Assembly (NCBI GenBank): GCA_029101005.1
Contig: JAQXQE010000015.1
Coordinates: 58,720 to 122,719, forward strand
Reading direction: 5' to 3'
Source of the DNA: Bacillota bacterium
Lineage (GTDB): Bacteria > Bacillota > Clostridia > Peptostreptococcales > Anaerovoracaceae
DNA length: 64,000 nt
Part shown: positions 1 to 64,000 of the stretch, piece by piece
Numbering within the stretch: position 1 is the stretch's first letter
Layout: each line of letters starts with the position of its first letter
The notes under the pieces: model-generated
Told to the model about the DNA's origin: nothing
Databases searched by the model: none
What the model saw: only the letters and a program-made list of their open reading frames with translations
Position numbers and translations under genes: made by a program

Positions 1-1
1 C

Positions 2-646
2 GTACATGCTGTGCTCACGAGTTCTTCATCAGAGCTCCTCAATGAACACAATGACGATTCAAAGTGCATAATGTATCATCTCAGTGGGGGAACTAGTGAG
101 ATTCTTCTATGCGAGAAAGATACTGAGGGCTATAGTACGGAGATCATAGGCGGAACCAAAGACATCAGCATAGGTCAGCTATTAGATAGAATCGGTGTAA
201 AGCTTGGCTTCCCATTCCCATCAGGTTCATATCTCGACAAGATTGCGTCGAAGATACTTGAAACAAGAGAAGGGAAGAAGTCATCTGTACAGATTAAGGC
301 AAAGGACTGCTACTTCAATCTCTCAGGTCTGGAGACTCAGGCTATGCGAATAATTGAAGCAGCATCAGAAGATGAGATAGAAAGCGAGATTGAAGAATAC
401 ATCGCTGACATTTTCATTGCTATAGCTAAACTCATCTTCAATACAGCAAACGAATCGGGTGCAAAATTCGGTGTTAACAAGGTATACATAGCTGGTGGAG
501 TTGCCGCAAGCAGCACCATCAGAGAACTGATTAAAGAATATAACGCTGGAGGCGATATCAGCATAATCTTTGGAGATGCAAGACTCTCTGGAGATAACGC
601 GGTTGGTATTGCCAGACTAGGACGAATCAATTACGAGAACAAATAG
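2..646 (+). CDS. TsaD/Kae1-like ASKHA-fold protein, C-terminal part (5' end lies outside the window)
   Basis: The frame is open from the window edge; the listed start at 11 is GTG and there is no upstream stop. GGTSEILL, YIAGGVAASSTIRE and GDNAVGIA blocks resemble the C-terminal half of TsaD/Kae1-family proteins. Confidence 0.5.
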   Translation, partial: VHAVLTSSSSELLNEHNDDSKCIMYHLSGGTSEILLCEKDTEGYSTEIIGGTKDISIGQLLDRIGVKLGFPFPSGSYLDKIASKILETREGKKSSVQIKAKDCYFNLSGLETQAMRIIEAASEDEIESEIEEYIADIFIAIAKLIFNTANESGAKFGVNKVYIAGGVAASSTIRELIKEYNAGGDISIIFGDARLSGDNAVGIARLGRINYENK

Positions 647-1786
647 ATGAAGAGCGTAAGCGTTACACAGCTTAATGAATATATAGCGAAGAAACTTCGC
701 GAGGATTATAGGCTACGCAACCTTGCAGTCGAAGGGGAGATCTCCGGCTTCAGCAGAAGTGGCAGACACTACTACCTGAACCTAAAGGATGCGAACAGCA
801 TAATCAAGTGTGCAATCTGGGATTCCAATGCACGTAATATTGACATGTCTCTCGTTAAGAACGGTGAGAAGATTATCGCAATAGGTGACATAAGTCCATA
901 TCCTAAGAATGGTAATTACTCATTCAGCATCAGACAGGTTGAGTCTATAGGTCAGGGTGAGCTGATGGCCGAGTTCAACAGAATTAAAGCCAAGCTCGAG
1001 AAGGAAGGCTTATTTGATCAGAAATACAAGAAGCCTATCCCTGAATTTCCGAAATGCATCGGCGTAGTTACTTCTGCTACAGGTGCGGCAATTACTGATA
1101 TCCGCGAGATTGTTACAGCTAAGAATAACTACACTGATTTGCTCATCTTCCCTACACTAGTTCAGGGAGTAGGTGCGCCAGCAAGTATTATTGATAGCAT
1201 CGAAACCGCGAACAGAGTTGCGAAAGAAAGACGCATCGACTTCCTCATCGTAGGACGAGGAGGCGGCCCTTCCGAGGAACTGGTAGCTTTCAATGACGAG
1301 GGCGTAGCGCGAGCGATTTTCGCTTCTGAATTGCCAATAATCTCTGCAGTTGGTCACGAGATTGACTTCTCGATATCAGACTTTGTCGCTGATGTAAGAG
1401 CTGCAACGCCAACAAAGGCAGCAGAGTTGGCAGTGCCAGATACTAATGAGCTCTATATGGAGATCGAAGAGAATCTCAGAAGACTCCATGAATCGGCATC
1501 TTACAAGATCAAGGCGGAGAGACAGTTGCTAGACAGCAGAATTCAACTTCTTCAGAGCAATATGAACAACAAGACTAACCAGGCACGAGCTATGGTTGAG
1601 AAGGCACTGATTTCAATTAGGGAGAATGATCCTCGAAATATCTTCTCAAAGGGTTACTCCGCAGTGCTTGATGATAACGAAATTATCGTCTCCTCAGTTG
1701 ACGATGTCAAAGAGGGCGAGACTTACAAGATAAAGATGAGAGACGGAAGCTTCAAAGCAGAAGTAGTCTCGAAAGAAAGGAACTGA
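647..1786 (+). CDS. xseA: Exodeoxyribonuclease VII large subunit
   Basis: N-terminal OB-fold-like region, the IVGRGGGPSEELVAFNDE motif typical of XseA, and a coiled-coil tail. It is followed directly by xseB. Confidence 0.9.
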   Translation: MKSVSVTQLNEYIAKKLREDYRLRNLAVEGEISGFSRSGRHYYLNLKDANSIIKCAIWDSNARNIDMSLVKNGEKIIAIGDISPYPKNGNYSFSIRQVESIGQGELMAEFNRIKAKLEKEGLFDQKYKKPIPEFPKCIGVVTSATGAAITDIREIVTAKNNYTDLLIFPTLVQGVGAPASIIDSIETANRVAKERRIDFLIVGRGGGPSEELVAFNDEGVARAIFASELPIISAVGHEIDFSISDFVADVRAATPTKAAELAVPDTNELYMEIEENLRRLHESASYKIKAERQLLDSRIQLLQSNMNNKTNQARAMVEKALISIRENDPRNIFSKGYSAVLDDNEIIVSSVDDVKEGETYKIKMRDGSFKAEVVSKERN

Positions 1787-1787
1787 T

Positions 1788-1988
1788 ATGGCAGATAAGA
1801 CTTTTACAGAGGCACTCAATATTCTTCAGAAGGCTGCAAGTGATATCGGCAAGCAGGCAACAAGCCTCGAAGATTCACTCAGGCTCTACGAAGAAGGGAT
1901 TAAGGAAGCTGAATTCTGCAAGGAGATACTCGACAGTGCAGAGCAGCGTATACTGATATATCAGAATGGCGGTGAGATCGATGCTTAA
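1788..1988 (+). CDS. xseB: Exodeoxyribonuclease VII small subunit
   Basis: 66-aa helical protein (FTEALNILQK...SLEDSLRLYEEGIKEAEFCKEIL) starting 2 nt after the xseA stop. Confidence 0.85.
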   Translation: MADKTFTEALNILQKAASDIGKQATSLEDSLRLYEEGIKEAEFCKEILDSAEQRILIYQNGGEIDA

Positions 1989-2871
1989 GTACGATGAATA
2001 CAAAGACATAATCAACGAAAGACTTACAGATTTCTTCCCAGAAATTGAGCCTTTCGCAGCTACAATCGGCAAGGCTATGGAGTACAGCCTAAGAGTAGGA
2101 GGTAAAAGACTCCGTCCAGTTCTTCTCCTCTCAGCTTGCGACTTTGCGGGAGGTAACATCGAAGAAGCACTGCCATATGCATGCTCACTCGAGTACATCC
2201 ACACATACTCACTGATCCACGATGATCTTCCAGCAATGGATAATGACGACCTCAGAAGAGGTAAGCCAACTAACCACATGGTCTTCGGTGAGAATATGGC
2301 TATACTCGCAGGAGACGGCCTTCTTAACACAGCTGCCGAGACAATGGCAAGAGATCTGTCAAAGTACTACGATAATCCTGAGAAGATGGTTAACCACGCA
2401 AAGGCTGGACTTGCAATCATCGAGGGTGCCGGCGTAAGGGGAATGATTGCTGGACAGGTTGCAGATGTTGAGAATCAGTACAACGCAGCAACAGCGGAGC
2501 TCGTCCAGTTCATCGAAGATAACAAGACTGGCGCACTTCTCACTTGCCCAGTTATAGCTGGAATGCACATAGCAGGTGCTGATGAGCACATGATTGAACA
2601 GTTCAGCATCTATGCTAACAGACTCGGAATTGCCTTCCAGATTGCAGATGATATTCTCGATTATGAGGGCGATGAGGAACTGATGGGCAAGAAGCTCAAC
2701 AAGGATCAGGATGCAGGTAAGTGCAATTACGTATGCGTTCACGGTATGGATGCTGCTAAGGCAAAGCTTCATCAGCTAACTGAGGAAGCAAAAGAAGCAA
2801 TCGCTGAGTACGGTGATGATGCACAGTTCTTCGTTGAACTAGTGGCTAAACTTGAAACAAGAAAGGCATAA
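1966..2871 (+). CDS. ispA: Polyprenyl (farnesyl/geranylgeranyl) diphosphate synthase
   Basis: First and second Asp-rich motifs are present (LIHDDLPAMDNDDLRRG and FQIADDILD). An alternative start is ATG 1981, which overlaps the xseB stop as ATGCTTAA. Confidence 0.85.
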   Translation: MAVRSMLKYDEYKDIINERLTDFFPEIEPFAATIGKAMEYSLRVGGKRLRPVLLLSACDFAGGNIEEALPYACSLEYIHTYSLIHDDLPAMDNDDLRRGKPTNHMVFGENMAILAGDGLLNTAAETMARDLSKYYDNPEKMVNHAKAGLAIIEGAGVRGMIAGQVADVENQYNAATAELVQFIEDNKTGALLTCPVIAGMHIAGADEHMIEQFSIYANRLGIAFQIADDILDYEGDEELMGKKLNKDQDAGKCNYVCVHGMDAAKAKLHQLTEEAKEAIAEYGDDAQFFVELVAKLETRKA

Positions 2872-2874
2872 GCT

Positions 2875-4740
2875 ATGAAATATGATCTCGAAAGAGACAA
2901 TTTAATAGAGATAGTCAAGAATTCTGATTACAAAGAGTTGGAGTTTCTAGCTGACGATATCAGAAGTTTTCTGATAGATAAGGTTTCGGAAACTGGTGGA
3001 CATCTTGCTTCAAACCTGGGTGTTGTTGAGCTTACAATGGCGCTTCACCGCGTGTTCAACAGCCCAGAGGACCGCATCGTATTTGATGTTGGACACCAGG
3101 CTTATGTGCACAAGATTCTCACTGGAAGAGCAGATCAATTCGACACTCTAAGACAGTATAAGGGTATGAGTGGCTTCCCTAAGTCAAGAGAAAGTGTACA
3201 TGATGCTTATGAGACTGGACACAGCAGCACTTCAATCAGTGCGGCTCTTGGTATGGCAACAGCAAGAGATCTTCAAGGAGAAAACTACGATGTTGTAGCA
3301 GTAATCGGAGACGGTTCATTGACTGGTGGTCTTGTATACGAAGCTCTCAACAATCTCGGAGCATCCAAGACCAATATGAAGATCATTCTCAATGACAATG
3401 GTATGTCCATCTCACACAATGTTGGTGGACTCACAACACATCTGTCTAATCTGAGAACTTCATCAAACTACATCAAAGCTAAGAATTCTATCAATTCTAA
3501 GCTTGATAGCACTAGTGTCGGCAAGACTATCAGAGGCGGACTTCACGCGACTAAGGACAGAATCAAGCATTCTGTAATTGGAGACGAGGGTTCACTCTTC
3601 GAGCATCTCGGAATCAAATATTTCGGCCCATTCGATGGACACGATATCGAAGGACTCTGCAATGCTATGGAGGCAAGCAAACTCATCAACAAGCCTGTAA
3701 TTATCCATGTAATTACCACTAAGGGTAAGGGCTACACTTGGGCTGAGAAATATCCTCGCAAGTTCCATGGAATCGCTTCATTTGATATTGAGACTGGCGA
3801 TATTGTCAGCAAATCAGACGCACCAAGCTATTCCAAGGTGTTCGGTGAGACAGTAACAGAGATAGCTGCAAATAACGACAAGGTCGTTGCAATTGCAGCT
3901 GCTATGGGAACAGCTACTGGACTCGGTCCATTCTATGACAACTTCCCAGAACGTTACTTCGATGTAGGAATCGCCGAGGAGCACGCTACAGTATTTGCAG
4001 CAGGACTTGCTAAAAGCGGACAGATTCCAGTCCTTGCGATATACTCAAGCTTTATGCAGAGAGCAATTGATATGATCATCGAGGATATCTGTCTTCAGAA
4101 CCTGCACGTGGTATTTGCACTTGATAGAGCAGGACTTGTCGGAGCTGATGGTGAGACTCACCACGGTCAGTTTGACCTCTCATATCTGACAATGATTCCA
4201 AATGTCACAGTACTTGCACCAGCTGATGGAGACCAGCTCAAAGATATGCTCGATTATGCTATCAATGAGCTTGATGGACCAGTAGCTATCAGATATCCAA
4301 GAGGATCATCAGTCGGAGAACACGAATCATTAGGAGAGTTCAAGGGTTCAAATATCACAATGAGCGAGGGAAGCGATATCACAATTCTCGCTGTTGGAGC
4401 TATGCTCGATGAGGCCAAGAAGGCTGCAACTGAGCTCAGAGCTAAGGGTTACAGCACAGGTGTTCGCAACATCGCCGTAGTGAAGCCTATGGACCTGAGC
4501 CTCGCTGAGATTGATACAAAGCTTATTATTACTGTTGAAGATAACGGTCTAAACGGTGGCTTCGGCCAGGCATTTGCCGCGTACTGCAAGTCAGCAGGTT
4601 CTAAGGCAGATGTTATGACGGTTGCTATTCCAGACAGCTTCATTGAGCACGGCAGTGTAAGCCAGCTCAGAGTAGAATGCGGCATCGACGCTGCATCAAT
4701 TGTGAAAGGAGCAGTTGAGCATTTTGAAAGAAAGGCTTGA
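2875..4740 (+). CDS. dxs: 1-deoxy-D-xylulose-5-phosphate synthase
   Basis: 621 aa. It carries GGHLASNLGVVELT and the thiamine-diphosphate motif IGDGSLTGG...LNDNGMSI, plus transketolase-like C-terminal domains. Confidence 0.95.
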   Translation: MKYDLERDNLIEIVKNSDYKELEFLADDIRSFLIDKVSETGGHLASNLGVVELTMALHRVFNSPEDRIVFDVGHQAYVHKILTGRADQFDTLRQYKGMSGFPKSRESVHDAYETGHSSTSISAALGMATARDLQGENYDVVAVIGDGSLTGGLVYEALNNLGASKTNMKIILNDNGMSISHNVGGLTTHLSNLRTSSNYIKAKNSINSKLDSTSVGKTIRGGLHATKDRIKHSVIGDEGSLFEHLGIKYFGPFDGHDIEGLCNAMEASKLINKPVIIHVITTKGKGYTWAEKYPRKFHGIASFDIETGDIVSKSDAPSYSKVFGETVTEIAANNDKVVAIAAAMGTATGLGPFYDNFPERYFDVGIAEEHATVFAAGLAKSGQIPVLAIYSSFMQRAIDMIIEDICLQNLHVVFALDRAGLVGADGETHHGQFDLSYLTMIPNVTVLAPADGDQLKDMLDYAINELDGPVAIRYPRGSSVGEHESLGEFKGSNITMSEGSDITILAVGAMLDEAKKAATELRAKGYSTGVRNIAVVKPMDLSLAEIDTKLIITVEDNGLNGGFGQAFAAYCKSAGSKADVMTVAIPDSFIEHGSVSQLRVECGIDAASIVKGAVEHFERKA

Positions 4741-5527
4741 TGTAATACTTGTCGAGAAACGGCTCTGCGAGTCACGAGACAAGGCTAAAAGAACAATTAT
4801 GGCTGGACTTGTCATGGTTGACGGCAAAGTCGAGGACAAGCCAGGCAAGACATTTGATACAGAATGTGAATTCACACTCAAGGAGAAACTCTGCCCATAC
4901 GTGAGCAGGGGAGGACTCAAGCTTGAGAAAGCTATCGATGAGTTCAATATCTCCGCTAAGGACGCAGTATGTGTCGACATGGGAGCCTCCACCGGAGGTT
5001 TTACCGACTGCATGCTGCAGAACGGAGCTGTCAAGGTATACGCCATCGACGTAGGATATGGCCAGCTCGACTACAAACTCCGTGTTGATCCTCGCGTAAT
5101 CAATATGGAGAAGACCAACATCAGATATCTCGATACGGATCTCATCGAAGAGCCTATCAATCTGATCTCAATCGATGTTTCTTTCATCTCGGTTAAGCAT
5201 ATGCTTCCAGTTGCCGCTAAGATTCTCGCTGATGATGGAGTGGTTCTCTGTCTCATCAAACCTCAGTTCGAAGCTGGAAGAGAGCAGGTCGGTAAGAAGG
5301 GAATCGTCAAAGACCACAAGGTTCACAGCGAGGTAATCAACAAGGTTATCGGCTATGGTAAGGAGAACGGACTTGCCGCTGTAGGACTCACATATTCGCC
5401 TGTTAAGGGCACAAAAGGTAATATAGAGTATCTCTGTTGCTTCGTACCTGAATCGTCCGTTACAGAGGAAATCACGCTTGATCCAGAGGCAGTTGTTGAA
5501 CTGTCACACTCATCTCTGGACGAATAG
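4715..5527 (+). CDS. tlyA: TlyA-family rRNA (cytidine-2'-O)-methyltransferase
   Basis: S4-like N-terminus (ERLDVILVEKRLCESRDKAKRTIMAG) and an FtsJ-type SAM motif (VDMGASTGGFTDCML). It has a TTG start with AAGGAG 4 nt upstream and overlaps the dxs 3' end. Confidence 0.8.
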   Translation: MSILKERLDVILVEKRLCESRDKAKRTIMAGLVMVDGKVEDKPGKTFDTECEFTLKEKLCPYVSRGGLKLEKAIDEFNISAKDAVCVDMGASTGGFTDCMLQNGAVKVYAIDVGYGQLDYKLRVDPRVINMEKTNIRYLDTDLIEEPINLISIDVSFISVKHMLPVAAKILADDGVVLCLIKPQFEAGREQVGKKGIVKDHKVHSEVINKVIGYGKENGLAAVGLTYSPVKGTKGNIEYLCCFVPESSVTEEITLDPEAVVELSHSSLDE

Positions 5528-5554
5528 AATACACAACAAAGGAAGAGGTTAAGA

Positions 5555-8182
5555 ATGGCATTATCACCAATGATGCAGCAGTATCAGACAATCAAGGAGC
5601 AGTACAAAGACTGTCTTCTTATGTTCAGGCTCGGAGATTTCTACGAGCTCTTCTTTGATGATGCCTTAACTGCCTCAAGAGAACTCGAGCTCACACTCAC
5701 AGGTCGTAACTGCGGCCTCGAGGAGAAGGCTCCAATGTGCGGAGTACCACACCACGCAGTGGACTCATACATTAACAAACTGGTGCGCAACGGTTATAAG
5801 GTTGCAATCTGTGAGCAGATGGAAGACCCAGCAACTGCCAAGGGAATCGTCGAAAGAGATGTAATCAGAGTCATCACACCTGGAACAATGGATGCATCTG
5901 GCGGCAGCGACGCAGACGATAATATCTACATCGCATCAGTATTCTGCAACGACGAGCAGACAGCCCTCGCAGTAGCGGACATCTCCACCGGAGAGCTTTT
6001 TGCACTCGACTTCACTGACGAGACAGGCGACAAGCTCGCATCAGAGCTCGCAAGATACGCTCCTAAGGAGCTTATAACCTCGGTAAAATGCGCTGAGCGC
6101 GCAGGCTATTCTGCTGAGGCTTCCATGCTCTCGCCATATATCTCATCATTCGAGGAACCTTACTACCAGCTCAAGGCATGTAGCGAGACAATACTCAATC
6201 ATTTCGAGACTACAGCACTAATGTCCCTCGGTATCGACGGAAAAAACGAGCTCGTATGCGCTGTCGGCTCGCTTCTCATGTACCTGATTGATACACAGAA
6301 GCAGGCACCATCGCAGATTAAGTCTCTTGAGATTAAGAGTCTCAATAATACAATGCAGCTCGACCGCTCGACAATGAGAAACCTGGAGCTGCTCGAAACA
6401 ATATTTGACCACGACGTTCATGGATCTCTCTTCGGTGTCCTGAACAAGACTAGAACAGCAATGGGAGCAAGACTTCTTCGCTCGTTCCTGAAGGAGCCAC
6501 TCAAGGATGCAGCTGAGATCAACAGAAGACTCGAGGCTGTATCAGAGCTCAAGTCAAATAGCATGATTGCTAACAATATCGGCAATGCTCTTAAGCAGGT
6601 ATATGACTTCCAGAGACTGACTGCAAGAATCGCAAGCAGAAGAGCTAATGCCAGAGATCTGATTGCACTCAAGACAACTCTTGCACAGCTTCCAGGTATC
6701 ATCGACCAGCTTGACTATCTCGATGCACCGCTTCTTAATGACATAAGAAATGACATTGACGATTTCTCAGAGCTTCACCTGATGATCGACAAGGCACTCG
6801 TTGAAGAACCACCGTTCGTTATTACTGATGGTGGACTCATCAGAGCTGGCTATTCCGAGGAACTTGATAATCTCAAAGCTTCAATCAAGGATGCTAAACA
6901 TTGGATTGCAGGACTTGAGGCAAGCGAGAGAGAAAGAACAGGCATCAAGACTATCAAGGTCGGCTTCAACAAAGTCTTCGGATATTACCTCGATGTCAGC
7001 AAGGGTATGGCAGACAAGGTTCCTGACGACTATATCCGAAAGCAGACACTTGTTAACAATGAGAGATACATCACGCCTGAACTCAAAGAGAAGGAGAGCC
7101 TGGTTCTCTCAGCAGAAACTAAGATTAATTCAATTGAGCACGAGCTCTTCAAGGAACTCAGATCATCAATTGAGCCATATATAGACAGACTTCAGTGTGC
7201 TTCCGCAAAGGTTGCACTCCTCGATGTTATGCTTTCTTTCGCAAGAGTTGCTAACGAGAACAATTACGTTCGTCCAATCGTCAACGATTCATGCGTACTC
7301 AATATCGAGAACGGAAGGCATCCATCAGTAGAGAAGATGATTGGCTCTGGTATGTTTATTTCCAATAACACTGTTATGGACAATGAATCCAGAAATATGC
7401 TCATCATCACTGGTCCTAATATGGCCGGCAAATCAACCTATATGAGACAGACAGCTCTCATAGTTCTGATGGCCCAGATTGGCTGCTATGTGCCAGCTGA
7501 CAAGGCAGAGATTGGTGTTGTCGACAGGGTATTTACTCGTATAGGCGCATCAGACAATCTCTCATATGGACAATCCACATTCTTCATCGAGATGAGCGAG
7601 CTCGCCAATATTCTCAGAAATGCTACTGATCGAAGCCTCATCATTCTCGACGAGATAGGACGTGGAACTAGTACTTTCGACGGTCTCTCAATCGCATGGG
7701 CTACTGTCGAGTATCTCTGTAAGGAGAACAGACACATCAGAACAATGTTCGCAACTCACTACCACGAGCTCACAGCTCTCAGCAATGCATATCCTTCAAT
7801 ATGCAATCTCTCAGTTGCAGTTGCTGAGGAGAACAGCAATATCGTCTTCCTCCACAACATTGTTGAAGGACCTGCGAGCAAGAGCTACGGTATTCACGTT
7901 GCAAAGATTGCTGGAATTCCAAGCGAGATAAGAAATAATGCTATGACTAAACTTAGAGAGCTTGAAGCAAGTGAGAGCCATGATACAGGTTCTGGACTTC
8001 AGCTCAGCCTCATAGACTACGGTGCTCTGAGAGAAGATGAGCCATCGTCAGATAATGTAGAGCTCAATGCATTCGCAGAGCGCGTAGCATCAGTAGATCT
8101 CAATGTACTCACACCTCTTAATGCGATGAATCTTCTTGCAGATATTATAGAGGAGGCTAAGGCACTCGGAGGTGATAAATAA
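5555..8182 (+). CDS. mutS: DNA mismatch repair protein MutS
   Basis: SPMMQQY N-terminus, Walker A GPNMAGKSTYMRQ, and the FATHYHEL motif; 875 aa. Confidence 0.97.
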   Translation: MALSPMMQQYQTIKEQYKDCLLMFRLGDFYELFFDDALTASRELELTLTGRNCGLEEKAPMCGVPHHAVDSYINKLVRNGYKVAICEQMEDPATAKGIVERDVIRVITPGTMDASGGSDADDNIYIASVFCNDEQTALAVADISTGELFALDFTDETGDKLASELARYAPKELITSVKCAERAGYSAEASMLSPYISSFEEPYYQLKACSETILNHFETTALMSLGIDGKNELVCAVGSLLMYLIDTQKQAPSQIKSLEIKSLNNTMQLDRSTMRNLELLETIFDHDVHGSLFGVLNKTRTAMGARLLRSFLKEPLKDAAEINRRLEAVSELKSNSMIANNIGNALKQVYDFQRLTARIASRRANARDLIALKTTLAQLPGIIDQLDYLDAPLLNDIRNDIDDFSELHLMIDKALVEEPPFVITDGGLIRAGYSEELDNLKASIKDAKHWIAGLEASERERTGIKTIKVGFNKVFGYYLDVSKGMADKVPDDYIRKQTLVNNERYITPELKEKESLVLSAETKINSIEHELFKELRSSIEPYIDRLQCASAKVALLDVMLSFARVANENNYVRPIVNDSCVLNIENGRHPSVEKMIGSGMFISNNTVMDNESRNMLIITGPNMAGKSTYMRQTALIVLMAQIGCYVPADKAEIGVVDRVFTRIGASDNLSYGQSTFFIEMSELANILRNATDRSLIILDEIGRGTSTFDGLSIAWATVEYLCKENRHIRTMFATHYHELTALSNAYPSICNLSVAVAEENSNIVFLHNIVEGPASKSYGIHVAKIAGIPSEIRNNAMTKLRELEASESHDTGSGLQLSLIDYGALREDEPSSDNVELNAFAERVASVDLNVLTPLNAMNLLADIIEEAKALGGDK

Positions 8183-10089
8183 TGATCAAAGTACTCGACA
8201 GCTTTATAGCTGACAAAATCGCCGCTGGCGAGGTCATTGAGCGCCCGGTTTCAATCGTCAAGGAACTCGTTGAGAACTCAGTCGATGCCAATGCAAGCAG
8301 CATCATCGTAGAGATACGCAACGGTGGCAAATCATACATACGCGTGACAGACAATGGTTGCGGAATCCCTGCGGATGAGCTCGAAACTGCTTTTCTAAGA
8401 CACGCTACAGGCAAGATCTCGACTCTCGACGATCTCAACAATATAGAGACACTCGGATTCAGAGGCGAGGCACTTGCTAGCATCTCAGCTGTTTCAAGAC
8501 TCACAGTAGTAACAAGAGACCGCGAATCCTCTGCAGGAACCAAGCTCACAATGCACGGTGGCCAGAAAGTCTCTAAGGATACAGTTGGTGCAAACCAGGG
8601 AACAACACTCATCGTCGAGGATGTTTTCTATAACATTCCGGCACGACGCAAGTTTATGGCAAGCGATGCACGTGAGGCTGCTGCAATTATCGACCTCATC
8701 CAGAAACTCGCAATATACTACTCAAACATAAGTTTCAGACTGATTAACAACGGTCAGAACACACTTTCGACAGAGGGCGATGGGGATTATGCTAAGACAA
8801 TTCGAAGCATATATCCAACGAAAGAGTTCCGAGATCTCATTCGCATCGAAGCTGATGGCGTTCACGGATTCATTTCCAATCCAGGAGTTACCAAGACGAA
8901 CCGCCGTGGACAGATCTTCTTCGTCAATGGCCGTATCGTAAGCAGCAAGGTCATTGAGACTGGCATAATCAAGGGCTACGGTGACCGCGTATTCAGCGGT
9001 TTCCCAATTACAATTATTTTCCTCGATGTCGAGCCTCAGAGCATTGATGTCAATATTCATCCTGGCAAGAAGCAGGTAAAATTTCTCTACGAGGATGATG
9101 TTGTGCGCAAGCTTGCTGCAGCCATCAGTTCTGCTATGGCCTCTAAGGCGTCCATTCCTTCTGCCGATGTCAAGGCTCCAGTTAAGGAAGCAATTCCAGT
9201 TGATAAGCCTGTCATCAAGGAGAAGACTGAACAGCTTGGTATGAGGGAATTCCTCAGTAAGCTCAATAATGAGGATAAGCCAGTTGACAAACCCGTAGCT
9301 AAGCCTGCGACTGAGACCAAAGTTCATGCTGAGCCGGAGAAGCTCGCAGAACGAAAGCCATTTTACGCGGATTATAAGGCAGAATCTAAGCCTTCGCCTA
9401 AACCTATACCTCAGCCAAAGCCTGCTCACGTTGAAGAGCCTGTTGTAGAAGAAACAGCTGTTCCTGAGGTTAAGGAAGAGATACTGATTGAGGAGAAGTA
9501 TGCTAGTTCGAAACCTTTCAGCTTTGCTGAACTCAAGTATGCGGGCTATTTCTTCAATGCTTATATTCTCATGCAGGCAGGGGAGAACCTTTACATACTT
9601 GATCAACACGCGGCTCACGAGAGGGTTTTCTATGAGAAGCTGGTCGATGAGTACAACAGGGCTGAACAGAAGCCACAGCCAATTCTGACACCGATTATTA
9701 TCGAAACTAGTCAGGATGTGTATAATAAAGAGAGGGATTGGATGGAAGCCCTCTGCAGGATGGGATACGATATTGAGGATTTCGGTGCAGGAAGCTTTAT
9801 AATCAAGGGTATTCCAGAATTCATGAGCCTCGGTGAGGCACATGATTTCGCGAGCACATATATAGAGGATGCTGATTCCTACAGCAGGAACAGCATTGTC
9901 ATCGACAAGCTCATAACCAAATCCTGCAAATCCGCTGTAAAGGCTAATGACGCCCTTAGTAACAGCGAGATAAGAGCTCTGCTCGACAAGCTCAGCGAAT
10001 GCCGCAATCCATTCAGCTGCCCACACGGCAGACCGACATTCGTCAAAGTCAGCAAATACGAAATCGAACGCGCATTCAGGCGCAAGTAA
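8182..10089 (+). CDS. mutL: DNA mismatch repair endonuclease MutL
   Basis: GHKL ATPase blocks (AAGEVIERP, GFRGEALASI), a Pro/Lys-rich linker, and C-terminal QHAAHERVFYE and CPHGRPT endonuclease motifs. Its start overlaps the mutS stop (ATGA). Confidence 0.95.
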   Translation: MIKVLDSFIADKIAAGEVIERPVSIVKELVENSVDANASSIIVEIRNGGKSYIRVTDNGCGIPADELETAFLRHATGKISTLDDLNNIETLGFRGEALASISAVSRLTVVTRDRESSAGTKLTMHGGQKVSKDTVGANQGTTLIVEDVFYNIPARRKFMASDAREAAAIIDLIQKLAIYYSNISFRLINNGQNTLSTEGDGDYAKTIRSIYPTKEFRDLIRIEADGVHGFISNPGVTKTNRRGQIFFVNGRIVSSKVIETGIIKGYGDRVFSGFPITIIFLDVEPQSIDVNIHPGKKQVKFLYEDDVVRKLAAAISSAMASKASIPSADVKAPVKEAIPVDKPVIKEKTEQLGMREFLSKLNNEDKPVDKPVAKPATETKVHAEPEKLAERKPFYADYKAESKPSPKPIPQPKPAHVEEPVVEETAVPEVKEEILIEEKYASSKPFSFAELKYAGYFFNAYILMQAGENLYILDQHAAHERVFYEKLVDEYNRAEQKPQPILTPIIIETSQDVYNKERDWMEALCRMGYDIEDFGAGSFIIKGIPEFMSLGEAHDFASTYIEDADSYSRNSIVIDKLITKSCKSAVKANDALSNSEIRALLDKLSECRNPFSCPHGRPTFVKVSKYEIERAFRRK

Positions 10090-10104
10090 ATTGGGAGATC
10101 ATCT

Positions 10105-11031
10105 ATGAATAATAAAGTAATTATCATATCAGGACCGACAGCTGTAGGTAAGAGTGCCGTAGCTATTGAACTTGCTAAGCAGATCGGAGGAGAGATTATC
10201 AACTGCGATTCCGTTCAGCTCTACAAGTATATGGACATCGGAAGCGCTAAGCCAACAGCAGAAGAGATGGAAGCTGTTCCGCATCATCTCTTCGGAATCG
10301 TTGAGCCGGATTACGATATTACAGTAGCAACTTATCAGAAGCTTGCTCTTACTGTAATCGATAATATTCTCTCTAGAGGCAAGACTCCAATCGTTGTTGG
10401 AGGAACTGGACTCTACCTCAACTCAATCGTGTATGATATGGATTTCGGCGGTCCTCAGGACAGAGTAAGCGAGGAATCCATCGCAAGACGCAAGGAGCTC
10501 GAGGAGATGGCCGATAAGATGGGTGGGGAGTATATGCACGCATACCTCGAGGGAATAGATCCTGAGGCAGCTGCAAGAATCCATCCTAACAATATCCGTA
10601 AGCTCGTAAGAGCTATCGAGGCTTTCGAGTCAGGTGAGGGAATCAAGTCAATGGACAAGATTAAGCTCAACACCAAGTACGACTTCGACTTCTATGTCCT
10701 CAATATGGATAGGGAGCTTCTCTACAATAAGATCAACAGAAGATGCATCATGCTCGTCAAGGCAGGACTCTTTAACGAGGTTAAAGGACTTCTCGACAGA
10801 GGCTACTCAATGGAGAATTCCTCAATGAAGGCAATCGGATACAAGGAGATTGTTGAATACTTCAACGGTAAATGCGACCAGCGCACAGCAGTTGAGAACA
10901 TGATGAAGAATACACGTCGTTTCGCTAAGAGACAGCAGACATGGTTCAAGCGCTATGATTTTGCTAAGTGGATCAATGTCGAGCAGGAAGACACCATCGG
11001 TACAGTACTCGATAAGATGAAGAACGCTTAA
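10105..11031 (+). CDS. miaA: tRNA dimethylallyltransferase
   Basis: P-loop IISGPTAVGKS, DSVQLYKYMDIGSAKP, and the conserved RRFAKRQQTWFKR C-terminal block. Confidence 0.93.
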   Translation: MNNKVIIISGPTAVGKSAVAIELAKQIGGEIINCDSVQLYKYMDIGSAKPTAEEMEAVPHHLFGIVEPDYDITVATYQKLALTVIDNILSRGKTPIVVGGTGLYLNSIVYDMDFGGPQDRVSEESIARRKELEEMADKMGGEYMHAYLEGIDPEAAARIHPNNIRKLVRAIEAFESGEGIKSMDKIKLNTKYDFDFYVLNMDRELLYNKINRRCIMLVKAGLFNEVKGLLDRGYSMENSSMKAIGYKEIVEYFNGKCDQRTAVENMMKNTRRFAKRQQTWFKRYDFAKWINVEQEDTIGTVLDKMKNA

Positions 11032-11042
11032 GAAGGGGCTTA

Positions 11043-12188
11043 ATGGGCAAGACAACTATCGACAGCAAGGAATACAGGATACACAACAAGAGTGACAAGC
11101 CTGACAATATAGTTGAGAAAGAGAATCAGATCTTCCTCGAATGTCAGCAGATTGAGAAGACTCTTCCTAATTTCTTGCGCTCGTATTTCGCCTACCTTAA
11201 GAGCAATGTACTACCAATGACAAGACTCGCATATCTTCGTGATGTGCGTTTCTTCTTTAATTATCTGATTAATGAGACTGCTCTCACAGATGCTGATGAC
11301 ATCAAGCAGATCAAACTCGAAGACCTCAACGAGATTGTCGCTCAGGATATCAATCTCTTCATCGATTACTGCAGAAGATATGTGGTAGATAACGGAGAGA
11401 CTGTAACAATCTACGAGAACAACAATAAGACTCTCTCACGTAAGAAGTCTTCAATTTCAGTTCTCTTCAAGCAGCTCTACAGAGACGGTCTTATAGAGAA
11501 GAACATAACCGATGGCTTCGATCCAATCCGTGTGCCTAAGCCTGGCGAACGCGAGATTAAGGCTCTTCAGGACGATGAGGTTATGATAATGCTCGACGCT
11601 GTCACAACTGGCTCAGATCTCACAGCTCATGAGAGGGCCTATTGGGAGAAAACCAAGCTTCGCGACAAAGCCATCCTGATTCTCTTTGTCACATACGGTC
11701 TTCGTCTCAGCGAGCTTCAGCAGCTCAATATCTCCTCTTTCAATTTCACAAGAGGGGAGTTCAAGATCTACCGCAAGCGTGATAAGGAGTCAATAATGCC
11801 CCTTAATCGCTCTGTACAGATGGTGGTAGAGGATTACATCAGAAACGAAAGAATTAACGTTATACAGGAGAATGAGGCCGCTGAGGACGCACTCTTCCTG
11901 TCACTTCAGGGCAAGCGCATGACCTCAAGGGCTATTCGCGAGCTCGTTAAGAAATATACCTCGATTGCTCTCAATACATCGAGAAAAGCGGGTTACAGCC
12001 CGCACAAGCTTAGAGCTACAGCCGCAACAAGCCTCATAGGTCGCGGCAATTCGATATTCGATGTTCAGGCACTGCTTGATCACGAACAGGTTACAACTAC
12101 GCAGCTCTATGCTTCACATAAGATGAATGTTAAGCGAGATCTCGTCAACGATATGGAATGGGAACTCGAAAGAAAGGATGATAAATAG
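11043..12188 (+). CDS. Tyrosine site-specific recombinase, XerC/XerD-like
   Basis: The C-terminal catalytic signature is present: GLRLSEL (Arg), HKLRATAAT (His-x-x-Arg) and LLDHEQVTTTQLY (His, Tyr nucleophile). An N-terminal SAM-like core-binding region is also present. Confidence 0.8.
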   Translation: MGKTTIDSKEYRIHNKSDKPDNIVEKENQIFLECQQIEKTLPNFLRSYFAYLKSNVLPMTRLAYLRDVRFFFNYLINETALTDADDIKQIKLEDLNEIVAQDINLFIDYCRRYVVDNGETVTIYENNNKTLSRKKSSISVLFKQLYRDGLIEKNITDGFDPIRVPKPGEREIKALQDDEVMIMLDAVTTGSDLTAHERAYWEKTKLRDKAILILFVTYGLRLSELQQLNISSFNFTRGEFKIYRKRDKESIMPLNRSVQMVVEDYIRNERINVIQENEAAEDALFLSLQGKRMTSRAIRELVKKYTSIALNTSRKAGYSPHKLRATAATSLIGRGNSIFDVQALLDHEQVTTTQLYASHKMNVKRDLVNDMEWELERKDDK

Positions 12189-12191
12189 ACA

Positions 12192-13493
12192 ATGTCACAG
12201 TTATACAGAGACTATCTGATTAAGGATTTCGAAATTGATGCGGCTGTTCTTGATGCCGTAGACAGAGCCGAGGCAAGACTCGCAGAGAGATTCGAAGTAA
12301 TTGATGATATCACTTCAATCTGCCAGCTCAAGGTTCTCAAGGCAATGCAGGACAATCACATCAATGCTACTCACTTCGACTGGAGCACAGGCTACGGCTA
12401 TGACGATCCTGGCCGCGAAGCAGTAGAACGCGTATACGCGTCTGTTTTTAACACAGAAGCTGCTCTCGTAAGACCTAATATCGTCAACGGAACACATGCT
12501 ATCGCTTCAATGCTCTTCGGTATTCTCCAACCTGGCGAGGAGCTCATCTACGCAACTGGCTCACCATATGACACTCTGCAGAATGTCATCGGAACTACTG
12601 GCGAGAAGTACAAATTCAGAGGAACTCTGCTTGATTACGGCATTCTCTATAACGAGGTTCCGCTTACTGCAGATCTCGATGTTGATCTCGACGGCCTTCG
12701 TACTGCTATCACAGACAAGACTAAGGTTATTGCAATGCAGCGTTCAACAGGATATGACTGGAGACCTGCTATCTCTCTTGAGAGTATGAAGAAGGTAACT
12801 GAGCTCGCACATTCAATCAATCCTGATATTATCGTATGTGCTGATAACTGCTACGGTGAGTTCGTCGATACATATGAGCCTACTGATTTCGGTGTAGATG
12901 TTATCGCAGGTTCACTCATCAAGAACCCAGGTGGCGGAATCGCTCTTTCTGGCGGATATATTTGCGGTCGTGAGGATCTAATTGAGAGAATCTCATACAG
13001 ACTTACTTGCCCTGGAATCGGTTCTGAGTGCGGACTCACATATGGACAGAACAGACACGTACTGCAGGGACTTTTCCTTGCTCCTAAGGTAGTAAATGCT
13101 GCTGAGAAAGGCGCAATGCTCTGCGGAGCTCTCTACGATGAGCTCGGCTTTGAAGTAATGCCACCAGCTAATACAAAGAGAAGCGATATCATTCAAGCTA
13201 TCAAGTTCGCAGATCCTGATAAGATGGTTGCTTTCTGTCAGGCGGTTCAGGCTGCTTCACCAGTAGATTCATACGTAACTCCAATGCCTTGGGATATGCC
13301 TGGTTACGAGGATCAGGTAGTTATGGCAGCTGGAGCTTTCGTTCAGGGTTCATCAATTGAGCTCAGTGCTGATGCACCACTCAGAGAGCCTTATATTGCA
13401 TACTTCCAGGGCGGACTCACATACGAGCATTCAAAGTTCGGAGTTATCAAGAGCCTTGACAAACTTTATAAGGCTGGACTTATTACATTATAG
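12192..13493 (+). CDS. PLP-dependent aluminium-resistance/YnbB-family protein (Cys/Met-metabolism lyase fold)
   Basis: 433 aa with the family-typical GSLIKNPGGG lysine block. Its position after mutSL-miaA matches the Bacillus ynbB neighbourhood. Confidence 0.75.
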   Translation: MSQLYRDYLIKDFEIDAAVLDAVDRAEARLAERFEVIDDITSICQLKVLKAMQDNHINATHFDWSTGYGYDDPGREAVERVYASVFNTEAALVRPNIVNGTHAIASMLFGILQPGEELIYATGSPYDTLQNVIGTTGEKYKFRGTLLDYGILYNEVPLTADLDVDLDGLRTAITDKTKVIAMQRSTGYDWRPAISLESMKKVTELAHSINPDIIVCADNCYGEFVDTYEPTDFGVDVIAGSLIKNPGGGIALSGGYICGREDLIERISYRLTCPGIGSECGLTYGQNRHVLQGLFLAPKVVNAAEKGAMLCGALYDELGFEVMPPANTKRSDIIQAIKFADPDKMVAFCQAVQAASPVDSYVTPMPWDMPGYEDQVVMAAGAFVQGSSIELSADAPLREPYIAYFQGGLTYEHSKFGVIKSLDKLYKAGLITL

Positions 13494-13517
13494 TATTTCG
13501 ATACAAGGGAGAGAGAT

Positions 13518-14006
13518 ATGGCTAAGAAAGAGAAGATTGAGAAGACAAATGCAATGAGACTGCTTGATCAGGCAGGAATTGAATATGGACATTCTCAGTA
13601 CGAGTACGATGAATCAGATCTTTCGGGTACACATGCAGCAGAAGCACTTGGCGTATCAGCGGACGAGGTCTTCAAGACTCTCGTTGCTAGAGGTAACGAT
13701 AAATTATTATCGGTATTTGTTATTCCATCTTCTGCTAATCTCGATCTTAAGAAGGCTGCATCTGTTTCTCATCACAAGTCAATCGAGATGGTTCATGTCA
13801 AGGAACTCCTTGATCTGACTGGATATATTCGTGGCGGCTGTTCTCCAATCGGAATGAAGAAATTATATCCAACTTATATTGATGAAACGGCTGTTCTCTT
13901 TGATAAAATCTATATCTCAGCTGGTAAGAGGGGAGAGCAGATTGTTATTAATCCAGAGGTGCTGGCTGAATTCGTATCTGCCGAGTTTGCCGATTTGACC
14001 AAATAA
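13518..14006 (+). CDS. ybaK: Cys-tRNA(Pro)/Cys-tRNA(Cys) deacylase YbaK
   Basis: 162 aa with KTNAMRLLD at the N-terminus and a YIRGGCSPIGMKK block typical of free-standing YbaK editing domains. Confidence 0.8.
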   Translation: MAKKEKIEKTNAMRLLDQAGIEYGHSQYEYDESDLSGTHAAEALGVSADEVFKTLVARGNDKLLSVFVIPSSANLDLKKAASVSHHKSIEMVHVKELLDLTGYIRGGCSPIGMKKLYPTYIDETAVLFDKIYISAGKRGEQIVINPEVLAEFVSAEFADLTK

Positions 14007-14109
14007 TTACACAGTGCTTATGCATTTCTAATGTTACAATCCAATCAAACGTTGAAATTTCAAGGTGTTCAAGGGTTTACCAGGACACCTGATTATTTTG
14101 AAAAAATTT

Positions 14110-14123
14110 CGAAAATTTGTTCG
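14110..14123 (+). promoter_or_regulatory. LexA (Cheo) box 1 upstream of the YneA-like gene
   Basis: CGAAAATTTGTTCG compared with the Firmicute consensus CGAAC-N4-GTTCG shows one mismatch. It sits just upstream of the -35 element. Confidence 0.65.
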
Positions 14124-14130
14124 ATTTCTG

Positions 14131-14158
14131 TTGACACTTTGTTCTGAAGGAGTATAAT
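14131..14158 (+). promoter_or_regulatory. Sigma-A-type promoter of the YneA-like gene
   Basis: TTGACA (14131-14136), a 16-nt spacer, then TATAAT (14153-14158). Confidence 0.65.
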
Positions 14159-14164
14159 ACAAAT

Positions 14165-14191
14165 AGAACAAGTGTTCCGAACAAATATTCG
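14165..14191 (+). promoter_or_regulatory. LexA boxes 2 and 3 (sharing one base) between the -10 element and the start codon
   Basis: AGAACAAGTGTTCC (14165-14178, GAAC-N4-GTTC core intact) and CGAACAAATATTCG (14178-14191, one mismatch). Confidence 0.65.
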
Positions 14192-14208
14192 CAATGGAGG
14201 TAATTGAA

Positions 14209-14514
14209 ATGTTTAAGAAGTACAAGATTGTTTCACCAGTAAGATTCTTCATATTCGTACTGTTAACAACCATGATTCTGGTATTCGGTCTTGTTACTGT
14301 ATTTACAAGTGCAAGAACTGAAGCTGCGACTATTAATTCATTCGTACAGGTTGAGATTAATGAGAATGATACATTATGGACAATCGCAACAGAATATGCA
14401 GATGATTCTATGGATATCAGAAAGTTCATCGATGAGCTTCGTGAGATTAACGATATCGATGCTAACGATTCAATTCATCCTGGTGATCAGATATTTATCC
14501 CAATCTACGAATAA
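14209..14514 (+). CDS. YneA-like small membrane-anchored LysM protein (candidate SOS cell-division inhibitor)
   Basis: One N-terminal TM helix (FFIFVLLTTMILVFGLVTVF) is followed by a LysM domain (NDTLWTIATEYA...IHPGDQIFIP). I prefer ATG 14209 (GGAGG 8 nt upstream) over the track start 14194, which has no RBS and abuts a LexA box. Three LexA boxes lie in its promoter. Confidence 0.7.
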   Translation: MFKKYKIVSPVRFFIFVLLTTMILVFGLVTVFTSARTEAATINSFVQVEINENDTLWTIATEYADDSMDIRKFIDELREINDIDANDSIHPGDQIFIPIYE

Positions 14515-15015
14515 GCCAATGCTAGATCCATATAAGGCGTTCTTCCAGTAGTCTTATATGTCTGGATAGTGTGTTTCATTTAGTATAGCCGTGAGATTAC
14601 AGTAACTTATGCATCCTCAAACTGTAATTTTGCGGCTGTTCTAAGTAAGACCGAAATTTGCGGTTTAAGGCTCAAATACGGTAGGTATCAATACCTAAGA
14701 GCCTTACAAAAAATCGCTTAAATCGCAAATAAACGCCTCGAAATTTCCGCCATATTACGACAGATATCAATGACATAGATCAGAGATTAATAATTACGAC
14801 CAGATATTCAGATTCTTATTAATTAGTCTGAAGCTGGTCGTTTATTGTATATGTATGCGAAAAAGATATATCAAGCTGATTTGATGAATCAGGGCCTCTT
14901 TCGTGTGGTAACTATTCCCAAAATTGTGATTTTAGGAATAGTTAAATATAGCAAATATGAGGAATTTACAGCCCTAATAAGCTATCCCCTCGCATTCTCG
15001 CATATCACGCAAAGC

Positions 15016-15046
15016 AAAAAGAACCTGATAATAATCAGGTTCTTTT
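15016..15046. terminator. Bidirectional rho-independent terminator ending the chi operon
   Basis: AAAAA-GAACCTGAT-aata-ATCAGGTTC-TTTT. It lies 31 nt downstream of the propeller gene stop. Confidence 0.8.
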
Positions 15047-15076
15047 CGTTAAATAATAAGTAAGTAATTAGTGTTA

Positions 15077-16465
15077 CTAATCCTCGTAAGTCTTTCTAAG
15101 GATGTAGAATCCGTCCTCGAGTGCATCGATGATTATGTTACCTCTATCGTCTACTACAACATCCTCTGTTGATGCCAGATGTGGTCCCGGGAATGGGAAG
15201 AATCTGTGTGTTGGATTTGGAGGGATGAAGTATGCCTTCTCCTTGATGTAGTATGGATCTGAAACATCGTAGATTCTAAGACCTGCGTGGAAGTAGCAGT
15301 TGTATACAACATCTGTTCTCTGCTCCAGCCATGGCTTTCCGTCCATAGGCTCGTGGAGGTTGTGTGGACCGAATGGACCAATTCCTCCGTTGAGGCCGTA
15401 TGTATTGAAGTTTGGTGCCGGGAAGTCCTCTGGAACTTCTGGATATGGGAACTGTGCAATCATTACAGGATTTGTTGGATCACTTACATCTACCATATGG
15501 ATGTTGTTCATTGCCTGCGGCTTGTTAAGTGTTCCCTCTGGGAAGAATCCGTATCTCTCACCCTCGTTTGTAACAACACAGAGATTTCTTCCCTTCAACG
15601 GAAGAGCTGTGTGTGTTCTTGCTCCAGCGAGGTGGCTTGAGAATGCAGGCATGAACTTGAGATTACCAAGTGCCTTAGGTCTCTTTGGGTTCTCAACGTC
15701 CACGATCATAAGACCATCTCCACAGTATCCCATATATGCCTTTCCATCCATTACGAATGGAGGTCCATGCAGCCAACCCTTGTCCATGAAGTTAGGATTA
15801 TGTGGCTCCTGGTGATTAACTGTTCTGCCAGGTACACCATCAACATACTGGTGTGGCGCCCACCATCTACCCTCCTCATAAGGATTTGTTGGATCTGAGA
15901 TATTGATGATTCTGTAGATAAGACCCTCGAACTCATCAGCCTCACATGACAGATGTACGTAATCTCCACCGTTGTACATGAATCTGTGAACACCCATTGA
16001 ATGTGGAACTCCGCAGTCCCAGTATGAGAGGAACTTAGGATTCTCTGGATCCTCCTTAAGGCTGTAGATTCTGATGCCCTGCTCTGACTTGAGCTCTGAG
16101 AGTCTGTCACCTACGAGGGCTCCAGGACCAGCTCCTGATGTCATAGCGAGGATCATCAGATCATCAGCAATCTGAATCTTAGGGATAGATGTTGTTGGCA
16201 TCTCCTCAACATCGAATGGTACGAATTTCTTAATAAACTTTGGATTTTTTGGGTCAGTTACATCACTGATCATAACACCTACTCCGTTAGGACCTGCAGC
16301 GAATGCAGCACCGTAGAGAAGATATCTTCCATCCTCAGTCTTATAAAGAGCCATTTGGAACATTCCACATGTACCATCCATGTCACAATATGAGAGTACC
16401 TCGAGGTTTTTTATATAACCGTCGTTACCCTCACCTTTTGAATAAAAGTACTTTCCGTTACCCAT
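15077..16465 (-). CDS. LVIVD-repeat beta-propeller protein, function unknown
   Basis: 462 aa with six recurring hydrophobic-strand plus D-P-x-N-P blocks: MISDVTDPKNPKF, IRIYSLKEDPENPKF, YRIINISDPTNPYE, LMIVDVENPKRPKA, IHMVDVSDPTNPVM and LRIYDVSDPYYIK. It has no signal peptide and is the last gene of the chalcone-isomerase operon. Confidence 0.7.
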   Translation of the reverse strand: MGNGKYFYSKGEGNDGYIKNLEVLSYCDMDGTCGMFQMALYKTEDGRYLLYGAAFAAGPNGVGVMISDVTDPKNPKFIKKFVPFDVEEMPTTSIPKIQIADDLMILAMTSGAGPGALVGDRLSELKSEQGIRIYSLKEDPENPKFLSYWDCGVPHSMGVHRFMYNGGDYVHLSCEADEFEGLIYRIINISDPTNPYEEGRWWAPHQYVDGVPGRTVNHQEPHNPNFMDKGWLHGPPFVMDGKAYMGYCGDGLMIVDVENPKRPKALGNLKFMPAFSSHLAGARTHTALPLKGRNLCVVTNEGERYGFFPEGTLNKPQAMNNIHMVDVSDPTNPVMIAQFPYPEVPEDFPAPNFNTYGLNGGIGPFGPHNLHEPMDGKPWLEQRTDVVYNCYFHAGLRIYDVSDPYYIKEKAYFIPPNPTHRFFPFPGPHLASTEDVVVDDRGNIIIDALEDGFYILRKTYED

Positions 16466-16491
16466 TATAACTCCTTCTTACCGATAATAAA

Positions 16492-16995
16492 TTATCGTCC
16501 ATTAATTACTCTGTGAATTTTATCGAGAAGTGCTCCTACATAATACACACCTACCAGCATGGCAACTCCAATCTGAACTGCCAGATTAGGAAGTCCTGTT
16601 GTGGTGTCGAGATTCATTGTCAACATTGCAATTGCCCATCCGGCAAGCCATGATGGCATATGAATGATATTAGGAATCATGCTCGATATTACAACTACCA
16701 GGAATCCAAGTACAAAGAGCAGCAGGAACAGCAGAATATCTGGATTAAGTGTATGATTATTAACCATGGCAAATGTAGCAATCAATGACCAGCTGTCACC
16801 TGCCAGATAACCAAGAGCTATCTTATGTGCATCTTCGAACTTGTTTCCATTAGTTGCATATATACCTGCACAAATAAGTGCAATTGGACCAACGCTTACG
16901 CCTATATAAGGGCTTGCAACTGCCCATAAGGGAGGAAGAATTCCTATGAGCAGAGCAAGCGTGATGATTTCTTTGTTAATCGTATTACCCTTCAT
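16492..16995 (-). CDS. Small polytopic membrane protein (DUF1097-like)
   Basis: 167 aa with about five predicted TM helices. It starts 4 nt after the chalcone isomerase stop. The family assignment is from memory only. Confidence 0.5.
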   Translation of the reverse strand: MKGNTINKEIITLALLIGILPPLWAVASPYIGVSVGPIALICAGIYATNGNKFEDAHKIALGYLAGDSWSLIATFAMVNNHTLNPDILLFLLLFVLGFLVVVISSMIPNIIHMPSWLAGWAIAMLTMNLDTTTGLPNLAVQIGVAMLVGVYYVGALLDKIHRVINGR

Positions 16996-16999
16996 TGGA

Positions 17000-17851
17000 C
17001 TATCTCATTGTGATATATCCGCGGTAATTTGTAAGATTGTTGAATGCTGTGTAATCAGCAACAGCTGTTGAGATTACGTTATGTCTTGGCTTGAGGTATG
17101 GGAATGTATCTGTCATAGCCCACTCAGGCTTTCTGATTGACTTAACATCCTCTACGAATACCTTCTCCCACTCTGACTGGCATCCAACCCAGATCTCAAG
17201 AGCCCAATCCATTACACAGCCGTTAATGTCCTTCTTAACAGCACTTGCAAGGATTCTTGTAACCTCTGGAGCAGCCTCGAATACTGGAATAACCTCCTCG
17301 AAAAGCCACTTCTCACCTTCTGCCTTATCAACACCCTCCGGGAATCCGATAGCCATATTGAAACGATAGTTTGCACCATCCTCAATTGTGCGACCCTTAC
17401 CCTTGATGTCCTTCTCCCACCACATTGGGAGGAATGCGAAGATAAATGGGTTACCTGCAGCATCATTTGTCTGACGAGCAGTGTTACCGGCATCTCCGTC
17501 TGACTCAATCTGTCCGTGACCAAGCGCTGTCTCTGGAAGGTTACCCTGCCATACGAGAACATCCAGTGGGAATGTCTCCTGAAGAGCCTTAATTCCGAGT
17601 CTTGGATCGAGGTCGCTTACGAGCCAGTGATGCTCTGTAAGCTGCATTCTTGCATAACCGTAGTTGTCAGCGCCTGTTGGCATCGGGAATGCTGGATAGA
17701 AAGCATACTTAGTTACATATGGCTCGAACTGAGAAATGCTCTCTGGAATATGTGTCTTGTGAAGCCATCTCTGAAGCTTAGGTCTGTAGTCCTCCTTAGC
17801 GCAGTCTACATAGATAAGACTTCTCATTGGCTCAAATTTGAAATCTGCCAT
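17000..17851 (-). CDS. chi: Bacterial-type chalcone isomerase
   Basis: 283 aa. The N-terminus MADFKFEPMRSLIYVDC, the C-terminus NYRGYITMR and internal blocks match my recollection of the Eubacterium ramulus CHI sequence (about 282 aa). The internal blocks are GYARMQLTEHHWLVSDLDPRL, GNPFIFAFLPMWWEKD, GRTIEDGANYRFNM, FPEGVDKAEGEKWLFE and ASAVKKDINGCVMDW. Confidence 0.85.
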   Translation of the reverse strand: MADFKFEPMRSLIYVDCAKEDYRPKLQRWLHKTHIPESISQFEPYVTKYAFYPAFPMPTGADNYGYARMQLTEHHWLVSDLDPRLGIKALQETFPLDVLVWQGNLPETALGHGQIESDGDAGNTARQTNDAAGNPFIFAFLPMWWEKDIKGKGRTIEDGANYRFNMAIGFPEGVDKAEGEKWLFEEVIPVFEAAPEVTRILASAVKKDINGCVMDWALEIWVGCQSEWEKVFVEDVKSIRKPEWAMTDTFPYLKPRHNVISTAVADYTAFNNLTNYRGYITMR

Positions 17852-17945
17852 TGTTTCACCTCTTTATTTAACTTACCACTAACGACTAGCATCAATTTGC
17901 TAGTCGTCAGTGTGATTATAACGAAATGAGTATGATTAGTATGTA

Positions 17946-18929
17946 TTAGTTCTTTGATGGAGCTGGTGTTGGCTCAATAACCTCTGTGTAGTGCTTCTTT
18001 CTAGCCTGGAACTCTGGATCCTTGAAGAGGTTCATGAGTCTTCCCTCGTTCTCAAAGATGTCCTGACCGTGAAGAGCTTTTCCTGAGAGGATATCATGAG
18101 CGTGGAACTCTGTAGCTGGGTCGAATGAGAACTTGATAGCTCCGTCTACAACCTTGAGCTCGCCTCTGAGTCCGCAAAGCTCGCACTCTACTGTTGTTGT
18201 TCCTGGGAATGCATAGAATGCGTTACCGTGACAGTGTGGGCAAGCGCAGTCAGCACCCTTCCAGTAATCAAGCTTGTCATTCTGCTCGTCGAAGATCATG
18301 AGGTTCTTGTCTATCATATCCTGAGCAGCCTCTACGAGGTTTCTTCCAATCTCCTGCATTCTAGCAACCTTGTCATCCTGCATGATGATGTCCTTACCCC
18401 ATGAGAAGAACTCGTTGTTAACAACCTTCCAACCAGGGCTCATAGCGAGCATAGCGTGGTCAGCCTCTGTTCTTACAGCCCAGTCTGATCCACCAACTCC
18501 TACGAATGAGATAGCCTTCTGCTTGAAGTATCTCATGTTTAGTGGCTCCTTACCCTGCTCAGCGAGCTTCTCCTGAAGTCCGAGGAGCATACCTGTGTCG
18601 TGTCCAGGACCCATTCTGTCGCAAATTGTCTTGAACATTCCGCTGCATCCTGACTCGTAGATTGGGTCTACGAAGAGAACTCCGTCAGCCTCAACCATCT
18701 TCTCGTAGAGAGCTGAGAAATCATCCTTTCTTGTGCAGATCATTCCCTTACCCATTACGAGACCTCTTGAACAAGCTACACAACCTGTGCACTGCTCGAT
18801 GTTCCAGTCGAATACGTGGATGAACTCGATCTCAGCGCCAAGCTTCTTAGCCTCCTCGAGTGCGATACGACACATAGTATCGTTATTACCGTTCTTTGTA
18901 CCTGATGTTGAAATTCCGAGAATCTTCAT
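17946..18929 (-). CDS. Flavodoxin-like NAD(P)H-dependent FMN reductase with Cys-rich insert and C-terminal CxxC...CxxC ribbon (candidate flavonoid ene-reductase)
   Basis: MKILGISTSGTKNGNNDT is a flavodoxin-fold N-terminus. CTGCVAC is a compact Cys motif as in iron-sulfur flavoproteins. The C-terminal CACPHCHG...ECELCG is a zinc-ribbon-like pair. Confidence 0.7.
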   Translation of the reverse strand: MKILGISTSGTKNGNNDTMCRIALEEAKKLGAEIEFIHVFDWNIEQCTGCVACSRGLVMGKGMICTRKDDFSALYEKMVEADGVLFVDPIYESGCSGMFKTICDRMGPGHDTGMLLGLQEKLAEQGKEPLNMRYFKQKAISFVGVGGSDWAVRTEADHAMLAMSPGWKVVNNEFFSWGKDIIMQDDKVARMQEIGRNLVEAAQDMIDKNLMIFDEQNDKLDYWKGADCACPHCHGNAFYAFPGTTTVECELCGLRGELKVVDGAIKFSFDPATEFHAHDILSGKALHGQDIFENEGRLMNLFKDPEFQARKKHYTEVIEPTPAPSKN

Positions 18930-19009
18930 TGTTTGATTTCCTCCTACTAATTACTTACCATTATATATTTTTAATGAAAAAACAACCATTGTTATATCTA
19001 ATCTTTCGA

Positions 19010-19477
19010 TTAGTGCTGCTCTGGAGCTGGCTCGTTGCAGATCTTTCTTGAGAGCTTGTCAGCTACAGGGTTCATAAGGAATGCCACGATGAATGCTACA
19101 ACGTAAGCTGGAATGAATCCTGTGATTGTTCCCATAACGAATGCGATTACTGGAGCATGTCCGATTACGAGTGTTCCAACAGCTGTCATAATGATGTCAA
19201 GAATTACTGTGAATACGAGTGAAATTACTGCATTAACCATCAGACCGAACTTCAGTGTTCCTGGCTGTGCGTGCTTAGCTGCGAAGTCAAATCCCCACTT
19301 GCCGCATGGAAGGAAGTTTACGAAGAATGTGATTACATATGCAAGTATTGACATTGCGATGAATCCTGGAAGATTCAGTGAACCTGAGAGTGTCATCATA
19401 AGAAGTGTGATGATGATTGACAGTGGAAGGTCCATAATCAGTGCATATACTGCTGTAAGTTTAGCGCTCTTTCTCAT
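19010..19477 (-). CDS. Small 4-TM membrane protein with internal two-helix duplication (DUF2798-like)
   Basis: 155 aa; two similar 2-TM halves are visible. It is the first gene after the LysR terminator/operator region and has a good RBS (AAAGGAG). Confidence 0.5.
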   Translation of the reverse strand: MRKSAKLTAVYALIMDLPLSIIITLLMMTLSGSLNLPGFIAMSILAYVITFFVNFLPCGKWGFDFAAKHAQPGTLKFGLMVNAVISLVFTVILDIIMTAVGTLVIGHAPVIAFVMGTITGFIPAYVVAFIVAFLMNPVADKLSRKICNEPAPEQH

Positions 19478-19508
19478 TTGTTAAATCTCCTTTAGTAATA
19501 GATTTGTG

Positions 19509-19552
19509 AAAAAAAATACAAGTTTTGATAACTAAAGTTTAGTCATCAAAAC
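19509..19552 (-). terminator. Hairpin plus T8 tract after lysR (terminator or attenuator)
   Basis: The minus strand reads GTTTTGATgACTAAactTTAGTtATCAAAAC followed by TTGTATTTTTTTT. The stem is AT-rich. Confidence 0.45.
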
Positions 19553-19587
19553 CTGCTTTGTACAATTCCTATCCGCTTATGCACTTC

Positions 19588-19603
19588 ATAACAAAAATGT
19601 TAT
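19588..19603. promoter_or_regulatory. Perfect inverted repeat ATAACA-N4-TGTTAT, candidate LysR operator
   Basis: It lies 10 nt downstream of the LysR stop, in the 135-nt gap before the first structural gene of the chi operon. Confidence 0.35.
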
Positions 19604-19612
19604 GGTCATAAT

Positions 19613-20494
19613 CTATTGATTATGCTTATACGTCTCCCTCAATACATCGGCCATATATCTAGCAACTGGATCATCATTACTCCTCATAATAAGCACCGAA
19701 ATTGTATCTTTCGAATCAAGTGGAACCACACCAATATCTTCAGCATTGTTAGCCCACACCCACTCGTCAGTAATGGCTACACCCATTCCATTTCTTACGC
19801 ATGTAATCATCGACTCATGGTTTGGAACAAACTGCAGAGTTGGCATGAAGTTATAAGACTGCATGCAATCTGAAATTGCCTTAGAAACCATCCTATCTAC
19901 TACGCTGTATGGTGCGAAGAATGGTACATCCTTGAAATCATATGCTGTATATGGCTCATAAGGAAAAGTTCTAGTAGAGTAGATTAAAGTCTTACCAACA
20001 TCGCAGATATCCAATGTCTCAATCTCACCGATATCGTGTACTGAATTTTTCATCGAAACAGCAATATCGAGTCCGTCGGTAAGAAGGAATGTAGACAGCT
20101 CCTTAATACCACAGCAGTTGATAATTACCTTGATGTCAGGATACACTTCGTTGAACTTGCTGATAATATTCGGAACATAGTCATAGAGATCCCAGCCCTC
20201 GAGAAAACCAAGTTTGATTACTCTCTCAGTCTTCTTCTCGAGCGCAAGTGCTTCTTTCTTCGTCCTGATGAATTCCGCCTTAAACTCTTTGAACATCTCA
20301 TAGTAGAGCTTACCAGCGTCAGTAAGTTCAGTTTTCTTATTGTTACGTTTGAATAGCTTAACGCCAAGTTCCCTCTCCATAACAGCAATCTGTCTTGAAA
20401 TTGCCGGCTGAGAGACGAATAACTCCTCTGATGTCTTTGTAAAACTCAGATTAGTGGCTACCGCCATAAAGTAATCTATCTGTACTTCATTCAT
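19613..20494 (-). CDS. LysR-family transcriptional regulator
   Basis: N-terminal wHTH FTKTSEELFVSQPAISRQIAVMERELGVKLFKR followed by a periplasmic-binding-like effector domain; 293 aa. Confidence 0.9.
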   Translation of the reverse strand: MNEVQIDYFMAVATNLSFTKTSEELFVSQPAISRQIAVMERELGVKLFKRNNKKTELTDAGKLYYEMFKEFKAEFIRTKKEALALEKKTERVIKLGFLEGWDLYDYVPNIISKFNEVYPDIKVIINCCGIKELSTFLLTDGLDIAVSMKNSVHDIGEIETLDICDVGKTLIYSTRTFPYEPYTAYDFKDVPFFAPYSVVDRMVSKAISDCMQSYNFMPTLQFVPNHESMITCVRNGMGVAITDEWVWANNAEDIGVVPLDSKDTISVLIMRSNDDPVARYMADVLRETYKHNQ

Positions 20495-20516
20495 ATCTAT
20501 TCTATATATGTACTAA

Positions 20517-20954
20517 CTATACGTTATAACCCTGTGCATCCAAATATCTCTGCAGAATAATAATAGCTGCCTGTCTGTCGATAATCTTCTTTCTATCCTG
20601 TCTCGACATATTAGCCTCAATAAGTACTTCTTCAGCCTCACAGGTTGAGAATCTCTCATCCTGCCATATAATCTTAACATTAGGAAGCCCCGTGCTTCTG
20701 AGCTTGTTCTCAAGCATTGTACGGAAATCTCTCACCTTCTGAGTCTGAATAGAATCTGTGTCATCAAGGCTCAAAGGGAGACCCATTACTACAGTCTCAC
20801 AGCCGTATTCTCGGATATAATCAATAACTTTACCAGTATCCTTACGGATACCCACCCTTTCGATTGTCGTAACTCCTGTCGCAATAATACCAAGAGGGTC
20901 GCTGACAGCGACCCCCACAGTTTTATCTCCGACATCTAAACCCAGTATCCTCAT
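20517..20954 (-). CDS. ruvX: Holliday-junction resolvase-like nuclease RuvX (YqgF)
   Basis: MRILGLDVGDKTVGVAVSD N-terminus. I chose ATG 20954, 2 nt after the upstream gene's stop, rather than the extended track start 21005, which overlaps that gene. Confidence 0.9.
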   Translation of the reverse strand: MRILGLDVGDKTVGVAVSDPLGIIATGVTTIERVGIRKDTGKVIDYIREYGCETVVMGLPLSLDDTDSIQTQKVRDFRTMLENKLRSTGLPNVKIIWQDERFSTCEAEEVLIEANMSRQDRKKIIDRQAAIIILQRYLDAQGYNV

Positions 20955-20955
20955 A

Positions 20956-21207
20956 TTACTTCTCGATTCCGAGGTAGCACTTAAGGATCTGCTCGAGAAG
21001 CTCATCTCTATCTAATCTGAGGATGATGCTTCTAGCATTGTTGTGGCTTGTGATGTATGATGGATCACCTGATGTCAGGTATCCTACAATCTGATCGATT
21101 GCATTGTAGCCACGATCTGTGAGTGCATTGTACACGTCAAGAAGAGCCTGCTTCTTGTCCATCTGACCATCCTTGAAACCTTCGAACATAAGTGTGTCTT
21201 TGCTCAT
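20956..21207 (-). CDS. UPF0297/IreB-family small regulatory phosphoprotein
   Basis: 83 aa with a NAIDQIVGYLTSGDPSYITSHNNAR block. It holds the conserved alaS-yrzL-ruvX position. Confidence 0.75.
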   Translation of the reverse strand: MSKDTLMFEGFKDGQMDKKQALLDVYNALTDRGYNAIDQIVGYLTSGDPSYITSHNNARSIILRLDRDELLEQILKCYLGIEK

Positions 21208-21222
21208 ATCTATACCTCCCGT

Positions 21223-23835
21223 CTACCTGCCGATAATCTCAGCAGCCTTCTCAAGAGCAAGATCTGCCTTTGACGCATCTTTGGCACCAGCCTGAGCCAT
21301 ATTAGCCTTACCGCCGCCGCCACCGCCAGCAACAGATGCAACTTCCTTGATAATCTTTCCAGCGTGGTAACCCTTAGCTACAAGGTCATCACTTACAGAT
21401 GCGATGAATGAAAGCTTATCGCCATTAACTGCAGCGAATACCATTACAACGCCTTCTGTCTTCTCCTTAACAGCATCAGAGATGTTTCTGAGCTGCTCAG
21501 TATCTGTATCGTCGAATCTTCTTGTGATGAGCTTAGCATCGCCAATCTGTACAGCAGAAGCGATGATATCATCGATTGCTCCGCTTACCTCATCAGCCTT
21601 GAGAGCCTTAATTGTGTTCTCAAGCTCCTTATTCTCAGCAACGAGCTGGCTTGCTCTTCTAGCAAGGTCAGCTGGCTTTGTCTTGAGAACTGCAGCAGCC
21701 TGTCCGAGGACAGCCTCCTTCTCCTCAAGGAACTTAACAACAGCAGTACCAGTAATTGCCTCAATTCTTCTTACACCTGAAGCAACACCGAACTCGCCTG
21801 TAATCTTGATAGCTCCAATCTTACCAGTGTTATCGAGATGAGTGCCTCCGCAGAACTCTACACTGTATCCACCCATATCAACTACTCTTACGATGTCTCC
21901 ATACTTCTCACCGAAGATAGCCATAGCTCCAAGCTTCTTAGCATCTTCGATAGGCATCTCCATCATAGCGATAGGAAGGAAGCGATCAATCTTCTCATTA
22001 ACGATGTCCTCAACCTTCTGAATCTCCTCAGCTGTCATAGCCTGAAAGTGGTTGAAGTCGAATCTGAGACCCTTCTCGTCAACGTACGAACCAGCCTGCA
22101 TTACGTGATCTCCGAGAACATCTCTGAGTGCCTGCTGAACAAGGTGAGTAGCACTGTGGCCTCTTGATGTTCTATGTCTTCTTGCAGCATCGATTGCTGT
22201 ATCAACCTTGTCACCAACCTTGAGCTGCATTGCTGCACCAGCATCATCAGCATCAATAACGTGAAGATAGATTCCATTCTCCTTAGTAACATCAACAACC
22301 TTGATGCAATCATCTGCAGTGCTGATAGTACCGTTATCATGGAGCTGTCCACCGCTTGTTGCATAGAATGGTGTCTCATCAAGGATAACGAACTTGCGAT
22401 CTTTATCATAATCACCTACGTACTGAACTGTAGCTGAACCAGTCTCATGGTCATATCCTGTGAAAACAGTTGCAGGAAGATTGCTGTACTCAGAAGCATC
22501 TCTCCAAGCGTCCTCATCTGTATTTCTCTGACCTGCACGAGCCATCTCCTTCTGCTGGTTCATATGCTCTGTGTAGCCATCCATATCGAGAGTCATACCA
22601 TTCTCCTCGAGAATCTCCTGTGTAACCTCTACTGGGAAGCCATATGTGTCGTAGAGCTTGAATGCTCTAGCGCCATCGAGCTCAGTCTTGCCCTGAGCCT
22701 TAACATCATTCATATAATCATCAAGGATAGCCATACCCTTATCAAGAGTCTTAGCAAACTGCTCCTCCTCGATACGGATAATCTTCTTGATGTAATCCTG
22801 CTTCTCAACGAGTTCTGAATAAGCTCCTCCGGAAACCTCGATTACCTTATCAGCCTGCTTTGAGAGGAAGTTATCATCATTGATACCAAGAAGTCTGCCG
22901 TGTCTTGCAGCTCTTCTGATGATTCTTCTGAGGATGTATCCTCTTCCCTCGTTGCTTGGAAGAACACCATCACCAATCATAAATACCATTGATCTGAGGT
23001 GGTCTGTGATGATTCTTACGCTTACATCAACCTTATGGTTGCCAGCCTGGTACTCAACGCCAGCAAGCTCTGTGATTGAATTGAGAATGTGTCTTACAGT
23101 ATCAACATCGTAGATTGAATCTACGCCCTGCATGATGCAAGCAAGTCTCTCAAGACCCATTCCTGTATCGATGTTTGGATGTGCGAGATCTGAGTATGAA
23201 CCGTCCTCTTCTCTTGAGAACTGTGTGAATACATGGTTCCAGAACTCCATATATCTGTCGCAGTCGCAACCGGGCTTGCAGTCAGGGCTTCCACATCCGT
23301 ACTCCTCACCTCTGTCGAAGTAGATCTCTGAACATGGACCGCATGGACCAAGTCCAATCTCCCAGAAGTTGTCGTCCTTTCCGAGTCTTACAATTCTCTC
23401 TTCTGGCATTCCGATTTCCTTCCAGATCTCAAACGCCTGGTCGTCATCTTCGTAGATTGTAGCCCAGAGCTTCTCTACAGGCATATGAAGCCACTCTGTG
23501 ATGAACTCCCATCCCCAGTTAAGTGACTCCTTCTTGAAGTAGTCTCCGAAACTGAAGTTACCGAGCATCTCGAAGAATGTGCCGTGTCTAGCAGTCTTAC
23601 CTACGTTCTCAATATCATTAGTTCTGATGCACTTCTGACAAGTTGTCATTCTCTTTGCTGGAGGTGTCTCTACACCTGCAAAGTATGGCTTGAGTGGTGC
23701 CATTCCTGAGTTGATGATCAGAAGGCTCTTATCATTTCTTGGGATAAGAGGTGCACTTCCGCCAGCATAATGATCCTTGCTGACAAAGAAGTCTCTAAAC
23801 ATATCTCTTAATTCATTTACGCCGATCTTTTCCAT
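21223..23835 (-). CDS. alaS: Alanine--tRNA ligase
   Basis: 870 aa with FEMLGNFSFGDYFK, the editing-domain HSATHL motif and the C-terminal DHHA1 block GGGGGGKANMAQAG. Confidence 0.97.
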   Translation of the reverse strand: MEKIGVNELRDMFRDFFVSKDHYAGGSAPLIPRNDKSLLIINSGMAPLKPYFAGVETPPAKRMTTCQKCIRTNDIENVGKTARHGTFFEMLGNFSFGDYFKKESLNWGWEFITEWLHMPVEKLWATIYEDDDQAFEIWKEIGMPEERIVRLGKDDNFWEIGLGPCGPCSEIYFDRGEEYGCGSPDCKPGCDCDRYMEFWNHVFTQFSREEDGSYSDLAHPNIDTGMGLERLACIMQGVDSIYDVDTVRHILNSITELAGVEYQAGNHKVDVSVRIITDHLRSMVFMIGDGVLPSNEGRGYILRRIIRRAARHGRLLGINDDNFLSKQADKVIEVSGGAYSELVEKQDYIKKIIRIEEEQFAKTLDKGMAILDDYMNDVKAQGKTELDGARAFKLYDTYGFPVEVTQEILEENGMTLDMDGYTEHMNQQKEMARAGQRNTDEDAWRDASEYSNLPATVFTGYDHETGSATVQYVGDYDKDRKFVILDETPFYATSGGQLHDNGTISTADDCIKVVDVTKENGIYLHVIDADDAGAAMQLKVGDKVDTAIDAARRHRTSRGHSATHLVQQALRDVLGDHVMQAGSYVDEKGLRFDFNHFQAMTAEEIQKVEDIVNEKIDRFLPIAMMEMPIEDAKKLGAMAIFGEKYGDIVRVVDMGGYSVEFCGGTHLDNTGKIGAIKITGEFGVASGVRRIEAITGTAVVKFLEEKEAVLGQAAAVLKTKPADLARRASQLVAENKELENTIKALKADEVSGAIDDIIASAVQIGDAKLITRRFDDTDTEQLRNISDAVKEKTEGVVMVFAAVNGDKLSFIASVSDDLVAKGYHAGKIIKEVASVAGGGGGGKANMAQAGAKDASKADLALEKAAEIIGR

Positions 23836-23896
23836 GGAATCTCCTTATCTATCTCAATACTTATATTTGTTAAAACTAAATTCGTAATGCGTCAAA

Positions 23897-24103
23897 CTAC
23901 GACAGGCTGGCGGCGGCGCCGTCGTTGTCAGGTTCTGCATCTAAGAATTCGATAGATTCCAGAGTCCTTGTAAGATCCGCCCTGATAGCCGCAAGGAACT
24001 CTCTTCTGAGTTCTCTCTGTTCAAGCTTCTCTTCTGCAGAAAGCTCTTCAACCTTTGACTTTCTTGCAAGCTCATTAATTCTGTCAATCTTTGACTGTTC
24101 CAT
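23897..24103 (-). CDS. DUF896 (UPF0291, YnzC-like) small helical protein
   Basis: 68 aa. IDRINELARKSK...LSAEEKLEQRELRREFLAAIR is typical of the family. Confidence 0.7.
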   Translation of the reverse strand: MEQSKIDRINELARKSKVEELSAEEKLEQRELRREFLAAIRADLTRTLESIEFLDAEPDNDGAAASLS

Positions 24104-24189
24104 AATTAGAATTTACTCCTGTGTATAGTTATTCTATGATAAAATCATTCATAAAATTTTACACCGAAACAGCCAGTCAAATCAAGCAT

Positions 24190-24618
24190 TTAGAGGCTTA
24201 TTCTGTTATAAACATACATTGTAAATGCCGATAAGAATGCATAATTCGTAGGACATTCATCAGCTCCAGAATAGATTGTTCTAAGAATATCTGAATCCTT
24301 AGTCTTCTTCCATCCACTTCTGATTGCAGTTCTGATACAGTGCTCAACAAGTGACGGCGAGGTGCTGTAAAGTGCAGCAACAGGTCTGTACACATCCTTT
24401 GTGATTATCGCATGTGCGAGTCCCTTTCTCATCATCAGTCTTACTGAATCAATGATATAGTTGAAGCCCTTATACGATGGTGCAATACCTATATCAATTA
24501 ATGACTTGGTAATCTCCTTGATGAGGCAAAGCTCCTTCTCCGGATCACTGATATACTCTACTTCAAACTCCTTAAGATGGATGATAGGAGTCATCTCAAA
24601 ATTATTGTCGCTCATATT
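24190..24618 (-). CDS. Stand-alone Spo0A C-terminal (DNA-binding) domain protein
   Basis: The blocks YKGFNYIIDSVRLMM, ITKDVYRPVAALYSTSPSLVEHCIRTAIRSGW and CPTNYAFLSAF parallel the Spo0A effector-domain blocks [42 protein letters not shown] and PTNSEFIAMVA. No receiver domain is present. The start is set at ATG 24618, with GGAGG 6 nt upstream. Confidence 0.7.
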   Translation of the reverse strand, partial: NMSDNNFEMTPIIHLKEFEVEYISDPEKELCLIKEITKSLIDIGIAPSYKGFNYIIDSVRLMMRKGLAHAIITKDVYRPVAALYSTSPSLVEHCIRTAIRSGWKKTKDSDILRTIYSGADECPTNYAFLSAFTMYVYNRISL

Positions 24619-24631
24619 ATACCTCCCCAAA

Positions 24632-25246
24632 TTAGACTGTAATTCTATCTTTGTTCTTATCGAAGATTGAATCACCTATACCTTTAACGTTCTTCAGCTC
24701 ATCAACTGATTTGAATCTATTGCTCTCCCTATATTCAATTATTCTGTCAGCAATAACATCACCAACACCTGTCAGTTGTTTGAGTTCATCTCTTGATGCA
24801 GTATTTATATTTATCTTAGAATTGTAACTCGTGCTAGTTCCAGATGATCCAGTATTGTTATTACTCTCTGAATCCACTTGTACTTCAGCTTGCTTTGCCG
24901 GAATGATAATCTTCTGCCCATCCTCAACATAATCGGCCTGATTAATCGAATCCAGATCAGCATCTGAGCTCAGTCCTCCCGCCATCTCAATTACTTCAAA
25001 TAGCCTGGTATCGACGTCAACTTCGTATATCCCTGGATTCTTGACCTCACCACTGATGTCGACATAGGCTATAATATCTGTCTGTGTATCAACATCATCA
25101 GCATGAACCGACGAGTTTCCAAACAACCTGAGCCCGAGAGCTGTTACAAGAATTAATGCTATTGCAATCAGTTTGCCTGCATTTTTCTTATTATCCCTAA
25201 ACCAGTGTATGGCAGAATCAATCACTTCTTCTATTCGTTCTTTCAT
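24632..25246 (-). CDS. comEA: ComEA-family DNA-binding competence protein
   Basis: N-terminal TM anchor, an SLBB-like middle region, and a C-terminal tandem helix-hairpin-helix (ININTASRDELKQLTGVGDVIADRIIEYR...LKNVKGIGD). Confidence 0.8.
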   Translation of the reverse strand: MKERIEEVIDSAIHWFRDNKKNAGKLIAIALILVTALGLRLFGNSSVHADDVDTQTDIIAYVDISGEVKNPGIYEVDVDTRLFEVIEMAGGLSSDADLDSINQADYVEDGQKIIIPAKQAEVQVDSESNNNTGSSGTSTSYNSKININTASRDELKQLTGVGDVIADRIIEYRESNRFKSVDELKNVKGIGDSIFDKNKDRITV

Positions 25247-25465
25247 ATTATCCTCCCCCTATGCAATCAAAGATTAGAAATATAGTGTGTTTCTCGAGAA
25301 AACTGTGTAAGAGAATAGTAACCAAATGCACGTCCCATTGCAAAACTTGGCTACTTGCAGTAAATTCCCTCAAATCAACATTTTTTTCACGAAATCCTAC
25401 AAAATCTTCCCGAATTGACTCTCTTGTCAGTTAATACAAACAGAAGAAAAACAAACAAAAACAAA

Positions 25466-25492
25466 GAAAAACAAGAGGCAATAGCCTCTTGT
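25466..25492 (-). terminator. obg terminator
   Basis: The minus strand reads ACAAGAGGC-tatt-GCCTCTTGT followed by TTTTTCTTTGTTTTTG. Confidence 0.75.
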
Positions 25493-25540
25493 CTATGCGT
25501 TTTCACTATATATGGTATTGAATCAACAAATGATACATAA

Positions 25541-26824
25541 TTAGTCTTCGAAGTAATCAAACTCGAAATCATTAATTCGAACTGTATCACCCTCTTCAAG
25601 ACCAAGTTCCTGAAGCTGCTCAATTCCGCCCTGCTTAAGGATGTAATTATACAGATATCTGATTGAACCCATATCCTCGAAGTTTGTTGAATTGAAGATC
25701 TTTGTAAGCTGCTTACCCTCAAGAACATATACACCATCCTCGTCGAGGTATGCGTTAATCTTGCGGTAATCAGGATCGTATGCATCTGCCTCAAAGTCGA
25801 AGAGCTCAATCTCCTCATCCTCAGGTGCCTCGTAGTTCTCAATCTGGTAGAGAGTTTCATCGAGAAGTTCTCTGATACCCTGATTAGTAGCTGCGCTTAT
25901 GCAGAATACCTTTCGGCCTTCCTGCTCCATGAAGTCGAGGAATTCCTGAAGCTTCTCCTCGTCATATACGATATCCATCTTATTTGCAACAACGAGCATT
26001 GGCTTCTTAAGAAGTGCAGGATCGTACTGCTCAAGCTCGTTCATAATCTTCTTATAATCATCGATAGGATCTCTTCCCTCAGAACCTGCAACATCGATTA
26101 CGTGAATGAGTACCTTTGTTCTTTCGATGTGCTTGAGAAATCTGAAACCGAGACCAGTACCGGCATGTGCGCCCTCAATAATTCCAGCGATGTCAGCCAT
26201 TACAAAGCTCTTGTTGTGAAGCTGAACAACTCCGAGATTAGGATCGATTGTTGTGAAATGATATCCAGCAATCTTTGGCTTAGCACTTGTTGATACTGAG
26301 AGAAGTGTTGATTTGCCGACATTTGGAAAACCAACCAGACCTGCATCAGCAAGAAGCTTGAGCTCAAGAATAACTGTTCGCTCCTTAGCTACACCACCTG
26401 CTTCAGCGAAGTTAGGTGCTCTTCTGATTGAAGACTTGAAGTGAACATTACCCTTACCACCTCTACCGCCTTTAGCAGCTACGAGTGTATCCCCATCATG
26501 GCAGAGATCTTTCATGAGTCTGCCTGACTCCTTATCAATAACAAGTGTACCTACTGGAACTTTGATGATGAGATCCTGTCCCTTCTTACCGAAACACTTT
26601 CTCTTCATTCCGTCCTGACCGTTCTCGGCCTGGTACTTCTTCTTATACTTGAAATCCATCAAAGTTCTGAGATTTCTGTCAGCAACAAAAACAATGCTAC
26701 CGCCATTACCACCATCACCTCCGTCTGGACCACCTTCTGGTACAAACGGATCATGTCTGAAAGTTACAGCACCATTGCCGCCCTTGCCGGATATAATTTT
26801 GATTTCCGCCTTATCTACAAACAT
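25541..26824 (-). CDS. obg: GTPase Obg
   Basis: Gly-rich Obg fold (GGNGG repeats), G1 motif GFPNVGKSTLL, and a C-terminal OCT domain; 427 aa. Confidence 0.95.
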   Translation of the reverse strand: MFVDKAEIKIISGKGGNGAVTFRHDPFVPEGGPDGGDGGNGGSIVFVADRNLRTLMDFKYKKKYQAENGQDGMKRKCFGKKGQDLIIKVPVGTLVIDKESGRLMKDLCHDGDTLVAAKGGRGGKGNVHFKSSIRRAPNFAEAGGVAKERTVILELKLLADAGLVGFPNVGKSTLLSVSTSAKPKIAGYHFTTIDPNLGVVQLHNKSFVMADIAGIIEGAHAGTGLGFRFLKHIERTKVLIHVIDVAGSEGRDPIDDYKKIMNELEQYDPALLKKPMLVVANKMDIVYDEEKLQEFLDFMEQEGRKVFCISAATNQGIRELLDETLYQIENYEAPEDEEIELFDFEADAYDPDYRKINAYLDEDGVYVLEGKQLTKIFNSTNFEDMGSIRYLYNYILKQGGIEQLQELGLEEGDTVRINDFEFDYFED

Positions 26825-26851
26825 TGTTTACCTCAATTTCTCAAAAACACA

Positions 26852-26876
26852 GAAAAAGCCCCTATTTGCATAGGGG
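26852..26876 (-). terminator. rpmA terminator
   Basis: The minus strand reads GCCCCTAT-gcaa-ATAGGGGC followed by TTTTTC. Confidence 0.75.
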
Positions 26877-26884
26877 CCTGGTAG

Positions 26885-27145
26885 TTATGCTTCCTTGCTG
26901 TATACGCTGACTTTCTTTCTCTTCTTGTCGTATCTCTCGAACTTTACAGTTCCATCGATCTTTGCGAACAGTGTGTCATCTCCACCGATTCCAACGTTGT
27001 TACCAGGGTGGAACTTTGTTCCTCTCTGTCTTACAAGAATGCTACCTGCTGTAACGAACTGACCTGCGCCAGTCTTAACTCCAAGACGCTTTGACTCTGA
27101 GTCACGACCGTTCTTGGAACTACCTACTCCCTTTTTACTAGCCAT
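26885..27145 (-). CDS. rpmA: 50S ribosomal protein L27
   Basis: [22 protein letters not shown]...[17 protein letters not shown]. It starts at the position of the mature Firmicute N-terminus, so there is no propeptide. Confidence 0.95.
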
Positions 27146-27173
27146 CTAAAGTTACCTCCTCTTTACCTATATT

Positions 27174-27656
27174 CTACTTCGCCTCAATAGCTGCGAGGAT
27201 GTCGGCCTTTGTAGCCTTGCTTGATACCTCGATGCCCATATCTGCTGCGATTGCGAGAAGCTCGTCCTTCTTCATGTTCATGTTTGCCTTAGGAGCCTCT
27301 ACTGCTGCCTCTGCTGCAGGAGCTGCTGCCTTCTTAGCTGGAGCCTTGCTCTCGCCAATACCTGTAATCTTTACGAGTGTGTAAGGCTGTCTGTGACCAT
27401 TCTTTCTTCTGTAGTCCTTCTTAGCCTTGTACTTGTAGATGATAACCTTGTCATTCTTGCCCTGCTCGAGAACCTCTGCCTGAACAGCGCATCCCTCTAC
27501 ATAAGGTGTTCCAACTACGAGCTTATCTCCGCCAACAACGAGTACCTCGTCAAAAGTTACTACGTCACCTACGTTAGCGTCGATCTTCTCAATCTTCAGC
27601 TCATCGTTCATCTGAACTCTGTACTGCTTTCCGCCTGTCTTAATAATTGCGTACAT
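27174..27656 (-). CDS. rplU: 50S ribosomal protein L21 with C-terminal extension
   Basis: [14 protein letters not shown] core of about 103 aa. It is followed by an Ala/Lys-rich linker and [32 protein letters not shown]. Confidence 0.93.
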
Positions 27657-27735
27657 TTAAATTCCTCCTCATACCAGACTCGCCAAATCGAGGTGCACTA
27701 TTGCTTTAAACCTCATTTGTGCGGCTAACCGCTTT
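27657..27735 (-). ncRNA. Possible L21 ribosomal-protein leader
   Basis: A roughly 75-nt 5' UTR holds two hairpins (GCGGTTAGCCGC and GAGGT...ACCTC) before the SD. L21 leaders are known upstream of rplU in Firmicutes. This was not verified against a covariance model. Confidence 0.3.
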
Positions 27736-27765
27736 AATATAGCATATTCTAAAGTCTAATGTCAA
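27736..27765 (-). promoter_or_regulatory. rplU promoter
   Basis: On the minus strand: TTGACA, an 18-nt spacer, then TATATT preceded by TGC (extended -10). Confidence 0.5.
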
Positions 27766-27796
27766 TCGGAATTTGAAATAATTTCGCAAAATATTT

Positions 27797-28867
27797 CTAT
27801 TCGATTACAACTCCGTCCTCATCGACCATAAGGTCATCGTTGCCTGCGGTTCTGTTCATCTCCTCATGAATCATATCGAGAATTCTACCTCTTACCTCCT
27901 CGAGAACTCCATAGTTCTTAGCGAGGTATTCCTTAATATTCTCTCTTCCCTGGCCGATTCTCTCGCCGTTATAGCTGTACCATGAACCAGCCTTCTCGAT
28001 GATCTTGAGCTCTACTGCTGTATCAAGTACGTCACCTGCAAGTGAGATACCAGTGCCGTACATAATATCAAACTCCGCCTTCTTGAATGGAGGCGCAACC
28101 TTGTTCTTAACAATCTTAACTCTTGTTCTGTTACCGAGCATCTCCTCGCCCTTCTTCAGTGTCTCAACCTTTCTTACGTCGAGCCTCATTGAAGCATAGA
28201 ACTTAAGAGCTCTTCCTCCAGTTGTTGTCTCTGGGTTACCAAACATTACGCCAATCTTCTCTCTAAGCTGGTTGATGAAGATTACGCAAGTGTTTGACTT
28301 ATTAACCGCACCAGCAATCTTTCTCAGTGCCTGTGACATAAGTCTAGCCTGAAGACCTACGTGAGAATCACCCATATCACCCTGAATCTCTGCCTTAGGA
28401 ACAAGAGCAGCAACAGAGTCGATTACGATGATATCAATAGCTCCGCTTCGTGCGAGCATCTCGCAAATCTCGAGAGCCTGCTCTCCTGTATCAGGCTGTG
28501 ATACAAGGAGCTCATCAACATCTACTCCAAGATTCTTTGCATATACTGGATCGAGGGCGTGCTCAGCATCGATGAATGCAGCCTTGCCTCCCATCTTCTG
28601 TGCTTCAGCAATTGCGTGGAGTGTGAGAGTTGTCTTACCTGATGACTCAGGTCCGTAAATCTCAATAATTCTTCCCTTAGGATATCCGCCTACACCTGTA
28701 GCCACATCAAGGCTGATTGAACCTGTAGGAATAGTCTCTATATTTGAGAAAAGGCTGTCATCACCAAGCTTCATGATAGCGCCCTTACCGTACGCCTTCT
28801 GAATCTGATCAAGTGCCTGCTGTAAAGCCTTCTCCTTAGCATCGTTTGCCATCTGATTGTTTGCCAT
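27797..28867 (-). CDS. recA: Recombinase RecA
   Basis: [23 protein letters not shown] and Walker [11 protein letters not shown]. The start is set at ATG 28867 (AGGAGGA upstream); the longer track ORF runs through the promoter and LexA box. Confidence 0.97.
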
Positions 28868-28889
28868 ATTTCCTCCTGTTGAAACAATA

Positions 28890-28938
28890 CGAACATTTGT
28901 TCTGTATTGATAATACTGTCTGAATCTACTAATGTCAA
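28890..28938 (-). promoter_or_regulatory. recA promoter with LexA box
   Basis: On the minus strand: TTGACA (28938-28933), a 17-nt spacer, TATTAT (28915-28910), then AGAACAAATGTTCG (28903-28890). Confidence 0.75.
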
Positions 28939-29029
28939 GTCTTAACAACAAGATTATAGCTTCATAAGCAACATCTACTATAACAAAAATTTACCCAAAT
29001 TGAACAATTCTGTCACTTATTTGTGTCTA

Positions 29030-30268
29030 TTACAGTTCTCCTTTGAGAATCAGATATACAGTGCGCTGCATATTAAGTGTGAAGTTGTTTCTGTTCCAAG
29101 CTCTGTCTACTGCCCTTCTCTTAATCAGTCTGCTTCCACTGCAACCTTCATAAGCATATCCGATATAAGCTGTTCCTGGATTGAAGCCTTCATCTGCATC
29201 TGGTCCGGCATAGCCTGTAATAGAAACGGCTATATCGCTTCCTGAAAGATGCCTTGCAGCTACTGCCATTTCTTCTGCAACTTCAGCACTGACAACGCCC
29301 TTATCTTCGATAAGTTCTCTATCTAATCCTAGAACACCTACCTTGGCATCAACGCTATATGTTACATAGCCGTGTCCGAAGACGTTTGAAGCTCCGGGTA
29401 CATCAGTAATAGAAACTGCAAACTTACCGCCAGTGCAAGATTCTGCTGAAGAAACTGTGAGTCCCCTGTTCTTGAGAAGACGAACAACAACTTCATTCAT
29501 TTCTTCATCATTAATACTGTAGATATACTCACCACAGATATCCGACATAGCAGCAATCATATCGGTTACTGCGGCCTCAGCTTCTTCCATGCTGTCACGC
29601 TGAGATGTAATTCTGACTGCGACCTCGCCCTCCTTGGCATATGTAGCAATAGTAGGATCAGTCTGCCCATCGATAAGAGGGAGAAGCATAGTCTCAAGAT
29701 CAGACTCACCTATACCCATTGTTCTTACAACTCTGTAGAAAATCTTCTTGTCAACGAACTTGTCGAGGTACTGATCTAAGCAGTTCTCATAAAGCCAACT
29801 CATCTCGCGTGGAGGTCCAGGCAGACAGATAGCAATTCTTCCATCTCTCTCAAGAGCAAAGCCTGGAGCAGTTCCAGCAGCATTATAGAATGGTGTACAG
29901 CCCTCAGGCATGTAGGCCTGCTTCATATTATTAGCTGACATCTTTCTGCCGACCTTAGCGAAGAATGCATTGAGTTCCTCATAGACTCTCTGGTCAAGAA
30001 CGAGTTCTGCACCCATGTACTCAGCGACCATCTCCTTAGTGAGATCATCCTGTGTAGGTCCAAGTCCGCCCGTGAGAATAACCATATCGGCATGCTCGAA
30101 GGCATCAGCAAGCTGCTGCTTCAGCCTATTCGGATTATCTCCCACAACATAGTGGTACATAACGTTAAAGCCCTTAAGCTGAAGTTTCTTTGACAGATAT
30201 GCCGCATTAGTATTGATAGTCTGTCCAAAGAGCAGTTCTGTTCCAACCGCAAGAATTGATACTTTCAT
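29030..30268 (-). CDS. cinA: Competence/damage-inducible protein CinA (MoCF-binding plus PncC-type NMN deamidase domains)
   Basis: MKVSILAVGTELLFGQTINTNAAYLS N-terminus and SAESCTGG in the C-terminal domain. It holds the conserved pgsA-cinA-recA position. Confidence 0.9.
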   Translation of the reverse strand: MKVSILAVGTELLFGQTINTNAAYLSKKLQLKGFNVMYHYVVGDNPNRLKQQLADAFEHADMVILTGGLGPTQDDLTKEMVAEYMGAELVLDQRVYEELNAFFAKVGRKMSANNMKQAYMPEGCTPFYNAAGTAPGFALERDGRIAICLPGPPREMSWLYENCLDQYLDKFVDKKIFYRVVRTMGIGESDLETMLLPLIDGQTDPTIATYAKEGEVAVRITSQRDSMEEAEAAVTDMIAAMSDICGEYIYSINDEEMNEVVVRLLKNRGLTVSSAESCTGGKFAVSITDVPGASNVFGHGYVTYSVDAKVGVLGLDRELIEDKGVVSAEVAEEMAVAARHLSGSDIAVSITGYAGPDADEGFNPGTAYIGYAYEGCSGSRLIKRRAVDRAWNRNNFTLNMQRTVYLILKGEL

Positions 30269-30308
30269 CCCTATACCCTGATACTAGACAAATATTTATA
30301 TTGGTAAA

Positions 30309-30839
30309 CTACATTGAGAAAACGCTCTTGTTCTTCAGTACATACTCGCATCCTGAATATACAGTCATGAAAAGTGATGCGTAGAACACAACAAGTCCTA
30401 CTGTCATAATCCATGGCTGTGATGGTACAGCGAGTCCGAGAATGAACGCGATAACTGCAATCATCTGAAGTACTGTCTTAATCTTGCCGCTCATACCAGC
30501 AGCAAGTACAGTTCCCTCAGAAGCAGCTACAGTTCTCATTCCTGCAACTGTGAACTCTCTAGCGAGAATGATGATCAGTGTCCATCCAGCGATTACTCTG
30601 ATGTCGATAAAGAGACAGAGTGCCGAATACACGAGGATCTTGTCGGCAAGAGGATCCATAATTTTTCCAAAATTAGTTACGAGACCTCTAGCTCTTGCAA
30701 TCTTACCATCGAGCAGGTCTGTGAGTGATGCGAGCGCAAAGATCACGAGCGCCACTGCATACATCTTGAGCATAAATGCAGCAATAAAGAATGGAACGGC
30801 AATAATTCTTGCCATAGTTAATTTGTTAGGCAGATTCAT
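30309..30839 (-). CDS. pgsA: CDP-diacylglycerol--glycerol-3-phosphate 3-phosphatidyltransferase
   Basis: CDP-alcohol phosphatidyltransferase motif DLLDGKIARARGLVTNFGKIMDPLADK; 176 aa membrane protein. Confidence 0.9.
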   Translation of the reverse strand: MNLPNKLTMARIIAVPFFIAAFMLKMYAVALVIFALASLTDLLDGKIARARGLVTNFGKIMDPLADKILVYSALCLFIDIRVIAGWTLIIILAREFTVAGMRTVAASEGTVLAAGMSGKIKTVLQMIAVIAFILGLAVPSQPWIMTVGLVVFYASLFMTVYSGCEYVLKNKSVFSM

Positions 30840-32158
30840 TCTGTAACCTCCTCACCATCAAGGTCGTACTCATAAGTGTTATCTATTCTTACTTTGACAA
30901 TGTCTCCCGGCTGATGCTCGTCGAGTGCTGCGAAGCTGACCTCACAGTCAATCTCTCTGGCATCAAATCTGGTTCTTCCGACATATATGTTCTCGCCTTC
31001 GTACTCGTCGACCATTACTTCGAATACTCCGCCGATTTTCTTCTCATTGAGTGCCTCGCTGACAGCACACTGGTGCTCCATTACCATGTCTCTGCGGGCC
31101 TGCTTGACCTCCTCCGGCAGCTTGCCGTCCATATCGAAGGAAGCTGTTCCCTCCTCCTCAGAGAAGGCAAATGCGCCGAGTCTGTCTATCTTCATGGTGT
31201 CGATAAAATCAAGTAGCTCCGCTACGTCTTCTTCGGTCTCTCCCGGGAATCCGACAAGTAATGTTGTGCGGATGTGTATCTCCGGAATTCTCTCCCTCAG
31301 CTTGTTGATGCATGCTATGATCGACTTCTTACTCGACTGTCTCTTCATTCTGTTCAGCACATTATCTGCTACGTGCTGGATAGGAATATCGATGTACTTG
31401 CAGATCTTTGGCTCATTTGCAATAACATCAATCAGCTCATCTGTGATTCCGTTATCGTATACGTACATAAGTCTGATCCACTCAATACCGTCAATCTTGC
31501 AGAGCTCAGTCAGAAGTTCCGGAAGTCTGAGCTTGCCGTAGAGATCACGTCCGTACTGTGAAGTATCCTGAGCTATTACTACGAGTTCCTTGATTCCAGC
31601 ATCAGCAAGATCCTGAGCCTCCCTGATGCAATCCTCGAACTTCTTAGAGCGGTATTTACCCCTTATTGAAGGGATGGCGCAGAAAGTGCATGCATTGTTG
31701 CAGCCCTCGGCAATCTTGAGTACAGCACTGTACTCTCCCTCTGGAAGAGTTCTCTCTCTGTATTTGAGATCGTCCTCTGTTTCGCCAACCTCATCCTTAT
31801 CAGCATTATCACCAAGTATGATGTCGCTCATACTCTCATATTCGTTAACACCGAAGAAAATATCAACTTCTGGAATCTCGTCTTTGAGTTCAGCGTGATA
31901 TCTCTGAGAAAGACAGCCTGTAACAACAAGCTTCTTCTCACTCTCAGATTCATTCTTCACGTTAACCATCTCAAAGATGTGCTCAATTGACTCAGTCTTG
32001 GCATCTTCGATGAATCCACATGTGTTGACAATTAGAACATCAGCTTCTTCAGCAAAGTCAACGAGCTCACAGCCGTGCTTCTCAAGCTCGGCTGCAAGCA
32101 TCTGTGAATCGTATGTGTTCTTATCACATCCTAATGTGTCTATGTATATCTTCTTCAT
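30836..32158 (-). CDS. rimO: Ribosomal protein S12 methylthiotransferase RimO
   Basis: UPF0004 N-domain (TLGCDKN), radical-SAM CNNACTFCAIP, and a C-terminal TRAM domain. Confidence 0.9.
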   Translation of the reverse strand: MKKIYIDTLGCDKNTYDSQMLAAELEKHGCELVDFAEEADVLIVNTCGFIEDAKTESIEHIFEMVNVKNESESEKKLVVTGCLSQRYHAELKDEIPEVDIFFGVNEYESMSDIILGDNADKDEVGETEDDLKYRERTLPEGEYSAVLKIAEGCNNACTFCAIPSIRGKYRSKKFEDCIREAQDLADAGIKELVVIAQDTSQYGRDLYGKLRLPELLTELCKIDGIEWIRLMYVYDNGITDELIDVIANEPKICKYIDIPIQHVADNVLNRMKRQSSKKSIIACINKLRERIPEIHIRTTLLVGFPGETEEDVAELLDFIDTMKIDRLGAFAFSEEEGTASFDMDGKLPEEVKQARRDMVMEHQCAVSEALNEKKIGGVFEVMVDEYEGENIYVGRTRFDAREIDCEVSFAALDEHQPGDIVKVRIDNTYEYDLDGEEVTE

Positions 32159-35130
32159 TACCCAATAATCTCGTTATATCTTGATATTTCTTCTGGAACC
32201 CCATCGTCGTCACTTTCTGTCTCATATTCGACATCGACTACCTCTGGGATGTCATCATCAGCAGGCTCTTCATCGAAATTTCCGTAATACTCATCCTCAG
32301 TCATGAGAACCTGTCTTCCACGGCTTCCATCAGGTGGTCCGATGATGCCCATAGCCTCAATATCATCGATGATTCTAGCTGCACGATTGTATCCGATTCT
32401 GAATCTTCTCTGCAGCATAGAAACCGATGCAGACTTTGACTTGAGGATGAATGCGATTGAATCCTCAGTAAGCTCATCGCTCATCTCCTCAGCCTTTGCC
32501 TCGGCATTTCCCTCAATCAGATTACTAAGTTCCTCGTTGTACTCAGCCTCGCCCTGATTCTTGACGAAGTTGATTACCTTCGCAGTCTCGCTGTCAGAGA
32601 TATATGGTCCCTGAACACGGTATGGCTTACTGCTTCCTACAGGAGAGAAAAGCATATCTCCTTTACCGAGAAGTTTCTCAGCACCCGCCATATCGAGAAT
32701 TGTTCGAGAGTCAATCTGTGAAGCTACGCTGAATGCGATTCTCGAAGGAACATTCGCCTTGATAAGTCCAGTTACTACGTCTACAGAAGGTCTCTGAGTA
32801 GCAATTATGAGGTGCATACCTGCAGCTCTAGCCTTCTGAGCAAGACGGCAGATTGACTCCTCAACCTGTGATGGGGCTGCCATCATCAGGTCAGCCAGCT
32901 CATCGATGATGATTACAACCTGCGGCTTCTTATTCTGAGGCTCCTGATTTGCCACCATAAGCTCGTTATATGATTCAAGATCCTTAACTCCGAGCTTAGC
33001 GAACTCTTCGTATCTCTTGTTCATCTCAACTACTGCCTCAGCAAGCGCTCTTGAAGCCTTACGAGGGTCTGTTACAACAGGTGTGAGAAGATGTGGAATG
33101 CCGTTATAGTTGCCTAGCTCTACTACCTTAGGGTCAATCATGATCAGCTTAACCTCATCAGGTGTTGCCTTATACAGAAGGCTTGTGATGATGGAATTGA
33201 TGCAGACAGACTTACCAGACCCAGTAGCACCCGCAATCAACATATGTGGCATACTCTTGAGATCAGCAACAATGTTGTTGCCTGAGATGTCCTTACCAAC
33301 GATGAATGTAAGCTTTGACTTTGCCTCCTTGAACTCATTAGAGTCAATGAGCTCTCTGATGAGGACTGGTGAAGGCTTATCGTTCTCAACCTCGATGCCA
33401 ACAGCAGCCTTACCTGGGATAGGTGCTTCAATACGAATGCTCTTTGCTCTGAGATTGAGTGCGATATCGTCAGCCAGACTTGTGATCTTTGATACTTTGA
33501 CACCTGTAGCTGGCTGTACCTCGTATCTAGTAACTGATGCGCCCTGAGTTACGCTCAGAATTGATGCATCTACGTTGAAGTCCTTGAGTGTCTTATGAAG
33601 CAGCTCAGCTTTCTGCTCGAGCTGATAATCAGTCATCATCTGCTTGCTTCCGCTACCCTTCTTGAGAAGGTCAATTGTTGGAAGCTTATAAGCAGAGTGT
33701 GACGAAGCACTGCTGAGACCTGCTGTGATATCATTAGCTACTGCGTCTGTATTGATTGGTTCGTCCTTAGCCTTAGGCTTTGGCTCCTCAACAGACTTTG
33801 CTGGCTTAGGAACTGCTTCTACTTGCTTTGGCTCAGGCTTGCTCTCAGTTCTTGGTGTTCTGATGCTAGATGCTAGTCCAGCAGCTACTGATGAAGCAGC
33901 ACCTACAGCGGATGCTGTTGATGAGCTTGTTGCTGCAGAGGTACTTGCTGTCTCTGTTATCCCACCGAGGCCAGTTCTTCCACTTCTGCCAACACCATTC
34001 TGGAACATTGTGTCGTATCCATCTAGTCCGAAGCCTTCATGCTTATCGTATGAACCACTGAGACCATATGATACTGGCTTATCTGGAGACTTTACTTCTT
34101 CAGAGAGCCCCTTACCGAACTCAGGAATTGATGTTTCAGCAGCAACCTTACCTATTGGGCCCTCGTCCTTGCTTACCTCCATAACATTTCGCTTATTATT
34201 CTCAAGCTTCTCCTTCTCTTCTCTCGAAGCTGTCCATCCGCCGAAGATAGAAGGCTTCTTCTTCTCTTCAGTCTTAGGCATCTCTGTGATGATATTTGAA
34301 GCGCTTGTACTTGCTGGAATTGCAGGAATCACAGGCTCTACTGTCTTTGGCTCTGAAGCTCTCGCTGTAAGAAGTCCAGATACTGGATCAGTTCCTGGAA
34401 GAGCTGACTGCTGTACTGCCTGCTGTACCTTGCGAGCTTCTGCCTCCTCCATCTCTCTGAGAAGTCTTCTTGCCTCTCTCTTGTTTGACATTTTAGTAAG
34501 CCACTTAGAGATTGGTGTATTTGCTACGAGAAGAAGCGCGATGATGATGAGTGTGATAGCGATTATAAGGCAGCCTGATTTACCGAAGGCTTTGACAAGA
34601 ATTGATCCGAGCCACATTCCTACAGCGCCTCCCTGCTTGGCTTCAATGCCTGCCTTATAGTACTCAATCATAGCTGCGAAATCGTACTTGAGTTTAGTCT
34701 CGCTGATGAATCTGTAAGAGTTCAGGATGCACATATTGACGAAGATCAGTATTGTGAAGAAGACAGTTCTTCCACTTATGTGTTGAACCTTCTGCAGTAT
34801 GAGCAGAACTCCGTATATCACAAAGAAGAACGGAAGCACATAAGCCATGATTCCGAACAATCCAATACAGAGGTCGTGAACTCTTGCTCCGAACGCACCT
34901 GTCGAATCTGCAATTACTGTAAAGAAGAAGAATAATCCGAGCGCAATAATGATGACAGCCCAGATATCGTCTATCACCTTAAGGTCGGCATGTCTTTGCA
35001 TCTGCATATCCTCAATTCGCTCCTGCTTAGTCTTTGGAGCAACCTGAGTGGTCTTCGCAGATGCGGAAGACTTGCTGTTCTTATTCTTGCTTCCCGGAGG
35101 TCTTCCCGGTCCTCTTTTCTTCTCTGCCAT
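32158..35130 (-). CDS. ftsK: DNA translocase FtsK/SpoIIIE
   Basis: N-terminal TM helices, a long Ser/Ala/Pro/Lys-rich linker, Walker A GATGSGKSVCIN, Walker B IIIDELADLMM, and a gamma winged helix (SVSMLQRRFRIGYNRAARIID). Confidence 0.93.
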   Translation of the reverse strand: MAEKKRGPGRPPGSKNKNSKSSASAKTTQVAPKTKQERIEDMQMQRHADLKVIDDIWAVIIIALGLFFFFTVIADSTGAFGARVHDLCIGLFGIMAYVLPFFFVIYGVLLILQKVQHISGRTVFFTILIFVNMCILNSYRFISETKLKYDFAAMIEYYKAGIEAKQGGAVGMWLGSILVKAFGKSGCLIIAITLIIIALLLVANTPISKWLTKMSNKREARRLLREMEEAEARKVQQAVQQSALPGTDPVSGLLTARASEPKTVEPVIPAIPASTSASNIITEMPKTEEKKKPSIFGGWTASREEKEKLENNKRNVMEVSKDEGPIGKVAAETSIPEFGKGLSEEVKSPDKPVSYGLSGSYDKHEGFGLDGYDTMFQNGVGRSGRTGLGGITETASTSAATSSSTASAVGAASSVAAGLASSIRTPRTESKPEPKQVEAVPKPAKSVEEPKPKAKDEPINTDAVANDITAGLSSASSHSAYKLPTIDLLKKGSGSKQMMTDYQLEQKAELLHKTLKDFNVDASILSVTQGASVTRYEVQPATGVKVSKITSLADDIALNLRAKSIRIEAPIPGKAAVGIEVENDKPSPVLIRELIDSNEFKEAKSKLTFIVGKDISGNNIVADLKSMPHMLIAGATGSGKSVCINSIITSLLYKATPDEVKLIMIDPKVVELGNYNGIPHLLTPVVTDPRKASRALAEAVVEMNKRYEEFAKLGVKDLESYNELMVANQEPQNKKPQVVIIIDELADLMMAAPSQVEESICRLAQKARAAGMHLIIATQRPSVDVVTGLIKANVPSRIAFSVASQIDSRTILDMAGAEKLLGKGDMLFSPVGSSKPYRVQGPYISDSETAKVINFVKNQGEAEYNEELSNLIEGNAEAKAEEMSDELTEDSIAFILKSKSASVSMLQRRFRIGYNRAARIIDDIEAMGIIGPPDGSRGRQVLMTEDEYYGNFDEEPADDDIPEVVDVEYETESDDDGVPEEISRYNEIIG

Positions 35131-35157
35131 TAGTTCTCCTTTAAATACCCTGTCAGA

Positions 35158-35994
35158 CTACATGAAGAGCTCGTGCACGATAAGGAATGCACCAACGATC
35201 CACACATAGAATGAGAAAATCTTAAGGCTGTACTTACGTACAACTGTAATCATTACCTTGATAGCAAAAATTCCTGATACCAGTGAGCAAATGAATCCAA
35301 CGATAATAGGTCCCATATTTGTTGAAATAATTGAAGCCATGGCATCTGAACCACTCTCGAGCACGAGCGAGCCGAGTACGGATGGAATTGAGATCAGGAA
35401 TGCGAATTCAACTGCGAAGTCTCTATCAAGACCTGTGATAAGACCTCCGAAGAGTGTTGAACCGGATCTTGAGATTCCCGGAGTAATAGCTACACCCTGC
35501 ATTGTTCCGATAATTACTGCATGAGCCCATGTCATATCTTCAATGCCCTTACCCTTCTTCTTAGGCTTGCTCTCTGCAATCCAGAGAAGAACACCAGTGA
35601 GGAGAAGACCAACACCAGTTGGAATAAGGCTGTGATAGAAAGACTCGAAGACGTCCTCAAGTCCAAGACCGATGATTGCTGTTGGAATTGACGCGATGAT
35701 GATCATTACACCAAGCTTTCTTACTGGTCTTTCTTTGAGCTTGAGTCCCTTAAATGTCACAAGATCATATATTGTAACGAACAGTTCTTTGATGAGTGCC
35801 CAGATGTCGTTCCAGTAGATGATGAATACAGCAGCAAGTGTTCCTACATGCATCAGAATTGTGAAGATGAGGATTGAGTCGCCTTCTATTCCGAAGAAAT
35901 GCTGTAACATTGTCAGATGGCCCGAACTACTGATTGGCAGGAACTCTGCAAGTCCCTGAACGATTCCAAGAATCGCAGCATTTAAATAAGTCAA
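35158..35994 (-). CDS. uppP: Undecaprenyl-diphosphate phosphatase
   Basis: BacA-family motifs EFLPISSSGH and PGISRSGST; 278 aa polytopic membrane protein. Confidence 0.92.
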   Translation of the reverse strand: MTYLNAAILGIVQGLAEFLPISSSGHLTMLQHFFGIEGDSILIFTILMHVGTLAAVFIIYWNDIWALIKELFVTIYDLVTFKGLKLKERPVRKLGVMIIIASIPTAIIGLGLEDVFESFYHSLIPTGVGLLLTGVLLWIAESKPKKKGKGIEDMTWAHAVIIGTMQGVAITPGISRSGSTLFGGLITGLDRDFAVEFAFLISIPSVLGSLVLESGSDAMASIISTNMGPIIVGFICSLVSGIFAIKVMITVVRKYSLKIFSFYVWIVGAFLIVHELFM

Positions 35995-36062
35995 AATTCT
36001 GTCTCCTTTGTTTATATATCTAATTTATTTATTATACTATTTTTGTGCACCAAATTCAGCAT

Positions 36063-36093
36063 AAAAAAAAGATGCAAGCATTAGGCCTGCATC
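36063..36093 (-). terminator. rpmF terminator
   Basis: The minus strand reads GATGCAGGCctaatGCtTGCATC followed by T8. Confidence 0.7.
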
Positions 36094-36106
36094 CGTGTTT
36101 CCACTA

Positions 36107-36286
36107 TTATTCAGCGCTTACAACGTCCTTGCCGTCATAGTAACCGCAGTTTGGACATACTCTGTGTGGAAGCTTAGGCTCGTGGCACTGAGGACAAGTT
36201 GAAAGTCCAGTTGCCGTCTTCTTCATGTTAGCAGCCTTTCTGCTACTTGTCTTAGCCTGTGAAGTTTTCCTCTTAGGTACTGCCAT
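36107..36286 (-). CDS. rpmF: 50S ribosomal protein L32
   Basis: MAVPKRKTS... with a CPQC...CPNC zinc ribbon. The start is ATG 36286, 8 nt after AGGAGG; the track's GTG start at 36295 lies inside the SD. Confidence 0.9.
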
Positions 36287-36340
36287 GGTCGACACCTCCT
36301 TATATATAAAATCTCAATAATTCGCTCATTGCACCGACTT

Positions 36341-36369
36341 ATTATAGTCTTTAATCAGATATATGTCAA
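36341..36369 (-). promoter_or_regulatory. rpmF promoter
   Basis: Perfect consensus on the minus strand: TTGACA, a 17-nt spacer, TATAAT. Confidence 0.7.
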
Positions 36370-36394
36370 TGCTTAAATTCGTTAGTTTCCAAAT

Positions 36395-37597
36395 TTATTC
36401 TTTGATAATCGGTCTCATCACTCTGTCCGAGTTAGAATACAGAGACTTAATGCACATAATATTATAGAAGTCCGAAGCTTTAATGTCCAGTTCTAACTGT
36501 CTTAATGCATCTCCTTCAAGTTTCTCCATCTCTTTGTTGATATTCGTAATCACAGGGAATTCTGAATCTCTTAGATCTGCAAGAAGCTTGCGCCCCGCCC
36601 CATTGAAGCCGAGAACTCTCGCATACATAACATCCATATCAGCATCATTCCGTTTTATCTCAAGTACAGCCTGGGCGATCATTCGCGCAACTCGCGTATA
36701 TGTGTATCTCTTGGACTTCGCGAAATCAATCATCTCCTTAATTGAGTCCGCACTAATAGCGGGTCTTCTTAATCTTGACGCTAGCCCCTCTCCACCTGAT
36801 GGTGTATTCTCGAGTTCTTCCTCACTCATTGAGATAACAGCAGCTCTTGCGAAGTTAAAGTAATTCTCACCCAGCTTGCTGATATTAGACTCAGCCTTCT
36901 TAAGCGCAACTGCAGTAAGTTCAGGCACGTATCCTCTTATATCTTCACCAGTCGAAACTGCCTGCCTGATACCAGTAGCACTCTGGTACTTCTCATCATC
37001 CTGGATATCATCGAGGTAGTCAGCGCCAATCCTCTTAATCGGATATACTTCCATATCTCCTGCGGCTCTGATGTACTCAATTGCGAGAATATCATTAGAT
37101 GAAGATAGTACAGAAATATCCTTCTCTATGTCTGGATCCGTATCTCCAAAGAGCTCCGTATAAGCCTTCTGTCTAGCAGCTGGATAATTCAGTCCAAGTT
37201 TTCTCGCTTCTGCTATGCACAAAGCGATGCTATCAGCATGCTCATCAAGCCTGCGAGCAATCTTTCTAAGAAGATCAGCATCACCGCATTCACTTCCAAA
37301 AGCAATTGCATCACAAGATGCTCTCTTTAGAAGATCTACTCCTGCAGAGGCATAACGACCAGCATCTGCGAGTACGCGAGAAGTTGGAATCTCGAGCACC
37401 AGATCAATTCCATATGATAATGCTAGTTCTGCTCTGGTCCATTTGTCGAGAACAGCTGGCTCTCCGCGCTGTACGAAATTGCCGCTCATAGCAGCAACAC
37501 AAATATCAGCACCACTTATGCGGCGCGCTTCTTCGATCATGTACTTGTGTCCGTTGTGGAACGGATTATACTCTGCGATAATACCTAGCTTCTTCAT
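36395..37597 (-). CDS. tmcAL: tRNA(Met) cytidine acetate ligase (YlbM/UPF0348 nucleotidyltransferase)
   Basis: GIIAEYNPFHNGH HIGH-like motif; 400 aa. It holds the conserved rsmD-coaD-...-ylbM-rpmF neighbourhood. Confidence 0.8.
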   Translation of the reverse strand: MKKLGIIAEYNPFHNGHKYMIEEARRISGADICVAAMSGNFVQRGEPAVLDKWTRAELALSYGIDLVLEIPTSRVLADAGRYASAGVDLLKRASCDAIAFGSECGDADLLRKIARRLDEHADSIALCIAEARKLGLNYPAARQKAYTELFGDTDPDIEKDISVLSSSNDILAIEYIRAAGDMEVYPIKRIGADYLDDIQDDEKYQSATGIRQAVSTGEDIRGYVPELTAVALKKAESNISKLGENYFNFARAAVISMSEEELENTPSGGEGLASRLRRPAISADSIKEMIDFAKSKRYTYTRVARMIAQAVLEIKRNDADMDVMYARVLGFNGAGRKLLADLRDSEFPVITNINKEMEKLEGDALRQLELDIKASDFYNIMCIKSLYSNSDRVMRPIIKE

Positions 37598-37616
37598 GCC
37601 GTTCTCTCTCGTATAA

Positions 37617-37641
37617 GAAAAAGCAGCACAAAGCTGCTTTT
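37617..37641 (-). terminator. Short hairpin plus T-tract after the coiled-coil protein gene
   Basis: AAAAGCAGC-acaaa-GCTGCTTTT. It is symmetric and lies only 20 nt upstream of the tmcAL start. Confidence 0.45.
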
Positions 37642-37664
37642 ATCTCTCTTTGTCGTGAATATCC

Positions 37665-38219
37665 CTATTCCTCTGAGTTAATATCGCTCATCTGTACTCT
37701 CTGCGCGAGGTTTCTCATCTCCTGGCGGTTGCCATTAACCTTGAGATTAATATTGCCTACCATCTCGTTAAAGTAATCCTGCATTGGCTGAATGTACTCG
37801 TTAGCAATTCCAGCGATGTCGTTCTGCATATCGAAGAGAATCTTATCTACATACTCGTATGCTCTGAGCTTCATATATCTTGAATGATTCTCTGCCTCTG
37901 AGAGAAGTGCATTAGCTCTCTTCTCAGCTTCCTTCTTGATTGCATCAGTCTCAACGAGATACTCGGCCTGATCCTTTGCGGCCATGATGATTTTGTTATA
38001 CTCAGACTTTGCATCCTCGATAATTCTGTTCTTCTCCTGTCTGATCCACTCAGCTTCCTGAAGATCCTTAGGAAGAGTAAGTCTGATATCCTTAATGATG
38101 CTGAGAGCAGTGTCTACATCTACCAGACCTTTCTCTGAGAATGGCATTCTGGATGATGCCTCAAATACCTCCTCAAGCTCATCGAGAAGTGTAATTACTC
38201 TTACATTTGCATCGCTCAT
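37665..38219 (-). CDS. Hypothetical coiled-coil protein
   Basis: 184 aa, highly charged and predicted all-helical. No catalytic motif was recognised. The coding call rests on ORF length, position in the operon and its RBS. Confidence 0.4.
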   Translation of the reverse strand: MSDANVRVITLLDELEEVFEASSRMPFSEKGLVDVDTALSIIKDIRLTLPKDLQEAEWIRQEKNRIIEDAKSEYNKIIMAAKDQAEYLVETDAIKKEAEKRANALLSEAENHSRYMKLRAYEYVDKILFDMQNDIAGIANEYIQPMQDYFNEMVGNINLKVNGNRQEMRNLAQRVQMSDINSEE

Positions 38220-38236
38220 TGTATGTATCCTCCCTG

Positions 38237-38722
38237 TTAACCTTTGATCTTTGTTTTGATAATGGATTCGGTGTATTCATCTACTAGACCTGTTACGCTA
38301 CCACCGAGCGTTGCTACTTCCTTAATCATAGAAGAACTGATGAAGGAATAGCGAGGATCAGTCATGAGAAAGACTGTCTCTGTACCCTCTGTATATAGTC
38401 TGGCATTCATCTGTGCCATCTGAATCTCATTCTCGAAATCAGAAGTCGCTCTAAGACCCCTGATTACTACAGAGAAACGGTTCGCGTTGACATAGTCTGC
38501 AAGAAGTCCCGAGAAGCATTCAACTTTGACATTCGGAATGTCTGCTGTAACTTTCTTGATGATGTCAACACGCTCTTCGATTGAGAAGAAAGGACGCTTG
38601 CTTACATTAACAATTACCGCTACTGTGAGTGAATCATACATCTTCGCAGCTCTGCGTATTATGTTGAGATGTCCATTTGTAATTGGATCAAATGATCCTG
38701 CATATACAGCTGTTTTGCTCAT
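38237..38722 (-). CDS. coaD: Phosphopantetheine adenylyltransferase
   Basis: AVYAGSFDPITNGHL motif. The start is set at the internal ATG (MSKTAVY) rather than the track start 38743. Confidence 0.93.
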   Translation of the reverse strand: MSKTAVYAGSFDPITNGHLNIIRRAAKMYDSLTVAVIVNVSKRPFFSIEERVDIIKKVTADIPNVKVECFSGLLADYVNANRFSVVIRGLRATSDFENEIQMAQMNARLYTEGTETVFLMTDPRYSFISSSMIKEVATLGGSVTGLVDEYTESIIKTKIKG

Positions 38723-38790
38723 AGATATACCTTCCTTCAACAAATAATTTTAGCAAAGAACCCTAATATCTTCAATAAACTAGAAGAAAA

Positions 38791-39327
38791 TTACTCTGCT
38801 ATGTACACATCGACACCGATTGTACCGTATCTCTTCTCCTTAATTCTTGAGAATCTGCCCATTGTTTCCGGTAATGGATTATCGTAAAGATGCTCTGCAA
38901 TGATGATGCTGCCCTCTTCCATAAGCTCATATTCCTCAACAAGCTCGAAAGCCTCCTCATAATATCCATCTCTGTATGGCGGATCCATGAAGATGACATC
39001 AACCTTCTCATTGATTCTTCCGAGGCACTGTCTGAAATCGCTGTTAGTGCATACTGCCTTATCTCCAGCCTTGCAGTTGTTGACATTATTCATAAGAACC
39101 CTAAAGTTTCTTCTGTCACCCTCATTGAAATAGCACTTAGCCGCTCCTCTTGATAGAGCCTCAAGGCCAAGTGAGCCAGAACCTGCGAAGAGGTCGACTA
39201 CAACAGCATCTGGAATCCACTCCCTTACCATGCTGAATACAGCCTCTCTTACCTTCTCTGTTGTTGGTCTGATTCCCTCAGGAATCTCAAGCTTTCTGTA
39301 TTTGTACTCACCCGAATTAATTTTCAT
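38791..39327 (-). CDS. rsmD: 16S rRNA (guanine966-N2)-methyltransferase RsmD
   Basis: SAM motif DLFAGSGSLGLEALSRGA and substrate motif FMDPPY. Confidence 0.88.
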   Translation of the reverse strand: MKINSGEYKYRKLEIPEGIRPTTEKVREAVFSMVREWIPDAVVVDLFAGSGSLGLEALSRGAAKCYFNEGDRRNFRVLMNNVNNCKAGDKAVCTNSDFRQCLGRINEKVDVIFMDPPYRDGYYEEAFELVEEYELMEEGSIIIAEHLYDNPLPETMGRFSRIKEKRYGTIGVDVYIAE

Positions 39328-39344
39328 ATCTATATGTATCCCTT

Positions 39345-41387
39345 CTATATTATATCGCTGTTATCAGTATCCGATCTGCTTGTAAGCCTGCGCTCTAGCT
39401 CGCCAAGATCCACTCTGATAGTACTGTCATTTAGAATTGCATCCGCATCTCGAATAGCTGCATTGAGCATATTCTCATTCCTGCAGAGGCTGAGGATTCT
39501 GCTCTGATAAGACCCATGCTGCATAGTTCCCATGATATCGCCGGGACCTCGCAGTCTGTAGTCCTCCTCGCTTATCTCAAAACCATCCTGCAGTCTTACC
39601 ATAGCATTCATTCTATCAGTAGAAGTCTGGCTTCTGCTGTAATTAATCAGATAGCAGTATGACTGAAGCGCAGAACGTCCAACTCGACCTCTAAGCTGAT
39701 GGAGCTGAGCCAGCCCGAATCTCTCACTATTCTCTATTATTATAAGGCTTGCGTCAGCAACATCAATTCCTACTTCGATTACAACAGTAGCCACGAGCAT
39801 CTGCACATGGCCCTCTGCGAAATCCGCCATTATCCTCTCCTTGTCAGCCTTCGACATACGGCCATGAATCAGAGCCAGTTTGTATCCCTTGAACTTCTTC
39901 TTGAGTTCATCATATAGCTTCTCAACAGATGTGAGTTCACCATCCTCGCTGTCAATGCTAGGGGCAACAACATATACCTTGTGTCCCTTATCCATCTCAG
40001 CTTTAGCTGCAGAGTATGCTCTGCCCCTTGATGCCTCATCAAGTGCCTTGGTGATAATTGGCAGTCTGCTCGCAGGCTTCGATCTGATAATGCTGAAATC
40101 CATATCGCCAAAAACAGTTGCGGCTAAAGTTCTCGGTATCGGCGTAGCTGACATAACGAGCACATTAACGGCCCTACCTTTTCGCACGAGAGACTTTCTC
40201 TGGTTAACGCCGAATCTATGCTGCTCATCTGTGATGACAAGGGACAGATTGTTGTACACTACATCATCAATTATCAGAGCATGTGTTCCCACAGCCACAT
40301 CAACACTTCCATCAGCAAGTCCGGCCAGAATCTCGCGTCTCTCCGTTGTCTTCATGCCGCTTGTCAGCAGTCGCACTTCTATTCCAAAAGCTCCAAGCTC
40401 TTCCTTGAGCTTGTGGTAATGCTGTCTCGCAAGTATCTCCGTCGGTGCCATAAAAGCCGCCTGGAAGCCGGCTTTCGCTACCTTGTAGATTGCAGCCTCC
40501 GCCACGACAGTCTTACCGCAGCCTACGTCTCCCTGTACGAGCCTGTTCATCGGACGTCTGTCTTCAAGATCGCGCTCAATATCCGTTAATGCCATAGCCT
40601 GACCTTCTGTCAATTCAAACGGGAGAGAATTGACAAATGGTGCTATGTCGATTGCCTCAATTGAAGCGTCATCACTATTCGAAGTAATATTGAGTCGATT
40701 CCTTCTGATTGCCAACTGATAGATCAGAAGCTCATCATATCCCAATCTATACTTTGCATACTTATATTCCTTCTCTCCAGCTGGGAAATGAATATTGCGC
40801 AGTGCAAATTCCCTACTGCAGAGCTTATTATCTTCAATTATTATATTGTCCAGCCATTCGATGTCTTCATTGAGAGAATCGAGGGCTGTTCTCACATACT
40901 TAGCAATTTCCTTGCTGCTCAAACCCTGAGTGCATCTGTACACAGGCTTAATGCCCCTAAGATCATTCTCGCTTCCACTAATTGCAATCTCTGGATTAGT
41001 CCAAACCGCGAGCCCGTTCCTTCTCTTCATTCTACCGAAGATCGCATAGGTAGAGCCTGTAGCAAGAGTATTCATAATATAAGGCATACTGAAAAAAACG
41101 GCACTGAAAGTACCGCCAGCATCCTTGAAAACGCACTCCACAATCGTTCTTCTACCAGACAGAGATCTAGAGCTTTTTCTAACGAGAACACCTTCAACAA
41201 GAGTATCTCTATCTTCACTTGCCTTGCTGCTGAGTACTGCCTGTCTTCTGTCCTTATATCTGACAGGATAATGCTCCAGCAAATCTGCAACAGTATGAAT
41301 GTCGAGCACTTCGAGGCGTTCTTTCTTCTTAGGTCCAACGCCTGCAATAGACGCCACGTCTGAAGTAAATGTAAGCACTTTAGCCAT
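39345..41387 (-). CDS. recG: ATP-dependent DNA helicase RecG
   Basis: Wedge/OB N-domain, Walker A GDVGCGKT, DEQHRFG box, and a C-terminal TRG-like region; 680 aa. Confidence 0.93.
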   Translation of the reverse strand: MAKVLTFTSDVASIAGVGPKKKERLEVLDIHTVADLLEHYPVRYKDRRQAVLSSKASEDRDTLVEGVLVRKSSRSLSGRRTIVECVFKDAGGTFSAVFFSMPYIMNTLATGSTYAIFGRMKRRNGLAVWTNPEIAISGSENDLRGIKPVYRCTQGLSSKEIAKYVRTALDSLNEDIEWLDNIIIEDNKLCSREFALRNIHFPAGEKEYKYAKYRLGYDELLIYQLAIRRNRLNITSNSDDASIEAIDIAPFVNSLPFELTEGQAMALTDIERDLEDRRPMNRLVQGDVGCGKTVVAEAAIYKVAKAGFQAAFMAPTEILARQHYHKLKEELGAFGIEVRLLTSGMKTTERREILAGLADGSVDVAVGTHALIIDDVVYNNLSLVITDEQHRFGVNQRKSLVRKGRAVNVLVMSATPIPRTLAATVFGDMDFSIIRSKPASRLPIITKALDEASRGRAYSAAKAEMDKGHKVYVVAPSIDSEDGELTSVEKLYDELKKKFKGYKLALIHGRMSKADKERIMADFAEGHVQMLVATVVIEVGIDVADASLIIIENSERFGLAQLHQLRGRVGRSALQSYCYLINYSRSQTSTDRMNAMVRLQDGFEISEEDYRLRGPGDIMGTMQHGSYQSRILSLCRNENMLNAAIRDADAILNDSTIRVDLGELERRLTSRSDTDNSDII

Positions 41388-41781
41388 TATGTCTTGTCAC
41401 CTCAATATTGCGCTCAATGATCTGCTTGGCCATGACACCTTTGATATAGGCAGTTATGGTCTTAGGTTTAGCTATGCTGAGTTTCTCAAATTCCGATTCA
41501 ATTGAATCGAAGAGCTCATTGCTAATTTGATTGATACTCTCACCAAATCTCGACAGCAGATATACTCTAACAGTTATCTCGTTGCGATTGTTAATCTTTA
41601 CATCAACAGCATTCTCCAGATCATCGATAGAGAACATCTTACGCTTGAGAGGCTTGCCTTTCTTATTGCATGGCACTACAAAAGCATCCATATCAGCAAT
41701 CTTGTCGACTACCAATCTGGCCAGAACATCCCTGTGGATATCGATTATTCCAAATTCATTCTCTGTGATTCTTGCTCCCAT
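41380..41781 (-). CDS. Asp23/Gls24-family envelope stress protein (YloU-like)
   Basis: 133 aa. It sits between rpmB and recG as yloU does in Bacillus and overlaps the recG start by 8 nt. Family assignment rests on position and general similarity only. Confidence 0.65.
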   Translation of the reverse strand: MGARITENEFGIIDIHRDVLARLVVDKIADMDAFVVPCNKKGKPLKRKMFSIDDLENAVDVKINNRNEITVRVYLLSRFGESINQISNELFDSIESEFEKLSIAKPKTITAYIKGVMAKQIIERNIEVTRHNG

Positions 41782-41803
41782 ACACCTATTATAACAATCT
41801 CAC

Positions 41804-41841
41804 AAAAAAGAAAAAAGTCTTAAGCATTGCTGCTTAAGACT
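41804..41841 (-). terminator. rpmB terminator
   Basis: The minus strand has a 10-bp stem, AGTCTTAAGC-agcaat-GCTTAAGACT, followed by TTTTTTCTTTTTTG. Confidence 0.75.
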
Positions 41842-41859
41842 GACTTCCGGATATATTCA

Positions 41860-42051
41860 CTAGATGGCACGGTTTACCTTGCCCGATCTCAGGCAACTAG
41901 TGCATACATTTGCCTTTCTAACTCCGCCGTTCTCGCTTACTCTTACAGTCTGAATGTTAGCGTTCCACTTTCTTCTAGAATGTCTGTTGGAGTGAGAAAC
42001 CATATTACCCGAAGTCTGACCTTTTCCGCAAACTTCACATTTTCTGGACAT
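41860..42051 (-). CDS. rpmB: 50S ribosomal protein L28
   Basis: MSRKCEVCGKGQTSGNMVSHSNRHSRR. ATG 42051 is preceded by GGAGG at 8 nt. Confidence 0.9.
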   Translation of the reverse strand: MSRKCEVCGKGQTSGNMVSHSNRHSRRKWNANIQTVRVSENGGVRKANVCTSCLRSGKVNRAI

Positions 42052-42268
42052 CTGCCGCACCTCCTTACTTAACAAAATCTTAAATGCGTTTCAAACACGC
42101 TCATTAAATATAACAGAACTATTATACCTTTGCAAGTACTTTTTTGAAGATATGTATCTTTATTTCTTCTTGCTTCTTCTTTAGTTTATCACAATTTAAT
42201 TGTATAATCATATATGTATGCATAGAAATATTGATAAATACTTTATTCGTAACTAAGGAATAGATAAT

Positions 42269-43756
42269 ATGTCAGGCAATATCCTCAACAAGATTGAACA
42301 GCTGAGCAAGAAGCAGAAGATTATTGTATCTATTATTATAATCACTATTATTCTGTTTGCTGCACTTGCAATATATAAGTCGAGCAAGAATCACCTACTC
42401 GACCGTAAAGAATATAAAGCCACTGTTGCTAATATCACTGAGGCATCTGCAAACTTCACATCAAATGAAGATATGCAGAAGTATATTACAGATTGGGCTG
42501 ACAACAAAGGTCTCAATTATTCAGTTGATGATGCAAACAATATCATCTTCGATAGAGATGCTTCAAAGCGTAAGAAAGACGTCACACCAGTTATCATCTG
42601 TGTCAGCTACAACTGGCAAACTGCCGAAGCTAACGCATACTCTCTCGCGACAGCTGAGCTCATCGCTTCAACGAAGCTGAGAGCTGGACGATATACGGTA
42701 ATCTTTTTTAACGACGAGCTGAACACTGGCTACGGATACAAGCATGTAAGCAAGCAGTATTTCAACGACAAGTCCAAGGTCGTATATCTCGATACTGGAG
42801 ACAAGAGCTATATATCTGTAGATTCTTTCAACTATACACCGAACTCGATATCAATCCCTTGCGAGTATGTACCTGTTAAGTGTGATTCCGCTGTAAAGAT
42901 TAGGATTACAGGAATTGAAAGTGGCACGGTTTCGGCGATGATTGGATCACAGCCTAATCCGGTTAACGCACTGAGCAATGTGCTGACTAAGCTTAACAAC
43001 AAGTCAATCATCTATCAACTCACTGATGTAAGTATCGAGTCACAGGGTAATATGTACCCTTCTGGAATTGAAGCGACAGTTCTTATCAATTCATATAATA
43101 TGGGAACACTCACATCATATCTCGATGAACGAATCAAGAAGTTTGAGAAGAACTATGGAGGAGATTTCCCTGACGCTACATATACATATGAAGTGATTGA
43201 CAGTCCCGAGAACTTCCCTGCAGAGGCATACTCTGATAAGGCGACTTCATCTCTTGGTATGGTTCTTTACACCATCAAGAATGGTGCATATAAATTCGAT
43301 AAGAACAATGTAATTGCTGAACACGAGGTCGATGAAGTATATGCGCTCAACTGCATTCACGATCTCAAATATGAAGACGGTAAGATTAAGCTTTCTATAG
43401 GAACAGCTGCTCTTAACGATGCTTTTGCTAAACAGATTCTGACAGAGAATGCTACATCCGCAGAGTTTGCAGATGCTAGCTTATCAGTTGGCGAGAAGCA
43501 GGCAGGCCTCAAGAATATAAGAAGCAGACTCTTCAAAGAGCTTCAGTTCGCTTATGTCAAGGTTAATGAGATATCATCGTCTAATGTGATTATCAAAACT
43601 AACACAGACAAGACTTTCATCCCTGTTGGCTTCCTTCTTGATGTTAACGATAAGCTTGATATCGTTCATCTTCGCCAGGAAGAGACAACAGCAGCAATCT
43701 ATACTAACACCCTGCTCTGCTTCATCAAGGACCAAGGTAACTTCCTTTCGCTGTAG
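42269..43756 (+). CDS. Membrane-anchored hypothetical protein
   Basis: 495 aa with a single N-terminal TM helix (IIVSIIIITIILFAALAIY) and a large extracytoplasmic domain. No catalytic motif was recognised. It is divergent from rpmB. Confidence 0.4.
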   Translation: MSGNILNKIEQLSKKQKIIVSIIIITIILFAALAIYKSSKNHLLDRKEYKATVANITEASANFTSNEDMQKYITDWADNKGLNYSVDDANNIIFDRDASKRKKDVTPVIICVSYNWQTAEANAYSLATAELIASTKLRAGRYTVIFFNDELNTGYGYKHVSKQYFNDKSKVVYLDTGDKSYISVDSFNYTPNSISIPCEYVPVKCDSAVKIRITGIESGTVSAMIGSQPNPVNALSNVLTKLNNKSIIYQLTDVSIESQGNMYPSGIEATVLINSYNMGTLTSYLDERIKKFEKNYGGDFPDATYTYEVIDSPENFPAEAYSDKATSSLGMVLYTIKNGAYKFDKNNVIAEHEVDEVYALNCIHDLKYEDGKIKLSIGTAALNDAFAKQILTENATSAEFADASLSVGEKQAGLKNIRSRLFKELQFAYVKVNEISSSNVIIKTNTDKTFIPVGFLLDVNDKLDIVHLRQEETTAAIYTNTLLCFIKDQGNFLSL

Positions 43757-43765
43757 GAGATATAT

Positions 43766-44581
43766 ATGAGAGATTCACTACTACTAGTAAATGATGTTAC
43801 AGGATACGGAAGGGTTTCGACTTTCGCGATGCTTCCTATTCTGACACAGTATGGTCTTCATCCCTATATTCTCCCTACTGCGCTCGTATCAAATACTCTC
43901 GACTATGGAACATCAGAGACACTTGATACAACAGACTTCATGCAGAGTGCTATTGCCAAGTGGGATGAACTTGGCTTCAGCTTCGACTGCATATCAACTG
44001 GATTCATCACAAATGACAGACAAGTTCCAATCATACTTGACCTGATTCACAAACAGGACAAGCCTTTCGTCTTTGTGGATCCAATCATGGCAGATGACGG
44101 CAAACTATATCCGGATATGTATCCAGGAGCAATCGAGTGCAACAGACAGCTCGCTTCAGTTGCGAACATCATTATGCCTAATATAACAGAAGCAAAGATT
44201 CTCACAGGGCTGTTTGAGGACAAGGATATTCTCAGCGATGATGAATGTCAGGAGCTGATTGATGCCCTGCGCGCCTTTGGTCCAGAGAAACTCGTTATCA
44301 AGGGTTGTGAAGATCATGATGGCAATACTTTCAATCTTATATATGATGCTGATAACGGAGGTATGATTAAGCTACCATATCAGCGCATTAATACAAGCTT
44401 CATCGGCACAGGAGATCTCTTCTCCGCTGTACTCATAGCCGAATATATGTCAGGCTCCAGCCTGACACAATCGGTTCAGGCCGCTGCCGACTTCATTCGC
44501 GCCGTAATTCTCGACAATATGGATGCGGAAGATCACTTCGATATTCATTTCGAGAAGACACTATCAGAACTGCGAAAGTAA
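43766..44581 (+). CDS. Pyridoxal/pyridoxamine kinase (ribokinase-fold, PdxK/PdxY family)
   Basis: VNDVTGYGRVS N-terminus, VDPIMADDGKLY, and the anion-hole motif GTGDLFSAVL. Confidence 0.7.
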   Translation: MRDSLLLVNDVTGYGRVSTFAMLPILTQYGLHPYILPTALVSNTLDYGTSETLDTTDFMQSAIAKWDELGFSFDCISTGFITNDRQVPIILDLIHKQDKPFVFVDPIMADDGKLYPDMYPGAIECNRQLASVANIIMPNITEAKILTGLFEDKDILSDDECQELIDALRAFGPEKLVIKGCEDHDGNTFNLIYDADNGGMIKLPYQRINTSFIGTGDLFSAVLIAEYMSGSSLTQSVQAAADFIRAVILDNMDAEDHFDIHFEKTLSELRK

Positions 44582-44652
44582 ATCGTATTTTACCAGATAG
44601 TACTACTCGTGATATAATATATTAGTTAAACAGTTTCTTAAGGAGGATAGTA

Positions 44653-47600
44653 ATGAGAACTGACAGAGACCAGAGAACTGATAAGGAACAGGAGATTGAC
44701 GATTTTCTGTCCCAGTTCGACACGCCGCTGGATGACTTTACTACAGATATCAATTCATATCTGAACGATTCCACCTCAACTAAGTACACCGCTGCTAGAA
44801 CTTTCCATGGTGTATCCCCTGCTCCAGAGAGAGCTAATCGTACACCTGCTGCTAACACAGAGGTAAGATCTTCAGCAAGAGTTGCTGGTGGTAACGGTGG
44901 TAACGGTAATAATGGTAATGGCGGTAACAAAAGAAAGAAGGAGAAGCTTTCTAAGTCTGAAGCCAATGCTCAGAAGAAGGCCAAGAAGGCACAGCGCAAG
45001 CAGGCGCTCAAAGGTGCATCTCTCAAAGAAAGACTTCTTGCTCTCGTAGAGAGCCTTTTCCTCAAGGAGAATCCTAACTACGATCCAACTCAGGGTTCAC
45101 ACATTATCGTTAATGGCAAGAAGAGAAAGAATAAGCCGATGAGAATCAGTCTTAAGAAGATTATCAGAGACTGCTTCGTTGCTGGTTGCACAGTTGCTCT
45201 CGGCTGCTTCATCTACGCATTTGTTATCATCAGCCTCGCCCCAAAGGTTGATGCTGACGATATCTATGCAACAGTTGAGCAGAGTTCTGCTATTCTTGAT
45301 GATCAGGGTAAGCAGGTAGACACTATCTACTACACTCAGGACAGAAAGCTCATCAAGTATGCAGATTGTCCAGAAGACCTCGTTAATGCATTTGTAGCAA
45401 TCGAGGATAAGACTTTCTGGAATCACCACGGATTCAACTGGACACGTATGATTGGAGCTGTTCTTAAATCCCTCGTTGGTGGCGGCGGAATCAGTGGTAC
45501 CTCCACTATCACGCAGCAGTTGGCTCGTAACATATATCTGCCTGATACCAAGAGTGTTCGAAGTATCAAGCGTAAGATACTTGAGATGCACTACGCAAGC
45601 CAGATTGAGCGCTGTCTCTCGAAGGAAGAGATTATCGAAGCATATATGAACACCATCTACCTTGGTTTCGGTTGTTATGGTGTTGAAGCCGCTTCAAAGG
45701 CTTACTTCTCCAAGAGCGCTAAGGATCTGAGTCTCGTAGAGTGTGCTGCACTTGCATCTCTGCCACCTGCTCCAGAGGCATATGCACTTGTCAAGTATGC
45801 GGATGCAAGTACGCTTGCAGATAACACGGAGAACATCATCACACGTACACCAGAGACTTATATTGCTAACGACATTACTAAGGATCGTCGTGCCCTCACC
45901 CTCTACCTTATGAAGGATCAGGGATATATCAACGACAAGCAATATAACGAGAACAAGGATAAGGATCTTATTGATTTCATCAAGCCAACATTCAAGTCTG
46001 GCACAAGCACATATGCATACTTCCACGAGTATCTCATCGATGAAGTAATCAATGACCTCATGAAGAAGTATGACTACACATATGCAGAAGCAGAGAAGAT
46101 GGTATATACTGGAGGACTCCAGATCTACTCAACTCTTGACTCAACCGCCCAGAAGGTTATCGTCAAAGAGTTCAATGATTCAAGCAACTTCCCTGCCCTT
46201 GCTTACTACAGCACTGACAGCAATAAGAACATCATCACATCCTCCGGTTCAATACAGCTGTATGCATATAGCACATATTTCAACAGCGACAAGAGCTTCA
46301 CTATCAAGGAATCAGAGTGCACTGTTAATAGCGATGGCTCTGTAACAATCAAGCGTGGCAAGAGACTTAACATCTATACTACTGAGTACAACGGTATTAC
46401 TGATTACAGCCTCGAGTTCAAGCAGATGTACCTCACAGCTGATGGAACTTTCTACAGCATTCCAGGTGGATACATCAACATCCCAGCGGAGTACAAGTCA
46501 CTCGACAAGAACAACGATCTCGTAATTGCTGCTGAGTACTTCGACAACAACAACGGAATCATCAAGATTGCTGGTAATACTGTTGTAGTTACACAGGATG
46601 CGTACTCGCTTCAGCAGAAAGTAATTCAGCCACAGGCTGCTATGACTATCACAGATGTTGCAACAGGTCAGATTAAGGCTATGGTTGGTGGTAGAAAGAT
46701 GACTGGACAGAGACTCTATAACAGATGTATCTACCCTCGTCAGCCTGGTTCTTCAATCAAGCCACTTACTGTATACGCTGCTGCAATTCAGAAGAGCTGT
46801 GAGCTTGCTAACGATGGTAAGACATTCTCTTACACAAACTTCGGATATGATAAGCAGGGAACTAAAGGTTACGGTTCATATCTCACGGCTTCATCAGTAT
46901 TTGTCGATGAGCCAATGATTGTTAATGGACGTCAGTGGCCAAAGAACGCTGAAGGAGGATTCAGTGGAACTCAGACAATGAGAACTGCTCTGCAGCAGTC
47001 ACTCAATACATGTGCCGTTAAGTGTCAGGTACAGGTTGGTTCTGACTACTCAATTGATCTTCTTCAGAAGTTCGGAATCACAACAGCTGTAACTGCTAAG
47101 GATAATAACCAGACTAATGACGAGAATACTGCTGCTCTTGCTCTTGGTGGTATGGCAAGAGGAGTTACTCCACTCGACATGGCTGAGGCATATGCTGCCT
47201 TCCCTAACGGTGGAGTTAGAAACACACCTACTGCATACACTAAGGTTACAGACAGAAACGGCAAGGTAATACTTGAGTCAAAGTCTGAGCAGGTTCAGGT
47301 TCTTGATCCAGGTGTTGCTTGGATTATGGTAGATATGCTTCAGTCTGTAGTTACTCAGGGTATTGCAAGATCAGCTTACGGTAACGGCGTTCAGACTGGT
47401 GGTAAGACAGGAACAACATCAAACCAGTACGATATCTGGATGGATGGATTCACTCCAAGCTACTCTGCTTCACTTTGGATTGGTGTAGACTCAAACATCA
47501 AGCTGACATCAATGTCAGGTCCTGCATGCAGACTCTGGGGTAAGATTATCCGCCAGATTCCTGCAGCCAATAAGGGTTCATATAAGGGCCGTCCTTCTAA

Positions 47601-47943
47601 CGTTCTCAACGTTGCCGGCGAGTGGTACACATCTGGTACTGAGAAGGGTCGTTCGACATACATTGCTGACGAAGAGAAGAAGAAGGAAGAGGAAGAGAAG
47701 AAGAAGCAGGAGGAAGAGGAAAGACGCAGACAGGAAGAAGCTAACAGACTTCTCGTTGCTGCTGTAGACGCATACATTGCAGAGAATGAATGCACTCTTG
47801 AAGAGGCTTGTGCAGCATGTTCAACAACAGTAGATGCATATTATGCAGCTGGTGGAACATACGGACTATCAGAACAGAACAACCTCACTCCAATGACAAG
47901 ACTTAGTAACCTCTTCACCGTGCGAATGCTACTTCAGAACTAA
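44653..47943 (+). CDS. Class A penicillin-binding protein (PBP1A family, bifunctional glycosyltransferase/transpeptidase)
   Basis: GT51 motifs EDKTFWNHHGF and GTSTITQQLARN. Transpeptidase motifs SSIKP (SxxK), SLN (SxN) and KTGTT. N-terminal cytoplasmic tail plus TM helix; 1096 aa. Confidence 0.9.
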   Translation: MRTDRDQRTDKEQEIDDFLSQFDTPLDDFTTDINSYLNDSTSTKYTAARTFHGVSPAPERANRTPAANTEVRSSARVAGGNGGNGNNGNGGNKRKKEKLSKSEANAQKKAKKAQRKQALKGASLKERLLALVESLFLKENPNYDPTQGSHIIVNGKKRKNKPMRISLKKIIRDCFVAGCTVALGCFIYAFVIISLAPKVDADDIYATVEQSSAILDDQGKQVDTIYYTQDRKLIKYADCPEDLVNAFVAIEDKTFWNHHGFNWTRMIGAVLKSLVGGGGISGTSTITQQLARNIYLPDTKSVRSIKRKILEMHYASQIERCLSKEEIIEAYMNTIYLGFGCYGVEAASKAYFSKSAKDLSLVECAALASLPPAPEAYALVKYADASTLADNTENIITRTPETYIANDITKDRRALTLYLMKDQGYINDKQYNENKDKDLIDFIKPTFKSGTSTYAYFHEYLIDEVINDLMKKYDYTYAEAEKMVYTGGLQIYSTLDSTAQKVIVKEFNDSSNFPALAYYSTDSNKNIITSSGSIQLYAYSTYFNSDKSFTIKESECTVNSDGSVTIKRGKRLNIYTTEYNGITDYSLEFKQMYLTADGTFYSIPGGYINIPAEYKSLDKNNDLVIAAEYFDNNNGIIKIAGNTVVVTQDAYSLQQKVIQPQAAMTITDVATGQIKAMVGGRKMTGQRLYNRCIYPRQPGSSIKPLTVYAAAIQKSCELANDGKTFSYTNFGYDKQGTKGYGSYLTASSVFVDEPMIVNGRQWPKNAEGGFSGTQTMRTALQQSLNTCAVKCQVQVGSDYSIDLLQKFGITTAVTAKDNNQTNDENTAALALGGMARGVTPLDMAEAYAAFPNGGVRNTPTAYTKVTDRNGKVILESKSEQVQVLDPGVAWIMVDMLQSVVTQGIARSAYGNGVQTGGKTGTTSNQYDIWMDGFTPSYSASLWIGVDSNIKLTSMSGPACRLWGKIIRQIPAANKGSYKGRPSNVLNVAGEWYTSGTEKGRSTYIADEEKKKEEEEKKKQEEEERRRQEEANRLLVAAVDAYIAENECTLEEACAACSTTVDAYYAAGGTYGLSEQNNLTPMTRLSNLFTVRMLLQN

Positions 47944-47952
47944 TAGAAATAC

Positions 47953-47985
47953 GGGTGGTGCAAGATATTGCACCACCCTTTTCTT
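47953..47985 (+). terminator. PBP1A gene terminator
   Basis: GGGTGGTGCA-agatat-TGCACCACCC followed by TTTTCTT. Confidence 0.85.
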
Positions 47986-48123
47986 ATGTCTACTAAATAC
48001 TGTATATTCAACACAACTTTGTCAAAAAATTATCAATGCAAAAATCACAAAGAAATTCTTGTGTAAATGTCAAAATAGACGAAAAAAAAACCAATTTTGA
48101 TGATTTTGTGAAGCCTCTTCATA

Positions 48124-48152
48124 TTGACATCACATATGTCTAAGAGTAATAT
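48124..48152 (+). promoter_or_regulatory. Promoter of the SNF transporter gene
   Basis: TTGACA (48124-48129), a 17-nt spacer, TAATAT (48147-48152). Confidence 0.55.
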
Positions 48153-48204
48153 TTAGAATGTGTTAGGACGATTAATTCGTTTATTATGTATGGAGGTATT
48201 ACTA

Positions 48205-49599
48205 ATGGAAAACAACAACAATCAGTTTAATTCGAATTTCGGATTCCTGATGGCTTGTCTGGGTTCAGCTGTAGGTCTTGGTAACCTGTGGTCATTCCCT
48301 TACAAGCTCGGAGTTGCTGGTGGATTCGCATTCCTTATGATCTACGTAATCCTTTGCGTAGTAGTTGGATACCCACTCGTAATTTCAGAAATCGCTCTTG
48401 GTAGAAAGGCTCAGAAGGCTGCTGTAGAGGCTTATGCTTCAGTACACAAGGCATTCAAGTTCAACGGTGTTCTTCAGACAGCTGTTCCTTTCCTTCTGAT
48501 CTGCTTCTACTGCACATTCGGTGGATACATCTGCAAGTACCTGGTCGCTTCAGTTGCTGGTCTTAGCGGAAATGCTACAATCAACACAATTGATCCTGGT
48601 GCATACTTCGCAGAGAACCTGCTCTCAAACGGTGGTACAGCACTGATCTGGACTGTAGGATTCCTTGCTCTTACAATGATCATCGTATTCGGCGGAGTTT
48701 CCGGCGGAATCGAGAAGTTCTGTAAGATTGCTATGCCTGCACTCTTCATTATGCTCGTCATCATCGTAATCAGAGCTTGCACACTCCCAGGAGCTGGCGC
48801 TGGACTCGCATTCCTCTTCAAGCCAGACCTCTCAGGAATGAGCACACTCGGTGGATTCTTCGAGACACTGAAGCTTGCTGGTGGACAGATGTTCTTCTCA
48901 CTCTCACTCTGCTCAGGTTGCCTTATCGCTTACGGTGCTTACCTCAGCAAGTCAGAGAACCTTGAGAAGGATGCTGTATTCATCGTAGTCGGTGACTCAC
49001 TCGTAGCTATCCTTGCTGGTATGGCTATCATGCCTGCTGTATTCGCTAACGGCATCGAGCCAGGCGCTGGCCCAGGACTCCTCTTCATCTCAATGACTGC
49101 TGTATTCCAGGGTCTTGGTGTTGCAGGAAGAATCTTCCAGCTCCTCTTCTGGCTCCTCGTATTCTTCGCAGCTCTCTCATCATCAATCGGTATGATGGAG
49201 GCTGGTATCGCTGCTATCATGGATGCAAGAGTTAAGGCTGGTAAGGCTGCTAACAGAGTTGGTGTAACTTGCCTCATGGGTCTTGTTGCTCTCGTTGGTA
49301 ACGCACTCACAACTCTTGACTGCCTTGGAGCTGCAGATACAGTTGCATGGTTCCACCTCCTCGGACAGCCAGATGTACTCGACGTTTGGGATGCTCTTGC
49401 TGAGGGAATCCTGATGCCACTCACAGGTTTCATCATGTCAATCCTTCTTGGTTGGGTTGTTCCACACTACATCGATGACGAGGTAGAGTGCGGCGGTTCA
49501 TTCAAGTCAAGAGGACTGTACAACGTATGCATCAAGTGGATCGGACCTGTATTCATGGCAATGATCGTTTGGGGTCAGCTGACATCATTCTGGGGCTAA
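48205..49599 (+). CDS. Sodium-dependent transporter, SNF (neurotransmitter:sodium symporter) family
   Basis: The GLGNLWSFPYK signature is near the N-terminus and there are about 11-12 TM helices. The start is set at ATG 48205 (GGAGG 8 nt upstream) rather than the track start 48160. Confidence 0.88.
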   Translation: MENNNNQFNSNFGFLMACLGSAVGLGNLWSFPYKLGVAGGFAFLMIYVILCVVVGYPLVISEIALGRKAQKAAVEAYASVHKAFKFNGVLQTAVPFLLICFYCTFGGYICKYLVASVAGLSGNATINTIDPGAYFAENLLSNGGTALIWTVGFLALTMIIVFGGVSGGIEKFCKIAMPALFIMLVIIVIRACTLPGAGAGLAFLFKPDLSGMSTLGGFFETLKLAGGQMFFSLSLCSGCLIAYGAYLSKSENLEKDAVFIVVGDSLVAILAGMAIMPAVFANGIEPGAGPGLLFISMTAVFQGLGVAGRIFQLLFWLLVFFAALSSSIGMMEAGIAAIMDARVKAGKAANRVGVTCLMGLVALVGNALTTLDCLGAADTVAWFHLLGQPDVLDVWDALAEGILMPLTGFIMSILLGWVVPHYIDDEVECGGSFKSRGLYNVCIKWIGPVFMAMIVWGQLTSFWG

Positions 49600-49654
49600 T
49601 ATATAATCCAATTTAGTTTCCAGTTTCAAAATCAGTCATAACACATTTCGAGAG

Positions 49655-49684
49655 AACCTGGTCGCAAGACCGGGTTTTCTTATG
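49655..49684 (+). terminator. SNF transporter gene terminator
   Basis: AACCTGGTC-gcaa-GACCGGGTT followed by TTCTTAT. Confidence 0.65.
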
Positions 49685-49708
49685 CTCTATTTCTCAAAGA
49701 ATGGAAGA

Positions 49709-49749
49709 CAAAAGAAAGAACACATCCCAGCCATAGGCTGAGATGTGTT
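49709..49749 (-). terminator. NUDIX gene terminator
   Basis: The minus strand reads AACACATCTCAGCC-tat-GGCTGGGATGTGTT followed by CTTTCTTTTG. Confidence 0.65.
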
Positions 49750-49777
49750 TATATCTTTGCAATAATTTCAATTGGAA

Positions 49778-50233
49778 TTATATCGCTGTGCACTCCACTA
49801 ATCTATCACTTTCGTAGCGAAGCGTCAGTTCGAACCCTTCAGCGCCTGCACCCATAAGCTCGAGAAAGCATTTATCTCCCTCCCAGAGCTTCAAATCACT
49901 TACTGACGCAATAGGTATCCACTTAAGTTCTCCCTCATCGCAAATCGAAGATAATTGCCCTTCATAGCTATATCCAGAATACAGGTACATATCCTCATCA
50001 TCCCAGATATCAGATATGAAGTGGACAAGGCCTCTGAATTTGTAGTCCGTCAGAGTCAGTCCAGTTTCTTCCAGGACTTCTCTTACAACGCACTGATCAG
50101 GAGTTTCCCCCTCTTCTATTCCACCACCAATGCCGACCCATTTGCCTTCGTTAGGATCATTCTCCTTCTTATTGCGATATAGCATAAGATACTGCCCATC
50201 TTTCTCAATGTAGCATAATGTCGTCTTTCTCAT
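49778..50233 (-). CDS. NUDIX hydrolase (MutT-like)
   Basis: Nudix box GGGIEEGETPDQCVVREVLEETGL. Confidence 0.8.
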   Translation of the reverse strand: MRKTTLCYIEKDGQYLMLYRNKKENDPNEGKWVGIGGGIEEGETPDQCVVREVLEETGLTLTDYKFRGLVHFISDIWDDEDMYLYSGYSYEGQLSSICDEGELKWIPIASVSDLKLWEGDKCFLELMGAGAEGFELTLRYESDRLVECTAI

Positions 50234-50256
50234 AGAAACACCTTGTTATTATGCAA

Positions 50257-51579
50257 CTACTGAGCCTTCCTATTATGGAAGAAGATAATGAATACGAGAG
50301 TACTTAACAATAAGAACATTGGATAGAATAAGAATCCAATAACATTGAATGCCGATATGTTTGCTCCAAGAGTTGCCGAAGCTGATAATGCGATAAGCAT
50401 CTGCGCACCATATGGAAGCACACCCTGTGAAACACAAGAGAAAGTATCAAGAATTGAAGCCGCTCTTCTATTTGAAATTCCATACTGCTCAGACATCTCT
50501 GTTGCAATTGGATTTGCGATTACGATAGCAACAGTGTTGTTAGCTGTAGCAATATCAAGAAGGAGAACAAGAATACCCATACCAATCTGTCCACCCTTCT
50601 CTCCCTTAAAGATCTTATACAGACCATTAAGTAAAGCTTCAAATCCGCCATTATTTCTTACCAGTGCACATATTGCAGAAACGAGTACCGCAACCATAAT
50701 TGTCTCGAACATTCCAGCCGCACCAGCCCCCATACTTCCTATCATATCTACAGCTGTAGTTGCTCCTGTTGCAAGCATAATAACTGCGCCTGAAATAATT
50801 CCGAGCAGAAGAACAATCAGAACATTGATTCCGATTATTCCTCCTCCAAGAACGATGATATATGGGACAATCTGAATCAGGTTATATGCAGGAATATCGT
50901 AGTCTGCAATCTGAGTTCGCATTGAGACTGCAGTAATAATAATCAGCGTAAGAATTGCCGCTGGAACAGCAATCTTGAAGTTCTCTCTGAACTTGTCTTT
51001 CATCTGGCAGCCTTGACCCTGACAAGCCGCAATAGTGGTGTCAGAGATGAATGACAGATTATCACCAAACATTGCACCACCGATGATTGTTGCAACACAG
51101 AGTGGTACAGATAGGCCAGTAGCCTGTGCAAGTGATACGCCAATTGGAACAATAAGTGTAATAGTTCCTACTGATGTTCCCATTGAAATTGATACCAGAC
51201 ATGCAATAAGGAATAATACTGGAACTACAAACTGCGCAGGAAAGATTGAAAGCAGGCAATATGCTACACTCTGCGCACTTCCTCTTCCAACAACACCTAC
51301 AAATATACCAGCCTCTAGGAAGATTAAGATCATGATGACAATAGTCTTATCACCGATTCCTCTTCCCATAAGTGTAAGCTGATCATCGAATGTAATATCC
51401 TTGCTCTGGAACATTGCAACCATAAGCGCTATTCCAAATACTACAATAATTGGAACGTTATAGAAGCCCATTTCAATCTTCATAACATACTCGAAAATAA
51501 TTCCGAGCCCAAGATAAAGCACTACAAATACGCCTATAGGGAGCAGTGCCTTCGCATTAGCTTTTTTCTTTTCGATCAT
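50257..51579 (-). CDS. Na+/H+ antiporter NhaC-family membrane protein
   Basis: 440 aa polytopic protein. Overall similarity to NhaC-type antiporters is from recollection, with no diagnostic motif. Confidence 0.7.
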   Translation of the reverse strand: MIEKKKANAKALLPIGVFVVLYLGLGIIFEYVMKIEMGFYNVPIIVVFGIALMVAMFQSKDITFDDQLTLMGRGIGDKTIVIMILIFLEAGIFVGVVGRGSAQSVAYCLLSIFPAQFVVPVLFLIACLVSISMGTSVGTITLIVPIGVSLAQATGLSVPLCVATIIGGAMFGDNLSFISDTTIAACQGQGCQMKDKFRENFKIAVPAAILTLIIITAVSMRTQIADYDIPAYNLIQIVPYIIVLGGGIIGINVLIVLLLGIISGAVIMLATGATTAVDMIGSMGAGAAGMFETIMVAVLVSAICALVRNNGGFEALLNGLYKIFKGEKGGQIGMGILVLLLDIATANNTVAIVIANPIATEMSEQYGISNRRAASILDTFSCVSQGVLPYGAQMLIALSASATLGANISAFNVIGFLFYPMFLLLSTLVFIIFFHNRKAQ

Positions 51580-51595
51580 TTCTTCTCCTTACTTT

Positions 51596-52744
51596 CTAAA
51601 CTCCGAATAATTCAGTTGTATGTAACATTCTATCTGCAATCGAAACATCAAACGGACATCTCGTTTCGCATTCTTTACATCCAATACAGTCAGATGCTGT
51701 ACTGCCTAACGACAGATAATGATCTCTAACCGTAGCAGGTATCTCTGGCTGCATAACAGCCAAATCATAGAACTTATTAATCATCGCAATATCGAGTCCC
51801 ACAACACAAGGTTTGCAGTGACCGCAATATGTGCACTGACCTTTATATGAATGATTTGGAGCATTTGCAAGTACGCTCGCATAATCTCTGTCGGCCGTAC
51901 TTGCAGTTTCGTATGCAACAGCATCATCCACCTGCGAAGTTGTATCATAACCGCACATTATCGAAGCAACGGCTGGTTTTGTAAGAGCATAGTGGATACA
52001 CTGAACGGGAGTCATAGCGACACCGAACGGCGATAGCTTCTCATCAAAGAGTCTTCCTCCAAAGTAGCCCTTCATTACAGTAATAGCCTTATTATTGCGC
52101 TCACAAAGCTGATATAACTCCATTCTCTCCTTCTCAATACCAGCAAGCCCGCTCTCGTAATGGTCAGCCTCGAACATTAGCTCCATATTCTCGTTAGCAG
52201 GAAGCATGTCGAAAGCTGGATTAATACTGAACATAATCAGCTCAATGAAATCCGTCTCAGCTGCAAGCTTTGCAATCTGCGGATTATGGGTACTCATACC
52301 GATGTGTCTGATTACACCATCAGCATGAAGCTTCTTTACATATTCAAAGTAATCAGACTCAAGAATTCTGTTCCACTCATCCACATAGTCAATATAGTGC
52401 ATCATTCCAATGTCAATATAGTCTGTTCGAAGCCTTGCAAGAAGATCTTCAAACGCAGGCTTAACAAACGCCATATCGCGAGTTCTCACATACTGCTCAT
52501 CCTGCCAAGTCGGACCGATATGTCCCTGAATAATCCACTCGTCTCTGCAGTCATATATCGCTTCGCCTACCACATCCCTTGAATGCGGATCAGGCATCCA
52601 GCAGTCGATTATATTAATCCCTTTAGAATGCGCATATCTAACGAGCTCAACGCCCTCTTCAAAGCTGTGTCTGTCGAGCCATTCAGCACCGAAGCCAATC
52701 TCGCTCACCTTAAGCCCAGTCATACCCAGAACTCTGTAATTCAT
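51596..52744 (-). CDS. Aldo/keto reductase fused to a C-terminal 2x[4Fe-4S]-type Cys domain
   Basis: AKR N-terminus (YRVLGMTGLKVSEIGFG). C-terminal CTYCGHCKPC and CIGCKECETRCP clusters. ATG 52744 follows AAGAGGTG; the track GTG start lies inside the SD. Confidence 0.8.
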   Translation of the reverse strand: MNYRVLGMTGLKVSEIGFGAEWLDRHSFEEGVELVRYAHSKGINIIDCWMPDPHSRDVVGEAIYDCRDEWIIQGHIGPTWQDEQYVRTRDMAFVKPAFEDLLARLRTDYIDIGMMHYIDYVDEWNRILESDYFEYVKKLHADGVIRHIGMSTHNPQIAKLAAETDFIELIMFSINPAFDMLPANENMELMFEADHYESGLAGIEKERMELYQLCERNNKAITVMKGYFGGRLFDEKLSPFGVAMTPVQCIHYALTKPAVASIMCGYDTTSQVDDAVAYETASTADRDYASVLANAPNHSYKGQCTYCGHCKPCVVGLDIAMINKFYDLAVMQPEIPATVRDHYLSLGSTASDCIGCKECETRCPFDVSIADRMLHTTELFGV

Positions 52745-52763
52745 AAGCACCTCTTTTCAACAT

Positions 52764-53879
52764 CTATACGATAACATTATATGCGGCAACAAGCACTGCC
52801 AGGAAGAGTAGATTAGCCGCAGTGAATACGATAAAAAAGCGTCCCGTCTGTGCACCAGCTTCCTCTGCGTACAGTTTGTAGGAGATGAGGCTCGCCATAG
52901 ATGCGATAAGTGTGCCAAGTCCTCCGAAGTTAACGCCGAGGATCAGATTAGTGAGATTATCCGAGAATCCAGATAGCAGAAGCGAAGCCGGCACATTGCT
53001 TATGCCCTGACTCACAATTACTCCTGTCATAAGTTCATGACCTGCGACAACAGACTCAAGGCCCTGAGAAATTGCAGGGATATTGCTCATATTACCAGTA
53101 AATATGAAGAAGCCTGCAAATGTCAACAGCAGAGAGTAATCAACCTTGCCAAGTGTGCTTCTGTGACACATAAGTGATACAGCAAGCACAGCTACAACCA
53201 GAATACTGCATGGAAGGATCCGCAGCACAACAAGAATAGCTACGATGAAGCAAATTGCATCCAGAACAAGAGAGAATCCACCATCAATCTCCTCAGAAGA
53301 ATCAATGTCAGAATCAATCTTCTTGCTTCTTCCCTTGAGGAAGAATATGCATACGGCAAGTAATACACCAGATATTACTGTATATGGCGCAACGAGAGCC
53401 ACAAATGACCCAAATTCAATATCTGACAAACCGTACAGATATAGATTCTGAGGATTACCTATAGGCGTCATCATACTGCCGAGATTAGCTGCGATTGTCT
53501 GCAGCACGATTACTGGAATCATGAGGTCAGATCTATCGCAGTGCTTGAGAATCATTATTGTAAATGGCACAAAGGTTATGAGTGCCACATCGTTAGTGAT
53601 AAACATACTGCTGAAGAAGCATAGGAATATCAATACAGCAGCAAGCTGCCAGATGTACTCTGTGCGCTTGAGAAGGCTTTGACCTATTACTTCGAAAGCA
53701 TTTCTGTCTCGGAATGCCTGAACGATAACCATAAGACTCCAGAGAATAGCAAGCGTTCTGAAGTCAATATATTCGATGTACTCTGCTGATGGATGTACGA
53801 CAAAAGCGGATGCTATTGCTAGCATCCACGCTATACAGAGTACAATATCTTTCTTCATCAACTCAACAACTGACTTCAA
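52764..53879 (-). CDS. Anion permease of the ArsB/NhaD (YbiR/CitMHS-like) superfamily
   Basis: 371 aa polytopic membrane protein with the general architecture of the family. It has a TTG start 8 nt after GGAG; an alternative is ATG 53858. Confidence 0.6.
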   Translation of the reverse strand: MKSVVELMKKDIVLCIAWMLAIASAFVVHPSAEYIEYIDFRTLAILWSLMVIVQAFRDRNAFEVIGQSLLKRTEYIWQLAAVLIFLCFFSSMFITNDVALITFVPFTIMILKHCDRSDLMIPVIVLQTIAANLGSMMTPIGNPQNLYLYGLSDIEFGSFVALVAPYTVISGVLLAVCIFFLKGRSKKIDSDIDSSEEIDGGFSLVLDAICFIVAILVVLRILPCSILVVAVLAVSLMCHRSTLGKVDYSLLLTFAGFFIFTGNMSNIPAISQGLESVVAGHELMTGVIVSQGISNVPASLLLSGFSDNLTNLILGVNFGGLGTLIASMASLISYKLYAEEAGAQTGRFFIVFTAANLLFLAVLVAAYNVIV

Positions 53880-53883
53880 TTCC

Positions 53884-54291
53884 CTACTCCGCTTTCTTTA
53901 CATTAGTATCGATGCTCTTACCGAACACAACAAAGCGCTGATAGAGGAACTCTGTACAGAGATTGAGTCCCATATTCATAAGTGTTACGAGATACTCATT
54001 CCAGCCAAGTCCTGTGAGAAAGCGAACCAGCAATGTTGAGCAAGGTGTGAATACGCAGTAGTATGCGAACACCTTGAGCATAGCAACTGGAACATTAGCC
54101 GCAGACTTGAATGTGAACTTCCTGTTCAGCGTGAAGTTCCAGAGAACTGAACAGATCAGAGCACAGAGATAAGATATCCAATACTCGAGATGCAGTGTCT
54201 CATTGAGAAGAGCAAACACGAGCAGTTCAATAATGCCCGCACTTGCTGAGAAGAAAAAGAACTTGACAGCTCTAATTACTTCCTTATTCAT
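53884..54291 (-). CDS. GtrA-family membrane protein
   Basis: 135 aa, 4 TM, with a KFFFFSASAGIIELLVFALL N-terminal block typical of GtrA-like proteins. Confidence 0.75.
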   Translation of the reverse strand: MNKEVIRAVKFFFFSASAGIIELLVFALLNETLHLEYWISYLCALICSVLWNFTLNRKFTFKSAANVPVAMLKVFAYYCVFTPCSTLLVRFLTGLGWNEYLVTLMNMGLNLCTEFLYQRFVVFGKSIDTNVKKAE

Positions 54292-54325
54292 TGATTATTC
54301 CCCTTTTATCTAAATTTCCTCAAGC

Positions 54326-54353
54326 ATTATATCACAAATGTCATAGAGGTCAA
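54326..54353 (-). promoter_or_regulatory. Promoter of the gtrA-permease-AKR-nhaC-NUDIX block
   Basis: On the minus strand: TTGACC, a 16-nt spacer, then TGATATAAT (extended -10). Confidence 0.55.
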
Positions 54354-54559
54354 TTATCGAGGATATCTGTTCTATTTCGCAGCTAGAGCGAGCAATTTCT
54401 TATCACTTTGAATCGCATGTGTGATAAATTTGCCGTCTCATCTGGAATATATTCTATGAAGCATTTGCCGCGCTCGACGCTTCTGTAGAATACCAGACCT
54501 TCATCGGCAGTGCACCATCGGTCTCGTCTCGTCTTAATTGCCTGATCATAATTCTCCAT

Positions 54560-55885
54560 CTAGAACGAGACGGTAATAGTTGTTCCAAGACCAGGTGCGC
54601 TGTCAAGCTCAAGCTTCGCGTCGTGAAGCTCCACAATATGCTTCACGATAGCAAGACCAAGGCCTGTACCACCCGTCGCTTTCGAGCGACTTTTATCCAC
54701 TCTATAGAAGCGTTCGAATATTCTCTGCTGCTCTGATGCCGGAATGCCTATGCCGTTATCCCTTACTATGAGCTTAGCTCTGCCGTTCTCGTTCTTAACT
54801 GTGACAGTAACCTTACCACCTTGATTATTATACATAATCGCATTCTGTGCAAGATTCTCGACAAGTTCTTTGAGCATGTTTCTGTTGCCACGCATCTTAA
54901 CGGGCTCACCATCGAAAGAGATGTCGACATCGCGCTGTCCGGCATTTATCTTGAGAGCCTCGCTGCATTCAAGCACAGTTTCGTAGAGGTCTAGCTCTTC
55001 CATCTCTGTGCGTCCTGTCATGCGGTCAAGGTTAGAGAGATTGATGATGTCGTTGATCAGTGCGAGCAGTCGCTCGGAGTTCTTTCTTATCTCCTGGTAA
55101 AAGTGCTTGCGTCCGTCCTCAGCTACCATATCGCCCTCAAGGAGCTCCGCGTAGCCAGATATCGCTGTCAGCGGTGTCTTAAGCTCGTGAGAAACATTAG
55201 CGGTGAAGTCCTGTCTCGCTTTGGCAGCAGACAGAATATCCATATGCTGAGATCTAAGCATCTCAGAGAACGGCTCTAGTTCCTTATAAGGAGCCGTGTA
55301 ATTCGAATTATCGAGATTTGCTGCCATATTCTCGATAGGTCTGAGGAGCTGCTTAGTCAGAAGATGTGAGAGTGCTACGCAGATGGCGATGATGACAAGA
55401 ATAATCAGCGCCATTACTGGGAATACCGATTTGGTTACCGCCCATAAGCTCTGCGCCTGAGTTGCTACTCTAAGAACAGTTCCGTTATCGAGAAGAACAG
55501 CATAATAGTAGGTGTTCTTGTTCATAGTATCAGAACGCCTTACTGATTCACCAATTCCATTCTCGAAAGCATCGTGAACCTCAGGCCTGTCCATATGGTT
55601 AGCCAGAGTCTCAGCAGATGCATCATTGTCGTACAGAACCGTACCATCAGCAGCAATCCAGCTTACTCTGAGTTCCTCGAAATGAGTAGACAGTCGAATA
55701 TCATCGGTATCGGAATTAGCCGACTCGAAGAAATGCGTATCCTTGAGAAGCTTTGCACTGATGCTGAGATCTGCCCTGACCTGCTTCTGGAAGAGGCTGT
55801 AATATATAATTGTAATAGCCATAGCTGTGGCAATAATCGCGAGAACCGCAATGCCTACAAGCCGTGAATTTATCTTGCTTTTCAT
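54560..55885 (-). CDS. Sensor histidine kinase, PhoR-like
   Basis: Two TM helices flank a sensor domain. H-box HELKTPLTAISGYAELL, N box, G1 DNGIGIP and G2 GGTGLGLAIV are present. It is located in the pst/phoU cluster. Confidence 0.85.
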   Translation of the reverse strand: MKSKINSRLVGIAVLAIIATAMAITIIYYSLFQKQVRADLSISAKLLKDTHFFESANSDTDDIRLSTHFEELRVSWIAADGTVLYDNDASAETLANHMDRPEVHDAFENGIGESVRRSDTMNKNTYYYAVLLDNGTVLRVATQAQSLWAVTKSVFPVMALIILVIIAICVALSHLLTKQLLRPIENMAANLDNSNYTAPYKELEPFSEMLRSQHMDILSAAKARQDFTANVSHELKTPLTAISGYAELLEGDMVAEDGRKHFYQEIRKNSERLLALINDIINLSNLDRMTGRTEMEELDLYETVLECSEALKINAGQRDVDISFDGEPVKMRGNRNMLKELVENLAQNAIMYNNQGGKVTVTVKNENGRAKLIVRDNGIGIPASEQQRIFERFYRVDKSRSKATGGTGLGLAIVKHIVELHDAKLELDSAPGLGTTITVSF

Positions 55886-56550
55886 TCGATTACATATCCT
55901 ACATTACGTACAGTTCTGATTCTGTTGCCGTAATCACCGAGCTTGTGGCGCAGTGTCTTAACGTGCATATCGATAGTTCTTGATTCACCCTCGTAATCAG
56001 TGCCCCATACCTGATCCATAATAGTATCACGGTTGAGTACAATTCCCTTATTCATAACGAAAAGGGAGAGCAGTTCATACTCTTTGAAAGTGAGTTCGAT
56101 TACATTACCTGAGATAGCAACCTCTCTCTTCTCGTTGTTGATAACAAGGTCGTCGAGTCTGAGTTCCTTAATCTCCTCAGGCTGACTTCTTCTGAGAAGA
56201 GCCTTTACTCTGGACATAAGTTCCATAACAGAGAAAGGCTTCTTGATATAGTCATCAGCGCCATCTTCGAGGCCCTTGACCAGATCAAGCTCTGTCGTCT
56301 TTGCAGTGACCATGATTACAGGAATCATCCTCGTGTCTGGATTCCTTCTGAGCTTCTTGACAATATCGTTGCCACTCTCATCAGGCAGCATCACATCGAC
56401 AAGGCAGAGATCCGGAAGCACATCCTCGAGGCGTCTGTAGAAATCCTTAGCGCATGGGAAACCGATGACCTTGTGCCCTGCATTCATGAGCGCAAACTCT
56501 TCAATCTCTCTTATGCTATCATCATCCTCGATAATATATATAAGTGCCAT
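55882..56550 (-). CDS. OmpR-family response regulator, PhoP/PhoB-like
   Basis: Receiver domain (IIEDDDSI, LVDVMLPD, MVTAK) plus a winged-helix output domain (RTVRNVGYVIE). It overlaps the kinase start by 4 nt. Confidence 0.9.
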   Translation of the reverse strand: MALIYIIEDDDSIREIEEFALMNAGHKVIGFPCAKDFYRRLEDVLPDLCLVDVMLPDESGNDIVKKLRRNPDTRMIPVIMVTAKTTELDLVKGLEDGADDYIKKPFSVMELMSRVKALLRRSQPEEIKELRLDDLVINNEKREVAISGNVIELTFKEYELLSLFVMNKGIVLNRDTIMDQVWGTDYEGESRTIDMHVKTLRHKLGDYGNRIRTVRNVGYVIE

Positions 56551-56571
56551 TACTTTACCCTTTCTATTCTC

Positions 56572-58359
56572 CTATACATTCATAATAGCATCCTGCTTAC
56601 CGATAGGATACTTATTTATTAATTCTTCATACTCTTTGTTGAAAAGATCCTGCTCTTCAGCCGAGAAGTTTCTGAAGTACTCGTGAGTGCTGTAGTCGTT
56701 CTCGTAGATTGTAATCATCTCTATCGCGATATTTGAGCAGTGATCAGATACTCTTTCAAGTCCTGTGAGGATATCCTCGAGAATGAAGCCCATCTCAATT
56801 GAACACTTGCCCTGCTGCAGTCTTCTGATGTGGTTCTCTTTGATCTTCTTAGAGAGTGTATCGATAACCTCCTCAAGAGGCTCTACATGTAATGCTGCTT
56901 CGCCGTCTGAATTGCAGAAAGTATCTGTAGTGAGTCTGCAGATATCGCTTACTGCTCTGCAGAGGGTCTCAACCTCAAGCTTAGCTTTAGGTGTGAATGA
57001 GAGACCTTTAGTATGAATCTCCTCAGCTGACTTGACGATATCAAGTGCATGGTCTGATATTCTCTCGAAGTCACTGATACTGTGCAGAATGATTGACATA
57101 CTCTGGCTATCAGCCTGAGAGATATTCTTACTTGAGAGCTTAACGAGATATGTACCTAGCACATCCTCGTATCTGTCAGCAAGAGTCTCAAGGCGAACAA
57201 CTTCCTTAGCCTTATCTGCATCATAGCTGACGAGAACATCAAGTGCCGTATCGATAGCCTCTCTTGATACCTCAGCCATCTCGCGAGCCTTAGCTCTGCA
57301 GAGCTCCATAGCGAAGGCTGGGTTGCCGATGAATCTCTCGTCGATTGCAACAGGATCATCCTCAAGCTCGACATCGAGTTCCTTATCTCTGATAGTCATC
57401 TCAGTAAGCTTTACAAGCTGGTTTGACAGAGGATAGAGAAGAAGTGTCGCGCCGATATTGAATAAGCTGTGGATTACTGCGATTCCTGCAGCATTTGCTG
57501 AATCGTTAAGGAATGCGAAGTTGATGAAGTTGTGCATTCCGTAGAATACAACCATAATTACAATCGTACCGATCAGGTTGAAGTATAGGTGAATCATTGC
57601 CGCTCTCTTCGCATTCTTGCTAGCTCCAATAGATGAGATCAGCGATGTCACGCAGGTACCGATATTCTGACCCATTATGATAGGAAGTGCTACCGAATAG
57701 TGTAACGCACCAGTTGAACAAAGTGCCTGCAGGATTCCAACTGAAGCAGATGAACTCTGGATGATGGCTGTGAGGATTGCACCAGCTGCCATTCCGAGAA
57801 TTGGGTTGCTGAATGCAGTCATCAGACTTGTGAATGATGGATTATCTGCAAGTCCGGCTACTGAATCACTCATAGTCTCCATTCCGAACATCAGAATAGC
57901 GAAACCCAGAAGAATTCCACCGATGTCCTTCTTCTTTGATTCGCTCTTGCTTGCCATAATCATAATGATACCAATCGCAGCGAGCACAGGTGAGAATGAA
58001 GATGGCTTGAGTAGCTTAAGCAAAAGCGTACTTCCCTCAATGCCTGTCAGCGAGAGCATCCATGAAGTAATTGTTGTTCCGATGTTAGCTCCCATAATGA
58101 TGCCGACTGCCTGCCCCAGCTTCATAATGCCGGAGTTAACGAATCCGACTACCATTACTGTAGTAGCAGATGACGACTGGATTACAGCGGTTACTCCAGC
58201 ACCGAGCAGTACCGCATATATCTTCTTAGTAGTAAGTCTCTCGAGGATGCTCTCGAGCCTACCACCAGCCATCTTGGACAGTCCATCTCCCATTACACTC
58301 ATTCCATAGAGGAAGAGTGCCAGGCCTCCAATCATGTTTAATATATCAAAAATGTCCAT
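56572..58359 (-). CDS. Na/Pi cotransporter family protein (NptA-type membrane domain fused to PhoU-like repeats)
   Basis: The N-terminal half is polytopic with duplicated QSSSATT/QSSSASV motifs. The C-terminal half has two PhoU-like ERISDHA/ERVSDHC helices. Confidence 0.85.
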   Translation of the reverse strand: MDIFDILNMIGGLALFLYGMSVMGDGLSKMAGGRLESILERLTTKKIYAVLLGAGVTAVIQSSSATTVMVVGFVNSGIMKLGQAVGIIMGANIGTTITSWMLSLTGIEGSTLLLKLLKPSSFSPVLAAIGIIMIMASKSESKKKDIGGILLGFAILMFGMETMSDSVAGLADNPSFTSLMTAFSNPILGMAAGAILTAIIQSSSASVGILQALCSTGALHYSVALPIIMGQNIGTCVTSLISSIGASKNAKRAAMIHLYFNLIGTIVIMVVFYGMHNFINFAFLNDSANAAGIAVIHSLFNIGATLLLYPLSNQLVKLTEMTIRDKELDVELEDDPVAIDERFIGNPAFAMELCRAKAREMAEVSREAIDTALDVLVSYDADKAKEVVRLETLADRYEDVLGTYLVKLSSKNISQADSQSMSIILHSISDFERISDHALDIVKSAEEIHTKGLSFTPKAKLEVETLCRAVSDICRLTTDTFCNSDGEAALHVEPLEEVIDTLSKKIKENHIRRLQQGKCSIEMGFILEDILTGLERVSDHCSNIAIEMITIYENDYSTHEYFRNFSAEEQDLFNKEYEELINKYPIGKQDAIMNV

Positions 58360-58417
58360 ACATTAATCCCTTTCTGAGTTATCCTAGTTTATACAGTTTA
58401 TAGAATAATTTGACAAA

Positions 58418-58456
58418 GTAAAAAGTATGGACAAAGTTATGTAAAATATATGTAAA
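58418..58456 (-). promoter_or_regulatory. PhoP-type Pho-box array upstream of the Na/Pi cotransporter gene
   Basis: The minus strand reads TTTACA-tatat-TTTACA-taact-TTGTCC-atact-TTTTAC. That is four hexamers at an exact 11-bp period, as in Bacillus PhoP boxes TT(A/T/C)ACA-N5. A TATTCT/TATAAA -10 candidate lies about 10 nt downstream. Confidence 0.6.
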
Positions 58457-58464
58457 ATAATTCT

Positions 58465-59112
58465 CTAGTGCTCGACAGATGTCTGCAGCGAGTAGATTAC
58501 CCATTCTGCGATATTTGTCGCGTGATCACCTATTCTCTCGAAATACTTTGCAATCATCAGAAGATCAGTTGCTTCCTCACCCTCATTCGGCTCATCGAGT
58601 ATCAGCTTGATGACATCCTTCTTAGCTTCGCTGAAGAGCTTATCCACGATATCATCGTGTGCAATTACTTCCTCAGCCTTAGGGATATCCTTCTCTACAT
58701 ATGCTTCAATGCTGTGATTGAGCATCATCATAGTCTCGCTGGCCATCTTTCTGATGTGGTCATACTTCTCAACTGGGCTGTTCTGTCCCATAAGGACTGT
58801 AATCTCTGAGATGTCTGCAGCGTGGTCACCAATTCTCTCCATATCAGTTACCATCTTCATAGCAGCTGTAACAGTTCTCAGATCTCTTGCTACAGGTTGC
58901 TGCTGAATCAACAGATTGAAGCAGGTACTCTCGATAGTCTTCTGAAGGCGATCAACCTCAATATCCTCCTCCATAATCTGTCTTGCGAGATCCTCATTAT
59001 GAGTGATAAGCGCCTCAATTGCTGACTTGATAGAAAGGATAATCTTGTTGCCCATCTCTATCATTTCTCTGTTAAGCTCGGCGAGTTGTTCATCAAATTT
59101 GCTTCTCATCAA
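58465..59112 (-). CDS. phoU: Phosphate signalling complex protein PhoU
   Basis: 215 aa with two ERIGDHA repeats. Confidence 0.92.
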   Translation of the reverse strand: MMRSKFDEQLAELNREMIEMGNKIILSIKSAIEALITHNEDLARQIMEEDIEVDRLQKTIESTCFNLLIQQQPVARDLRTVTAAMKMVTDMERIGDHAADISEITVLMGQNSPVEKYDHIRKMASETMMMLNHSIEAYVEKDIPKAEEVIAHDDIVDKLFSEAKKDVIKLILDEPNEGEEATDLLMIAKYFERIGDHATNIAEWVIYSLQTSVEH

Positions 59113-59126
59113 TAGCTCCTTCCTGA

Positions 59127-59885
59127 TTAACCGAATCTACCAGTGATATAGTCTTCTGTTCGCTGATCCTTAGGATATGTGAACAGCTGTTTTGTCTCGT
59201 CGAACTCTACCATCTCTCCATGGAGGAAGAATGCTGTGTAATCAGATACTCTAAGCGCCTGCTGCATATTATGAGTAACTACTACTACGGTATACTTCTT
59301 CTTCAGTTCCTCCATCAGATCTTCAATCTTTGTGGTTGAGATCGGATCGAGAGCTGAAGTTGGCTCGTCCATCAGAAGAACCTCCGGCTCAACCGCGAGA
59401 GCTCGCGCGATGCAGATTCTCTGCTGCTGACCACCAGACAGCCCGAGAGCTGATTTTCTCAATCTATCCTTGACCTCATCCCAGATAGCTGCGCCTCTGA
59501 GGCTATCCTCTACTATCTTGTCGAGAGTATTCTTGTCCTTGATGCCGTGAACACGTGGACCGTAAGCTACGTTGTCGTAGATGCTCATAGGGAATGGATT
59601 TGGCTGCTGGAAGACCATGCCGACCTTCTTACGAAGCAGTGTCGTGTCGATATCCTTTGAGTATATGTCAGCTCCATCCATCTCCACAGATCCTGTGATT
59701 CTTACGCAGTCCACCAGGTCGTTCATTCTGTTAAGTGTCTTGAGAAAAGTTGTCTTGCCGCAGCCGGACGGTCCTATGAATGCGGTAATGGCATTCTCTT
59801 TGATGTCCATATTCACACCCTTGAGTGCGTGATTCTCACCGTAGTAAAGATTGAGATCATGCACCGATATCTTTGTATTTGCCAT
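59127..59885 (-). CDS. pstB: Phosphate ABC transporter ATP-binding protein
   Basis: Walker [10 protein letters not shown], signature LSGGQQQR, Walker [12 protein letters not shown]. Confidence 0.95.
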
Positions 59886-59891
59886 AGGATT

Positions 59892-60752
59892 CTATTCCTT
59901 TCTTGTAAGATCAAAATGCTTAGTAAGTGCCTTGGTTCCAAGGTTGATTACCAGTACGATTACCAGAAGCACAACCGCAATTCCAAATGCTGTATCGAAG
60001 TCACCCTCACTTGTCGCAGAGAGGTACATCTGAATTGTCAGCGTTCCACCTGATTGCATAGGCTTGTTGAGAAGACCAGCTAAGCCCTGAGGAAGAAGCT
60101 TCGCACTTCCTGCAGTGAAGAGCAGTGCTGCAGACTCTCCCACGATTCTTCCGATAGCCAGAATTGCTCCTGTGATGATTCCTGGCATAGCACTAGGAAT
60201 CAGGATAGTTCTGATCATATGCCACTTACCGCTTCCAAGGCCGATAGCTCCATTTCTGTATGAAGATGGGACAGTCTTGAGTGCCTCCTGTGTGTTTCTA
60301 GTCATCAGTGGCAGAACCATAAGCGTCAGTGTAAGCGAACCAGTAAGAAGAGAGTATCCAAGTCCCAGTTTCTCTCCAAAGAACATCATTCCGAAGAGTC
60401 CGAAGAGGATTGATGGAATGCCTGAGAGCGTCTCAGTTGCATACTCGATTATGCTTACAAGCTTGCCTGGCTTTGCATATTCGTTTAGATAGATCGCACT
60501 TCCTATACCAACAGGTGTTGCAATAAGCATTGTAATAATAATTATCAGTAAAGTATTTACAATATTACCTGCTATACCGACAGTGCCGTTAAGCGCACTC
60601 GTTACAGTTGTCAGGAACGACCAATTGACCGTACCTATACCCTTAATCAGTACGTATACGATGATTCCGAGCAGCAGTGCAACCGAGAATAACACGCATA
60701 CATATATAAGCAGTCTTACAAGACCGTCTTTGATTCGTCTACTATTACTCAT
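59892..60752 (-). CDS. pstA: Phosphate ABC transporter permease PstA
   Basis: Second permease of the operon, 6 TM, with an IGRIVGESAALLFTAG block. Confidence 0.9.
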   Translation of the reverse strand: MSNSRRIKDGLVRLLIYVCVLFSVALLLGIIVYVLIKGIGTVNWSFLTTVTSALNGTVGIAGNIVNTLLIIIITMLIATPVGIGSAIYLNEYAKPGKLVSIIEYATETLSGIPSILFGLFGMMFFGEKLGLGYSLLTGSLTLTLMVLPLMTRNTQEALKTVPSSYRNGAIGLGSGKWHMIRTILIPSAMPGIITGAILAIGRIVGESAALLFTAGSAKLLPQGLAGLLNKPMQSGGTLTIQMYLSATSEGDFDTAFGIAVVLLVIVLVINLGTKALTKHFDLTRKE

Positions 60753-61644
60753 CAGCTACACCTGCCTTTCTCGCCCTAAGCAGTGCGAAGTTGACAATCA
60801 TAATGAAGACATACAGTACCAGTCCTACTGTGAAAAGCACCTCTCGGTGCAGTCCCTGTGCGTAGCCCATCTCACTTACAATCTGTGTAGTGAGTGTTCG
60901 TACTGAGTTGAATGGAAGCGGCAGATTAACTGCACCACCAGCTACCATGTTGATAGCCATCGCCTCACCCAGAGCTCTACCGATTCCGAGTACTACTCCA
61001 GTGAGAATTCCCGACTTAGCTGCCGGAATGACTGTCTTGAAAATTGTCTGCTCCTTAGTTGCTCCGAGTGCCAGTGATGCCGCTCTGAGCTGGTCTGGCA
61101 CAGCCTTGAGTGATGATGTGCTTACACTGATTACAGTAGGTAGAATCATGATAGCGAGCACTATGATTGCTGACAGCATATTCGATCCTCCAGTGAACTG
61201 ATGTGTAGGATCATCCTTGAATAAGGCCATCTCCAGTTTGAATATAATCGGATTGAGTACCATCATACCGATAAGTCCGTAGATAACAGATGGTATTGCA
61301 GCAAGCAGTTCTACAGCACTTCCTACTATTCCTCCAAGCTTCTTGCCTGCCATCTCAGAGAGAAATACTGCTGTCAGTACTCCGATTGGAACTCCGATTG
61401 CAATCGCAGATGCTGTTGCAACTAACGATGATAGAATGATGTACAGTATTCCATATGATGGCTCATCTGCAGCCGGCTTCCAGATGTTACCACAGAGTAA
61501 TTCACTTACCCCGACTTCATGTAAAGCCGGGGTACCCTTGATGAACATGTATATTGTTATTGCGCAGACTGCAAATATAGCTATTACCGCGGATACCAGG
61601 AATATTATCTTCGCGATTAATTCTATAATTGCTTTCTTCTTCAT
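60745..61644 (-). CDS. pstC: Phosphate ABC transporter permease PstC
   Basis: First permease after pstS, 6 TM, with a LGIGRALGEAMAINMV block. Confidence 0.9.
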   Translation of the reverse strand: MKKKAIIELIAKIIFLVSAVIAIFAVCAITIYMFIKGTPALHEVGVSELLCGNIWKPAADEPSYGILYIILSSLVATASAIAIGVPIGVLTAVFLSEMAGKKLGGIVGSAVELLAAIPSVIYGLIGMMVLNPIIFKLEMALFKDDPTHQFTGGSNMLSAIIVLAIMILPTVISVSTSSLKAVPDQLRAASLALGATKEQTIFKTVIPAAKSGILTGVVLGIGRALGEAMAINMVAGGAVNLPLPFNSVRTLTTQIVSEMGYAQGLHREVLFTVGLVLYVFIMIVNFALLRARKAGVADE

Positions 61645-61653
61645 ATCTTCCCC

Positions 61654-62475
61654 TTACTGTGGAATGATAAGTCCAACCTTCTTTGTGATCTCCTGTCCTG
61701 CATCTGATGAGATGTAGTCGAACCATGCCTTTACAACATCATTCTGCTCGCTGATCTCACCGATTGTTGCCATTACGAATGGTCTCTGAAGAATGTAGTT
61801 ACCCTCGAGAATCTGCTCCTCGCTAGCCTCAACTCCGTTAATCTTAACTGCGATTACTGAGTCATCTACTACATCGAGTGATACATATCCGATTGCTCCA
61901 GGTGTTGATGCTACCTTAGCGAGTACTGCTCCTGTTGAGTCGAGTTCCTGTGCATACTTGCAGCTGTCTGTTACCTCAACGAGTTCCTCGAATGCATCTC
62001 TTGTACCTGACCCAGCCTCTCTGCCGATTACTACGATAGGCTGATTTGAACCGCCAAGCTGGCTCCAGTTTGTAATCTCGCCCTTGTAGATCTTAGCGAG
62101 ATCCTCTGATGTTACATCATCTACTGAGTTATCCTTGTCTGTAATTACTGCGATTCCGTCGAGTGCTACGATATTCTCAACTGCTCCACCTGACTTCTCC
62201 TCGTCCTTGAGTGCTCTTGAAGCGTTACCGATATCTACTGAACCAGCATTCAGAGACTCAAGTCCTGCGCCTGATCCTGTGTACTCAACCGTTACTATTA
62301 CACCTGGATTCTCAGCCATGAAGCTCTCTGAGAGTGCTTCACAGTACTTCTCCATTGAAGTTGATCCTGCGAGAGTAAGATTACCCTCGATATCTGATGA
62401 GCCTAATCCACAGGCTGTGAATGATGCTGCCATGAGACAGCTTGCAGCAATTACTGCCAAAGTCTTCTTTCTCAT
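61654..62475 (-). CDS. pstS: Phosphate ABC transporter substrate-binding lipoprotein
   Basis: Lipoprotein signal with lipobox SFTAC. PBP-like fold blocks GSTSM, TGSGAG and EAGSGTRD. Confidence 0.9.
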   Translation of the reverse strand: MRKKTLAVIAASCLMAASFTACGLGSSDIEGNLTLAGSTSMEKYCEALSESFMAENPGVIVTVEYTGSGAGLESLNAGSVDIGNASRALKDEEKSGGAVENIVALDGIAVITDKDNSVDDVTSEDLAKIYKGEITNWSQLGGSNQPIVVIGREAGSGTRDAFEELVEVTDSCKYAQELDSTGAVLAKVASTPGAIGYVSLDVVDDSVIAVKINGVEASEEQILEGNYILQRPFVMATIGEISEQNDVVKAWFDYISSDAGQEITKKVGLIIPQ

Positions 62476-62493
62476 AATCCTTTAATCCTTTCT

Positions 62494-62730
62494 TTATACA
62501 AATTCATGCTTATAGAGGAATAATGTTCCTCCGATTAAACCGATGAATACGGCTGGATAGCCGATATAACAGAGGCACCAGAGCAGACCCATGCAGAAGT
62601 GTCTTCCGAGCATCATCCAGATCAGAGCGCCCGCAATGCCGCTGAGTGTTACCATCAAGGTTAAGAACAGAGTGTTCTTAGTGTGAATTCGCATATTTAT
62701 TTTGTTGAGATTGTTCCAGATTGTTCTCAT
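62494..62730 (-). CDS. Small two-TM membrane protein, hypothetical
   Basis: 78 aa with two hydrophobic helices. It has a strong double SD (GGAGGTAAGGAG) before the ATG and ends 18 nt before pstS. Confidence 0.4.
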   Translation of the reverse strand: MRTIWNNLNKINMRIHTKNTLFLTLMVTLSGIAGALIWMMLGRHFCMGLLWCLCYIGYPAVFIGLIGGTLFLYKHEFV

Positions 62731-62758
62731 AACTCCTTACCTCCTTCTTTCAACTGCA

Positions 62759-62812
62759 TGTTAACAACGCAGTGTAAAATCGACTTGCCCCCATCTGTAA
62801 AACCTTCGTAAA
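62759..62812 (-). promoter_or_regulatory. Pho-box-like repeats upstream of the small ORF and pstS operon
   Basis: The minus strand reads TTTACG-N5-TTTACA-N17-TTTACA-N8-TTAACA. This is less regular than the array at 58418-58456. Confidence 0.4.
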
Positions 62813-62820
62813 GATTGCAT

Positions 62821-62868
62821 CAAAATAGAGCCTGTATGTCTTTGGTTACCCAAAGACATACAGGCTCT
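62821..62868 (-). terminator. 19-bp perfect hairpin after the CDP-alcohol phosphatidyltransferase gene
   Basis: AGAGCCTGTATGTCTTTGG-ttac-CCAAAGACATACAGGCTCT. The minus-strand trailer is ATTTTG, a short U-tract. Confidence 0.6.
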
Positions 62869-62884
62869 TTCGTCGCCAAAAGTA

Positions 62885-63448
62885 TTATCTTCTCTCCTTC
62901 ATATGCAGAATCGAATGTATTTCTGCAGTGTATTCTTTGCTTAATATGTGGATGCTAAGCTCCTCAATTACAGCAATTAAAGCAAGTGTGCAAAGACCCC
63001 AGCAGTATGGAACGCCTGTAGTTAGCCACAGCGCATACGGAAGCAGGAAGACCAATGCTCCAGTCAACTTGTTCAGATATGTGTGAATCGCAGCGAATCT
63101 GTGATACTTGGTCCACGCATAGGTGTATGATATGACGCGCAGAATAAGCACAGCTAATAGAAGGAACCAGATGCCGCTTGGCATTCTCGCCCATAATACT
63201 GGCATAATCTTTATCATCATAATGGTGTAGAACATAAGATCAGCTACGCTGTCCAGTTTCGCACCGAAGTCGCTCGCTATGCCAAGTTTCCTTGCTAGCG
63301 TGCCATCGATGATATCTGTCAGGCCACAGATGGTATATATGATGATGAATATCGGTGAATACAGTGATATGAACGCGAGAGCAATAGCCGCAAATATGCG
63401 GACTGAGGTGATGCTGTCGGCTATATTCCATTTGTGTTTACTGTCCAT
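62885..63448 (-). CDS. CDP-alcohol phosphatidyltransferase family protein (second paralog in window)
   Basis: Motif DIIDGTLARKLGIASDFGAKLDSVADL; 187 aa polytopic. Confidence 0.8.
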   Translation of the reverse strand: MDSKHKWNIADSITSVRIFAAIALAFISLYSPIFIIIYTICGLTDIIDGTLARKLGIASDFGAKLDSVADLMFYTIMMIKIMPVLWARMPSGIWFLLLAVLILRVISYTYAWTKYHRFAAIHTYLNKLTGALVFLLPYALWLTTGVPYCWGLCTLALIAVIEELSIHILSKEYTAEIHSILHMKERR

Positions 63449-63508
63449 ACTTTACTCTCTTCTCGCAATTAACCGAAAAGTGAGACAATATAAGCCCCCT
63501 TTTCTTGC

Positions 63509-63537
63509 ATTCTACTATTCTAATGTGTTATTTGCAA
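63509..63537 (-). promoter_or_regulatory. Promoter of the CDP-alcohol phosphatidyltransferase gene
   Basis: On the minus strand: TTGCAA, a 17-nt spacer, TAGAAT. Confidence 0.45.
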
Positions 63538-64000
63538 GAATTACCATTCGTTAATGAACTCGTCAATCTTTAGCTCCGTCAGAGAAATTCTGTGACTCGA
63601 AGTAAACACGAACTGCTGAATAATGGCACATTTGATAGACAAAAAAAAGAGGACCAGCTCTGCGGGCAATGTCATTAAGTTAAGATGACATGTTATGTCA
63701 GCAATGAGAAATACGGCACATTCACATGATGAACAATCATGCGGATGTGCCATTTTCGTATGGACGTTAATATAAGAGATTTTTCGTGAACGCAAAACAC
63801 AGCATGCAATCGATACATGCTTAAATCTAGCGTATATTTACTGCGTCTTTAAGCCCGTCTACAATGGGGTTATCCCGAATTACATCCCAAGGGCAAAAAA
63901 CACTTCAGGATTAATGCGAAAGAAGACAGATTATGATAATCTGTAAGCGAAGCTGATCACAGAACTAAATAGCCTTTCGCGGTTTCGTTGTCGGTCGGGG

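What the first reader, a model, noticed from the sequence alone, without database searches (positions are those of the whole stretch)
15077..20494. Chalcone-isomerase-centred operon with LysR regulator: a compact, non-canonical flavonoid locus
Six co-oriented minus-strand genes sit with gaps of 4-135 nt and are closed by a bidirectional terminator at 15016-15046. They are a LysR regulator, a 155-aa 4-TM protein, a 327-aa flavodoxin-like FMN reductase, a 283-aa bacterial chalcone isomerase homolog, a 167-aa membrane protein and a 462-aa LVIVD beta-propeller. The published gut-bacterial route (Eubacterium ramulus, Flavonifractor plautii) runs flavone reductase FLR, then chalcone isomerase CHI, then an Fe-S/flavin enoate reductase (EnoR, also called Fcr), then phloretin hydrolase Phy. 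I see nothing in this window resembling the large OYE-type Fe-S reductase or phloretin hydrolase. Instead chi is wired to three proteins with no assigned role in flavonoid metabolism. Either the rest of the pathway is encoded elsewhere, or this locus is a variant transformation/uptake module that has not been described.
Basis: partly seen in the sequence, partly recalled or inferred. Interest (0 to 1): 0.8.

Follow-up and report, generated by a model that had tools for sequence, protein, structure and literature searches.

The report
Flavonoid-breakdown operon with unassigned propeller enzyme
A LysR-controlled operon joins the two known first enzymes of anaerobic flavonoid breakdown (flavone reductase and chalcone isomerase) to a highly conserved, never-characterised beta-propeller protein, which is the best available candidate for the long-missing enzyme that splits the ring-contracted flavonol intermediate into phloroglucinol and a phenyl-acid precursor.

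Summary
The six ORFs, their spacing and the closing terminator are real. So the locus holds FLR and CHI (78% identical to E. ramulus CHI, catalytic His33 kept). It is one lysR gene plus a five-gene operon (small membrane protein, FLR, CHI, DUF1097, propeller). A dyad operator, ATAAC-N6-GTTAT, is unique in the window and present in 35/35 related intergenic regions. The same core (LysR, FLR, CHI, small membrane protein, LVIVD propeller) sits in Flavonifractor plautii beside the characterised FLR gene, so the locus is not exotic; its extra genes were overlooked. In 60 of 80 propeller-seeded genome loci FLR, CHI and propeller are co-oriented within 4.4 kb, in at least nine gene orders. Some loci add arylpyruvate:ferredoxin oxidoreductase, phosphotransacylase and acyl kinase genes, or phloroglucinol-pathway genes. 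No full-length Fcr or Phy homolog lies near a propeller. The propeller is homologous to a binuclear-metal propeller hydrolase (5HRM). My reading: it cleaves the CHI product (auronol) into phloroglucinol plus arylpyruvate, a step the literature assigns to an "unknown enzyme". This is inference, not shown. Caveat: CHI-seeded loci often lack the propeller, E. ramulus included.

The parts
19613..20494 (-). LysR-type transcriptional regulator (293 aa), probably its own transcript
   Evidence: HTH_1 4.7e-20 and LysR_substrate 2.7e-9. No NCBIfam equivalog reaches its cut-off. Orthologs of 43-58% identity hold the same position in 35 related loci.
19588..19603 (.). Dyad operator ATAAC-N6-GTTAT (predicted LysR recognition site), centred about -66 from the predicted transcription start
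   Evidence: Only occurrence in the 64-kb window. Present in 35/35 LysR-to-membrane-gene intergenic regions, against about 0.1 expected from the background rate. The same box lies between LysR and FLR in 9 of the 12 Emergencia-type loci (2 more have it without a detected LysR) and 107-137 nt upstream of the propeller where that gene comes first or stands alone.
19536..19565 (-). Predicted promoter of the five-gene operon: TTGTAC (19565-19560), 18 nt, TAAACT (19541-19536)
   Evidence: -35 conserved as TTGTAC in three of the four aligned loci (TTTTAC in L046); -10 is TAAACT in three and TATATT in Baileyella; sequence read. Inference only; no transcript data.
19518..19556 (-). 18-bp-stem hairpin plus U-run: likely lysR terminator, overlapping the operon promoter
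   Evidence: dG -21.2 kcal/mol, z -5.4. In L005 and L046 the arms differ in sequence but still pair.
19010..19477 (-). 155-aa small membrane protein ('TM4' family; no Pfam family), candidate transport component
   Evidence: Hydropathy. Homologs of 25-65% identity lie in the module in Anaerovoracaceae, Lachnospiraceae, Clostridium, Tepidanaerobacter, Spirochaetia and F. plautii. Only sub-threshold DUF2798 similarity.
17946..18929 (-). Flavone/flavonol reductase FLR homolog (327 aa)
   Evidence: PDB 7D38 E 2.3e-79 over residues 1-321; 44% identity to F. plautii FLR and 73% to the FLR-like gene next to E. ramulus chi; 12 of 17 cofactor, substrate or dimer-contact residues conserved, including His271 and Ile275 of the C-terminal tail.
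17000..17851 (-). Bacterial chalcone isomerase CHI (283 aa)
   Evidence: PDB 4D06 E 1.8e-159, 283/283 aligned, 78% identity; Chalcone_N 1.1e-45; catalytic His33 and the other active-site residues checked are conserved.
16492..16995 (-). DUF1097 membrane protein (167 aa), candidate transport component
   Evidence: PF06496 3.6e-17. Found in 42 of 80 propeller-seeded loci, before or after the propeller. Unrelated to the TM4 family (hhalign probability 1%).
15077..16465 (-). LVIVD beta-propeller (462 aa), cytoplasmic; candidate metal-dependent C-C hydrolase acting after CHI
   Evidence: AlphaFold2 pLDDT 90.4, pTM 0.92. Best structural match 5HRM. Family profile against PDB: 5HRM/5IOJ E 4e-22, full length. 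H233, D256, H285, E301 and H368 invariant, and H160, R161, D326 and N369 nearly so, in 44 sequences down to 25% identity. Linked to FLR and CHI in 60/80 loci. No hydrophobic segment.
15015..15048 (.). Bidirectional intrinsic terminator closing the operon
   Evidence: dG -20.4 kcal/mol, z -6.7; A-run and U-run on either side.

Best explanation
The locus is a LysR-controlled catabolic operon for flavones and flavonols in an Anaerovoracaceae bacterium. LysR binds the ATAAC-N6-GTTAT dyad about 66 nt upstream of the predicted start and controls a five-gene transcript. The two small membrane proteins (TM4 family and DUF1097) probably move flavonoid aglycones or products across the membrane. FLR reduces the C2=C3 bond (flavone to flavanone, flavonol to flavanonol). 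CHI opens flavanones to chalcones and contracts flavanonols to auronols such as alphitonin. The propeller is proposed to be the next, so far unidentified enzyme: a metal-dependent hydrolase that cuts the bond between the phloroglucinol ring and the adjacent carbonyl of the auronol (in its open alpha-diketone form). The products would be phloroglucinol plus an arylpyruvate. Elsewhere in the cell the arylpyruvate would become an arylacetate with ATP gain, through a 2-oxoacid:ferredoxin oxidoreductase, a phosphotransacylase and an acyl kinase. This route would bypass Fcr and Phy. What is shown here: the gene identities, the conserved linkage, the operator and the homology of the propeller to a metallohydrolase. 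What is inferred: the propeller's substrate and reaction, the transport roles, the inducer and the promoter. My sub-probabilities: flavonoid operon with active FLR and CHI 0.9; propeller is a functional part of this pathway 0.85; the specific auronol-to-phloroglucinol-plus-arylpyruvate reaction about 0.45-0.5.
For: FLR and CHI identities. Linkage: a propeller-seeded genome scan found 353 places encoding a relative; of the best 80, 60 have FLR, CHI and propeller co-oriented within a median 3.4 kb (maximum 4.35 kb), in at least 9 gene orders. Lineages include Anaerovoracaceae, Emergencia, Lachnospiraceae, Clostridium, C. difficile, Tepidanaerobacter and Spirochaetia. The same core sits next to the characterised FLR of F. 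plautii. The propeller is the best-conserved member of the module (median identity 77%, against FLR 73% and CHI 48%). Downstream logic: OFOR/IOR, phosphotransacylase and acyl-kinase genes flank the module in 8 loci from at least 4 lineages; in Lacrimispora L082 they form one tight run, OFOR alpha/beta/gamma-PTB-kinase-PROP-FLR-DUF1097-CHI-MFS; the IorA of L091 passes the indolepyruvate (arylpyruvate) oxidoreductase equivalog cut-off. Phloroglucinol-pathway genes flank the module in L048, L054, L073 and L079, and L079 has its own Cyclase-family gene. No full-length Fcr or Phy homolog lies next to any propeller; the only hit is a 31%-identical Fcr-like gene on the opposite strand in L081. A propeller-less locus (L089/L090) carries CHI-FLR-Phy-Fcr. 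Regulon: the same operator precedes stand-alone propeller genes. Enzyme-like features: profile homology to Sb-PTE, E 4e-22; 4 of its 6 metal ligands align with conserved residues. Literature: alphitonin cleavage is attributed to an 'unknown enzyme' (PMC12203004), and 3,4-dihydroxyphenylpyruvate plus phloroglucinol are the hypothesised products (PMC11170127). The alphitonin-degrading strain of that paper, MGYG-HGUT-00127, is locus L047 and encodes a 73%-identical propeller.
Against: There is no biochemical, expression or genetic evidence. Among CHI-seeded metagenome loci only 10 of about 40 non-E. ramulus loci carry the propeller, and about 40 E. ramulus loci have FLR-CHI alone, although E. ramulus converts alphitonin. 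Sixteen of the 80 propeller loci have neither FLR nor CHI within 10 kb, and their neighbours are housekeeping genes. Only 8 loci carry the OFOR/PTA/kinase genes, and L169 has PTA/ACK beside FLR-CHI without a propeller. Two Sb-PTE metal ligands are not alignable or not conserved (Glu201 aligns with Thr92; His317 falls in a loop insertion). The ligand list itself is recalled from Mabanglo et al. 2016 and could not be read here. The nearest characterised relative hydrolyses P-O bonds, not C-C bonds. The 80 best loci are weighted towards rumen and gut Anaerovoracaceae MAGs. The window itself has none of the proposed downstream genes.
Confidence: 0.5

Rival explanations
1. The propeller is catalytic in this pathway but acts on the flavone branch. 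It would hydrolyse or hydrate the chalcone made by CHI, for example naringenin chalcone to phloroglucinol plus p-coumarate, or a retro-aldol split, rather than cleaving the auronol.
For: The linkage to FLR and CHI fits either CHI product. The same acyl-phloroglucinol bond would be cut. Most propeller loci lack 2-oxoacid oxidoreductase genes.
Against: Arylpyruvate-type OFOR/IOR, PTB and kinase genes recur next to the module, in one case as a single tight run. A cinnamate product would not explain that. The step documented as missing is auronol cleavage.
Confidence: 0.15
2. The propeller is an accessory, non-cleaving component. It could be a flavonoid-binding or delivery protein, a partner of the membrane proteins, or a stereochemical helper such as a flavanone, flavanonol or auronol epimerase that feeds CHI or Fcr.
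For: Many beta-propellers are scaffolds; most structural matches after 5HRM are WD40-type scaffolds. Braune 2019, as summarised in PMC13515148, stresses stereospecificity problems between FLR, CHI and Fcr. CHI loci can do without the propeller.
Against: A set of His, Asp and Glu residues is invariant down to 25% identity, and four coincide with Sb-PTE metal ligands. Sequence conservation is very high (58-97% across families). The protein is cytoplasmic with no membrane segment.
Confidence: 0.15
3. The propeller belongs to phloroglucinol catabolism, for example as an alternative dihydrophloroglucinol ring-opening hydrolase, not to cleavage of the flavonoid skeleton.
For: Phloroglucinol-pathway genes lie beside the module in L048, L054, L073 and L079.
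Against: L079 already has a Cyclase-family gene between the SDR and BKACE genes. Only 4 of the propeller loci held carry these genes, whereas 60/80 carry FLR and CHI. The canonical cluster L089/L090 has the phloroglucinol genes without a propeller.
Confidence: 0.05
4. One reading: this is an flr-chi pair whose neighbours are incidental, and ring cleavage is done by Fcr and Phy encoded elsewhere in the genome.
For: Only 64 kb of the genome is visible. In F. plautii Phy (A4U99_15225) lies far from FLR/CHI (A4U99_05915/05920). E. ramulus has a bare flr-chi pair.
Against: Synteny is kept across phyla despite repeated rearrangement. A shared operator precedes both the operon and stand-alone propellers. 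Gaps of 4-26 nt around DUF1097 and the propeller argue for co-transcription. Fcr and Phy elsewhere would not exclude a role for the propeller.
Confidence: 0.07

Closest known systems
Flavonifractor plautii flr-chi locus (A4U99_05915 FLR, A4U99_05920 CHI; Yang et al. 2021, PMC7862272)
   Same: Same core content: LysR, FLR, CHI, a TM4-family membrane protein and an LVIVD propeller (53% identical to the window's). FLR was itself discovered through its neighbourhood and co-occurrence with chi.
   Different: In F. plautii lysR is divergent and not detectably similar to the window's. There is no DUF1097. A GntP-like permease follows the propeller. FLR is 44% and CHI 46% identical to the window proteins. 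The ATAAC box is absent. The paper assigns no role to the genes after chi.
flr-fcr-phy operon-like cluster of Clostridium butyricum and C. ljungdahlii (PMC11868195; PMC7862272), and the CHI-FLR-Phy-Fcr cluster of L089/L090
   Same: Clustered genes for anaerobic flavone and flavonol degradation that begin with FLR.
   Different: Those clusters cleave the C ring with Fcr (an OYE-type Fe-S flavoenzyme) and Phy (DAPG-hydrolase family) and have no propeller. The window has neither enzyme and has CHI plus the propeller instead.
Sphingobium sp. TCM1 phosphotriesterase / haloalkylphosphorus hydrolase (PDB 5HRM, 5IOJ)
   Same: Homologous beta-propeller: profile E 4e-22 over the full length; top Foldseek match, E 1e-15, TM about 0.6. 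His258, His389, Glu407 and His475 align with conserved H160, H285, E303 (or E301) and H368.
   Different: Only about 15% identity. Two ligands are not conserved. The context is cytoplasmic and anaerobic, next to flavonoid genes. A phosphotriester substrate is implausible here.
Phloretin hydrolase Phy and 2,4-diacetylphloroglucinol hydrolase PhlG (DAPG_hydrolase family)
   Same: The proposed chemistry is analogous: hydrolytic cleavage of the bond between a phloroglucinol ring and an acyl carbonyl, releasing phloroglucinol. That PhlG depends on a metal is from my own knowledge, not checked here.
   Different: No sequence or fold relationship. The resemblance is in what it may do, not in family membership.
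Anaerobic phloroglucinol pathway cluster (SDR reductase, Cyclase-family hydrolase, 3-hydroxyacyl dehydrogenase, BKACE lyase; PMC10470551 was listed but not read)
   Same: Found next to the module in some loci (L079, L073, L048, L054), consistent with phloroglucinol being a product.
   Different: Not present in the window. The functional names for these four gene types are from my own knowledge.

Membership tests
Bacterial chalcone isomerase (E. ramulus type) | Full-length alignment to a characterised, structurally solved CHI | tested here: met
   283/283 residues, E 1.8e-159, 78% identity to 4D06.
Bacterial chalcone isomerase (E. ramulus type) | Catalytic His33 and active-site residues (His73, Asp79, Gln101, Arg125, Phe135; Asp36 relay) | tested here: met
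   His33, Tyr48, Thr71, His73, Asp79, Gln101, Arg125 and Phe135 are identical. Asp36 is Glu in the window (alignment). Residue roles from PMC9694015.
Bacterial chalcone isomerase (E. ramulus type) | Isomerase and ring-contraction activity on naringenin and taxifolin | not testable with these tools
   Needs an enzyme assay.
Flavone reductase FLR (Yang et al. 2021) | Flavodoxin-like N-terminal domain with the FMN-contact residues | tested here: met
   PF03358 7.5e-21. Asn15, Ile89, Glu91, Asp103, Val144, Gly146, Ser147 and Trp149 conserved; Met10 is Thr, Ser14 is Asn, Lys92 is Ser (roles).
Flavone reductase FLR (Yang et al. 2021) | C-terminal extension ('tail'), essential for activity and substrate stacking | tested here: inconclusive
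   The alignment runs to residue 305 of 310. His271, Ile275 and Thr305 are conserved, but Thr279 is Glu and Lys282 is Leu.
Flavone reductase FLR (Yang et al. 2021) | Sequence distance within the range of functionally validated FLRs | tested here: met
   44% identity to F. plautii FLR. The genetically validated C. ljungdahlii FLR is only 29.7% identical.
Flavone reductase FLR (Yang et al. 2021) | Reduction of apigenin or quercetin | not testable with these tools
   Needs an enzyme assay.
Canonical four-enzyme gut flavone pathway locus (FLR, CHI, Fcr/EnoR, Phy) | Fcr (OYE-type Fe-S flavoenzyme, about 660 aa) present | tested here: not met
   No hit in the window (Pfam on all ORFs of 595-680 aa; tblastn with the L089 Fcr). 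The rest of the genome is unknown.
Canonical four-enzyme gut flavone pathway locus (FLR, CHI, Fcr/EnoR, Phy) | Phy (DAPG_hydrolase family) present | tested here: not met
   No hit in the window.
Sb-PTE-like binuclear-metal beta-propeller hydrolases (5HRM) | Homologous beta-propeller fold | tested here: met
   Profile E 4.2e-22 over positions 17-413; Foldseek E 1.1e-15, TM 0.61/0.58; model pLDDT 90.4.
Sb-PTE-like binuclear-metal beta-propeller hydrolases (5HRM) | Six metal ligands (Glu201, His258, His317, His389, Glu407, His475; list recalled from Mabanglo 2016) | tested here: inconclusive
   Four align with conserved residues (H160, H285, E303/E301, H368). Glu201 aligns with Thr92. His317 falls in an insertion; invariant H233 and D256 are possible substitutes. 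No model coordinates were available to test whether they cluster in space.
Sb-PTE-like binuclear-metal beta-propeller hydrolases (5HRM) | Phosphotriesterase activity | not tested
   Not expected from the gene context. I do not file the protein as a phosphotriesterase.
LysR-type transcriptional regulators | N-terminal HTH_1 plus LysR substrate-binding domain | tested here: met
LysR-type transcriptional regulators | Dyad operator of the T-N11-A type near -65 of the regulated promoter | tested here: met
   ATAAC-N6-GTTAT at 19588-19603, 35/35 orthologous intergenic regions, unique in the window. The position relative to the start rests on a predicted promoter.
LysR-type transcriptional regulators | Ligand-dependent control of the operon | not testable with these tools
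   Needs EMSA, a reporter or RNA-seq.

The most novel reading that the evidence does not exclude
The LVIVD propeller founds a new enzyme function: a metal-dependent C-C hydrolase ('auronol hydrolase') derived from the phosphotriesterase-type propeller fold. Together with FLR and CHI it would form an Fcr/Phy-independent route from flavonols to phloroglucinol plus arylpyruvate. The arylpyruvate would then be oxidised to arylacetate with ATP gain. This would supply the enzyme missing since the E. ramulus work of 2001. It would also explain where the host-active metabolites 4-hydroxyphenylacetate and 3,4-dihydroxyphenylacetate come from. The ATAAC-N6-GTTAT/LysR pair would be its flavonoid-responsive switch.
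Probability: 0.45. Interest if true: 0.85.

Novelty: new variant of a known kind. Interest (0 to 1): 0.75.

Why it matters
Gut, rumen and soil anaerobes turn dietary flavonols into phenylacetic acids. One of these, 4-hydroxyphenylacetate, is reported to reverse hepatic steatosis in mice (PMC9860326). The published enzyme set (FLR, CHI, Fcr/EnoR, Phy) explains phenylpropionate and phenyllactate products. It does not explain the step from the CHI product alphitonin to phloroglucinol plus a phenylacetate; recent papers still write 'unknown enzyme' for it (PMC12203004, PMC11170127). A single, highly conserved, soluble 460-aa candidate lies in the same operon as FLR and CHI, also in F. plautii and C. 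difficile. That makes the question directly testable with a few proteins and commercially available substrates. If confirmed, it would give a marker gene for predicting phenylacetate-producing flavonoid metabolism from metagenomes, a new reaction for the propeller-hydrolase fold, and a defined regulator-operator pair for flavonoid-responsive gene control in anaerobes.

Tried and rejected
1. A single-sequence PDB search with the propeller found nothing; only the family profile and the fold search reached 5HRM. The NCBIfam 'choice-of-anchor B' hit is far below its cut-off (29 against 100 bits) and was ignored.
2. Neighbours of propellers without FLR/CHI were clustered and scanned for further pathway genes. 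They are housekeeping genes (DegV, SEC-C, M3 peptidase, ECF, CoaBC, CarA), apart from recurrent LysR genes.
3. TM4 and DUF1097 were tested for distant homology, on the idea of a heteromeric transporter. hhalign probability was 1%, so this was rejected.
4. MAFFT --add of Sb-PTE into the family alignment slipped by a blade and gave nonsense ligand mapping. It was replaced by hmmalign.
5. The Sb-PTE structure paper and a related paper could not be read. The ligand list is from memory, supported only by all six numbers landing on the expected E/H residues.
6. Model coordinates are not exposed to scripts, so spatial clustering of the conserved residues was not tested.
7. The hairpin at 19518-19556 was considered as a leader attenuator of the operon. 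I rejected this in favour of a lysR terminator overlapping the promoter, because the conserved -10-like hexamer lies in its loop. This remains an inference.
8. I tried to learn whether E. ramulus has a propeller elsewhere. Tetranucleotide composition matches the E. ramulus loci (r 0.97-0.98), which is suggestive only. No ATAAC box lies upstream of E. ramulus flr.
9. Literature searches for LVIVD or propeller with flavonoids, for alphitonin with phenylpyruvate, and for A4U99 locus tags found no functional assignment. Subscription-only papers are not covered.

Full report
OBSERVATION.
- LysR regulator, 19613-20494
- a 155-aa membrane protein with no Pfam family, 19010-19477
- an FMN_red protein, 17946-18929
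- a Chalcone_N protein, 17000-17851
- a DUF1097 protein, 16492-16995
- an LVIVD propeller, 15077-16465

The gaps are 135, 80, 94, 4 and 26 nt. The closing hairpin (15015-15048) has an A-run and a U-run on either side and folds far better than shuffled sequence (dG -20.4 kcal/mol, z -6.7). The rest of the window is housekeeping (dxs, mutL, recG, alaS-ireB-ruvX, a pst-type transporter). It holds no homolog of Fcr, Phy, IorAB, PTA/ACK or BKACE. The closest genomes are Anaerovoracaceae MAGs such as Candidatus Crickella merdequi (propeller 96-97% identical), so the organism is not E. ramulus.

The 327-aa 'flavodoxin-like reductase' matches PDB 7D38/7D39/7D3A/7D3B over its whole length (E 2.3e-79). 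Those entries are the flavone reductase FLR of Flavonifractor plautii (PMC7862272). Identity is 44%. The genetically validated C. ljungdahlii FLR is only 29.7% identical to the F. plautii enzyme, so the window protein lies well within the functional range of the family. Twelve of 17 residues that the structure paper names for FMN, substrate or dimer contacts are kept, including His271 and Ile275 of the essential C-terminal tail; Thr279 and Lys282 are not kept. The CHI is 78% identical to E. ramulus CHI over 283/283 residues and keeps the catalytic His33 and the other active-site residues. The locus therefore encodes the first two steps of the published route, not CHI alone.

TRANSCRIPTION UNITS AND REGULATION. 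A second strong hairpin with a U-run lies between lysR and the next gene (19518-19556; dG -21.2, z -5.4). I aligned this intergenic region with three diverged relatives. This exposed a dyad, ATAAC-N6-GTTAT (19588-19603), followed by a conserved TTGTAC, an 18-nt spacer and TAAACT. The -10-like hexamer lies in the hairpin loop. I therefore read the hairpin as the lysR terminator overlapping the operon promoter; this is an inference.

The dyad has strong support:
- It occurs once in the 64-kb window.
- It occurs in 35 of 35 LysR-to-membrane-gene intergenic regions, where about 0.1 is expected from the background rate in 1.67 Mb of loci.
- Almost all other occurrences also lie in front of module genes. 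In 9 of the 12 Emergencia-type loci the box lies between LysR and FLR (2 more have the box without a detected LysR). Where the propeller comes first or stands alone next to a LysR gene, the box lies 107-137 nt upstream of it.

The box is centred about 66 nt upstream of the predicted start, the usual place for a LysR recognition site. So the regulator assignment is supported, and the propeller belongs to the same regulon even where it is physically separated from flr-chi.

THE MODULE IS WIDESPREAD AND INCLUDES THE MODEL ORGANISM. The propeller family is tightly conserved: the best 120 database hits are 58-97% identical and span several bacterial families. In a library clustered at 50% identity there is a sharp drop from 686 to 338 bits after the first representative. 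Every source calls it 'hypothetical' or 'LVIVD repeat-containing'.

A propeller-seeded scan of one genome per species found 353 places encoding a relative. Among the best 80:
- 60 carry FLR, CHI and propeller, all co-oriented. The three genes span a median of 3.4 kb and at most 4.35 kb, in at least nine gene orders.
- Examples are TM4-FLR-CHI-PROP-DUF1097, FLR-CHI-PROP and PROP-FLR-DUF1097-CHI (the last in C. difficile).
- The propeller is the best-conserved member (median identity 77%, against 73% for FLR and 48% for CHI).

CHI-seeded look-ups added Tepidanaerobacter acetatoxydans and a Spirochaetia MAG. Contigs that encode the characterised F. plautii FLR (99.7-100% identical) read: LysR (divergent) | FLR - CHI - 167-aa TM4-family protein - LVIVD propeller (53% identical to the window's) - GntP-like permease. 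Yang et al. give FLR and CHI consecutive locus tags. They found FLR by testing STRING neighbourhood and co-occurrence partners of chi for apigenin reduction only, and no role was given to the other genes. The window locus is therefore a member of a conserved module rather than an oddity.

WHAT TRAVELS WITH THE MODULE.
- 2-oxoacid branch. In eight propeller loci from at least four lineages the module is flanked by a 2-oxoacid:ferredoxin oxidoreductase, a phosphotransacylase and an acyl kinase. In Lacrimispora L082 these form one tight co-directional run: OFOR alpha/beta/gamma - phosphate butyryltransferase-like - butyrate-kinase-like - PROP - FLR - DUF1097 - CHI - MFS. The large subunit in L091 passes the curated cut-off for indolepyruvate (arylpyruvate) ferredoxin oxidoreductase. 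F. plautii has OFOR subunits just upstream.
- Phloroglucinol branch. In four other loci the neighbours are phloroglucinol-pathway genes. L079 has 3-hydroxyacyl dehydrogenase - SDR - Cyclase - BKACE - CoA transferase.
- Canonical cleavage enzymes. No full-length Fcr or Phy homolog lies beside any propeller; the only hit is a 31%-identical Fcr-like gene on the opposite strand in L081. L089/L090 carry CHI-FLR-...-Phy-Fcr plus phloroglucinol genes and no propeller.

THE PROPELLER LOOKS LIKE AN ENZYME. AlphaFold2 gives a confident propeller (pLDDT 90.4, pTM 0.92). The best structural match is the Sphingobium sp. TCM1 phosphotriesterase, 5HRM (E 1e-15). A profile of 44 family members matches that protein over its full length (E 4e-22). 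It is described as having a binuclear metal centre in a seven-bladed propeller (title cited in PMC11656708).

In the 44-sequence alignment, which reaches down to 25% identity, H233, D256, H285, E301 and H368 are invariant, and H160, R161, D326, N369, R397 and D400 nearly so. By hmmalign:
- Sb-PTE His389 aligns with H285, and His475 with H368.
- Glu407 aligns with E303; the invariant E301 is two residues away.
- His258 aligns with H160, offset by one residue.
- Glu201 and His317 are not matched.

The ligand list is from my memory of Mabanglo et al. 2016. All six numbers land on the expected residue types in the rebuilt sequence, but I could not read the paper. The protein has no signal peptide or membrane segment.

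MOST LIKELY MECHANISM. [quoted passage not shown] One of them proposes 3,4-dihydroxyphenylpyruvate plus phloroglucinol as the immediate products (PMC11170127). The gene neighbourhoods fit that proposal: FLR and CHI supply the auronol; an arylpyruvate oxidoreductase, phosphotransacylase and kinase would turn arylpyruvate into arylacetate plus ATP; and phloroglucinol genes would consume the other half. The one conserved, soluble, enzyme-like protein without a role is the propeller.

I therefore propose that it hydrolyses the bond between the phloroglucinol ring and the carbonyl of the auronol in its open diketone form. This is chemically analogous to Phy and PhlG but uses an unrelated fold. One supporting data point: the alphitonin-degrading strain of PMC11170127, MGYG-HGUT-00127, is locus L047 and has a 73%-identical propeller. 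The two membrane proteins are unrelated to each other and to any characterised transporter family. Their constant presence, including a TM4-CHI-DUF1097 locus (L190), suggests uptake or export, but that is a guess.

COUNTER-EVIDENCE. A CHI-seeded metagenome scan shows the limits of the linkage:
- About 40 of the 80 loci are E. ramulus, and all have FLR-CHI only.
- Of the other roughly 40, ten carry the propeller.
- Three carry phloroglucinol genes without it; one of these also has Fcr and one has PTA/ACK.
- About a dozen are bare CHI-FLR pairs.

So flr-chi pairing is nearly universal, while the propeller is present in only a subset of lineages. E. ramulus, which converts alphitonin, has no propeller within 10 kb of chi. 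A stand-alone LysR-propeller locus that is abundant in human-gut assemblies (L096-98) carries the ATAAC box. It is compositionally indistinguishable from the E. ramulus loci (tetranucleotide r 0.97-0.98, against 0.94 or less for other lineages). That is only suggestive, and no box precedes E. ramulus flr. There are no expression, genetic or biochemical data, and the propeller-seeded set is weighted towards rumen and gut Anaerovoracaceae MAGs.

NOVELTY AND VERDICT. Known: FLR, CHI, their adjacency, and LysR-type control as a general principle. Not described in anything I could search: the propeller, the two membrane-protein families, the operator, and the recurring link to the arylpyruvate-oxidising and phloroglucinol branches. 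I class the locus as a new variant of a known kind of system. Its main value is a concrete, testable candidate for an enzyme that has been missing since 2001. Interest 0.75. Confidence that the propeller belongs to the pathway is about 0.85; confidence in the specific reaction is about 0.45-0.5.

Noticed in passing
window 17000-17851 versus L007-L045 (CHI genes): Within otherwise collinear Anaerovoracaceae operons (FLR 73-80%, propeller 78%, TM4 about 60% identical to the window), the CHI gene is only about 47% identical. The window clade (L001-L006, L046) instead carries an E. ramulus-type CHI (76-78% to 4D06). CHI hits are bimodal: 63-90% identity, then 55% and below. This looks like in-place replacement of chi by a distant xenolog.
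   Followed up: partly
window about 13500-15100: Gene orientation switches from plus-strand (1-14 kb) to minus-strand (15-41 kb), GC skew changes sign, and cumulative skew peaks here. This may be a replication terminus region or simply a convergent junction. I did not search for a dif site.
   Followed up: no
CHI homologs P0121, P0131, P0204, P0214, P0216, P0390: NCBI annotation names bacterial chalcone isomerase homologs 'acetyl-CoA hydrolase', which looks like a systematic misnaming. Pfam covers only the N-terminal domain (PF18232).
   Followed up: no
window FLR residues C230/C233 and C249/C252 (17946-18929); F. plautii FLR C216/C219 and C233/C236: A conserved CxxC...CxxC pattern lies in the C-terminal subdomain of FLRs and resembles a zinc ribbon (one JGI annotation says 'Zn finger protein'). 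The FLR structure paper does not mention zinc (0 occurrences).
   Followed up: no
L008:1-4969: A Mogibacterium MAG contig has LysR-TM4-CHI-PROP with no room for FLR, and a second ATAAC-N6-GTTAT box between TM4 and CHI. This appears to be a natural FLR-less variant.
   Followed up: no
L089:11871-14054 and L090:11845-15409: In the canonical CHI-FLR-Phy-Fcr cluster, a small 2x[4Fe-4S] ferredoxin and a 567-aa fumarate-reductase-like flavoprotein (FAD_binding_2 / Succ_DH_flav_C), plus URO-D-family genes in L090, lie between FLR and Phy. They have no assigned role in flavonoid degradation.
   Followed up: no
L099:5262-6587; L091:447-1763; L080 about 15626: A 440-aa permease with only a faint GntP_permease hit and no NCBIfam family recurs next to the module in F. 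plautii, a Spirochaetia MAG and Parasporobacterium (52.6% identity between the first two). It is a candidate transporter for substrate or product.
   Followed up: partly
window 19518-19556; L005 and L046 equivalents: The hairpin between lysR and the operon keeps its pairing although the arm sequences differ between the window and L005/L046, while the loop keeps TAAACT. It could be an RNA terminator, a protein-binding palindrome, or both.
   Followed up: partly
L169:1-20831: A metagenome locus has PTA and ACK homologs on one side of FLR-CHI and phloroglucinol genes (BKACE, HCDH, SDR) on the other, but no propeller within 10 kb. Either the propeller is elsewhere or another enzyme does its job there.
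   Followed up: no
L096:8546-8920 (also L097, L098): A 124-aa protein with a charged N-terminal part and one C-terminal hydrophobic segment precedes LysR-propeller in the abundant human-gut locus. It has no Pfam hit.
   Followed up: no

What the first reader, a model, noticed from the sequence alone, without database searches (positions are those of the whole stretch)
17946..18929. Flavodoxin-like FMN reductase with Cys cluster and zinc-ribbon tail next to chi: candidate FLR-class ene-reductase
The N-terminus MKILGISTSGTKNGNNDT is a classic NAD(P)H-dependent FMN-reductase/flavodoxin fold. It is followed by a compact CTGCVAC...C motif as in iron-sulfur flavoproteins. The C-terminal third carries CACPHCHG-x17-CELCG, a rubredoxin/zinc-ribbon-like pair. 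I recall that the F. plautii flavone reductase (FLR) was reported as a previously unrecognised ene-reductase class encoded near chi, but I cannot confirm from memory that FLR has this fold. The adjacency suggests this protein supplies the C2-C3 reduction that feeds CHI, or a reductive C-ring cleavage.
Basis: inference. Interest (0 to 1): 0.6.

Follow-up and report, generated by a model that had tools for sequence, protein, structure and literature searches.

The report
Flavone reductase (FLR) orthologue beside chi
This gene encodes an ordinary member of the flavone reductase (FLR) family, the gut-bacterial flavin enzyme that starts flavone and flavonol breakdown, but its eight family-invariant cysteines suggest the family holds an unreported iron-sulfur cluster and a zinc site, which could explain how it receives electrons.

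Summary
The ORF is real: minus strand, 17946-18929, 327 aa, with a strong Shine-Dalgarno sequence.

It is an orthologue of Flavonifractor plautii flavone reductase FLR (PDB 7D38/39/3A/3B):
- The match is full length (E 2.3e-79, 46% identity).
- The AlphaFold model superposes on 7D38 (TM 0.82/0.92).
- The four residues whose mutation most reduced or abolished FLR activity are kept (G107, W150, H287, I291).
- It falls in the same well-supported clade as FLR.
- It lies directly upstream of chi, as in F. plautii and Eubacterium ramulus (53 of 80 related loci).

The host is a small-genome Anaerovoracaceae bacterium.

Its NAD(P)H dependence is not: published FLR cannot use NAD(P)H directly.

Both cysteine motifs exist. 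They are nearly invariant across the family down to about 25% identity. The first aligns column for column with the CX2CX2CX5C motif of two small iron-sulfur-flavoprotein-type paralogues in the same genome.

The FLR paper never mentions these cysteines. Its protein was made aerobically, and its crystals have no room for a cluster. FLR's electron donor is still called unknown in 2026.

Verdict: a new member of a known kind. It comes with a testable family-wide hypothesis: ferredoxin to [4Fe-4S] to FMN.

The scan has met this family before on other DNA (e1-2885015, e1-4093743).

The parts
17946..18929 (-). flr: 327-aa flavone reductase (FLR) orthologue; stop codon at 17946-17948
   Evidence: ORF; phmmer against PDB gives 7d38_A at E 2.3e-79; Foldseek gives 7d38 at E 3.8e-31, TM 0.82/0.92; same clade as F. 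plautii FLR
18940..18945 (-). Shine-Dalgarno AGGAGG, 10 nt before the flr ATG
   Evidence: read directly from the sequence
18309..18929 (-). N-terminal flavodoxin-like FMN-binding domain (residues 1-207)
   Evidence: Pfam FMN_red, E 7.5e-21; alternating strand-helix pattern in the AF2 model; FMN-contact residues N16, I90, E92, D104, V145, G147, S148 and W150 are conserved with FLR
18735..18791 (-). Cys tetrad 1 (C47-x2-C50-x2-C53-x11-C65): candidate [4Fe-4S] site of the iron-sulfur-flavoprotein (Isf) type
   Evidence: Invariant in A1; all four Cys present in 60 of 67 family sequences; same alignment columns as the CX2CX2CX5C of two Isf-type paralogues in the own genome
18174..18242 (-). Cys tetrad 2 (C230-x2-C233-x15-C249-x2-C252): zinc-ribbon-like knuckle pair in C-terminal subdomain 1
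   Evidence: Invariant in A1; all four Cys present in 66 of 67 family sequences; the family profile hits the TFIIB zinc ribbon 1pft at E 0.0025 and ribosomal protein S27e ribbons over this stretch; four beta-strands in the model
17949..18122 (-). C-terminal helical arm (residues 270-327) carrying substrate-binding H287 and I291
   Evidence: Aligned to FLR H271 and I275; helices 281-301 and 305-317 in the model; the role of this arm is described in PMC7862272
17877..17912 (-). 15-bp hairpin in the 94-nt flr-chi spacer, with no U-tract after it
   Evidence: RNA fold of -31.6 kcal/mol, z -6.25; a strong hairpin of unrelated sequence sits at the same place in six related loci
17000..17851 (-). chi: bacterial chalcone isomerase, the next enzyme of the pathway
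   Evidence: Pfam Chalcone_N, E 1.1e-45; 77% identical to the CHI beside flr in E. ramulus ATCC 29099
16492..16995 (-). DUF1097 membrane protein, operon member
   Evidence: Pfam DUF1097, E 3.6e-17; found with flr in 29 of 80 loci
15077..16465 (-). LVIVD beta-propeller protein, last gene of the operon (subject of another report)
   Evidence: Pfam LVIVD; found with flr-chi in 36 of 80 loci; no PDB sequence hit
19010..19477 (-). 155-aa membrane protein directly upstream of flr
   Evidence: ORF; no Pfam or NCBIfam family; found with flr in 33 of 80 loci
19613..20494 (-). LysR-type regulator at the head of the locus
   Evidence: Pfam HTH_1 and LysR_substrate; found with flr in 40 of 80 loci; a terminator-like hairpin at 19518-19556 separates it from the structural genes

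Best explanation
The gene encodes the flavone/flavonol reductase (FLR) of an Anaerovoracaceae gut or rumen bacterium. By homology, the enzyme is a homodimeric FMN protein. The flavone A/C rings stack between the isoalloxazine of one subunit and Ile291/His287 on the C-terminal arm of the other. Reduced FMN passes a hydride to C2, and C3 takes a proton from solvent. Apigenin-type flavones become flavanones and quercetin-type flavonols become flavanonols. The adjacent CHI then isomerises the flavanones or ring-contracts the flavanonols. The steps shown here are orthology, fold, conservation of the tested active-site residues, and conserved flr-chi linkage. The chemistry and substrates are inferred from F. 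plautii FLR. One further step is inferred only from sequence. Electrons would reach FMN from reduced ferredoxin, not from NAD(P)H, through a [4Fe-4S] cluster held by C47/C50/C53/C65. The C230/C233/C249/C252 ribbon would bind zinc and build the dimer interface. My confidence in that last part is about 0.5.
For: - Sequence: the only PDB hit is FLR, full length, at E 2.3e-79. A family profile raises this to 1.7e-103, and the next hit is only 1.6e-07. Identity is 46.4% over 304 columns.
- Residues: G106, W149, H271 and I275, whose mutants showed reduced or abolished activity, are all conserved.
- Structure: the AF2 model has pLDDT 93.9. Foldseek ranks 7d38 'flavone reductase' first at TM 0.82/0.92, and all other hits have TM 0.46 or less.
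- Phylogeny: the protein sits in the same clade as FLR with support 100/99 and 100/100.
- Synteny: flr lies directly upstream of chi in 53 of 80 related loci, including E. ramulus ATCC 29099. In F. plautii the two genes carry consecutive locus tags.
- Functional range: the genetically validated C. ljungdahlii FLR is only 29.7% identical to F. plautii FLR, so this protein lies well inside the validated range.
- Electron-entry step: both Cys tetrads are invariant. Tetrad 1 shares alignment columns with Isf-type CX2CX2CX5C paralogues. The Isf motif is described as the [4Fe-4S] ligand set (PMC3164229). FLR cannot use NAD(P)H and needed Fre plus free FMN. Its donor was still listed as unknown in 2026 (PMC13515148). 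The genome encodes a 55-aa 2x[4Fe-4S] ferredoxin and seven 2-oxoacid:ferredoxin oxidoreductase hits.
Against: - No activity data exist for this protein or for any Anaerovoracaceae FLR.
- Some FLR contact residues differ: M10 to T, S14 to N, K92 to S, W72 to A, K282 to L. Thr279, proposed to activate the substrate, is Glu295 here.
- A second F. plautii FLR homologue showed no apigenin-reducing activity (PMC8398226), and C. butyricum cultures reduced apigenin but not flavonols. Family membership therefore does not fix the substrate.
- Against the cluster: purified FLR showed only flavin peaks. Its crystals hold FMN, the substrate and 3 further ligand atoms, which is too few for a cluster. It was active without any cluster.
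- The Cys3-Cys4 spacer is 11 residues, outside the Isf range of 5-7.
Confidence: 0.85

Rival explanations
1. It is an FLR-family paralogue whose true substrate is another activated alkene or polyphenol, not flavones or flavonols. Candidates include aurones, chalcones and other plant enones.
For: The family is large: 351 cluster representatives at E 1e-10 or better. 27 of 80 close loci have no chi nearby. One F. plautii homologue was inactive on apigenin. Thr279 and Lys282 are not conserved.
Against: The protein sits in the F. plautii FLR clade. It keeps all four activity-critical residues. It lies directly upstream of chi, which acts on FLR's products.
Confidence: 0.1
2. It is a generic NAD(P)H-dependent FMN or quinone reductase, or an Isf-like O2/H2O2-detoxifying flavoprotein. 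This is what database names such as 'flavodoxin family protein' and 'NAD(P)H-dependent oxidoreductase' imply.
For: Pfam FMN_red matches. Source names of homologues say so. The fold resembles WrbA, SsuE and azoreductases. It has an Isf-like Cys motif.
Against: Those proteins cover only the N-terminal 200 residues, at TM 0.46 or less. The 120-residue C-terminal ribbon and arm, which forms the flavone pocket in FLR, is fully conserved here. WrbA has no flavone activity and FLR has no NAD(P)H activity.
Confidence: 0.03
3. [quoted passage not shown] This is the reader's alternative.
For: It is next to chi. The operon itself has no Fcr-type gene.
Against: The known cleaving reductase Fcr is an OYE/Fe-S/FAD enzyme of unrelated fold. 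One such 704-aa gene exists elsewhere in this genome. FLR yields naringenin, not ring-opened products.
Confidence: 0.02

Closest known systems
Flavone reductase FLR of Flavonifractor plautii ATCC 49531 (KGF53654, A4U99_05915; PDB 7D38, 7D39, 7D3A, 7D3B; Yang et al. 2021, PMC7862272)
   Same: - It has the same three-part architecture: a flavodoxin-like FMN domain, a four-stranded Cys4 ribbon and a bent helical arm.
- Identity is 46% over the full length.
- G107, W150, H287 and I291 are conserved, as are most FMN contacts.
- Both Cys tetrads are shared.
- The gene lies directly upstream of chi.
   Different: - A 14-residue insertion sits in the linker before the ribbon (about residues 208-221; pLDDT 67).
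- Thr279 is Glu here, Lys282 is Leu and Trp72 is Ala.
- The host is an Anaerovoracaceae bacterium with a 1.6-Mb genome.
- The operon also holds two small membrane proteins and an LVIVD propeller, and the genome has no phloretin hydrolase.
FLR homologue beside chi in Eubacterium ramulus ATCC 29099 (locus L033)
   Same: It is 73% identical. The order is flr then chi, with a spacer of about 95 nt that contains a hairpin. Its CHI is 77% identical to the window's.
   Different: The E. ramulus locus has no LysR, 155-aa membrane protein, DUF1097 or LVIVD gene within 10 kb. E. ramulus has phloretin hydrolase genes.
Iron-sulfur flavoproteins (Isf; prototype from Methanosarcina thermophila)
   Same: The N-domain has the FMN_red fold. 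A CX2CX2C...C motif follows strand 2 in the same alignment columns as in two Isf-type paralogues of this genome. The KDD and DR motifs are conserved.
   Different: Isf proteins are single-domain and about 180-200 aa long, with a Cys3-Cys4 spacer of 5-7 residues. Here the spacer is 11 and a 120-residue ribbon plus arm is added. Isf proteins reduce O2 and H2O2 rather than flavones (my own knowledge). No cluster has been shown in any FLR.
WrbA, SsuE and azoreductase-type NAD(P)H:FMN/quinone oxidoreductases
   Same: They share the flavodoxin-like fold and a dimer-interface FMN site.
   Different: They have no Cys tetrads and no C-terminal ribbon or arm. They use NAD(P)H directly. WrbA does not reduce apigenin.

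Membership tests
FLR flavone reductase family | Full-length sequence similarity to F. plautii FLR, including the C-terminal domain | tested here: met
   phmmer E 2.3e-79, query residues 1-321 against FLR 1-305; 46.4% identity
FLR flavone reductase family | FLR fold: flavodoxin-like domain, four-stranded subdomain and bent helical arm | tested here: met
   AF2 model pLDDT 93.9; Foldseek 7d38 at TM 0.82/0.92, rmsd 2.5 A
FLR flavone reductase family | Residues whose mutation most reduced or abolished activity (G106, W149, H271, I275) | tested here: met
   They correspond to G107, W150, H287 and I291. H287 is invariant, and G107 is present in at least 90% of the family alignment.
FLR flavone reductase family | Thr279-water relay proposed to activate the C4 carbonyl | tested here: not met
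   The residue is Glu295 here. The column is variable across the family (E, G, L, M and others), so it does not define the family.
FLR flavone reductase family | C-terminal tail (last 11 residues; Thr305, Pro307) needed for activity | tested here: inconclusive
   A tail of similar length is present, with T321 aligned to T305 and Pro at 322 and 324. The stacking partner Trp72 is Ala73 here.
FLR flavone reductase family | Placement in the clade of the characterised enzyme | tested here: met
   IQ-TREE places it in a clade of 9-10 cluster representatives with FLR, support 100/99 and 100/100
FLR flavone reductase family | Genomic linkage to chalcone isomerase | tested here: met
   chi lies 94 nt downstream; the same linkage holds in 53 of 80 loci and in F. 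plautii
FLR flavone reductase family | Reduction of the flavone/flavonol C2-C3 bond with reduced FMN and no direct NAD(P)H use | not testable with these tools
   This needs an enzyme assay
Iron-sulfur flavoprotein (Isf) family | FMN_red flavodoxin-like domain | tested here: met
   Pfam PF03358, E 7.5e-21
Iron-sulfur flavoprotein (Isf) family | Compact motif CX2CX2CX5-7C (as given in PMC3164229) | tested here: not met
   The spacing is CX2CX2CX11C here, and mostly 11-12 across the family. The four Cys nevertheless align with the CX2CX2CX5C of two Isf-type paralogues.
Iron-sulfur flavoprotein (Isf) family | Bound [4Fe-4S] cluster | not testable with these tools
   No cluster fits the ligand atom counts of the FLR crystals, but that protein was made aerobically
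Zinc ribbon / rubredoxin-like Cys4 domain | Two CxxC knuckles on a small beta-sheet, invariant in the family | tested here: met
   C230, C233, C249 and C252 are invariant; the profile hits the TFIIB ribbon at E 0.0025 and S27e ribbons; strands at 238-268. Whether the metal is Zn or Fe was not determined.

The most novel reading that the evidence does not exclude
FLR-family ene-reductases, this one included, are iron-sulfur flavoproteins. An Isf-derived [4Fe-4S] cluster on the invariant CX2CX2CX11C loop would carry electrons from reduced ferredoxin to FMN. A Cys4 zinc (or iron) ribbon would form the dimer interface. On this reading the published enzyme was characterised without its cluster. That would explain why it cannot use NAD(P)H, why it needed an artificial supply of free FMNH2, and why its physiological donor is still unknown.
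Probability: 0.5. Interest if true: 0.6.

Novelty: new member of a known kind. Interest (0 to 1): 0.35.

Why it matters
As a gene call it matters little. It extends the characterised FLR family to Anaerovoracaceae (relatives of Mogibacterium) from gut and rumen. It also corrects database names such as 'flavodoxin family protein' and 'NAD(P)H-dependent oxidoreductase'.

It also marks a compact operon (LysR, membrane protein, flr, chi, DUF1097, LVIVD) in genomes that lack phloretin hydrolase. That operon is a good system for the unresolved flavonol branch of the pathway.

The wider point concerns the eight invariant cysteines, which the FLR literature I could search never discusses. They give a concrete and cheap experiment for the open question of how FLR is reduced in cells. 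The answer affects any use of flr genes as biomarkers or as biocatalysts for making or degrading flavones.

Tried and rejected
- The Isf structure and family papers (PMC1112032, PMC100102) are not held. The Isf motif is therefore cited second-hand from PMC3164229, and Isf function rests on my own knowledge.
- The AlphaFold coordinates are not exposed, so I could not measure Cys-Cys distances or the distance from the putative cluster to FMN.
- The family profile found no Isf structure in the PDB at E 1 or better. It gave only a weak hit (E 0.52) to the Fe-S motif region of an OYE-type enzyme, 6l6j. I do not lean on that hit.
- NCBIfam has no FLR model; only sub-threshold hits appeared.
- I considered a rubredoxin-type iron centre for tetrad 2. 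No rubredoxin was hit while zinc ribbons were, so zinc is favoured but iron is not excluded.
- I considered whether the operon supplies a redox partner. It holds none, only two small membrane proteins.
- Full-text searches for 'flavone reductase' with iron-sulfur, ferredoxin or 4Fe-4S found no paper linking FLR to a cluster. The library lacks most subscription journals, so absence is not proven.

Full report
**1. Observation**

A 327-aa ORF occupies 17946-18929 on the minus strand. AGGAGG lies 10 nt before its ATG. The quoted N-terminus is exact, and so is the CTGCVAC...C motif (C47, C50, C53, C65). Pfam places FMN_red on residues 1-178 (E 7.5e-21). The downstream ORF at 17000-17851 is a bacterial chalcone isomerase (Chalcone_N, E 1.1e-45).

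**2. Identity**

A phmmer search of all PDB sequences returns one hit, 7d38_A. It aligns over residues 1-321 against 1-305 at E 2.3e-79. [quoted passage not shown]

Identity is 46.4% over 304 aligned columns. A profile built from 39 diverse relatives scores FLR at E 1.7e-103. The next PDB protein, a WrbA-like protein, scores only 1.6e-07 and covers only the N-terminal 123 positions.

An AlphaFold2 model built on that alignment is confident (mean pLDDT 93.9, pTM 0.90). Foldseek ranks 7d38 'flavone reductase' first (E 3.8e-31, TM 0.82/0.92). Every other hit is a generic FMN reductase covering the N-domain at TM 0.46 or less.

The model's layout matches the published description of FLR. It has an alpha-beta-alpha domain up to about residue 207, four strands at 238-268, and helices at 281-301 and 305-317.

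In a maximum-likelihood tree of 67 family sequences plus two outgroup paralogues, the window protein and F. plautii FLR share a clade of 9-10 cluster representatives. Support is 100/99 and 100/100.

**3. Active site**

The FLR paper reports that most mutants of apigenin-binding residues lost activity. G106A, W149A, H271A and I275A were the most affected, with activity significantly reduced or eliminated. All four residues are conserved here as G107, W150, H287 and I291. H287 is invariant in the family alignment.

| FLR residue | Residue here |
|---|---|
| N15, I89, E91, D103, V144, G146, S147, W149 (FMN contacts) | conserved |
| M10 | T |
| S14 | N |
| K92 | S |
| W72 | A |
| K282 | L |
| T279 | E295 |

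Thr279 was proposed to activate the C4 carbonyl through a water molecule. That column is variable across the family, so the Thr279 relay cannot be a general feature.

**4. Context and host**

The nearest relatives in species-representative genomes are Anaerovoracaceae and Mogibacterium-like genomes from horse, ruminant and human gut. The best match is 90% identical ('Candidatus Crickella merdequi'), and many others are 73-82% identical. The window's own genome is 1.6 Mb and 99.6% complete.

In 80 related loci, chi follows flr in 53. These include E. ramulus ATCC 29099 (FLR 73%, CHI 77%) and E. oxidoreducens. In F. plautii, flr and chi are A4U99_05915 and A4U99_05920.

The fuller operon is LysR, a 155-aa membrane protein, flr, chi, DUF1097 and an LVIVD propeller. 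It recurs in about 30 Anaerovoracaceae loci.

The genome has no phloretin hydrolase (PF18089). The same search finds three hits each in E. ramulus and E. oxidoreducens and none in Mobilibacterium timonense. One OYE/Fe-S/FAD enzyme of the enoate-reductase type lies on another contig. Other agents have already followed up the propeller and chi genes, so I did not pursue them.

**5. How it probably works**

By homology the enzyme is a homodimer with FMN at the interface. The flavone A/C rings lie between the isoalloxazine and Ile291. His287 bonds the 7-OH group. FMNH- transfers a hydride to C2, and C3 is protonated from solvent, giving the (2S)-flavanone. CHI then acts on the product.

The paper shows that FLR cannot use NAD(P)H directly and was assayed with Fre, NADH and 0.5-0.8 mM free FMN. 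A 2026 review still lists electron delivery to FLR as unknown.

**6. The cysteines**

In 67 family sequences down to about 25% identity, all four Cys of tetrad 1 are present in 60 and all four of tetrad 2 in 66. All eight are invariant in the 39-sequence alignment, and F. plautii FLR has them too.

The window's genome also encodes two FMN_red proteins of about 175-180 aa that carry CX2CX2CX5C. This is the compact motif described as the [4Fe-4S] ligand set of iron-sulfur flavoproteins (PMC3164229). In a MAFFT alignment their four Cys fall in the same columns as C47, C50, C53 and C65. FLR simply has a loop six residues longer between the third and fourth Cys. The family spacer is mostly 11-12 residues.

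Tetrad 2 lies in the four-stranded subdomain. The family profile hits the TFIIB zinc ribbon (E 0.0025) and S27e ribbons over exactly this stretch.

The FLR paper's main text and supplement contain no occurrence of 'Cys' or 'zinc', and the main text none of 'Fe-S'. The protein was expressed aerobically in E. coli BL21 and purified in air. It showed only flavin peaks.

The refinement table lists 34, 53, 54 and 55 ligand atoms for the apo, chrysin, apigenin and luteolin structures. By my arithmetic that is FMN (31 atoms), plus the substrate (0, 19, 20 or 21 atoms), plus 3 atoms in every case. There is no room for an 8-atom cluster, but there is room for a single metal ion. Only 290 of the 310 residues of the chain are modelled.

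So the crystals hold no cluster. This fits either loss of an oxygen-labile cluster or its genuine absence.

The genome offers a plausible donor. It encodes a 55-aa 2x[4Fe-4S] ferredoxin and seven 2-oxoacid:ferredoxin oxidoreductase hits, including a 1194-aa PFOR.

I put the chain ferredoxin to [4Fe-4S] to FMN at about 0.5, and a structural zinc ribbon at about 0.75. Full-text searches found no paper that links FLR to a cluster or to ferredoxin, within the limits of the library.

**7. Rivals**

- **A different substrate.** This is the main rival. One F. plautii homologue was inactive on apigenin, and C. butyricum cultures reduced apigenin but not flavonols. Clade placement, residue conservation and chi linkage argue against it.
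- **A generic NAD(P)H:FMN or quinone reductase, or an Isf-like detoxifying protein.** The conserved 120-residue FLR-specific C-terminus argues against this reading.
- **Reductive ring cleavage.** That reaction belongs to the unrelated enzyme Fcr.

**8. Novelty and verdict**

The gene is a new member of a known family, so the finding as posed is correct and ordinary.

The cysteine sites are a family-wide unexplained feature, not something special to this window. Earlier notes of this scan reached the same point on other genomes (e1-2885015, e1-4093743).

I score interest at 0.35. The identification itself is routine. The metal-site hypothesis makes the open electron-donor question directly testable.

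Noticed in passing
window 17000-17851; loci L005-L084: The window's CHI is 77-81% identical to the E. ramulus-type CHI and 86-90% identical to that of its two nearest relatives. It is only 44-50% identical to the CHI in the same operon slot of about 30 other Anaerovoracaceae loci, whose FLR is 73-80% identical. This suggests the chi gene was replaced inside a conserved operon.
   Followed up: partly
window 17877-17912 (minus strand); L005, L006, L007, L013, L027, L033 flr-chi spacers: A 15-bp hairpin sits between flr and chi with no U-tract after it (-31.6 kcal/mol, z -6.25). Six related loci have a strong hairpin of unrelated sequence at the same place. It may be an intra-operon attenuator or an mRNA-stabilising element.
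   Followed up: partly
own genome G000 (whole); G001-G003: No phloretin hydrolase (PF18089) was found in this 99.6%-complete genome or in Mobilibacterium timonense. E. ramulus and E. oxidoreducens have three hits each. The flavone-to-phloretin route therefore cannot be completed here.
   Followed up: partly
G000:C6:95859-96173 (+) and G000:C14:6555-6815 (-): Two small FMN_red proteins of about 175-180 aa carry the classic Isf motif CX2CX2CX5C. They are the only paralogues of the FLR N-domain in this genome.
   Followed up: yes
G000:C2:1039-3153 (+) = L004: A 704-aa OYE plus Fe-S plus FAD enzyme of the BaiCD / bilirubin reductase / enoate reductase type is the only Oxidored_FMN gene in the genome. 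It could be an Fcr-like partner but is not linked to the operon.
   Followed up: partly
loci L057, L063, L065, L066, L067: In Oscillospiraceae and Ruminococcaceae MAG loci an LVIVD propeller homologue (48-51% identity) also lies next to flr-chi, in a different order or orientation. This supports a functional link beyond one family.
   Followed up: no
window residue 295 of the ORF (codon at 18045-18047): FLR Thr279, proposed in the literature to activate the substrate carbonyl through water, is Glu here. The column is highly variable across the family.
   Followed up: partly
window 18960-18965 (minus strand): A perfect TATAAT lies in the 80-nt spacer between the 155-aa membrane gene and flr, about 15 nt upstream of the Shine-Dalgarno sequence. 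Only a weak -35 hexamer accompanies it, and the promoter scan did not flag it.
   Followed up: no
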